This document shows, one piece after another, positions 1 to 26,643 of a stretch of 26,643 nucleotides of DNA. Made by a program: the position numbers and the translations under genes. Under the pieces are notes generated by a model. That model saw nothing but the letters and a program-made list of their open reading frames with translations, was not told where the DNA came from and made no database searches. Numbering within the stretch: the stretch's first letter is position 1; the number at the start of each line of letters is the position of its first letter. Origin of the DNA: Oculatellaceae cyanobacterium (GTDB taxonomy: Bacteria; Cyanobacteriota; Vampirovibrionia; Vampirovibrionales; Vampirovibrionaceae); contig DATNQC010000293.1 of assembly GCA_036702885.1 (NCBI GenBank), positions 1 through 26,643 of the forward strand, given 5' to 3'.

Positions 1-2
1 AC

Positions 3-470
3 ATCGGCTTGGGTGATGGTGCGCAAAACGCCAAGTTGTTCGATCAAGGTGTTGCCGAACTACAGGCTGTCACCGGACAAAAACCGGTGGTGACCCGGGC
101 GAAGAAGTCTATTGCTGGCTTTAAAATCCGTCAAGGCATGCCGATTGGCGCAAAAGTGACCCTGCGTGGTGATCGGATGTATGATTTCATTGCCAAGCTG
201 ACCGGCATCGTTCTGCCTCGGATTCGCGATTTCCGTGGTTTAAGTGCAAAAGGCTTTGATGGTCGTGGGAACTACAACCTGGGCCTGAAAGACCAGCTGG
301 TATTCCCGGAAATTAACTATGACCAGGTGCAGCGCCTGCGTGGTATGAATATCACCATTGTGACCAGCGGCCGGACCGACATGGAAGCAAAAGCCTTGCT
401 CGAGCATTTAGGCTTCCCGTTCGCCAAGGCGAAAGGCGCTGAGAACCCTCCGCAGGCGCAAGCCTCTTAA
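3..470 (+). CDS. rplE: 50S ribosomal protein L5 (5' truncated by window edge)
   Basis: [53 protein letters not shown] and GMNITIVT are L5 signatures; the frame is open to the window start. Confidence 0.98.
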
Positions 471-510
471 TCATTAGCAAGATAACGCAGGAATTTTAGG
501 AGATTCCATT

Positions 511-717
511 TTGGCAAAAACATCAATGATCGTGAAAGAGGAGAAACGTGCCGCCAAGGCTGCACGTGGTAAGTTCCCGAAGGTCAAATTGCACAATCGT
601 TGCAGTTTGTGTGGTCGTCCGCGTGGGTACTACCGCTTCTTTGGTACGTGCAGACTGTGCCTCCGTAAACTCGCCCACGAGGGTAAGCTGCCGGGTGTGC
701 TGAAATCCAGCTGGTAG
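511..717 (+). CDS. rpsN: 30S ribosomal protein S14, short zinc-binding (type Z) form
   Basis: [39 protein letters not shown] with four Cys; TTG start behind an AGGAG SD; spc operon position. Confidence 0.96.
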
Positions 718-759
718 TGAAGTAACGAACAGAAGTTTAGAAACAAGGGTAAACTGACC

Positions 760-1155
760 ATGTATAATGACCCCATTGCAGATTTGCTGACCCGCATTCG
801 GAACGCTTCGAATGCAGGCCTTCCCATGGTGGAAGTACCCGCCTCCAAGCTCAAGGTTGAGATTGTCAAACTGCTTTTGAAGGAAGGCTACATCCGGAGC
901 TATGAGATTCGCGAGGCTGGCAATCATAAGACCCTGCGGGTTTTATTGAAGTACGACGCCCAGGGCTACCCGCTGATCAGAAAACTGGTTCGCGTTAGCC
1001 GTCCTGGTCTCCGTAAATACTACAAGGCAAACAACCTGCCCAGGATCTTATCCGGTGCAGGCACGGCGATTGTCAGCACGCCCAAAGGCCTGCTGTCTGA
1101 CCGCGAGGCCCGTAAAGAAAACGTTGGCGGTGAAGTTCTCTGCTACGTGTACTAA
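760..1155 (+). CDS. rpsH: 30S ribosomal protein S8
   Basis: DPIADLLTRIRNA, SRPGLRKY, GTAIVSTPKGLLSDREAR, GGEVLCYVY. Confidence 0.98.
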   Translation: MYNDPIADLLTRIRNASNAGLPMVEVPASKLKVEIVKLLLKEGYIRSYEIREAGNHKTLRVLLKYDAQGYPLIRKLVRVSRPGLRKYYKANNLPRILSGAGTAIVSTPKGLLSDREARKENVGGEVLCYVY

Positions 1156-1205
1156 TTTCTGAGCGGCCTAAGCATTAAGACAAGAAACGGAAGGTAATTA
1201 AACCA

Positions 1206-1757
1206 ATGTCACGAATTGGCAAATCTCCAGTCCGCATTGCGGACAACGTGGAAGTTAAAATCGACGCTCATCCTAATGGTTCTACGGTAACGGTTAAAGG
1301 TCCTCTGGGGCAGTTAACGCGTACCTTCCGCCCGGAAGTGTCCTTTGCCTTGGAGGGCAATCAGGTGATTGTCTCCCGTAAGGATGACAGCCGGGAAGCT
1401 CGTTCGCTACACGGTTTAAGCCGAACGCTGTTGAACAACATGGTGTTGGGTGTCAGCACCGGTTTTTCCAAAAAGCTGGAAATCGTCGGTGTCGGCTACC
1501 GGGCGCAAGTGCAAGGCAATAAATTGGTTCTCTCTCTGGGATATAGTCATCCCGTGGAAGTAGAGGCTCCTGCCGGCATCACCTTTAAAGTCGAAGCAAA
1601 CACCAAATTGGAAGTTTCCGGTTCGGATAAGGAACTGGTTGGTCAGGTAGCTGCGCTGATTCGTAGCAAGCGGCCTCCGGAGCCCTACAAAGGCAAGGGT
1701 GTAAAATACGCGGATGAGCGGATCCGTCGCAAGGCCGGTAAAGCTGGTAAAAAATAA
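1206..1757 (+). CDS. rplF: 50S ribosomal protein L6
   Basis: [38 protein letters not shown]. Confidence 0.98.
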
Positions 1758-1801
1758 GCCGCAAGTGATTAGAGCAATAAGATTAAGCAGGTAATCGAAT
1801 T

Positions 1802-2164
1802 ATGTTGAGCAAATTGAATCGCAAGGCAATTACCCGCAAGCGCCACTACCGGTTGCGTCGCCGTCTCGCAGGTTGCGCCGAGCGTCCAAGACTCGCTGTT
1901 TATCGCAGCGGAAAACACATTTACGCTCAGGTGATTGACGATGTTCGCGCTGTAACTTTGGCTGCTGCGAGCACCGTTGAGAAGGAATTGCGGAATCAGT
2001 CCGGCGCAAATGTGGAAGCTGCTCGCAAAGTGGGCGAGCTTGTTGCAAAGCGCGCGAAAGAAGCAGGCATTACGGCTGTTGTCTTTGATCGCGGCGGCTT
2101 CCTCTATCATGGACGCATCGCGGCACTCGCAGACGCTGCGCGTGAGGCTGGTCTCGAATTTTAA
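1802..2164 (+). CDS. rplR: 50S ribosomal protein L18
   Basis: [47 protein letters not shown]. Confidence 0.98.
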
Positions 2165-2180
2165 TTTAACCACTCCACTG

Positions 2181-2210
2181 AAAAGAACCTGGTATTTGCC
2201 AGGTTCTTTT
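2181..2210 (+). terminator. Intrinsic terminator after rplR
   Basis: Perfect 12-bp inverted repeat aaaagaacctgg-tatttg-ccaggttctttt followed by ctttac, 17 nt after the rplR stop. Confidence 0.85.
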
Positions 2211-2397
2211 CTTTACAAGTCACGGTTTAAACGACAGGTTGGACTGGCGTTGAATGTCTTTTTCAGGAAAACGTACTGATATCTTCCCCCCCCCATGGAC
2301 TGAGCAGCAAGGCTGAAACCCGACAAGAATTGTCCTTCACGCTGCAATTGATTTACGCAGCCAAGTTAACCTTGAAAACCCAAGGATCGTTGCCACA

Positions 2398-2426
2398 CAA
2401 AAATCGGGAGGCATGACCTCCCGATT
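2398..2426 (-). terminator. Intrinsic terminator of minCDE
   Basis: 10-bp GC-rich stem aatcgggagg-catga-cctcccgatt; on the minus strand it is followed by a T run, downstream of minE. Confidence 0.85.
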
Positions 2427-2467
2427 CTAAATTTGAGAAACCGGATAAAATGACCCTGCAATCACCG

Positions 2468-2791
2468 CTATCCGGCAGTCACTTCAGGCCGAGCCCGTAA
2501 AACAGGAATGCTGGCTACTAGCGCAACCGTATTGGAGCCCGACTCCATGCTTTCAAGGTTTAATTCCAGCGCGTTTTTATCAATTTCCACATATTTGGAA
2601 ATAACATCCACCATATCATCTCTCATTTGTTCCAAGAGACTGGGGGAAAGCTGGGTGCGATCATGCATCAACACCAGCTTCAAACGATTCCGTGCATCAT
2701 TGCGTGCACTCTGGACGTCTGGCAGTGTCTTGGTTTGAGCGCTTTCTCGTGGCGGATCGAGCCAATCAACTAAGTTTCGTAACCAACCCAT
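2468..2791 (-). CDS. minE: Cell division topological specificity factor MinE
   Basis: ARNRLKLVLMHDR, LEQMRDDMVDVISKYVEID, ALVASIPV; follows minD; GAGGAG SD. Confidence 0.95.
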   Translation of the reverse strand: MGWLRNLVDWLDPPRESAQTKTLPDVQSARNDARNRLKLVLMHDRTQLSPSLLEQMRDDMVDVISKYVEIDKNALELNLESMESGSNTVALVASIPVLRARPEVTAG

Positions 2792-2834
2792 ATTATCCGG
2801 TCTCCTCTTGCTTCAAACATCATTTCTTGCAGGG

Positions 2835-3665
2835 CTAAGCGCTCTTGATAAAAAGACCTTTCAGTTTATCCAGCCAACTGGTTGGAACGTCCAGGTTCAT
2901 AAATGGTACATCTTCACCGGAAACACGGCGGGCAATATTGCGATACGCCTGACCGGCAAGAGAATTATCCGAGTTTACAATTGGTTCGCCCTTGTTGGTG
3001 CTGATGATAATCTCCTGATCTTCAGGGATTACGCCCAGCAGTTTGATAGAGAGGATTTCCAGCACATCATCCACATCCATCATATCGTTCGTTTTGATCA
3101 TCCCCGGACGCACCCGGTTAATGACCAATTTATAGTTCGTAATTTCTTCTTTTGCCTCCAAAAGACCAATGATGCGATCTGCGTCGCGTACGGAGGACAT
3201 TTCTGGTGTGCAGACGACAATGGCTTCCGTCGCACCAGCTGTCGCGTTTGCAAAACCTTGTTCAATACCAGCGGGGCTGTCAAGAAGCACGAAATCGTAC
3301 TCTGCGGACAATTGCTCCGTCACGGCTCTCATTTGATCTTCGTTCAACGCGGATTTGTCCCGTGTCTGCGCAGCCGGAAGCAGGCTTAAATTCGGCATAC
3401 GTTTATCTTTAACCAACGCCTGGGCCAGTTTGCAGCGTTCTTCAACGACATCCACAATGTTGTAAACAATGCGGTTTTCCAGACCCATCAAAAGATCCAG
3501 GTTCCGCAAGCCGATGTCGGTATCCACCAGAACCACTTTGTAGCCCATACGCGCGAGGCCGGCACCGATGTTGGCGGTCGTAGTGGTTTTTCCGACGCCA
3601 CCTTTACCGGAGGTGACGACAATGACGCGCCCGCTTTCTTTTTTTGATTTTGTCATACAGTGCAC
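2835..3665 (-). CDS. minD: Septum site-determining ATPase MinD (likely start ATG at 3656)
   Basis: VTSGKGGVGKTTTTAN deviant Walker A, DTDIGLRNLDLLMGLENR, DSPAGIEQG, DADRIIG, C-terminal amphipathic helix WLDKLKGLF. Confidence 0.98.
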   Translation of the reverse strand: MHCMTKSKKESGRVIVVTSGKGGVGKTTTTANIGAGLARMGYKVVLVDTDIGLRNLDLLMGLENRIVYNIVDVVEERCKLAQALVKDKRMPNLSLLPAAQTRDKSALNEDQMRAVTEQLSAEYDFVLLDSPAGIEQGFANATAGATEAIVVCTPEMSSVRDADRIIGLLEAKEEITNYKLVINRVRPGMIKTNDMMDVDDVLEILSIKLLGVIPEDQEIIISTNKGEPIVNSDNSLAGQAYRNIARRVSGEDVPFMNLDVPTSWLDKLKGLFIKSA

Positions 3666-3688
3666 TTCCTCACATTACTGGCCAATAA

Positions 3689-4654
3689 CTAATTCCTGGA
3701 CGCCGTCTTGAAGATTTTGATCTCCCCGTCAGCCACGCGGGCCGTTTCCGGAGAAACCATGTTCTCAGCGCCATCCTTGTGATAGTAAATCCGATCCGGA
3801 CGACGGGCGATATAGTCTGCAATCCGAAGCTGTAAGGCCTCAATTTTCATCGCCCGGATTTCCGATTTGAAGTTGCCCTTCGCGCCGGCATGCGCAATAC
3901 CGCGAAGTTCACCCCACACCACAATGTCTCCACCGGCGGTAATTTCGCTACCAGCATGCACATCGCCCACAATGACAATATGCCCGTCAAAGCGAACAGT
4001 TTGACCAGAGCGAAGCGTTTGCCGCAAGTAAAGGGTTTCAAAGGCGGTTTCCGGTAGTTCCAGTTCAACATGCGCCGGTTCAGGAGTAACTTTCTCTGTA
4101 ACCAAAGGCTCGACTAAAGGCGGAGTGGTATTGACGACCGATTCTTTTTCCGGTGGGGGCACTTCAAGCGCTTCTGGCGCAGATACGGCGGAAGAAACAC
4201 TTTTTACAGGTTTGGACGCGAAATTGGGCAAATCCACATCCAGTGATTTCACTGAACTGTTCGGCGTCGCCTCCATCGGAGGCGCGACAGGTTTATTCTC
4301 AATCTGCAAAGGGAGCGGCTGGCGCAGTGGCGTCCATTGGCTCTGCAGCTTGCCCTTTACGTACAGGCCTTCATCCAGCGCAGCCTGTTGTGTTTGAGGG
4401 ACGGATGAATACACCGTGCCCATGGCGGCGCCTGCACGCTGCAACTGTTGTTTAATCTTGAGCAGAATTCCTTTGGTCAAAAGCAAGTTGCCCGCGTTCA
4501 AATCCACCGAAATGGGAGCGCCATCCGTCGGCAACTGCGCAATAAATTCATCCAGGATCTGAAAAGCACGCGATGAATTACTGGCCTGAGAGACGTCAAC
4601 CAACAATGTGAGCGGTTGCCTGGTCTTATATGGTTGATCTGTCAAGTTAAACAC
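3689..4654 (-). CDS. minC: Septum site-determining protein MinC with long Pro-rich linker
   Basis: C-terminal beta-helix TLRSGQTVRFDGHIVIVGDVHAGSEITAGGDIVVWGELRGIAHAGAKG, ALQLRIAD, PETARV; upstream of minD. Confidence 0.93.
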   Translation of the reverse strand: MFNLTDQPYKTRQPLTLLVDVSQASNSSRAFQILDEFIAQLPTDGAPISVDLNAGNLLLTKGILLKIKQQLQRAGAAMGTVYSSVPQTQQAALDEGLYVKGKLQSQWTPLRQPLPLQIENKPVAPPMEATPNSSVKSLDVDLPNFASKPVKSVSSAVSAPEALEVPPPEKESVVNTTPPLVEPLVTEKVTPEPAHVELELPETAFETLYLRQTLRSGQTVRFDGHIVIVGDVHAGSEITAGGDIVVWGELRGIAHAGAKGNFKSEIRAMKIEALQLRIADYIARRPDRIYYHKDGAENMVSPETARVADGEIKIFKTASRN

Positions 4655-5425
4655 GATGACCCAAGACGCCTCTTCAATACTTCTAACGATCTATCCCGCA
4701 CGCTGAATCGCTGAAATCAGTCAACAGACAGCATACTTATCAGAATCAGGAAGTATGATAACAAGCTTATAAAAGGGCCAGCCACAACTGTTACACATTT
4801 TGAAGGTAAAGTCTTGTGAAGAGATGTGGTGATGATCTCTTGGCTCACGTTAACTGCAGGTGAGCTCTTGCGTATCCTGCAGTATAGTTCGTATGATTTT
4901 GGATTGATAGCGAAAGTGCTTCCTTTAGTTCAATAGTGCTAACCTAGGGATAGGTAGAAGCATTAGTGAGCATTTTGTGCATATTGAGATGTTCTCTATT
5001 TCTCATTTCGATTGGCATTGTGAGCTTGGGTTCAATTTTGCAAAGTATTATATCTTTTGAGTGGCATCGTTTTAAGGCTTTTACAGATTTGGGGTTAATT
5101 CGTTTGTAGCACTTCGCCGGAAATCAGGATGCCTATATTTGAATCTCTCTGATAGAGTTGAGTCTCAGCGCGAAATTCAGGGAGGTGCCGGTTACAGAGA
5201 TGTGTTAGCTTGATAATCTATAGTTTATTGTTAATAGCGCTTTGCAAGAAGGTTTGTTGTGTATTTATTGATGTTGCAGCATTAGTGAGTTTTTATCTTG
5301 AATAATTTCAAACACCCAAAAGTATTCTTGATGCAAAAACTGTAAAACAGCATCTTGTAGAACAGTTTTTTTTTTGAGTTAAACAAGTTTTGTTTTTATT
5401 GATTATTGGAGGCGGAATTTAGTCA

Positions 5426-5719
5426 ATGTTGCCTTCTAATCCTGTTTCTGGTGTTAAAAATGCTGTAACGAATGTAGTGAAAAATTTTTCATCCAAAGAG
5501 GTTAGTACTTCTCACATTGGTGAGGCTGTGCCTCAAAAAGTTGAAAAGGTGGTTACTCCTTCTGTAGATGAAAGGGTGGCGGCATTAAGATCTCAGCATC
5601 CATCCTTTGTTCAGATTAAGACAAGGTTAGGGTTAGATACTGCTCCAACGCTAGAGGCTCCGCATCCTTGGGCTAAGAAATGGGCTAAAAAATGGCATAA
5701 AAAATCAGGCCGTTGGTAA
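5426..5719 (+). CDS. Putative RiPP precursor peptide (GrrA/OscA-like triceptide-type), core ending HPWAKKWAKKWHKKSGRW
   Basis: 97-aa ORF with GGAGG SD (5408-5412), 17 nt upstream of a GrrM-like radical SAM gene; C-terminus carries three Trp-X-Lys motifs. Confidence 0.8.
   Translation: MLPSNPVSGVKNAVTNVVKNFSSKEVSTSHIGEAVPQKVEKVVTPSVDERVAALRSQHPSFVQIKTRLGLDTAPTLEAPHPWAKKWAKKWHKKSGRW
5669..5704 (+). repeat. Three tandem 12-bp units encoding WxKK
   Basis: tgggctaagaaa / tgggctaaaaaa / tggcataaaaaa. Confidence 0.9.
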
Positions 5720-5736
5720 TATAAGGGGAGTGGAAC

Positions 5737-6877
5737 TTGTGTCTTAGTGTCGCACCAGGCTCTCTAGGCTTTGTCTTGTTACAGGCTAGCCAGTTTTGTA
5801 ATCTGAATTGTGATTATTGCTACATCCCGGCTACGGAGAGGACGCAATATAAATTCATGGCTCTGGAAGATGTGAAAACTATTTTTAAAAAAATTTTTCA
5901 CATCTTCTTTTTTGTCACCGGATGGTTTAACCATTTTATGGCATGCAGGGGAGCCGTTAGCAGCCCCTATTTCCTACTATGAAGATATTATAGGTTGCTT
6001 GACTGACCTTAAAAACGAATTGCTCGGTATATCCTATGAGCTGTCATTTGACATGCAAACAAATGGCACGCTTCTTAATGATGCTTGGATAGATTTTATA
6101 AAGAAACATAGGATAGGTATCGGGATTAGTTGTGACGGCCCTCAATTTCTTCATGATAGAAATAGACGTTTTTGGAAAGGGCAAGGCACATTTGAGCAGG
6201 TATTAACCGGAATACAGCTACTAAAAGAAAATAATATTGATTTTGGAGCTTTGGCAGTTATTACCCCTGAGACTTTGGCACATCCGGATGAGTTTATTCA
6301 ATTTTTCATTGATATGAAAATCCCCCATTTAGGATTATTGCCTCAAACGCCAGCGCTCCCAGGGCAAAACATGTCGATATCTAAACAAGAGTTTTATGAA
6401 AAATCATTATCATTTGTCCGACGGATAGTGCAAATTCTGGAACATTCGTCCTACAAAGTTGGGATTAGGGAGCTGGATATCGTCGCACGTGAGCTTTTTC
6501 AGCAAAGTCATGAATACTTTATTGAAACCGAGCCCTTTACAAGCATTAGTATTGATATTAATGGGAACTTTAGTACCTTTTCCCCAGACCTTTTAGGTGC
6601 ACCGTCTAAAAAATACAATAATTTTATTATTGGTAATCTTCTACAAGATACACTGGAATCTGCCGCCCAAACAGAACTCTTTAAGACTATCTACCAGGAT
6701 ATTCAGCGAGGGGTGGATGTTTGTCGTTCGGAATGCGATTATTTTTCAATTTGCCGTCAACATACTCCCTCGGATAAATATGCAGAGCATGTTGCCTTCA
6801 ATGTAAGTGAAACATATGCATGCATCTTTTCTCAGAAGGTAATTACTGATGTTTTGTTGGATAAATGTGGGGTTTGA
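5737..6877 (+). pseudogene. GrrM/OscB-like cyclophane-forming radical SAM/SPASM peptide maturase, interrupted by a +1 frameshift at about 5887-5898 (pseudogene, slippage-dependent gene or sequencing error)
   Basis: Frame 1 has LQASQFCNLNCDYCY (CxxxCxxC); frame 2 continues TILWHAGEPL, MQTNGTLL, GISCDGPQFLHDRNR, PFTSISIDINGNFSTFSPDLLG and CRSECDYFSIC...ETYAC. Removing one base from A7 or T5 joins the halves into a protein of about 380 aa. AGGGGAG SD precedes TTG 5737. Confidence 0.85.
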
Positions 6878-7069
6878 ATACATTTTCCGTTGGTGGACAA
6901 AGTTCTGTGGCTATATTGGTCAAAATAGAGATTGTCAAGCTCCTGATGCCACAAAGTTTTATCAATAGCCCTGCTATCAGGTAGTTCGCCTTCCTATAAG
7001 GAACCCCAGCTTACCTCCTATCTATGTGCGATGTGGAGATTTATGAGGATGCAGGGATAAGGGTGAGAA

Positions 7070-8323
7070 TTAAGGATACAGTCCACGTAATGCCTTGGCG
7101 GAAGCGACACGGCCTACGCCAATCATCATGGCGGCGGTGCGGTTATCCACCTTTTTACTTTGTGCAACCTGGTATACTTCCTCAAACGCACGGCCCATCA
7201 GATAGCCCAGTTTCTCGTTGACTTGTTCTTCCGTCCAGAACAGGTGCTGGATGTCCTGCACCCACTCAAAGTAAGAAACGACAACGCCACCGGCGTTTGC
7301 CAGAATGCCCGGAATGATGAATACGCCTTTGTCTTGCAGAATCTTGTCAGCTTCCGGCGTGACGGGACCGTTCGCGCCTTCTGCCAGAATCTTGCATTGA
7401 ATGCGGTCTGCGTTGTGTTCTGTAATGACGTTGGCGAGCGCTGCCGGGACCAGAATGTCCACTTTCAGCTCCAGTAAGTCTTTATTTTCGATCATCGGTA
7501 AGTCGTCAAAGCCAACAACCGTGCCACGATCGGCGACATAGCTGAGAAGCCTCGGAATATCCAGCCCTTTCTCGCTGTAGATACCTCCTTGAACATCTGA
7601 AACGGCAACCACTTTGATGCCTTGCTGATGTAAATATTTGGCGGTGATGCTGCCGACGTTTCCAAAACCCTGAACGGCTGCCGTTGGCGTATCAACACCC
7701 AATTTCAACTTTTCCAGCGCCATTTTGACGGTATGGGCAACCCCCCGTCCGGTAGCCTCTTTACGTCCCAGGGAACCACCAACGGCCACCGGTTTACCCG
7801 TGACGACGCCTGGGACAGCATAGCCGATAAAGTTGCTATAGGTATCCATGATCCAGGCCATCGTTTGCTCGTTGGTGTACATGTCGGGCGCTGGAATGTC
7901 TTTTTCCGGGCCAATCATGGACAGGATTTCTGTTGTGTAGCGACGCGCCAGGCGTTCCATTTCACCAACGCTCATTTCTTCCGGGAAACAGCAAACCCCA
8001 CCCTTGGCGCCACCATAAGGCAGGTTGAGCAACGAGCACTTCCAGGTCATCCACATGGCCAGTGCTGCAACCTCGCCCAGGTTCACCTCATGATGAAAAC
8101 GAATCCCGCCTTTGGTTGGACCAAGTGACTGGTCATGTTGAACCCGATAACCGGCGAATACGCGAGTTTGACCATTATCTAACTTGATGGGAACGGATAC
8201 AATGAGGGCTTTACGAGGAAAACGCAGGCGTTCATGAATGCCTGCATCCAGGTTCATCAGTCTGGCAACCTCGTCCAACTGTTTTTGGGCGTTTAAAAAC
8301 GTCTCATTATAAAATTCCTGCAT
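7070..8323 (-). CDS. gdhA: Glutamate dehydrogenase (Glu/Leu/Phe/Val dehydrogenase family)
   Basis: GYRVQH, GPTKGGIRFH, MTWKC, GGAKGG, DIPAPD, VTGKP, GGSLGR, QGFGNVG, EGANGP, NAGGVVVSYFEWVQ. Confidence 0.95.
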   Translation of the reverse strand: MQEFYNETFLNAQKQLDEVARLMNLDAGIHERLRFPRKALIVSVPIKLDNGQTRVFAGYRVQHDQSLGPTKGGIRFHHEVNLGEVAALAMWMTWKCSLLNLPYGGAKGGVCCFPEEMSVGEMERLARRYTTEILSMIGPEKDIPAPDMYTNEQTMAWIMDTYSNFIGYAVPGVVTGKPVAVGGSLGRKEATGRGVAHTVKMALEKLKLGVDTPTAAVQGFGNVGSITAKYLHQQGIKVVAVSDVQGGIYSEKGLDIPRLLSYVADRGTVVGFDDLPMIENKDLLELKVDILVPAALANVITEHNADRIQCKILAEGANGPVTPEADKILQDKGVFIIPGILANAGGVVVSYFEWVQDIQHLFWTEEQVNEKLGYLMGRAFEEVYQVAQSKKVDNRTAAMMIGVGRVASAKALRGLYP

Positions 8324-8450
8324 AAGTCCCTCAAGCGTACCTTTCTCGTAACCGTCCGCGACTCCAGAATTATGAGATGGAGGCGGCTATTTTGCAATTT
8401 CACCAAGTCAAGCGATACTCTTTACAATACAGCAGACAGGGAAAAACAGT

Positions 8451-8720
8451 ATGCGTTTGGACAAATTCCTGAAAGTGTCTCGTTTGGTTAAGCGGCGCAC
8501 AGTGGCGGCGGAGCTTTGTCAGGGTGGTCATGTAAAGGTGAATGATAAGACGGCAAAGCCATCCGTGGAGCTAAAAGCGGGAGACACCTTGCAAATTCGC
8601 TTTGGTAATCGCTTGCTGAGCGTCAGGGTGCTTTCTGTTCCAGAAAAAGCGGTTCCTGTCCAGCTGGCGGACAGTCTCTATGAGGTGCTGGAAGAACGGG
8701 TGACGGAACCGCCGCTTTAA
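8451..8720 (+). CDS. S4-domain RNA-binding protein, YabO/RqcP (Hsp15-like) type
   Basis: MRLDKFLKVSRLVKRRTVA...NDKTAKPSVELKAGDTLQIRFGNR matches the YabO/RqcP pattern. Confidence 0.88.
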   Translation: MRLDKFLKVSRLVKRRTVAAELCQGGHVKVNDKTAKPSVELKAGDTLQIRFGNRLLSVRVLSVPEKAVPVQLADSLYEVLEERVTEPPL

Positions 8721-8798
8721 CAAGCAAACTTGGGTAGAGGCAATTGGTTTTCTTCTGGCGTTTTTCAATGTTACGAAGGCAACGTCGAGGAGTTCTAA

Positions 8799-9266
8799 AT
8801 GCACCCGTTAACCTTTGCAGGAATTACTCAAGTCATTCCCGAAAGACGCCTTACTCAGCAGGATGAAAGGGATATGGAGGAGTCTTTGGCGCTCCTGAGG
8901 TCGAGGTTTCCAGTGTTGGGTGTGGAGTGGACTATTTATAATCCCGAGAGAGATGAATTTACACGGTATGAGTTAACGAAGCAAGCGATTTCCTTTGTTC
9001 CTCGGCAAACTTGGGTTGAGGAAGGTGCGAGAGACAGATATCCTAAAGGGCTTTGGGAGATTCACACAACGGGGTGGCCCTTGCAGGAAGCTCATTTTGA
9101 TACATTGCTTTTAAAAGTGCTCGCTGAGATATTGGGAGAGACGCTGCCGGCAAATTTAAAAATTCAGCCTACCTTTGAAGAGGACCCGCCAGGGGAAAGG
9201 TTAACTTCTCAACTGGCGTACTTTCCACCCCAGATTGATAAAAATAGCCTGGTAGTTCAGGCGTAA
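8799..9266 (+). CDS. Hypothetical protein
   Basis: 155-aa ATG ORF with GAGGAG SD filling the gap between the S4 gene and eno; no family recognised. Confidence 0.7.
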   Translation: MHPLTFAGITQVIPERRLTQQDERDMEESLALLRSRFPVLGVEWTIYNPERDEFTRYELTKQAISFVPRQTWVEEGARDRYPKGLWEIHTTGWPLQEAHFDTLLLKVLAEILGETLPANLKIQPTFEEDPPGERLTSQLAYFPPQIDKNSLVVQA

Positions 9267-9275
9267 CGCAGGGCG

Positions 9276-9304
9276 TTGGATTTCCGGCGTGTTGGCAATA
9301 TAAT
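9276..9304 (+). promoter_or_regulatory. Sigma70-type promoter for eno
   Basis: TTGGAT-17 nt-TATAAT, 33 nt upstream of the eno start. Confidence 0.65.
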
Positions 9305-9334
9305 GCGGCCAAAGCATTGAGTGTGGAGTACTGA

Positions 9335-10654
<1,320 letters not shown>

Positions 10655-10690
10655 GCCGTTTGTAGGCTAGCGATCCCTCTCACGAAAAAT

Positions 10691-10696
10691 TATAAT
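10691..10696 (+). promoter_or_regulatory. Consensus -10 box upstream of hpf
   Basis: TATAAT 31 nt before ATG 10728; no clear -35. Confidence 0.45.
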
Positions 10697-10727
10697 GAAA
10701 CTGTTAATCGTGAGAGGAGCGACGCCT

Positions 10728-11168
10728 ATGAAGCTGATTGTTAACGGTCGCAATATCGAGCTGACGGAGGCTATTAAAGCTTACGTTTCGGAAAAAATCG
10801 GGCGTCTGGAGCATCATTACGATTTTATCCAGGAAATCCATGTATTTTTAAGCGTGGAGAAGAATCCGCGCATCCAGAATAACCAGCTGGCCGAGGCCAC
10901 GGTGGTTGTCAATCGCGCGGTTTTGCGTGTGGAAGTGTCCTCGCAGGATTTGTACGGCAGTATTGATCAACTGGTGGATAAGATAGAGCGTGTGCTCACC
11001 CGACATAAAACTAAGCTGTTGGGTCGCGCCAAATCCGCTAAAGGGGAGTCTATCCGCCATGCCGGCTTTGAGGAGGAAGCGGTTGCCACCGCAACGGAAG
11101 AATTTGAAGAGATTGACATGGAAGGCGTTTACCTGACCTACGAGGATGAGGGAGAGGCGGCTGGCTAG
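10728..11168 (+). CDS. hpf: Ribosome hibernation promoting factor (HPF/RaiA family); in-frame upstream ATG at 10695
   Basis: IVNGRNIELTEAIKAYVSEKIGRLEHH, SQDLYGSIDQLVDKIERVLTRHKTK; GAGAGGAG SD before 10728; acidic tail. Confidence 0.93.
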   Translation: MKLIVNGRNIELTEAIKAYVSEKIGRLEHHYDFIQEIHVFLSVEKNPRIQNNQLAEATVVVNRAVLRVEVSSQDLYGSIDQLVDKIERVLTRHKTKLLGRAKSAKGESIRHAGFEEEAVATATEEFEEIDMEGVYLTYEDEGEAAG

Positions 11169-11246
11169 CTACTACCTCTTTTTAAGCGCCTCAGCTTCCC
11201 GTGATATGATGAGTAGGTAATACAAAGTTTGGGAGGCGTGTGGCCA

Positions 11247-11612
11247 ATGGCGGAAACACCGCAAGCAGTTACTAACGAGGATAAGCTTTGGGCCGGGCTC
11301 GGTTATGCAGGTCTTGTCCTGCTGATGATCCCGACCCTTATCATTTTCTTTCTGAAAAAAGATGAGTCTGCATACATCAAATTCAATTTATTGCAGGCAT
11401 TGGGTTACGGGATCGCTTCACTGGTCCTTGGTATTCTATTTTCCATCCTGGCGACAATCCCGATTTTAGGTCTTTTGGTGATGTTCGTTCACTTTTTTGT
11501 GGGGCTGATTCTTTTTGCCTATTGGATTGTTCTGATGGTTTGGGCCTTTATGGGCAAAGAAATCCGGATTCCCTTGCTGGGAGACTTTATTGAGCAGAAT
11601 CTCATGGGCTAA
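11247..11612 (+). CDS. DUF4870-like small membrane protein
   Basis: EDKLWAGLGY, LIIFFLKKDESAYIKFNLLQAL, three hydrophobic segments, EIRIPLLGDF; GGAGG SD; TG-A-TATGAT upstream. Confidence 0.8.
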   Translation: MAETPQAVTNEDKLWAGLGYAGLVLLMIPTLIIFFLKKDESAYIKFNLLQALGYGIASLVLGILFSILATIPILGLLVMFVHFFVGLILFAYWIVLMVWAFMGKEIRIPLLGDFIEQNLMG

Positions 11613-11708
11613 GCGATTGCATCGCGCATTGGAAAGTCGAATTGCACAGGTAAGACGTGGACATAATCAAAGGTTGGCAAAATGGCGCGTGTTGTGATGC
11701 CTTCATCA

Positions 11709-13136
11709 TTAGATGGATAAGCGTCTTCTTGTTTCCAGATATTTGCGGATGAGCGTTTCGTCCAGCTTGTCAGGTGGTGCATCAATAATGGTCGCGTGAT
11801 GAAGGCGTTTGAGTGCGGAAAGCGCCTGCTGCCGTAGGGCGAGCAAATCCAGGGTGACGCCTTTTTGGTAGGCGTCAAATGCATTCGCCGGATGGCTTTG
11901 TGCTTGTCTGAGCAAGTCCGGATCGGATAGGGTCGCAATCAGCAAGGTGTGCTGGGTGGAGACCGATTTAAACGCTTGTATCAGCTGGGTTGAGGTTGAT
12001 GGATCTATGAGTTCTGTCAACAGGATGACGAGTGTTCTTCGCCGGAGTCCGCGAGCGATGAGCGGCAGGATGCGGGCATAATCCGGTTCTACTTGCTGGG
12101 CGGTTGTTTTGCTTAAACTATCCAGCAGTTTGATCCAATGGCTGGATCCTGTGCCAAACGGAACGGAACTCAAAATCCGACTGCCAAAAACGGTTGCTCC
12201 AACCGCATCTTTGCGGTCAATGGCAACCGCGCATAGCGCCAGCGCGGCGTTAAGTGCCTGATCATACCGGCTTAGGCCACCGATGGTGCTGCGCATCTTC
12301 CGCCCGGCATCTAAAAGCACCAGAATCGGCTGTTCCACCTCTAACTCAAACGTGCGAACGACGGGTTGATCGAGCCTGGCCGTTGCTTGCCAGGCCATAT
12401 TCCTGACGTCATCCCCCGGAAAGTAATGGCGAAGTCCCCGGAAACGGGTTCCTTCCGAACCAAGCGTCTGCTTTTGCAGTTCACCGGGTGCGGTTGCTTT
12501 GGAGGCGTTCACCCGCATGCGTTGAATGCGTGCCAAATCCGGAGTGACTGTGATGGTTTCCGGCCGTCCGCCCTGGAGGGTAAGCCACAATAAGCCTAAG
12601 CGGCTGCGGTAGCGCGCATGGATTTTTTCAAACGGGTACTGGCCGCGCTGAGTGGGAAAAAGCTCATAACTGTATAGCGCTTGCCCAAATGGCTGTATAT
12701 CCAACCGATTGGGGAAGACGCTTTGCCATTGTTCACAAAGTAAAACAGGTGGCACGTGGTCAAAAAGCTCAATAGAAATGGGATTATGGCTATTGTTGAG
12801 CACCTGAATCTCGACCAGACTCTTTTTGCCAATGAAGAGCTTGGGTGAAACGGTTCGACGCAGGCTGATTTGCTGTGGCGGTGCGGTGAGCATCAAGCCG
12901 TCAATGAGCAGGAGGGCCATATAAATCGGGGTGTAGGCCAAAGCGAGCCAGCTAAACCAACCCCACCATAACGAAAGTATCCAGAAGGGGATGGGCACAA
13001 GTAGCCAGACAAGTCCGGTAATGCTCGGCTTGGCTCTGCGTTGCCAGGTGAGGAGCGCAATCCCGGCTGCAATGCAGAGCAAGGGGATGGTGCTATCTTG
13101 GAAAAGGGTGAGCAGTGCCGACAGAAATTCGTTCAC
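11709..13136 (-). CDS. DUF58 domain protein (MoxR-associated vWA-like) with N-terminal TM segments
   Basis: GTRFRGLRHYFPGDDVRNMAWQATAR, PVVRTFELE, LVLLDAGRKM, ALNAALAL, RRRTLVILLTEL. Confidence 0.88.
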   Translation of the reverse strand: MNEFLSALLTLFQDSTIPLLCIAAGIALLTWQRRAKPSITGLVWLLVPIPFWILSLWWGWFSWLALAYTPIYMALLLIDGLMLTAPPQQISLRRTVSPKLFIGKKSLVEIQVLNNSHNPISIELFDHVPPVLLCEQWQSVFPNRLDIQPFGQALYSYELFPTQRGQYPFEKIHARYRSRLGLLWLTLQGGRPETITVTPDLARIQRMRVNASKATAPGELQKQTLGSEGTRFRGLRHYFPGDDVRNMAWQATARLDQPVVRTFELEVEQPILVLLDAGRKMRSTIGGLSRYDQALNAALALCAVAIDRKDAVGATVFGSRILSSVPFGTGSSHWIKLLDSLSKTTAQQVEPDYARILPLIARGLRRRTLVILLTELIDPSTSTQLIQAFKSVSTQHTLLIATLSDPDLLRQAQSHPANAFDAYQKGVTLDLLALRQQALSALKRLHHATIIDAPPDKLDETLIRKYLETRRRLSI

Positions 13137-13891
13137 GACAAGCTTTGAAAGTTGGCGCGCCGCAGCGGTGTTTTGGCGACAGGGCGCTTGAGGGGATCCA
13201 TATAAAGCCGCTTTTCGTCATCTTGGTATAGCTTAAAGTGTTCGTTTTCTTTGCCGTGGCAGAGCAGCCAGGCGCTGTAAGCGCCAATCATGGCATCCAG
13301 CACGGAACTGGGGGCCAGATTGGTTGGAATGTCTTTAAGCGCAAGTTTTTGCTTGAGTAATGCCTGCAGCGCGCGGCAACCATGCGGGCTGCGGGAGCGG
13401 AAGGGGGTGTTTAACTGGTAGCGCAGTTTGGCGTGGGGTGCAAAAAAGCTGAAAATCAAAATGCCGCGCTTCTGTACTTCATCATAAAAATCTTTAGCGC
13501 GCTGAGCGTAACGATCAGTTGGCACAGGCTCCGGGATATGGGGGCTTTTTTCCAACAGGCGCAGCGGATGCATCTTGATTTGCTGTTGACGCCACTTACT
13601 GGGAATGTTCAGGCTTTTGGGAATGTCCAGCGCAACCACGATGTTGCTTGCCGGGCCCAAATTATCCAGAAACTTCAGCAGTGCGTCGTCTTCATCCAGC
13701 TTGTCCATGCGTAGGATGTGCTTTTTGCGATCCAGAACGGCAATGCCGGTTTCCAGGGTATCAATCGGCGCCATATCAATTCCCACAAAAAGCCACTTAT
13801 TGGTCAGGCTGGCCTTGGGGGAATCACCCAAATCCTTGATTGTGATTTCATGTTTCAGGTAGATTGATGAAGCGCTCATAGCCATTATCAT
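13133..13891 (-). CDS. DUF429-like RNase H-fold protein
   Basis: FVGIDMAPIDTLETGIAVLD, VVALDIP, VLDAMIGAYSAWL; stop overlaps the DUF58 start (GTGA). Confidence 0.72.
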   Translation of the reverse strand: MIMAMSASSIYLKHEITIKDLGDSPKASLTNKWLFVGIDMAPIDTLETGIAVLDRKKHILRMDKLDEDDALLKFLDNLGPASNIVVALDIPKSLNIPSKWRQQQIKMHPLRLLEKSPHIPEPVPTDRYAQRAKDFYDEVQKRGILIFSFFAPHAKLRYQLNTPFRSRSPHGCRALQALLKQKLALKDIPTNLAPSSVLDAMIGAYSAWLLCHGKENEHFKLYQDDEKRLYMDPLKRPVAKTPLRRANFQSLS

Positions 13892-13928
13892 ACCCCATCC
13901 CCCCTAGCAATCACACGGAGAATTTGTT

Positions 13929-15029
13929 TTGCAAAAAGCCGGTATCGTTGGACTCCCCAATGTTGGCAAGTCTACCCTTTTCAATGCGCTCACTTCCTCT
14001 TACCAGGCGGAAAGCGCCAATTATCCCTTCTGTACGATCGAGCCGAACGTGGGTATTGTCAAGGTGCCGGACCCACGGCTGTGGGTGCTGAAGGATATCG
14101 CCAAAACGCAAACGGTGATTCCGGCGGTTTTCGAGTTTGTGGATATTGCCGGTCTGGTTAGAGGCGCAAGCAAAGGCGAGGGCTTGGGGAACCAGTTCCT
14201 GGCGAATATCCGGGAAGTGGATGCGATTGTCCATGTGGTGCGTTGCTTTGAAGATACAGATGTGGTGCATGTGGATGGCAGTGTCGATCCGCTGCGTGAT
14301 TTGGAAACGATCCATATTGAGCTGTGCATGGCGGATTCTGCCTCCCTGGAAAAGCGGATGGAGCGCTTGACCAAGCAGGTGAAGCAAAAAGATCCGCAAG
14401 CCACTGCTGAATTGGCGCTCTATGAAAAAATCAAGCCAATCGTTGATGAGGCGGGTGTGATTGATCCGACAGCCTTAAGCGATGAAGAACGTAAGTTGCT
14501 CAAGCAATCCCAATTGCTGTGCGCCAAACCCGTTATTTATGCTGCCAACGTGGCGGAAGGCGATTTGGCTGAGCCGGAAAGCAATCCGCATTTTAAACGC
14601 CTTCAGGAATATGCTGCCAACGAGGGGCGGATGGTCGTTCCAATTTCCGCGCAGATTGAAGCGGAATTAACGCAACTGGATGAAGCTGAAAAGGCAGATT
14701 ATTTGGCCAGCCTGGGGGTTAACTCCTCGGGTGTGGATCGCCTGATTCAGGCAGCGTTTCAGACGTTGAGCCTGCAAACTTACTTTACGGCAGGCGAAAA
14801 AGAGGTCCGTGCGTGGCCGTTTGAAAAAGGCATGACAGCGCCCCAATGCGCTGGGATCATTCACTCTGACTTTGAAAAAGGCTTTATTCGGGCCGAAGTG
14901 ACGGCATACGATGACTATGTGGCTGCCGGTGGCGAAAAGGGCGCCAAAGAAAAGGGGCTAACCCGTCTGGAAGGTAAAGACTATCTGATGAAAGATGGGG
15001 ATGTCGTCTACTTCCGGTTTAACGTGTAA
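13929..15029 (+). CDS. ychF: Ribosome-binding ATPase YchF
   Basis: [96 protein letters not shown]. Confidence 0.98.
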
Positions 15030-15054
15030 GACGGGCTGCTCATATCTTAATTAA

Positions 15055-15978
15055 TTAGGATGTGGCCAAGGCAGGCATTCCGATTGGAGCCATGACTGAT
15101 TGTGGAGCCGAAGTCTGCATGCACTGCCTTTGGAATGCCTTTAAGAATTTGGGTAAGCGCTGAAGCTGCGCCCAAAGCCAATCGGGAGTTTGTGCGTCTG
15201 GGTGTTCCTCTGGGTGCGCGATGGCATGTCGGATCTTTGCCAGGTTGCGTAAAGCGCCTTGGGCTCGACTGCTATGGGTATAGGGTTCCATTTGACTTAA
15301 GTCATAGGCGGCTGTTCCCAAAACGACCAGCGTATGGGCGAGCACCGCTCTGGTTTGCTCGAACTCTGGAGCGCTAAACTCTTTTAGATTGCGGAATTCT
15401 CTCTTGAGACGGAGGGCTTCTTGCCCATGTGTTTTTATCAGGGCTGTCAATGCATCGGGTCTTGCTGCGGGCGGAGGTGCTTTAGGAATCTTGATGTTGG
15501 GTCCTGACCACCGTTGGGGTGAGGGCGCATTCAACCAGCGATGCAAAGCAGGGGCAAGACTTTTCGTGAGCTCCCAAATAGTATTTAGATCGACTTGGTC
15601 ATGATCATGGGCAATCCGGTTTCTGATTGCCTTCAAACGTTCAACCGGAAGCCCTGGATGCTGCCGATGGAAGTCGCTCGATAATAGTTGAAATTGGTTT
15701 CCAAGTTGCTCCCAGTGGTGCAAAATGGCGTTGCGCACAAATGGATTATGAAAAAACTGGTCCTTTCCGGAGTTTCTATAGGCTTGAAGCGCGTCTAAAT
15801 GTTCTTGTATTCTCTGCAGCGTGTGTGGATCTTCCGATTTTGGAAGAGCCTTGCTGAATCGATCCCTGCCAAAGTGAACAACCGCACCCGGTGAGTGTGC
15901 GACACGAATTGCCGGTCTGGGGCGGCTACACCACGCTTCAAACGGAGATAAAAATTGAATCCCCATAGAAACCCACAA
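15055..15978 (-). CDS. Protein with two tandem DUF86/HepT-like HEPN domains (start TTG 15978 or ATG 15966)
   Basis: Domain 1 (aa about 50-150): VRNAILHHWEQLG...HPGLPVERLKAIRNRIAHDHDQVDLNTIW. Domain 2 (aa about 178-285): TRAVLAHTLVVLGTAAYDL...LRNLAKIRHAIAH...DWLWAQLQRLP. Pro-rich linker between them. Confidence 0.8.
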   Translation of the reverse strand: MWVSMGIQFLSPFEAWCSRPRPAIRVAHSPGAVVHFGRDRFSKALPKSEDPHTLQRIQEHLDALQAYRNSGKDQFFHNPFVRNAILHHWEQLGNQFQLLSSDFHRQHPGLPVERLKAIRNRIAHDHDQVDLNTIWELTKSLAPALHRWLNAPSPQRWSGPNIKIPKAPPPAARPDALTALIKTHGQEALRLKREFRNLKEFSAPEFEQTRAVLAHTLVVLGTAAYDLSQMEPYTHSSRAQGALRNLAKIRHAIAHPEEHPDAQTPDWLWAQLQRLPKFLKAFQRQCMQTSAPQSVMAPIGMPALATS

Positions 15979-16187
15979 AAATTTTTCACTTCCCTCAGCA
16001 TCAGCATACTGGATGTTATTAAAATGATGTCAATTTATGATCTTTTTGTAACAATGTGTTTGCGCGAAATATTGCCCAAACTATAGCCGCTTTCCTCGAA
16101 ACAGGATTCAGGGTAGGCTAATAACGTAAAGGGTCCAATGATGAGTATGTTGGGAGAGAATGGGTGTGCGCCATAGCTGAAGAAACC

Positions 16188-17216
16188 ATGAAGGCGATCC
16201 AAAAAACGACTCCGGGAACAGGTTTCGAGCTTGTGACAGTGCCAAAGCCGGTTCCCGACCCCAAGGAAGTTTTAATCAAAGTATCGCTGGCGTCTGTTTG
16301 TGGTACGGACTTTCACATCACCAATTGGGATGAATGGAGCGCTAATCGCATCAAACCGCCTTTGGTGTATGGGCATGAATTTTGCGGTGTGGTGGAAGCG
16401 ATTGGGGAGCGGGTGGAAGGCTTTGAGTTGGGAGATTTTGTATCTGCGGAAATGCACTTGCCTTGCGGGCATTGTTTGCAATGCCGGGAAGGGCGCAAAC
16501 ATATCTGCGAAAACGTGAAAATCTTTGGCATCGATTTGCCGGGCTGCTTTGCAGAATATATCGTGATTCCTGCCAAACAATTGATTAAGCTGCCTAGAAG
16601 CATTAAGCCGGAGTATGGGGCGCTGCTGGATTCGCTTGGTAATTCAGTGCACGCCGTCTCTCGTGCGGATGTGGCTGGGAAAACCGTACATGTGGTGGGG
16701 TGCGGTCCGTTGGGTTTGTTTGCTGTTGCTGTGGCAAAAGCAATGGGGGCGCTCAGGATTTTTGCCTCGGATATCTCGTCCTATCGGCTGGATTTGGCGC
16801 AAAAAGCCGGTGCGGATGTGGTGCTGGATGCAGGTAAGATGCAGGCCTCTGATGAAATCAAGGCAGCGACACGGGGCCATGGCGTGGATGTGGTGCTAGA
16901 GATGTCTGGAAGTCCCGTTGCAATTAATGATGCCTTCAAAAGCCTGAAACTGGGCGGCACCGTGGTGATGATGGGTATTCCGAAAGGCAATGTGGAGCTG
17001 GATATCAACAAGGACATCATTTTTAAAGAAGCTACGGTCATTGGGGTGAATGGCCGCCAGATTTTCCAGACCTGGATCCTGATGCTGGATTTGTTGGCTT
17101 CCGGCAAGCTGAATCTGGATTTCATCATTACGCATGAATTGCCGCTTTCCGCATTTGGCGAGGCAATGGAGTTAATCCGACGGGGCGAAAGCGGAAAAAT
17201 TCTGCTGAAACCTTAA
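16188..17216 (+). CDS. tdh: L-threonine 3-dehydrogenase
   Basis: CGTDFH, GHEFCG, structural Zn CGHCLQCREGRKHIC, GCGPLG, LDSLGNSVHA, GRQIFQTW; directly upstream of kbl. Confidence 0.93.
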   Translation: MKAIQKTTPGTGFELVTVPKPVPDPKEVLIKVSLASVCGTDFHITNWDEWSANRIKPPLVYGHEFCGVVEAIGERVEGFELGDFVSAEMHLPCGHCLQCREGRKHICENVKIFGIDLPGCFAEYIVIPAKQLIKLPRSIKPEYGALLDSLGNSVHAVSRADVAGKTVHVVGCGPLGLFAVAVAKAMGALRIFASDISSYRLDLAQKAGADVVLDAGKMQASDEIKAATRGHGVDVVLEMSGSPVAINDAFKSLKLGGTVVMMGIPKGNVELDINKDIIFKEATVIGVNGRQIFQTWILMLDLLASGKLNLDFIITHELPLSAFGEAMELIRRGESGKILLKP

Positions 17217-17241
17217 AGGTGTTCAATGGAGTGATTTCGAT

Positions 17242-18444
17242 ATGACAACCACGACCTCGAATCAAAGCACTCGGCTGGATTTTCTGAAAGAGGAAATTCA
17301 ACGCCTGAAGGATGAGCATTTGTATCAGACCTTGCAGCCGTTTGAAGGGCAGCAGGGTGCTGAGATTCTGATGGGTGGGCGGAAAATTTTAAACTTTTCC
17401 TCCAATAACTATTTGGGGCTGGCGAATCATCCTGAATTAATTGCGGCGGCTAAAAAAGCGATTGATGACTATGGCGTGGGCGCTGGTGCTGTGCGAACCA
17501 TTATCGGCACCATGTCTATTCATGAGGAATTGGAACAGCGTTTGGCGCAATTCAAACACTGTGAAGCAACCCTGGTGCTGCAATCGGGCTTTACGGCCAA
17601 CATGGCGGCGATTCCCCCGATTGTGGGCGAAGGGGACGTAGTGATTAGCGACGAGTTGAATCACGCCAGCATCATAGATGCCGTTCGGTTGACTCGCGGA
17701 GCAGGAAAAGATATCTACAAGCACAGCGACATGGATGCGCTGGAATCGGTATTGAAAAGGCACAAAAATGCCCGCCGTAAGCTGATTGTGACGGATGGTG
17801 TATTTTCCATGGATGGCGATATCGCCAAACTGCCCGATATTGTCGCCTTGGCTGAAAAATATGACGCCATTGTGATGGTGGATGACGCGCATGGCAGTGG
17901 AGTCATGGGGGCTAACGGACGGGGAACGGTGGATCATTTCGGCCTGCATGGGCGTGTGGATATTATTGTCGGCACGATGTCCAAGGCGTTTGGCAGCATG
18001 GGCGGTTACGTGGCGAGTACGCAGACTATGCGGGAGATCATGATCAACAAGGCACGTCCTTTGCTGTTTAGCACGCCACATCCGCCGTCGGTGACGGCAT
18101 CCTGCATTGCAGCCTTGGATGTTCTGGAGAGGGATGATTCGCTCATTCAAAAGCTCTGGTACAACACCCGTTACTTCAAAGCGGGCCTGAAGTCGATTGG
18201 CTTGCCCATTCAAAGCGAAACGCCCATTTGCCCGGTGATTGTAGGGAGCAGCGAAAATGCACAAAAACTCAGCCGCCGCCTGTTTGAGGAAGGCATTTTG
18301 GGGCGGGCGATTGTGTTTCCCACGGTGGCGCAGGATAAGGCGCGCGTACGCATCATGATTAGCGCCGTTCATACGCAGGCCCAACTGGATCGCTGTATTG
18401 AAACGTTCGAGAAGCTGGGCAAGGAGCTGGGCTTGCTTCAATAA
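17242..18444 (+). CDS. kbl: Glycine C-acetyltransferase (2-amino-3-ketobutyrate CoA ligase), PLP-dependent
   Basis: NFSSNNYLGLA, SDELNHASIIDAVRL, TDGVFSMDGD, VDDAHGSG, GTMSKAFG; operon with tdh. Confidence 0.9.
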   Translation: MTTTTSNQSTRLDFLKEEIQRLKDEHLYQTLQPFEGQQGAEILMGGRKILNFSSNNYLGLANHPELIAAAKKAIDDYGVGAGAVRTIIGTMSIHEELEQRLAQFKHCEATLVLQSGFTANMAAIPPIVGEGDVVISDELNHASIIDAVRLTRGAGKDIYKHSDMDALESVLKRHKNARRKLIVTDGVFSMDGDIAKLPDIVALAEKYDAIVMVDDAHGSGVMGANGRGTVDHFGLHGRVDIIVGTMSKAFGSMGGYVASTQTMREIMINKARPLLFSTPHPPSVTASCIAALDVLERDDSLIQKLWYNTRYFKAGLKSIGLPIQSETPICPVIVGSSENAQKLSRRLFEEGILGRAIVFPTVAQDKARVRIMISAVHTQAQLDRCIETFEKLGKELGLLQ

Positions 18445-18541
18445 GGCCCTGACAGGGAACAGGGTGCTTTTGGGTTGAGCATGGCCAGCTCGGCACTTTG
18501 ACTCGAAAAGCAGTACAATATGTTACAATTGGCGAAGCCTG

Positions 18542-20620
18542 GTGGTATTGAAGCACGCTTCATCGTGCGGGAGTTTAGTGGAGAGAGATTCGCAGAAAGA
18601 GGCGCTGATGTCGGAGAAGCCTGAATCCAAGCTGAGCGGCAAGGGCCTGGCTAGAGCGTGGACCCGGTTTTGCGGGCGATTGTCTTCCCGAATGGATCAG
18701 TGTGCAACGGCTCTGATTCACGCTAAGAAAATTCAGATGGCGCGAAAGCCTTATGCGTCGGCTTTATCCAAAACTCGCATTACGTCGCCCGAAGATGAAA
18801 TCAAAAAGCTCCTCACCAGTGCGGTTTCTTTAAACGATGTTTGGCAGTTCTTTTTAAAGCGCTTGAAGAGCGGTAGTGCGCTGGACTTTATGTGTTTTTC
18901 CGTCCGCGATGAGCGGGGGGACTTTATTCGGGTTCGCTTTGTTTATGATGGTGTGCGAGCAGAGGAAGTCAAGGTTGACCAGGAGCCCTTTATTTCCATG
19001 CTGGAGCCTGGGAACCATCTGGCGCAATCCTATTGCCGGAAGGATACAACTTTCTCTCCTCGGCTGAATTCTCTGGGAGAGGATATTTTGGTCCTGCTGC
19101 CGGAAGCAGCTGAGCGTCTAGCTTCTGGTGATAACGCGTTTAACCTGTTCAGTGTGCCCATGATTGCCGGGGATCAGGTCATTGCTCTGCTGACGCTCGG
19201 TTTCAAGGAAATGGACTCCTTTTCTCAGGCCAAGTTGTCGTATGTCTACACGCTGCGGGATCAACTGGCACAACTGGTCTGGAATCTGATTTTGCGAGAG
19301 CGGATGCAGGTGCAAGCCCAGATTGATAACCTGACGGGCTTGCTGAGCTATACGTATTTCCAGGGCTTGCTTGATCGGGAGCTGGCAAGAGCAGATGCCT
19401 GCAATACATCTGCAACGGTCATGATTCTGGATATCAATAATATCCAGGAAATCAACCAGACCCAGGGGCACCTGGCGGGTGACGAGGCGATTTGTCACCT
19501 GGCATCCACGGTGCGGCGCCTGGTGCGTGGTGTGGATACGGTGGCCCGCTACGGCGGCGATGAAGTGGTGGTGTTGTTGCCGGATACGGGACCGCAGGCC
19601 GCTGCGGAAATTGCTCAGCGCTTTATGGAAGGCGTAAAGGTGCACCTACCCGCAGCACTGGAAGGGTTGTCCATCAGTATTGGCCATGCCTCTTACCCGG
19701 ATGACACACGCGCGCGCGATCAACTGTTGCGCTTGGCGGAACAGGCGCTGCATCTGGCGAAATTCAAGGGCGCAAAAACGGGAGAATCCACGCATATTGC
19801 CTCTGGCGAGGTGGAACGGCTGAATGACAAGACTGTGATTGAGGTGTTTGCCTCTCAAGTGGCCAAAAAATATAACAATATCCACGTGCCAAGCGTGTAT
19901 CAGGAATTGGTGACCCACATTGAGAAGAAAGCAGACAGTAAGGTCAAACCGGATGACTTGATGCTGGAAACAGTCACGTCACTGGCTGGTGCCTTGGAGG
20001 CCAAGGATCGCTACACGCGTGGACACTCTCAGGCGGTTTCAAATTATGCTGTGGCGCTGGCGCATGCTCTGAAAATGTCTCCAGCAGAGGTCGAGGAGAT
20101 TCGGGCGGCGGCTTTTCTTCACGATATCGGGAAAATTGGCATTCCTGAAAGCATTTTGTGCAAGCCTGGCCCGCTAAACGAAAAAGAATGGGAGATCATG
20201 AAGCAGCACCCGGTCATTGGGGCTCAGCAAATCTTGTATCCCGTTGCCTCCTTGCGGCCGATTATCCCCGCGGTGGAATGCCACCATGAAAACTGGGACG
20301 GCTCCGGGCATCCCTATGGGTATCGAGGTGAAAAGATTCCCTTGGGTGCGCGGATTATTTCCATTGTGGATGCGTTTCACGCGCTGACGTCTGAACGGGC
20401 CTATCGTAAAGCACTGCCGGTGTATGAGGCACGAAAGATCCTGGAAGCTGGCTCTGGAACCAAGTGGGATCCGAATCTGATTCAGATTTTCTTCAATATC
20501 CTGACAGCAGCATCCCCCCGCCTCCAGGAAAACGCAGAGGACGGGACGCCTGCCGTTTTTCGGGCAGGGCCTGTGCAGCTGAAGCTGGAAACAGCCGTGG
20601 CTGGGCTTGAAGCGATTTGA
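18542..20620 (+). CDS. GAF-like + GGDEF (GGDEV variant) + HD-GYP (GHP variant) c-di-GMP signalling protein (likely start ATG 18608)
   Basis: SVPMIAGDQVIALLTLG...DQLA (GAF-like); DNLTGL, GHLAGDEAI, RGVDTVARYGGDEV; KDRYTRGHS, HDIGKIGIP, HHENWDGSGHP, ARIISIVDAFHAL, RAYRKAL. Confidence 0.9.
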   Translation: MVLKHASSCGSLVERDSQKEALMSEKPESKLSGKGLARAWTRFCGRLSSRMDQCATALIHAKKIQMARKPYASALSKTRITSPEDEIKKLLTSAVSLNDVWQFFLKRLKSGSALDFMCFSVRDERGDFIRVRFVYDGVRAEEVKVDQEPFISMLEPGNHLAQSYCRKDTTFSPRLNSLGEDILVLLPEAAERLASGDNAFNLFSVPMIAGDQVIALLTLGFKEMDSFSQAKLSYVYTLRDQLAQLVWNLILRERMQVQAQIDNLTGLLSYTYFQGLLDRELARADACNTSATVMILDINNIQEINQTQGHLAGDEAICHLASTVRRLVRGVDTVARYGGDEVVVLLPDTGPQAAAEIAQRFMEGVKVHLPAALEGLSISIGHASYPDDTRARDQLLRLAEQALHLAKFKGAKTGESTHIASGEVERLNDKTVIEVFASQVAKKYNNIHVPSVYQELVTHIEKKADSKVKPDDLMLETVTSLAGALEAKDRYTRGHSQAVSNYAVALAHALKMSPAEVEEIRAAAFLHDIGKIGIPESILCKPGPLNEKEWEIMKQHPVIGAQQILYPVASLRPIIPAVECHHENWDGSGHPYGYRGEKIPLGARIISIVDAFHALTSERAYRKALPVYEARKILEAGSGTKWDPNLIQIFFNILTAASPRLQENAEDGTPAVFRAGPVQLKLETAVAGLEAI

Positions 20621-20626
20621 GCGTCA

Positions 20627-20655
20627 TTGATTTTGAAGTGGGTTTTCATTAGAAT
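20627..20655 (+). promoter_or_regulatory. Sigma70-type promoter for rpoZ
   Basis: TTGATT-17 nt-TAGAAT. Confidence 0.6.
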
Positions 20656-20714
20656 AGGGGTCCTGCCGCAGCCACTGTGGACAGGCCATCAATCATAGGG
20701 AGCGTTTTGACCGC

Positions 20715-20945
20715 ATGTCCACCACAATCACCCAGATTGCTTCTGACCTGAACGAAAAGGTGCCCAATCGCTATGCCCTGGTGCTTGAGATTGCCGAACT
20801 GGCCAAGCGCTTGTTGGAAGATAGCCGCGAAAAGCAAGGGCATGATCCTTTTTCCAAAGTTTCAACCTCCTCAGAGAAGGTGATTTACCAAGCCCTCATC
20901 ATGAAATCCAGTGAAATTGACATTGGCGACGGGCTGATTGGTTAA
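20715..20945 (+). CDS. rpoZ: RNA polymerase omega subunit
   Basis: DLNEKVPNRYALVLEIAELAKRL and EKVIYQAL follow the omega NRY-LV..A..A / K.V..AL pattern; 76 aa; GGGAG SD. Confidence 0.75.
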   Translation: MSTTITQIASDLNEKVPNRYALVLEIAELAKRLLEDSREKQGHDPFSKVSTSSEKVIYQALIMKSSEIDIGDGLIG

Positions 20946-20977
20946 TAAAAGCCTGCCAGGCTTCATTGAAAATTTTG

Positions 20978-21008
20978 AAAAGGCGATCGGATTTCAGATC
21001 GCCTTTTT
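20978..21008 (+). terminator. Intrinsic terminator after rpoZ
   Basis: aaaaggcgatc-ggatttca-gatcgcctttt followed by t. Confidence 0.85.
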
Positions 21009-21085
21009 GCCGTAGAAGCGCATGGGATACGGGGTTTACGTATTGTTACAAGGGGGGTGATCCGGTTGGGCTTCTGTCGCGTCAT

Positions 21086-21094
21086 TGCTATAAT
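21086..21094 (+). promoter_or_regulatory. Extended -10 promoter (TG-C-TATAAT) for the small ORF/TPR unit
   Basis: Exact TGnTATAAT downstream of the rpoZ terminator. Confidence 0.55.
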
Positions 21095-21322
21095 AAATAC
21101 AGGAAGTGAAGAGGAAAAAAGATAGACTCGCTGAAGGGTTTTTCAGAAAGAAAAGAGGGCTAAGATGCCAACTGTGAGAGATGGCATCAGCTTGCATATG
21201 TCATACCGTAAGACAAAATGCCCTTTGGGGGTTTGAGAGACCATAGAGACAATTTCAATTTTTGGTGCCGTTTACTGACTATCCACAATCCCTTGTACTG
21301 CAAGAAAGAGGAGTGTTTTTGC

Positions 21323-21514
21323 ATGAATCGGCCCGTGAGACGATACATGGAAAAATTTGAGGCAGCCGATATGTCCGGGGGGAAACACCACGCACGTCGT
21401 TTGCCTCGTTTTCGAGGCAATAATCGGGATTTTCTGGAATACCTCAGTAGTTACTCCGAAGAGGATTTGGAAAAAGATTGGATTGATCGCATTATCGAAG
21501 ACGAATTGGAGTAG
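21323..21514 (+). CDS. Small hypothetical protein (63 aa)
   Basis: AGAGGAG SD 9 nt before the ATG; basic N-half and acidic C-half; 58 nt before the TPR gene. Confidence 0.6.
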   Translation: MNRPVRRYMEKFEAADMSGGKHHARRLPRFRGNNRDFLEYLSSYSEEDLEKDWIDRIIEDELE

Positions 21515-21572
21515 CGATTTCAGCATTGGTTTCGTTTGAAAGGGACAGAGAGAGCTTGCCGTCAAGCTCTCT

Positions 21573-23501
21573 TTGGTCTTTGATAAAAGAATGAAAAAAA
21601 CGATCCGCCATTTTCTGGATAAGATCGTCCGCTATAACCAAGTGGTGGAAGATTACCGGCGTGCGACGGAGGCGACGCCGGATCCGGCGCTGGCTTATGT
21701 GAACTGGGGGATTGATTTAGCCCAATCTGGGCAAATGGATGCGGCGATTGAAAAATTCCGTCAGGCCAGTGAAATTGCGCCGCATCGCTACGAACCGTAT
21801 TTGAACTGGGGTGTTGCGCTTGCCCGGATGAACCGGGTGGACGAAGCCATTGAAAAATTCAAGATTGCCATTGAAAAAGATGAGCGCGTGGCCGGTCCCT
21901 ATATGTTATGGGGCGCTGCCTTACTGGAGGAGGGGAAATTGGCCGAGGCGCAGGAAAAATACGCCAAAGCCATTGAACTGGCCCCGGATAATCCGGAACC
22001 TTACGTAAATCGTGGTATCGCTTTCGCACGCTCCGGCAATTACCCGGCGGCAATTGCAAATTTTAAACAGGCATTGACCATTCATGGATATCAGCCGCAT
22101 GTGTTTTTCCTGTGGGGCGTCGTGTTGGCCGAAATGCAGGATTACGAGAGCGCGGTTGAAAAATTTAATATGACGCTGCGTTTTATTCCTCAACATGCGG
22201 AAGCGTATGCCTTGCTCAGTGTGGCGCTGAATCGTTTGGGGCGTTTTAAGGAAGCGCTGGAAAAATCCCGCAAGGCTTTGGCCCTGAACTTGGAAAAACC
22301 GGAAGTTTACCTGAATCAGGGGGATATTCTGGCCAATATGGGCAAGTTGGAAACGGCGATTGTGAATTATCAACAGGCGCTCGCCTTGTCGCCGGAGCTG
22401 GCGGAAGCCCATTTGAACTGGGGTGTTGCGCTTTGCAAACTGGGGCAATACGCAGCAGGCTATGAACAATTCAGCAAGGCGCTGTCGCTGGATGAAAAAC
22501 TGCCGGACCTGCATCGTCACTGGGGGCACTTCTTGCTGACGGAACAGCGTTATGAGGAATCTATTCCGCATTTGGAAAAGGCGGCAGAGGCCACGCCTGA
22601 TGATATTTCGGTGTTACTGGATCTTTCCATGGCCCTCATCAAGACAGAGCGCTTCCAAGATGCGATTAATTTGCTGTTTGAAATCGAGAAAAAAGATCGC
22701 TGGAATCCCAAGGTTCACTATATGCTGGGCACGCACTTTATGGGCGCTGGTGATCTGCGCAAGGCGGCATCGCATTTTGAGAAGGCTTTGGAGGAATCGC
22801 CCGACTTTGAGGATGCCTCTATTAATCTGGCGCTAGTGCTGTGTGAACTGGGTGATACGGTGGAGGCCGTTCGCCGGATGAGGCCCTTGATCCGGAAGCT
22901 GCCGGATTCTCCCCGGGTGAATTTTTTCTATGGGACCATTTTATACCGGCATGGGGATTATCAAGAGGCGTTGGCAAAGTATTGCAAGGCCATTGAGGTG
23001 GATCCGGAATACCTGGAGCCTCGGATTGGGCTGGGTGAAACGTATTTGCGGCTGGGTCGGTTGGATGAAGCCGAGCAGGCGCTGCGTGATGTCCTATCGG
23101 CTCACCCGGATTCTACACCAGCCTTGTTTTTACTCGGCATGACGCTTCTCCGGAAAGGGAGCGTGGCGGATTCTGAAGTCAGCCGGACGCTTTACCAGGA
23201 GGCACGGGCTTTTTTTGAACGTTTGGTGGCTTTAGAGCCGAAGCACTGGGACGCCTGGGCCAATCGCGCTTATTTAATCGGTCTGCTGGAGTCGGTAGAT
23301 GCGATGAATCAGGCCTTTGAAGGGTTTTTAACGGATGCGGGCGAGGATTTGCGTGCGGTGATTCTGTATTACTGGAGTGAAGCGCTGAAACGCTTGGGGC
23401 ATGCGGATGCAGCAAGTCAAAAGCGGCAGGCGGCGCTGGATGCCGATCCCCTGATTGAAACTCAGATGTCGCATTTGTTGGACCTACCGGATGCGCTATA
23501 A
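21573..23501 (+). CDS. Large tetratricopeptide repeat (TPR) protein
   Basis: Many 34-aa repeats of the type AYVNWGIDLAQSGQMDAAIEKFRQASEIAP / AHLNWGVALCKLGQYAAGYEQFSKALSLD spanning nearly the whole ORF. Confidence 0.93.
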   Translation: MVFDKRMKKTIRHFLDKIVRYNQVVEDYRRATEATPDPALAYVNWGIDLAQSGQMDAAIEKFRQASEIAPHRYEPYLNWGVALARMNRVDEAIEKFKIAIEKDERVAGPYMLWGAALLEEGKLAEAQEKYAKAIELAPDNPEPYVNRGIAFARSGNYPAAIANFKQALTIHGYQPHVFFLWGVVLAEMQDYESAVEKFNMTLRFIPQHAEAYALLSVALNRLGRFKEALEKSRKALALNLEKPEVYLNQGDILANMGKLETAIVNYQQALALSPELAEAHLNWGVALCKLGQYAAGYEQFSKALSLDEKLPDLHRHWGHFLLTEQRYEESIPHLEKAAEATPDDISVLLDLSMALIKTERFQDAINLLFEIEKKDRWNPKVHYMLGTHFMGAGDLRKAASHFEKALEESPDFEDASINLALVLCELGDTVEAVRRMRPLIRKLPDSPRVNFFYGTILYRHGDYQEALAKYCKAIEVDPEYLEPRIGLGETYLRLGRLDEAEQALRDVLSAHPDSTPALFLLGMTLLRKGSVADSEVSRTLYQEARAFFERLVALEPKHWDAWANRAYLIGLLESVDAMNQAFEGFLTDAGEDLRAVILYYWSEALKRLGHADAASQKRQAALDADPLIETQMSHLLDLPDAL

Positions 23502-23538
23502 TGACGCCATATCATTATGGCTGGAGAGGTCTATCTTC

Positions 23539-24297
23539 ATGAAAGGTCTAGAAGCTTTTAAAGCGGCAATTGCAGAGCGTCGTGCGGTGAAGGTGATTGC
23601 CGGTATCGCAAATTTTGATGTGGAGAACGTGTTGGCTGTCGCCCGTACTGCTGAAGCCGCCGGTGCGCATGCTGTGGACGTGGCTGCTCGTCCTGAAATC
23701 ATCAAAGCGGTTCGTGGTGTTACTTCTGCCTCTATTGTGGCATCCAGCGTGTCTCCCGTGGAATTGGCCGAAGCGGTGGCTGCCGGTGCAGATGCCGTTG
23801 AATTGGGTAACTTCGACGCCCTGTACGATCAAGGTTTGTTCCTGAGCGCAGATGATGTGCTGAAACTGGCTGAAGAAACGGTGACGCTGGTTGCTGGCAA
23901 AGCACTGGTTTGCATCACGATTCCTGGTCACCTGACGCCGGAAAGCCAGGCTCAGCTTGTTCAAAAGCTGGAAACGCTCGGTGTGGATCTGATCCAGACG
24001 GAAGGCGCTGCCCGTGTACTTGCTGCAGAACCGGTCGTGAAGTCCCTCTCTCAGGAAGAAAAAGAAGTCCTGACGCTGCGCAATACCAAAGTGTTGGTCA
24101 ATGCAACCCGCCTGCCGGTGATGACCGCAAGCGGACTGACTGCTGACAACGTGGCCAAGGCTTTTGAAGCTGGTGCGGCTGCCGTGGGCATCGGCTCTTA
24201 CATCAACAAGGTGGCTAGCGAAGCTGACATGATTCAGCGCGCGAAAGCTGTGATGGAAAGCCTTCCTCTGCCTTTGGTTCAGGCAAAAGCTTGCTAA
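23539..24297 (+). CDS. DUF561 / Ycf23 family TIM-barrel protein
   Basis: KVIAGIANFD, VDVAARP, AGADAVELGNFDALY, CITIPGHL, GVDLIQTEG, ASGLT, GAAAVGIGS; GGAGAGG SD; TATAAT at 23497-23502. Confidence 0.85.
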   Translation: MKGLEAFKAAIAERRAVKVIAGIANFDVENVLAVARTAEAAGAHAVDVAARPEIIKAVRGVTSASIVASSVSPVELAEAVAAGADAVELGNFDALYDQGLFLSADDVLKLAEETVTLVAGKALVCITIPGHLTPESQAQLVQKLETLGVDLIQTEGAARVLAAEPVVKSLSQEEKEVLTLRNTKVLVNATRLPVMTASGLTADNVAKAFEAGAAAVGIGSYINKVASEADMIQRAKAVMESLPLPLVQAKAC

Positions 24298-24319
24298 GAA
24301 GGAGCCTTTTTAACTGATG

Positions 24320-24352
24320 AAAAGCCGGGTCTATTATGAGGCCCGGCTTTTT
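24320..24352 (+). terminator. Intrinsic (probably bidirectional) terminator after the Ycf23 gene
   Basis: aaaagccggg...cccggcttttt. Confidence 0.85.
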
Positions 24353-24504
24353 AGATTTGAAAACTTTTTATTAAAAAAGCAAGTAAAAAATTGCTAAAAA
24401 AGGGCCTCTGCGTTGAAGATGCTCTCCTCTGGTCTTTCCCCTCTTTTCATAAAAATTTAAATAAATCCCATGTACCATAGGAAGGGTTTTGCTATAATGA
24501 TCTC

Positions 24505-24700
24505 CGCGAAAGTTAAACAAAAACGAACTACTCAATTCTCCAGCTTTACCAAACGAACACACCTACTACTACACTATGTCATCTCCTCTAATTGGGTAAA
24601 GCTGTTTTTCTTTCGGAGCGTGGAATGCGAACGATAACCAACGAACCCAAAGAAAAACATGTGGGAATAATCGGGTAGGCTTAAAAAGCCGGACTTTTTT
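24505..24700 (+). ncRNA. Candidate structured sRNA or 5' leader upstream of uppS (no family recognised)
   Basis: TG-C-TATAAT at 24490-24498; perfect 10-bp and 11-bp inverted repeats; three AACGAAC copies; weak hairpin plus T run at the 3' end. Confidence 0.35.
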
Positions 24701-24739
24701 ATTACTGCGTTTGAAAGCGGTTTCGGTATAATGGCGGGC

Positions 24740-25480
24740 ATGAGTCTTTTATCTGCACAAGCCGAAACCGCTCAGTTAATCCGGGAATGCAAGCTGCGTC
24801 ATGTGGCCTGCATTATGGATGGCAACCGCCGCTGGGCCAAAAAGCGCTTTCTGCCAACCTTGATGGGGCATCGGCAGGGCTTGGAGGCCCTCAAGGCCTT
24901 GGTGCGCTATGTGGGCGATGCGGGTCTGGAGGCTCTGACCGTGTATGCCTTTTCCACTGAGAATTGGCAGCGCAGCGAAGAAGAGGTGGGCTATCTGCTC
25001 AAGCTGTTCCTGGAAGCGTTGGCGGCAGAGCTGGATGAGCTACACCGGAATAATGTCCGCATTCGATTTATTGGGGATTTATCACTGTTTCCACCCGCAT
25101 TGTCGGACTTGATGCAAACGGCTCAAGACAAAACAGCGGATAATTCTGGGCTCAAGCTGCAGGTGGCGGTGAATTACGGGGCGCGTCGGGAAATTGTGCA
25201 GGCGGCTCAACGATTGGCGCAAGATGTACAGGCGGGGCGGCTAAAACCGGAAGATATTACGGATAGTCTGCTGGAAGCATATCTGTATACGGCGGGCTTG
25301 CCGGAACTGGATCTGCTGATTCGCACGGGTGGCGATTCTCGTGTCAGTAACTATCTGCTGTGGCAGGCGGCTTATGCGGAGCTGTATTTTACCGAGACAC
25401 TCTGGCCGGATTTTAGCTCGGCTTGCTTTGATGCCGCCGTCCAGGAATTTGCCCGGCGAGAGCGCCGATACGGGCAATAA
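24740..25480 (+). CDS. uppS: Undecaprenyl/isoprenyl diphosphate synthase (alternative in-frame ATG at 24731)
   Basis: HVACIMDGNRRWAK, LTVYAFSTENWQRS, VAVNYGAR, DLLIRTGGDSRVSNYLLWQAAYAELYF, LWPDF, RERRYG. Confidence 0.97.
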   Translation: MSLLSAQAETAQLIRECKLRHVACIMDGNRRWAKKRFLPTLMGHRQGLEALKALVRYVGDAGLEALTVYAFSTENWQRSEEEVGYLLKLFLEALAAELDELHRNNVRIRFIGDLSLFPPALSDLMQTAQDKTADNSGLKLQVAVNYGARREIVQAAQRLAQDVQAGRLKPEDITDSLLEAYLYTAGLPELDLLIRTGGDSRVSNYLLWQAAYAELYFTETLWPDFSSACFDAAVQEFARRERRYGQ

Positions 25481-25497
25481 GCGGTAATCGGGCAATA

Positions 25498-26316
25498 TTA
25501 CTGGGGTTTTCGATTGCTTTTGTTTTGAGTGAGCGTGAGTAAGGCAATTTCTGGGTGGGTATTAAAGCGAAAGCGGGGAAAGCCAATCCGTTTTTTCTTG
25601 AGGTAAAAGGCTGCAGAACCAACGCCGCTGGTCACATGCATCTGGCAGCCGTTCTTTTCAAACAGGCCGTAGCGGTACTTCATGCGGAAGATTTTCCGGT
25701 AAATAGGGCCTAAAACGGGAATGTATACGTGTCCGGCATGGGTATGCCCGGAAAGCACGAGATCCACGCGCTCCGAAAACGCATGGGCAATGGGATCAAA
25801 CAGAAGCGGGTTGTGGGCCAGTACTACGGTTGCTTGATTGGATGGAATCCCTTCCAGCCCCTTGGCGATGTCCGGTATGCCGTACCAAAGGTCATCTAGC
25901 CCAGCAAAATGCAAGGCGTTTCCATGCCGTTCGATGGAGGCATTTTCATTTCGCAGGAACGTATACCCGCATTCCTGGAGGGTTGCCCCTATTTGCGCTC
26001 CCTCAGCCCCGTCATGAAAGTCATGATTGCCGATGATGGCGAATTTGTGGCTAGCTTCAATCCGGGATAAAAACGCGGCGGCTTGGCTAATGTATTTTTC
26101 CCCGTAGTGGACAATGTCGCCGGTAAGGGCAATCGCATCCGATGCGCTGTCATTGATGATATCCGCGACCCGCGCGTAATAATCCGGGTCTGTATATTCA
26201 TAAAAATGCAGATCAGACAGGTGGATTAAGCGAAAGCCATCAAAGGCTTCCGGTAATCGAGGGAGAGTAATGGTTCGCTCGGTCAGGCGAAGCGCATTGT
26301 GAGTTAGGAAAGGCAT
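25498..26316 (-). CDS. Calcineurin-like metallophosphoesterase (YkuE/YaeI-like)
   Basis: HLSDLH, LTGDIV, GNHD, LAHNP, LSGHTHAG. Confidence 0.92.
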   Translation of the reverse strand: MPFLTHNALRLTERTITLPRLPEAFDGFRLIHLSDLHFYEYTDPDYYARVADIINDSASDAIALTGDIVHYGEKYISQAAAFLSRIEASHKFAIIGNHDFHDGAEGAQIGATLQECGYTFLRNENASIERHGNALHFAGLDDLWYGIPDIAKGLEGIPSNQATVVLAHNPLLFDPIAHAFSERVDLVLSGHTHAGHVYIPVLGPIYRKIFRMKYRYGLFEKNGCQMHVTSGVGSAAFYLKKKRIGFPRFRFNTHPEIALLTLTQNKSNRKPQ

Positions 26317-26374
26317 ACGGGTATTTTAACCCGTTCGTTGAACAAACGGGCGTAATTTGTCACGAGTGGGCGTG

Positions 26375-26643
26375 TTACTTGGAGAAAAACTGGTTGATGG
26401 TGTTGATGACGACGGGACCCATCAGGATGATGAACAGAGGGGGGAAAATGAAAAACACCAACGGGAAGGTCATTTTAATACTTGCCTTGGATGCCAGTTC
26501 CTCTGCGCGCTGACGCCGCTTGGTGCGTAGGTCGTCCGCGAAGACCCGCAAGGTGTCGGCGATGCTGGTCCCCATCTTGTCGGATTGAATAATCATGGCG
26601 CACAGCGACCGCAGTTCATCAACGCCAGCGCGCTGTCCCAGGT
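26375..26643 (-). CDS. tadC: Tad pilus assembly protein TadC (T2SSF family), 3' end only
   Basis: [48 protein letters not shown]...[21 protein letters not shown]; the frame is open to the window end. Confidence 0.88.

What the first reader, a model, noticed from the sequence alone, without database searches (positions are those of the whole stretch)
5426..6877. Two-gene RiPP islet: precursor plus GrrM/OscB-like cyclophane-forming radical SAM, predicting an unusual cationic triceptide
Seen: a 97-aa ORF with an SD is followed 17 nt later by a radical SAM/SPASM gene with CNLNCDYC, WHAGEPL, GISCDGP, SIDINGNFSTFSPDLLG and a C-terminal Cx3Cx5C...C cluster. Established: WHAGEP and D..GNFSTFSPELL are typical of the GrrM/OscB (TIGR04261-type) maturases, which cross-link an aromatic residue to the i+2 residue (Omega-X-X cyclophanes, triceptides). 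Inference: this precursor is Lys/Trp-rich rather than Gly/Asn-rich like typical GrrA cores, so the product would be a new chemotype, in a lineage not known to me for such RiPPs. No protease or transporter is encoded nearby.
Basis: partly seen in the sequence, partly recalled or inferred. Interest (0 to 1): 0.85.

Follow-up and report, generated by a model that had tools for sequence, protein, structure and literature searches.

The report
Lysine-tryptophan cyclophane peptide gene pair
A small foreign DNA islet in a non-photosynthetic relative of cyanobacteria carries a peptide gene and a radical SAM enzyme of the known GrrM/OscB "triceptide" family. The peptide (Trp-x-Lys-Lys repeats) and the enzyme are both unusual for that family, so it is a new variant of a known system, not a new kind.

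Summary
A 97-aa ORF (5426-5719) lies 17 nt upstream of a radical SAM gene (5737-6877) that scores 358 bits on TIGR04261 GrrM/OscB (cut-off 310). Its best fold match is the triceptide synthase ChlB.

The +1 frameshift is one extra T in the run 5894-5898. Only the probable source sample carries it. A JGI contig and contigs from three other samples have T4 and an intact 379-aa protein.

The pair sits in a roughly 2.2-kb islet of 39% GC (flanks 51%), inserted between minC and gdhA. Two syntenic relatives lack the islet, and none of 40 related genomes has a GrrM gene.

The enzyme is an outlier:
- It is at most 41% identical to any relative and sits on a very long branch.
- It differs at 22 of 88 family-conserved positions, but keeps every cluster cysteine and the catalytic motifs.

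The precursor shares the family's leader motif. Its core, WAKK-WAKK-WHKK-SGRW, has no Asn, Asp or Gly repeats and no signal-like N-terminus, and it has no homologue.

Three Trp-to-Lys C-beta cyclophanes are the most likely product, but this is untested. The scan has met GrrM/OscB loci many times on other DNA. This is a new variant of a known kind, of moderate interest.

The parts
4825..7069 (.). Low-GC islet (39.1% GC against 51.3% for the rest of the window), inserted in the minC-gdhA intergenic region
   Evidence: Composition. Syntenic relatives L174 and L175 keep minE-minD-minC and gdhA-S4-enolase, with only about 250-450 bp between minC and gdhA. No tRNA, flanking repeats or Rfam match were found.
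5408..5412 (+). Shine-Dalgarno GGAGG, 13 nt before the precursor ATG
   Evidence: Read directly from the sequence.
5426..5719 (+). Precursor peptide gene (97 aa, P0001): leader residues 1-81, core residues 82-97
   Evidence: It lies upstream of the maturase on the same strand. The identical protein is on 22 public contigs and has no other homologue. It has no NCBIfam or Pfam hit.
5564..5590 (+). Leader motif VDERVAALR (residues 47-55), the likely recognition helix shared with GrrM-associated precursors
   Evidence: The pattern [ILV]..R[ILVM]..[ILVM][RKQ] occurs in 37 of 91 family precursors against 7 of 523 decoy ORFs. Eight of the top 10 phmmer hits of the leader are real precursors aligned on this motif. 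No single hit is significant on its own (E 0.43).
5669..5716 (+). Core WAKK-WAKK-WHKK-SGRW: three Trp-x-Lys motifs from a 12-bp tandem repeat, net charge +7, preceded by His-Pro
5737..6877 (+). GrrM/OscB-family radical SAM peptide maturase (TTG start; 379 aa when the T-run is T4)
   Evidence: TIGR04261 358 bits against a cut-off of 310. Intact 379-aa form P0002. AlphaFold2 model pLDDT 88.6, pTM 0.87. Best PDB fold is ChlB, TM 0.79-0.81.
5797..5820 (+). Radical SAM cluster motif C21-x3-C25-x2-C28
   Evidence: invariant columns.
5894..5898 (+). T5 run holding the +1 frameshift. It is T4 elsewhere and lies at the centre of a 21-nt palindrome (5866-5907).
6335..6358 (+). Loop after strand beta-6 (residues 200-207, LLPQTPAL), where the family has the conserved F-N-x-E-E-x-E-G
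   Evidence: It is the lowest-confidence block of the catalytic barrel in the model (pLDDT 68).
6722..6823 (+). Auxiliary-cluster cysteines C329-x3-C333-x5-C339...C362. The family's CGGG reads CRQH here.
   Evidence: The alignment to anSMEcpe shows that the Aux I ligands C255, C261 and C276 have no counterpart in this family.

Best explanation
This is a self-contained, horizontally acquired two-gene triceptide cassette.

Shown:
- The maturase belongs to the GrrM/OscB family of three-residue cyclophane-forming radical SAM enzymes.
- The upstream ORF has the family's leader motif and C-terminal aromatic-x-x repeats.
- The pair lies in a foreign, low-GC insertion.
- The gene is intact in most samples.

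Inferred:
1. The enzyme binds the leader around VDERVAALR.
2. It abstracts a C-beta hydrogen from the Lys at i+2 of each Trp (W82-A-K84, W86-A-K88, W90-H-K92).
3. It forms three Trp-to-Lys C-C cyclophanes, for a loss of 6 Da.
4. A protease encoded elsewhere cuts before the first ring, plausibly after His-Pro. This would release a peptide of about 16 residues with three rings and net charge about +7.

The remodelled post-beta-6 loop and the CRQH segment are read as re-tooling for a Lys-only, Gly-free substrate. The T5 frameshift is either a homopolymer error or a null allele confined to the source sample.
For: - Family: TIGR04261 358 bits against a cut-off of 310, and no other family near its cut-off.
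- Fold: the best match is the triceptide synthase ChlB (TM 0.79-0.81), then anSME.
- Conserved residues: all three radical SAM cysteines and four auxiliary cysteines are kept, as are WHAGEPL, QTNGT, SxDGP and GNFSTFSP(D/E)LL.
- Intact allele: T4 in a JGI contig that is 99.95% identical over 14.9 kb, and in contigs of three independent runs from compost, sludge and a fungus metagenome.
- Leader motif: enriched in family precursors and present here. The weakly supported sister clade (L160, L156, L146) has PSLxxRVxA(L/V)R against PSVDERVAALR here.
- W-x-K sites occur in other GrrM-associated cores: Tumidithrix WIK/WQK/WVK, L102 WSK x2, and L137 WNK and WSK.
- Cross-linking at Lys C-beta of aromatic-x-Lys is established in other clades: HtkB (PMC11499958), MicB YSK and FTK (PMC12912966), and DarE (PMC9055067).
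- Foreign origin: 39% against 51% GC, and the insertion is absent from syntenic L174 and L175.
Against: - No experiment has been done.
- By the review I could read (PMC11002830), OscB links Trp or Phe to Asn or Asp, not Lys.
- The enzyme differs at 22 of 88 positions that are at least 90% conserved in 158 family members. The median is 1 and the next highest is 11. The changes include C118I, loss of N201, E203, E204, E206 and G207, and GGG340-342 to RQH. Its branch length is 1.57 against a median of 0.12. This could equally mean decay.
- The leader similarity is not significant as a single hit.
- The precursor lacks the hydrophobic N-terminus seen in 73% of family precursors.
- No protease or exporter is nearby.
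- The source sample carries a frameshifted allele, and Logan's own contigs of that run show it too.
Confidence: 0.58

Rival explanations
1. The islet is a decaying remnant of a transferred cassette. The maturase has lost activity through relaxed selection, and no modified peptide is made.
For: - Very long branch, and 22 of 88 conserved positions changed, several of them non-conservative.
- A frameshifted allele in the source sample.
- No protease, exporter or signal peptide.
- About 600 bp of non-coding low-GC DNA upstream with no recognisable promoter.
Against: - The 379-codon frame is open in 39%-GC DNA in at least four independent assemblies.
- Every cluster ligand and catalytic motif is kept, and the changes cluster in two segments instead of being scattered.
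- The model folds confidently.
- The precursor ORF, both Shine-Dalgarno sites and the three-fold repeat are intact.
Confidence: 0.2
2. The pair is active but makes another cross-link than Trp(i) to Lys(i+2) C-beta. Examples are Lys to Trp in the opposite register (K-K-W), a four-residue ring to the second Lys, a His-centred H-K-K ring, or another carbon of Lys.
For: - The enzyme has lost the family's N-x-E-E-x-E-G loop and is far from any characterised member.
- WHKK offers overlapping W-H-K and H-K-K motifs.
- Related radical SAM enzymes make Lys-Trp links of other topologies, such as StrB and WgkB, or link at Arg C-gamma, as WprB does (PMC11851443).
Against: Characterised members of this family, and of the wider triceptide class, link the aromatic ring to C-beta of i+2 (PMC11002830, PMC11499958). 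The period-4 repeat places Lys at i+2 of every internal Trp.
Confidence: 0.15
3. The 97-aa ORF is not the substrate. The maturase acts on a peptide encoded elsewhere, and the ORF is fortuitous or has another role.
For: - No significant sequence match of the ORF to any protein.
- The leader HMM hit is not significant.
- A second GrrM-type gene with its own small ORF exists on contig C93.
Against: - The ORF has the same strand, a 17-nt spacing, its own Shine-Dalgarno site and the same low GC.
- It travels with the enzyme on all contigs seen.
- It has C-terminal aromatic-x-x repeats and the leader motif at the usual place.
- This matches the arrangement next to homologous enzymes.
Confidence: 0.05

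Closest known systems
OscA/OscB = GrrA/GrrM (GRRM system; NCBIfam TIGR04260 and TIGR04261), cyanobacterial triceptides
   Same: - The enzyme passes the TIGR04261 cut-off.
- It is 39% identical to the enzyme of Oscillatoriales cyanobacterium CG2_30_40_61 (L052), the organism an unchecked earlier scan note gives as the source of OscB.
- The precursor lies upstream on the same strand, with multiple aromatic-x-x motifs and the ERxAxxR-type leader motif.
   Different: - The precursor does not match TIGR04260.
- There are no Gly repeats, no Asn or Asp at X3 and no hydrophobic N-terminus.
- The enzyme lacks the family's C118, the N-x-E-E-x-E-G loop and CGGG.
- The host is a non-photosynthetic lineage in which 0 of 40 relatives have the family.
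Tumidithrix elongata GrrM/OscB (P0007) with its 98-aa precursor (L009/L019)
   Same: It is the only other pair found with three or more Trp-x-Lys sites (WIK, WQK, WVK) and a Lys/Arg-rich, Gly-poor core. Its leader has RDRIAAVQ.
   Different: - The enzymes are only 40% identical and are not sisters on the tree.
- The Tumidithrix enzyme keeps the conserved family residues.
- Its precursor has a signal-like N-terminus and also a WGD site, and it weakly matches TIGR04260 (22 bits).
- ABC, FtsX and M50 genes lie nearby.
HtkB, MicB and DarE: radical SAM enzymes that link an aromatic ring to Lys C-beta at i+2
   Same: They carry out the chemistry predicted here: aromatic-x-Lys with a link to Lys C-beta. 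The motifs are HTK (PMC11499958), YSK and FTK (PMC12912966), and W-S-K in darobactin (PMC9055067).
   Different: They belong to other clades. DarE scores 94 bits and DynA 134 bits here, far below their cut-offs. In HtkB an Asp (D214) selects Lys at X3. I could not map the equivalent residue here.
ChlB (PDB 9gm3, 9gmc), cyanobacterial multiple-cyclophane synthase
   Same: It is the best structural match to the model (TM 0.79-0.81, E 1e-24), and it acts on several motifs in one precursor.
   Different: It is only about 21% identical and belongs to another family. Its native motifs are Tyr-based (YDR, per PMC11499958).

Membership tests
GrrM/OscB maturase (NCBIfam TIGR04261) | Whole-protein HMM score above the curated cut-off (310 bits) | tested here: met
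   358.2 bits, E 4.7e-107, covering model positions 1-360 of 363. The unmended large frame alone gives 319 bits.
GrrM/OscB maturase (NCBIfam TIGR04261) | Radical SAM CX3CX2C motif plus the C-terminal four-Cys auxiliary cluster motif | tested here: met
   C21, C25, C28, C329, C333, C339 and C362 are all in invariant columns.
GrrM/OscB maturase (NCBIfam TIGR04261) | Family-conserved residues outside the clusters (C118, F-N-x-E-E-x-E-G at 200-207, CGGG at 339-342, N346) | tested here: not met
   Here these read I118, LLPQTPAL, CRQH and D346. In all, 22 of 88 columns that are at least 90% conserved differ, against a median of 1 and a next-highest of 11 among 158 members.
GrrM/OscB maturase (NCBIfam TIGR04261) | An intact reading frame | tested here: inconclusive
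   The frame is broken by one T in the window and in Logan's contig of the probable source run. It is intact in a JGI contig and in three other runs. The sequencing platform of the source run is not on record.
GrrA/OscA1 precursor (NCBIfam TIGR04260) | HMM match to the Gly-rich repeat precursor | tested here: not met
   No hit at E <= 0.01. The positive control L043 scores 84.9 bits and Tumidithrix scores 22 bits, below the cut-off of 31.
GrrA/OscA1 precursor (NCBIfam TIGR04260) | Asn or Asp at X3 of the aromatic-x-x motifs | tested here: not met
   The core has no Asn or Asp, and X3 is Lys in all three motifs.
Triceptides (three-residue cyclophane RiPPs) | A precursor with aromatic1-X2-X3 motifs encoded beside a radical SAM cyclophane synthase | tested here: met
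   WAK, WAK and WHK lie 17 nt upstream of the maturase. The enzyme's fold is nearest to ChlB.
Triceptides (three-residue cyclophane RiPPs) | A C-C bond from the aromatic ring to C-beta of residue i+2 (-2 Da per ring) | not testable with these tools
   This needs co-expression, MS/MS and NMR.

The most novel reading that the evidence does not exclude
A re-tooled GrrM-family enzyme has replaced the family's acidic post-beta-6 loop. It makes three consecutive Trp-Lys cyclophanes on a Gly-free (W-x-K-K)3 core. This would be the first Lys-directed member of the GRR clade. Its product would be a stapled, polycationic Trp/Lys peptide, resembling a membrane-active antimicrobial peptide, made by a Vampirovibrionales-like bacterium that acquired the cassette by transfer.
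Probability: 0.3. Interest if true: 0.55.

Novelty: new variant of a known kind. Interest (0 to 1): 0.4.

Why it matters
Triceptide synthases are being explored as tools for stapling peptides, and the rules that set the X3 residue are only starting to be worked out (HtkB D214 and HaaB H204, PMC11499958). This pair is a minimal natural test case of two genes. It pairs a GRR-clade enzyme that has lost the family's conserved acidic loop with a substrate that has only Lys at X3. If active, it would extend the GRR clade from Asn/Asp to Lys. It would also give a compact route to a tricyclic cationic peptide. It also records the family in a non-photosynthetic cyanobacterial relative, where it appears as a recent insertion. 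If inactive, it is an example of a transferred RiPP cassette decaying in a small genome.

Tried and rejected
- Precursor homologues: a word-index search of 5.8 billion proteins found only the protein itself. A back-translated pattern scan of genome contigs found nothing.
- Closer enzyme relatives: the best is 41% identical in the protein collection, in GTDB genome contigs and in JGI metagenomes.
- Leader homology: an HMM of 89 family leaders gave E 0.43 and rank 3 of 524 window ORFs, which is not significant. Single phmmer hits were also not significant. Only the rank enrichment and a pattern chosen after seeing the data support it.
- Mobile-element marks at the islet borders: no tRNA, flanking direct repeats, transposase-size ORF or Rfam match. 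No convincing promoter or terminator.
- anSME or another non-peptide SPASM family as the best match: rejected.
- A link between W-x-K cores and the loss of the acidic loop: rejected, because the Tumidithrix enzyme keeps the loop.
- Papers that could settle whether OscB accepts Lys at X3 are not held. These are Nguyen 2020, Sugiyama 2022, Purushothaman 2024, Suarez 2024 and Ruel 2025.
- The residue equivalent to HtkB D214 could not be mapped, because no HtkB sequence was available and the model gives no coordinates.

Full report
**1. Observation**

- GGAGG lies at 5408-5412.
- An ATG at 5426 opens a 97-aa ORF that ends at TAA 5717-5719.
- After a 17-nt spacer containing AAGGGGAG, a TTG at 5737 opens a radical SAM gene that ends at 6877.

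The gene is split by a +1 shift inside T5 A7 T5 (5882-5898). Frame 1 carries FCNLNCDYCY and stops at 5982. Frame 2 is open from 5912 to 6877. Read through with an X at the break, the 380-aa protein has WHAGEPL, QTNGT, GISCDGP, INGNFSTFSPDLL and C329-x3-C333-x5-C339...C362.

**2. Family**

The mended protein scores 358.2 bits (E 4.7e-107) on NCBIfam TIGR04261, [quoted passage not shown]. This is above the curated cut-off of 310 and covers nearly the full model.

The next families are all far below their own cut-offs:
- AmcB: 231 of 425 bits.
- anSME: 158 of 349.
- YhhB: 146 of 445.
- DynA: 134 of 450.
- FxsB: 102 of 370.
- XyeB: 72 of 450.

Pfam sees only Radical_SAM. An AlphaFold2 model built on a 23-sequence alignment is confident (pLDDT 88.6, pTM 0.87). 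Its best PDB matches are the triceptide synthase ChlB (TM 0.79-0.81) and then anSMEcpe. The profile alignment to anSMEcpe shows that this family has no counterparts of the Aux I ligands C255, C261 and C276. The four C-terminal cysteines therefore correspond to a single auxiliary cluster.

**3. The frameshift**

A JGI metagenome contig (L008) is 99.95% identical to the window over 14.9 kb and encodes an intact 379-aa protein, P0002.

The two assemblies differ by three substitutions and three indels. All three indels are in homopolymers, and the window has the longer run each time:
- C9 against C8 at 2286.
- T10 against T8 at 5366.
- T5 against T4 at 5894.

Contigs from three independent public runs (compost, sludge and a fungus metagenome) cover 5300-7000 with no substitutions and carry T4 and T8. 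The run that is probably the window's source carries T5 and T10. So the intact allele is the common one.

I cannot tell whether T5 is an error of that data set or a real null allele in that population, because its library type is not on record. The indel-to-substitution ratio of 1:1 leans towards error. Against that, Logan's independent contigs of the same run also show T5, which leans towards a real variant.

**4. Context and host**

The pair lies in a stretch of 39% GC, while the rest of the window is 51%. The flanks are housekeeping genes:
- On one side: ribosomal proteins and minE-minD-minC.
- On the other side: gdhA, an S4-domain protein, enolase, a ribosome hibernation factor, DUF58 and ychF.
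- Further on: dehydrogenase, aminotransferase, GGDEF/HD, TPR and uppS genes.

There is no peptidase and no transporter in the window.

The enolase is 88% identical to that of a soil MAG labelled Coleofasciculaceae (L174). It is 76% identical to an uncultured Vampirovibrionales MAG (L175) and 72% to a Gastranaerophilales MAG. Neither the window's genome (72% complete) nor the genomes of L174 and L175 has PsaA/PsaB. The window's genome also has no PsbA/PsbD-type protein. The host is therefore most likely a non-photosynthetic Vampirovibrionia-type bacterium, and the Coleofasciculaceae label looks wrong.

L174 and L175 keep the gene order but have only about 250-450 bp between minC and gdhA, against 2.4 kb here. 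So about 2.2 kb (roughly 4825-7069) is an insertion. I found no tRNA, flanking repeats or mobile-element genes at its borders.

Among 40 genomes of the same family or order, none has a match to TIGR04261 above the cut-off. The three hits are weak matches of 46-52 bits to other radical SAM proteins.

**5. How the enzyme compares with its family**

No relative is closer than 41% identity in the 5.8-billion-protein collection, in GTDB genome contigs or in JGI metagenomes. The relatives are mostly cyanobacterial, with some from Verrucomicrobiota, Acidobacteriota and others.

In a FastTree of 158 family members, the window's enzyme has a terminal branch of 1.57 substitutions per site, against a median of 0.12. 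Its placement beside three soil or peat metagenome sequences is weakly supported, at 0.22.

Of 88 alignment columns that are at least 90% conserved, it differs at 22. The median is 1, the 95th percentile is 8 and the next highest is 11. About half of the changes are conservative. The non-conservative ones cluster in a few places:
- C118 to I.
- The loop after strand beta-6, where F-N-x-E-E-x-E-G becomes L-L-P-Q-T-P-A-L (residues 200-207).
- C339-G-G-G becomes C-R-Q-H.

All cluster cysteines and the catalytic motifs are kept. This pattern fits re-tooling of substrate-facing parts better than random decay, but it does not exclude loss of activity.

**6. The precursor**

P0001 has no Pfam or NCBIfam match, including the GrrA/OscA1 model TIGR04260. 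That model scores 85 bits on a typical Gly-rich precursor and 22 bits on the Tumidithrix one. The large protein collection holds only P0001 itself, on 22 contigs.

I collected candidate precursors upstream of 165 homologous enzymes. Their cores are of three main kinds:
- Gly-rich, with F/W-R-N-G-G repeats.
- W-x-N arrays.
- W-x-D arrays.

In the last 30 residues of 91 such peptides, Lys has a median of 0 and a maximum of 2, and Asn plus Asp has a median of 7. The window's peptide has 6 Lys, and no Asn or Asp in the core.

Net positive charge is not unusual in itself, because many GrrA cores are Arg-rich. W-x-K sites do occur elsewhere: WIK, WQK and WVK in Tumidithrix elongata (whose enzyme NCBI names GrrM/OscB), and WSK or WNK sites in two metagenome loci.

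A leader motif is shared. It reads (I/L/V)-x-(E/D)-R-(L/V/I)-x-x-(L/V/I)-(R/K/Q). The window has VDERVAALR at residues 47-55, and the nearest tree neighbours have PSLxxRVxA(L/V)R.

The statistical support for this motif is weak:
- A leader HMM gives E 0.43.
- Eight of the top ten phmmer hits of the leader are true precursors, where 15% would be expected.
- A pattern chosen after seeing the data is in 37 of 91 precursors against 7 of 523 decoy ORFs.

Unlike 73% of family precursors, this one has no hydrophobic N-terminal stretch.

The core is a 12-bp unit repeated 3.1 times. It encodes WAKK-WAKK-WHKK, followed by SGRW and the stop codon.

**7. Mechanism**

From the papers I could read:
- OscB links Trp C7 or Phe C4 to C-beta of Asn or Asp two residues on (PMC11002830).
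- Cross-linking to Lys C-beta at i+2 is established for HtkB (HTK, and non-native FTK and WTK; PMC11499958), for MicB (YSK and FTK; PMC12912966) and for DarE (PMC9055067).
- In MicA a Pro precedes the first ring, and characterised triceptides are cleaved before the first cyclophane (PMC12912966). Here His-Pro precedes W82.

The most likely working is therefore as follows:
1. The enzyme binds the leader.
2. It forms three successive Trp-to-Lys C-beta rings at W82/K84, W86/K88 and W90/K92.
3. A protease encoded elsewhere cleaves the leader.

These three steps are inferred, not shown. I put this at about 0.58. I put an inactive remnant at 0.2, another cross-link topology at 0.15, and the ORF not being the substrate at 0.05.

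**8. Novelty**

The family is well known. The literature counts about 3,900 putative triceptide pathways (PMC11499958). This scan has already noted GrrM/OscB loci 125 times in at least 90 genomes, and follow-ups mostly judged them ordinary.

What is particular here:
- A Lys-only, Gly-free, signal-less core.
- An enzyme that is the clear outlier of its family at conserved positions.
- A minimal two-gene layout.
- Recent insertion into a lineage that otherwise lacks the family.

I rate it a new variant of a known kind, with interest 0.4.

Noticed in passing
G000 contig C93 (locus L006) 3-404 (-) and 352-555 (-): A second, different GrrM-type radical SAM gene fragment lies at a contig end. It scores 118 bits over the first 100 model positions and is 41% identical to the window's enzyme. 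An upstream 67-aa ORF ends in STLWGNQWTRRQ (WGN and WTR motifs). The contig is 1.8 kb and 45% GC, with Dps and SLH-domain genes, so it may be mis-binned.
   Followed up: partly
window 5866-5907: The frameshift-prone A7T5 run sits at the centre of a 21-nt, 90% complementary palindrome inside the coding sequence. Its significance, if any, is unknown.
   Followed up: no
window 2286 and 5366-5367: The other two indel differences from the second assembly are also homopolymer length changes (C9 against C8, T10 against T8). The window has the longer run each time. One lies about 60 nt upstream of the precursor gene.
   Followed up: partly
L174 (DATNPJ010000027.1, labelled Coleofasciculaceae cyanobacterium): This is the closest named relative (enolase 88% identical, same gene order). 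Its 3.3-Mb genome has no PsaA/PsaB match, and it groups with Vampirovibrionales-type MAGs. The public taxonomic label is probably wrong.
   Followed up: partly
window 5300-7000 in public runs: At least 20 public runs hold this stretch nearly word for word. They come from soil, compost, sludge and 'fungus metagenome' samples. The organism and its islet are therefore widespread and nearly clonal across samples.
   Followed up: partly
window 1-2300: The ribosomal protein cluster (L24, L5, S8, L6, L18) stops after L18. It is followed by a short ORF and the convergent minE-minD-minC genes, not by S5, L30, L15 and SecY.
   Followed up: no
window 15055-15978 (-): The 307-aa ORF flagged elsewhere as a tandem HEPN protein gives one Pfam HepT-like match (residues 57-147, E 1.3e-12). 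A second unit was not detected at E <= 0.001.
   Followed up: no

Follow-up and report, generated by a model that had tools for sequence, protein, structure and literature searches.

A Vampirovibrionales protein with two HepT-type HEPN domains and two conserved RX4H motifs, a candidate intramolecular pseudo-dimeric RNase

An uncultured cyanobacterial relative of the order Vampirovibrionales carries a gene that joins two HEPN domains in one polypeptide, each with an intact RX4H motif. Both halves of the protein are HEPN domains of the HepT type. The gene lies in the window analysed here, a stretch of 26,643 nt of DNA. On balance, we favour the view that its product acts in conflict or stress, outside the HepT/MntA pairs, as an intramolecular, pseudo-dimeric HEPN RNase. 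The two four-helix domains would pack against each other within one chain, mimicking the HepT homodimer, and R119 and H124 of the first domain would join R250 and H255 of the second in a single asymmetric, composite and metal-independent RNase site. We infer the intramolecular composite site, the RNase activity and the biological role of the tandem protein from the comparisons and models described below.

Two HepT-type HEPN domains in one chain

The open reading frame extends from position 15055 to position 15978 on the minus strand of the window, with its stop codon at 15055-15057. Two start codons are available: a TTG at 15978, which gives 307 aa and is preceded at a distance of 10 nt by a Shine-Dalgarno-like stretch (GAGGGAAG), and an ATG at 15966, which gives 303 aa and is the one picked by gene callers (protein P0002). 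Residues are numbered here from the TTG codon at 15978. Contigs from separate studies carry the same DNA with zero differences across the gene, some of them long compost metagenome contigs and, separately, one run labelled 'fungus metagenome'. Since the same sequence was recovered in contigs of separate studies, the reading frame is not an assembly artefact. A fusion produced by mis-assembly or by a frameshift is ruled out by the single reading frame present in seven independent sequences and by the identical DNA in independent samples. Several studies also yielded identical DNA for the surrounding segment 13900-17300, in metagenome runs labelled compost, soil, sludge or 'fungus'. Runs labelled 'metatranscriptomic' were rejected as evidence of transcription, because their contigs are 25-73 kb long and behave like DNA.

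The protein starts with an N-terminal extension (residues 1-45; 15844-15978, minus strand) that is predicted to be disordered and contains an F-G dipeptide (F36-G37). The first HEPN domain, HepT-like according to Pfam, hhalign and AFDB models, covers residues ~52-150 (15529-15825, minus strand) and includes the first RX4H motif, R119-N-R-I-A-H124, at 15624-15607, with invariant Arg and His; it is followed by D125-H126, with no Tyr. A Pro-rich linker (residues 151-173; 15460-15528, minus strand), modelled with no secondary structure at pLDDT 71-79, leads to the second HEPN domain (residues ~174-288; 15115-15459, minus strand), a diverged HepT-like unit recognised by hhalign, by VIA-align and by Pfam on its relatives. 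The second motif, R250-H-A-I-A-H255, lies at 15231-15214 and is followed by P256-E257, again with no Tyr, and by W267-L-W269; its Arg and His are invariant, as is W267. The reading frame and both motif positions agree with those of the preliminary description, which had also pointed out the Pro-rich linker between the two units and the Trp that follows each motif, both found here (W135 and W267/W269).

At least six relatives of the window protein were identified (P0003, P0005, P0034, P0056, P0152 and P0153; 19-47% identity). The 150 best matches of an exhaustive HMMER search contained the two-domain relatives P0003 (49% identity), P0005, P0034 and P0056; P0152 was added through genome searches and P0153 through a protein search. 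Word-indexed protein searches returned only the window protein itself, P0034, P0152 and the new member P0153, and scans of genome and metagenome contigs with patterns from the window protein or from an alignment yielded no relatives. A mixed alignment of 50 proteins was discarded because the tandem proteins collapsed in it.

The N-terminal half scores 47.9 bits with the Pfam model PF01934 (HepT-like), above the gathering cut-off of 23.5 (E 1.3e-12, residues 57-147), and DUF86 models from AFDB match its residues 45-149 with a TM by hit of ~0.8. The C-terminal half (residues 170-307) gave no direct match to the PF01934 HMM and, taken alone, only weak HEPN hints (HEPN_RiboL-PSP, E 0.0026; PADLOC PD-T4-2_B, E 0.0013). 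A profile check of each half, proposed in the preliminary description, found both to be HepT-like. In hhalign, the N-half profile matched single-domain HepT proteins at 99.8% with the RX4H motifs aligned, and the C-half family profile matched a profile of 30 single-domain HepT proteins at 97% (E 9.4e-11), in an alignment that spans the full length and sets RX4H on RX4H. The C-half profile also matched the N-half profile, at 95.7%. The proposal of two HepT/DUF86-type HEPN domains in one chain is thus upheld, by Pfam for the N-terminal half and by hhalign and VIA-align for the C-terminal half. A PDB sequence search with the window protein found nothing, and the NCBIfam HepT_toxin equivalog NF047751 scored 15.1 bits, below its cut-off of 60.

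The two halves of the window protein do not match each other in BLASTP (E 12). Four relatives (P0152, P0005, P0034 and P0056) each contain two PF01934 stretches according to Pfam, and the halves of P0152 are still alike, with 40% identity in BLASTP over 47 residues that include the motif (E 2e-6). This similarity points to an internal duplication of a HepT domain as the origin of the architecture; at the level of sequence, the data indicate that a HepT (DUF86) domain was duplicated and fused to give the tandem protein.

The RX4H motifs and the predicted fold

The bare pattern R-x4-H occurs five times in the window protein. Shuffled versions of the protein contain 1.4 on average, and the probability of at least two occurrences is 0.41. 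Counting bare RX4H patterns was therefore rejected as evidence, the pattern being common in shuffled sequence; the meaning of the motifs derives from their position in the domain and from their conservation, not from the mere presence of the pattern. In a MAFFT alignment of the seven family members, which is shallow (7 rows, against 9 rows in the alignment used for fold prediction), every member keeps R119, H124, R250 and H255, at 19-47% identity to the window protein. The full set of invariant columns is A84, L92, G93, L99, R119, H124, L177, L217, G221, R250, H255 and W267. The earlier claim that both RX4H motifs are intact holds for the whole family, since the Arg and His of each are kept in every member.

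HEPN motifs typically have N, H or D after the motif Arg. One of these residues occupies that position in 12 of the 14 motifs of the family, the exception being an Arg in the N-terminal halves of P0152 and P0153. The C-half signature R-x4-H-P-E ... W-L/Q-W occurs in five of the members. The halves have diverged into fixed N-type and C-type sequences (RN..H versus R..HPE..WLW), as would suit an N-C interface of the heterotypic kind.

Without an alignment, AlphaFold2 gave a model of the window protein with pLDDT 61 and pTM 0.38, in which the orientation of the domains was not fixed. With nine tandem sequences, the values rose to pLDDT 81 and pTM 0.75; the core (residues 41-289) is mostly above pLDDT 90, and the disordered parts are restricted to the N-terminal 40 residues (pLDDT <50) and the C-terminal tail. 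The order of helices is the same in both halves, and in each the corresponding long helix (H112-124 and H238-254) carries the RX4H motif at its C-terminal end. Two independently floating domains of ~110 residues could not yield a pTM of 0.75, so one compact unit is predicted; in this model, the packing of the two domains is confident and defined.

Comparison of residues 173-293 with 48,161 PDB chains by VIA-align placed 7ae2_A first (Z 11.4, rmsd 2.6, 114 residues) and 5yep_B second (Z 10.7), although Z values of 10-11 are in the chance range for helical bundles, for which the tool's own note gives a high background. Both of these chains are HepT toxins. The preliminary description had named failure of the C-terminal half to model as HEPN as a result that would speak against it; the best PDB matches of this half are HepT toxins. 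Foldseek searches of the PDB with the whole model, built with or without the alignment, gave no significant match, and searches of the ESM Atlas returned only single-domain HepT clusters. Together, the model and its structural matches indicate that the four-helix HEPN fold is present.

The same models bear on the possibility that the domains pair across chains (N-N', C-C' or N-C') in an active RNase that is a domain-swapped oligomer, which would have either two sites in each dimer or the form of a chain. The HepT toxins characterised to date are all homodimers, often in higher oligomers with MntA (PMC7641770, PMC13000451), the 23-residue flexible linker permits either arrangement, and the single-sequence model left the orientation of the domains loose (pTM 0.38). 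Against this stands the monomer model built with the family alignment, which is compact, and the distinction between N-type and C-type halves, which would be expected under a fixed heterotypic N-C pairing. We consider such a swapped assembly improbable and retain the intramolecular pseudo-dimer as the preferred arrangement.

Comparison with HepT/MntA, Cas13 and other tandem HepT proteins

The closest characterised proteins are the HepT toxins of the type VII HepT/MntA pairs (PDB 5yep, Shewanella SO_3166; 7ae2/7ae8, Aphanizomenon HEPN), which provide the best structural, sequence and profile matches of the tandem protein. They share with it the domain family and the four-helix fold, as well as an RX4H motif at the end of the corresponding helix with a conserved Trp after it. 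However, the HepT toxin is a homodimer with a subunit of ~115-140 aa, whereas the tandem protein contains two domains per chain, and HepT cassettes are mobile, whereas the tandem gene has a fixed housekeeping context.

No MNT gene was found next to the tandem gene or in the syntenic loci L011-L015 and L085, and its own genome (72% complete) contained no match to PF01909 or PF18765. The claim that the gene lacks an MNT partner is therefore supported: its neighbours are ychF and tdh. The Tyr that is AMPylated in the RX4HxY motif is missing from both motifs of the window protein, which read H124-D-H126 and H255-P-E257; within the family, HxY is kept only in the N-terminal halves of the G002-type relatives (HRYY, HQYY). 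Without an MNT gene and without the Tyr for AMPylation, the tandem protein is placed outside the HepT/MntA toxin-antitoxin pairs.

The preliminary description regarded this architecture as unfamiliar among HepT-like toxins and proposed a search for double-DUF86 proteins. This search did reveal relatives with two intact motifs, but the architecture is not unique: the exhaustive search also found the tandem HepT proteins P0004, P0008 and P0031, and the assumption of an unfamiliar architecture has to be given up. Like the window protein, these three contain two PF01934 stretches in one chain (218-250 aa). In contrast to the window family, where both motifs are intact, at least one of their RX4H motifs is degenerate (in the N-terminal half of P0004, in both halves of P0008 and in the C-terminal half of P0031), and they have neither the N-terminal extension nor the RX4HPE...WLW signature. 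As these losses of one or both motifs show, a tandem architecture does not in itself imply two working motifs. The present case is a compact tandem made of HepT domains only, in which both motifs are intact, and it is confined to Vampirovibrionales. Since the HepT domains are ordinary ones and other tandem HepT proteins exist, the finding is moderate and not striking.

Two further loci with HEPN genes were observed. In L084 (2714-3657), a classical MNT gene overlaps by 4 nt the tandem HepT gene encoding P0031, whose second RX4H motif is degenerate, and an ordinary MNT-HepT pair lies 1 kb upstream of these two genes. On contig C459 of genome G000, a second HEPN-like reading frame (L002, 1246-1770; 174 aa) contains an RNSIVH motif and matches PF01934 weakly. 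Its neighbours resemble, by eye, a restriction-modification specificity subunit and an ArdC-type antirestriction protein; if this resemblance holds, the context is a mobile or defence one, unlike that of the tandem HEPN gene.

Cas13 proteins, which are ~3-4 times larger than the tandem HEPN protein, are guided by a crRNA and contain large insertions, whereas the domains of the tandem protein are HepT-type and not Cas13-type. No direct repeats were found within 14900-16300, Rfam gave no match in the window, and a scan of nine neighbouring genes revealed no cas gene. With no repeats, no Rfam match and no cas genes, the tandem protein is not Cas13-like beyond its two HEPN domains. These two domains per polypeptide are nevertheless a shared feature, and in Cas13 they form the composite site in cis (10.1101/760058). 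More generally, HEPN RNase sites are composite, with two juxtaposed RX4H motifs brought together in trans or, in Cas13, in cis, and according to a 2019 preprint, Cas13 was until then the only observed case of assembly in cis (10.1101/760058). The 2013 survey of HEPN proteins listed DUF86 fusions with MNT, REase and methylase domains and no tandem form (PMC3710099); a 2026 review attributes to that survey AbiTii homologues with two HEPN domains (PMC13064643).

Nearly all characterised HEPN RNases bring their RX4H pair together by dimerising, and their regulation often acts through that assembly. If assembled in cis, the tandem protein would be a simple system for studying asymmetric HEPN active sites, and a function would be added to the little-known Vampirovibrionales. 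With both halves and all four catalytic residues kept in ~300 aa and no antitoxin, one has to ask how the cell would tolerate a toxin-type RNase that is already assembled. Indeed, an always-assembled HEPN RNase without an antitoxin should be toxic, and this counts against the intramolecular RNase that we prefer. A bolder proposal, which we put forward only tentatively, is that the protein is a minimal, monomeric HEPN RNase with a core of ~250 residues, whose site is formed in cis by two diverged HepT domains and which works without an antitoxin; it would be an independent, small parallel to the duplication in Cas13 and would have a new control mechanism, for example through the FG extension.

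Chromosomal slot, distribution and control

The genes surrounding the tandem gene are housekeeping genes. In every family member whose DNA or gene map was readable, it occupies the same chromosomal slot, convergent with ychF and divergent from tdh-kbl, and the P0056 locus is collinear with the window (GGDEF-HD, kbl, tdh, tandem HEPN, ychF, a 250-aa gene, DUF58, hpf and enolase). Across the taxonomic family, the gap between ychF and tdh (15030-16163 in the window; loci L030-L053) is a variable slot. Only some lineages hold the tandem HEPN gene there; in several other members of the family the gap is empty (100-165 nt), and in others it contains unrelated small genes, among them a ~150-aa membrane-like reading frame on the other strand in one genus and other small reading frames elsewhere.

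Among 25 species representatives of the family, only G000 and G002, the latter an uncultured Vampirovibrionales bacterium that carries P0152, possess the gene; 49 genomes from the order and 401 sampled from the class included no further carriers. The protein diverges rapidly. Lineages whose ychF shares 88-93% identity with that of the window have tandem proteins that share 25-48% with the window protein and 27-49% with one another. The dN values are 0.48-1.06 for the tandem gene and 0.04-0.07 for ychF, a non-synonymous rate 10-20 times that of ychF; as dS is saturated in the flanking genes, we claim only fast evolution and not positive selection. The tandem HEPN gene is thus a lineage-restricted, fast-evolving chromosomal gene of some Vampirovibrionales. 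Its patchy presence, its fast evolution and the absence of a partner are more in keeping with a role in conflict or stress (defence, dormancy or possibly an effector function) than with a housekeeping role.

The toxicity expected of an assembled RNase would not arise if the protein were a non-toxic, specific RNA-processing or RNA-binding protein, that is, a domesticated HepT pair with a narrow substrate, or a pseudo-enzyme, neither of which would need an antitoxin. Such a role would agree with the fixed position among ychF, tdh-kbl, hpf and enolase, where the gene is inherited in place, with a context free of mobile elements and defence islands, and with the loss of the Tyr used for toxin control in HepT/MntA. 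However, searches of 25 species representatives of the family failed to recover the gene from 23, whose slot is either vacant or occupied by other genes, and a core processing enzyme would not be expected to show a dN 10-20 times that of ychF. The pseudo-enzyme version is further opposed by the invariance of all four catalytic residues in the seven members. We therefore judge this non-toxic role unlikely and keep to an RNase acting in conflict or stress.

The N-terminal extension deserves attention in this respect. An F-G dipeptide is found in the extension of the six members that have the N-terminus (HFGRD, YFGGR, SFGQD, LFGKA, RFGQA and RFGQS); F36 and G37 are outside the invariant columns because MAFFT places the FG of the six in differing columns. 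It is speculative, but the FG-bearing extension is a candidate regulatory or targeting element. Vampirovibrio, the genus that gives its name to the order, is a predator of algae. An effector RNase secreted or injected into prey or competitors, which would need no immunity gene if exported or inactive until delivered, would accommodate the uncultured Vampirovibrionales origin of the syntenic relative G002, the failure to find an antitoxin gene, the very fast evolution relative to the neighbours and the conserved, disordered FG-bearing extension as a possible targeting signal, but residues 1-45 show no hydrophobic signal-peptide core by eye, secretion-system genes are absent nearby and the gene is present in only two of the 25 species representatives searched, which makes it a distinctly poor candidate. 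An intramolecular composite RNase, outside the HepT/MntA pairs, remains our preferred reading.

The region upstream of the gene is shared with tdh. This divergent intergenic region (15979-16163) contains short conserved blocks, located in the window at 15968-16054 and 16100-16125: TTGTTACAAAAAGATCATAAA and TTTTAAnAACATCC, with TTAGCCTACCCTGAA nearer tdh. These non-coding blocks, probably promoter or operator elements that serve both divergent genes, are kept between the window and relatives even though the adjoining coding sequence has diverged beyond the reach of blastn. A scan of the intergenic region with the sigma-70 consensus gave no match, and the region has no stable RNA fold (z -0.2). 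An upstream RNA antitoxin like that of AbiF was rejected on the basis of this fold value and of the lack of repeats and of an Rfam match. AbiF itself is a homodimer (PMC12737573).

Other features of the window are mentioned for completeness. Between 4500 and 7000, the GC content is 0.39, compared with ~0.51 elsewhere in the window. The gene for a 252-aa protein with no Pfam match (13133-13891, minus strand) adjoins ychF in all but one of the 25 loci examined in the family, and the protein is 38-79% identical in GTDB representatives and 87.5% identical in L011. Next to it, a second fast-evolving gene encodes a DUF58/VWA-like protein (11709-13136, minus strand), which is 57% identical in L011, as compared with 80-93% for its neighbours.
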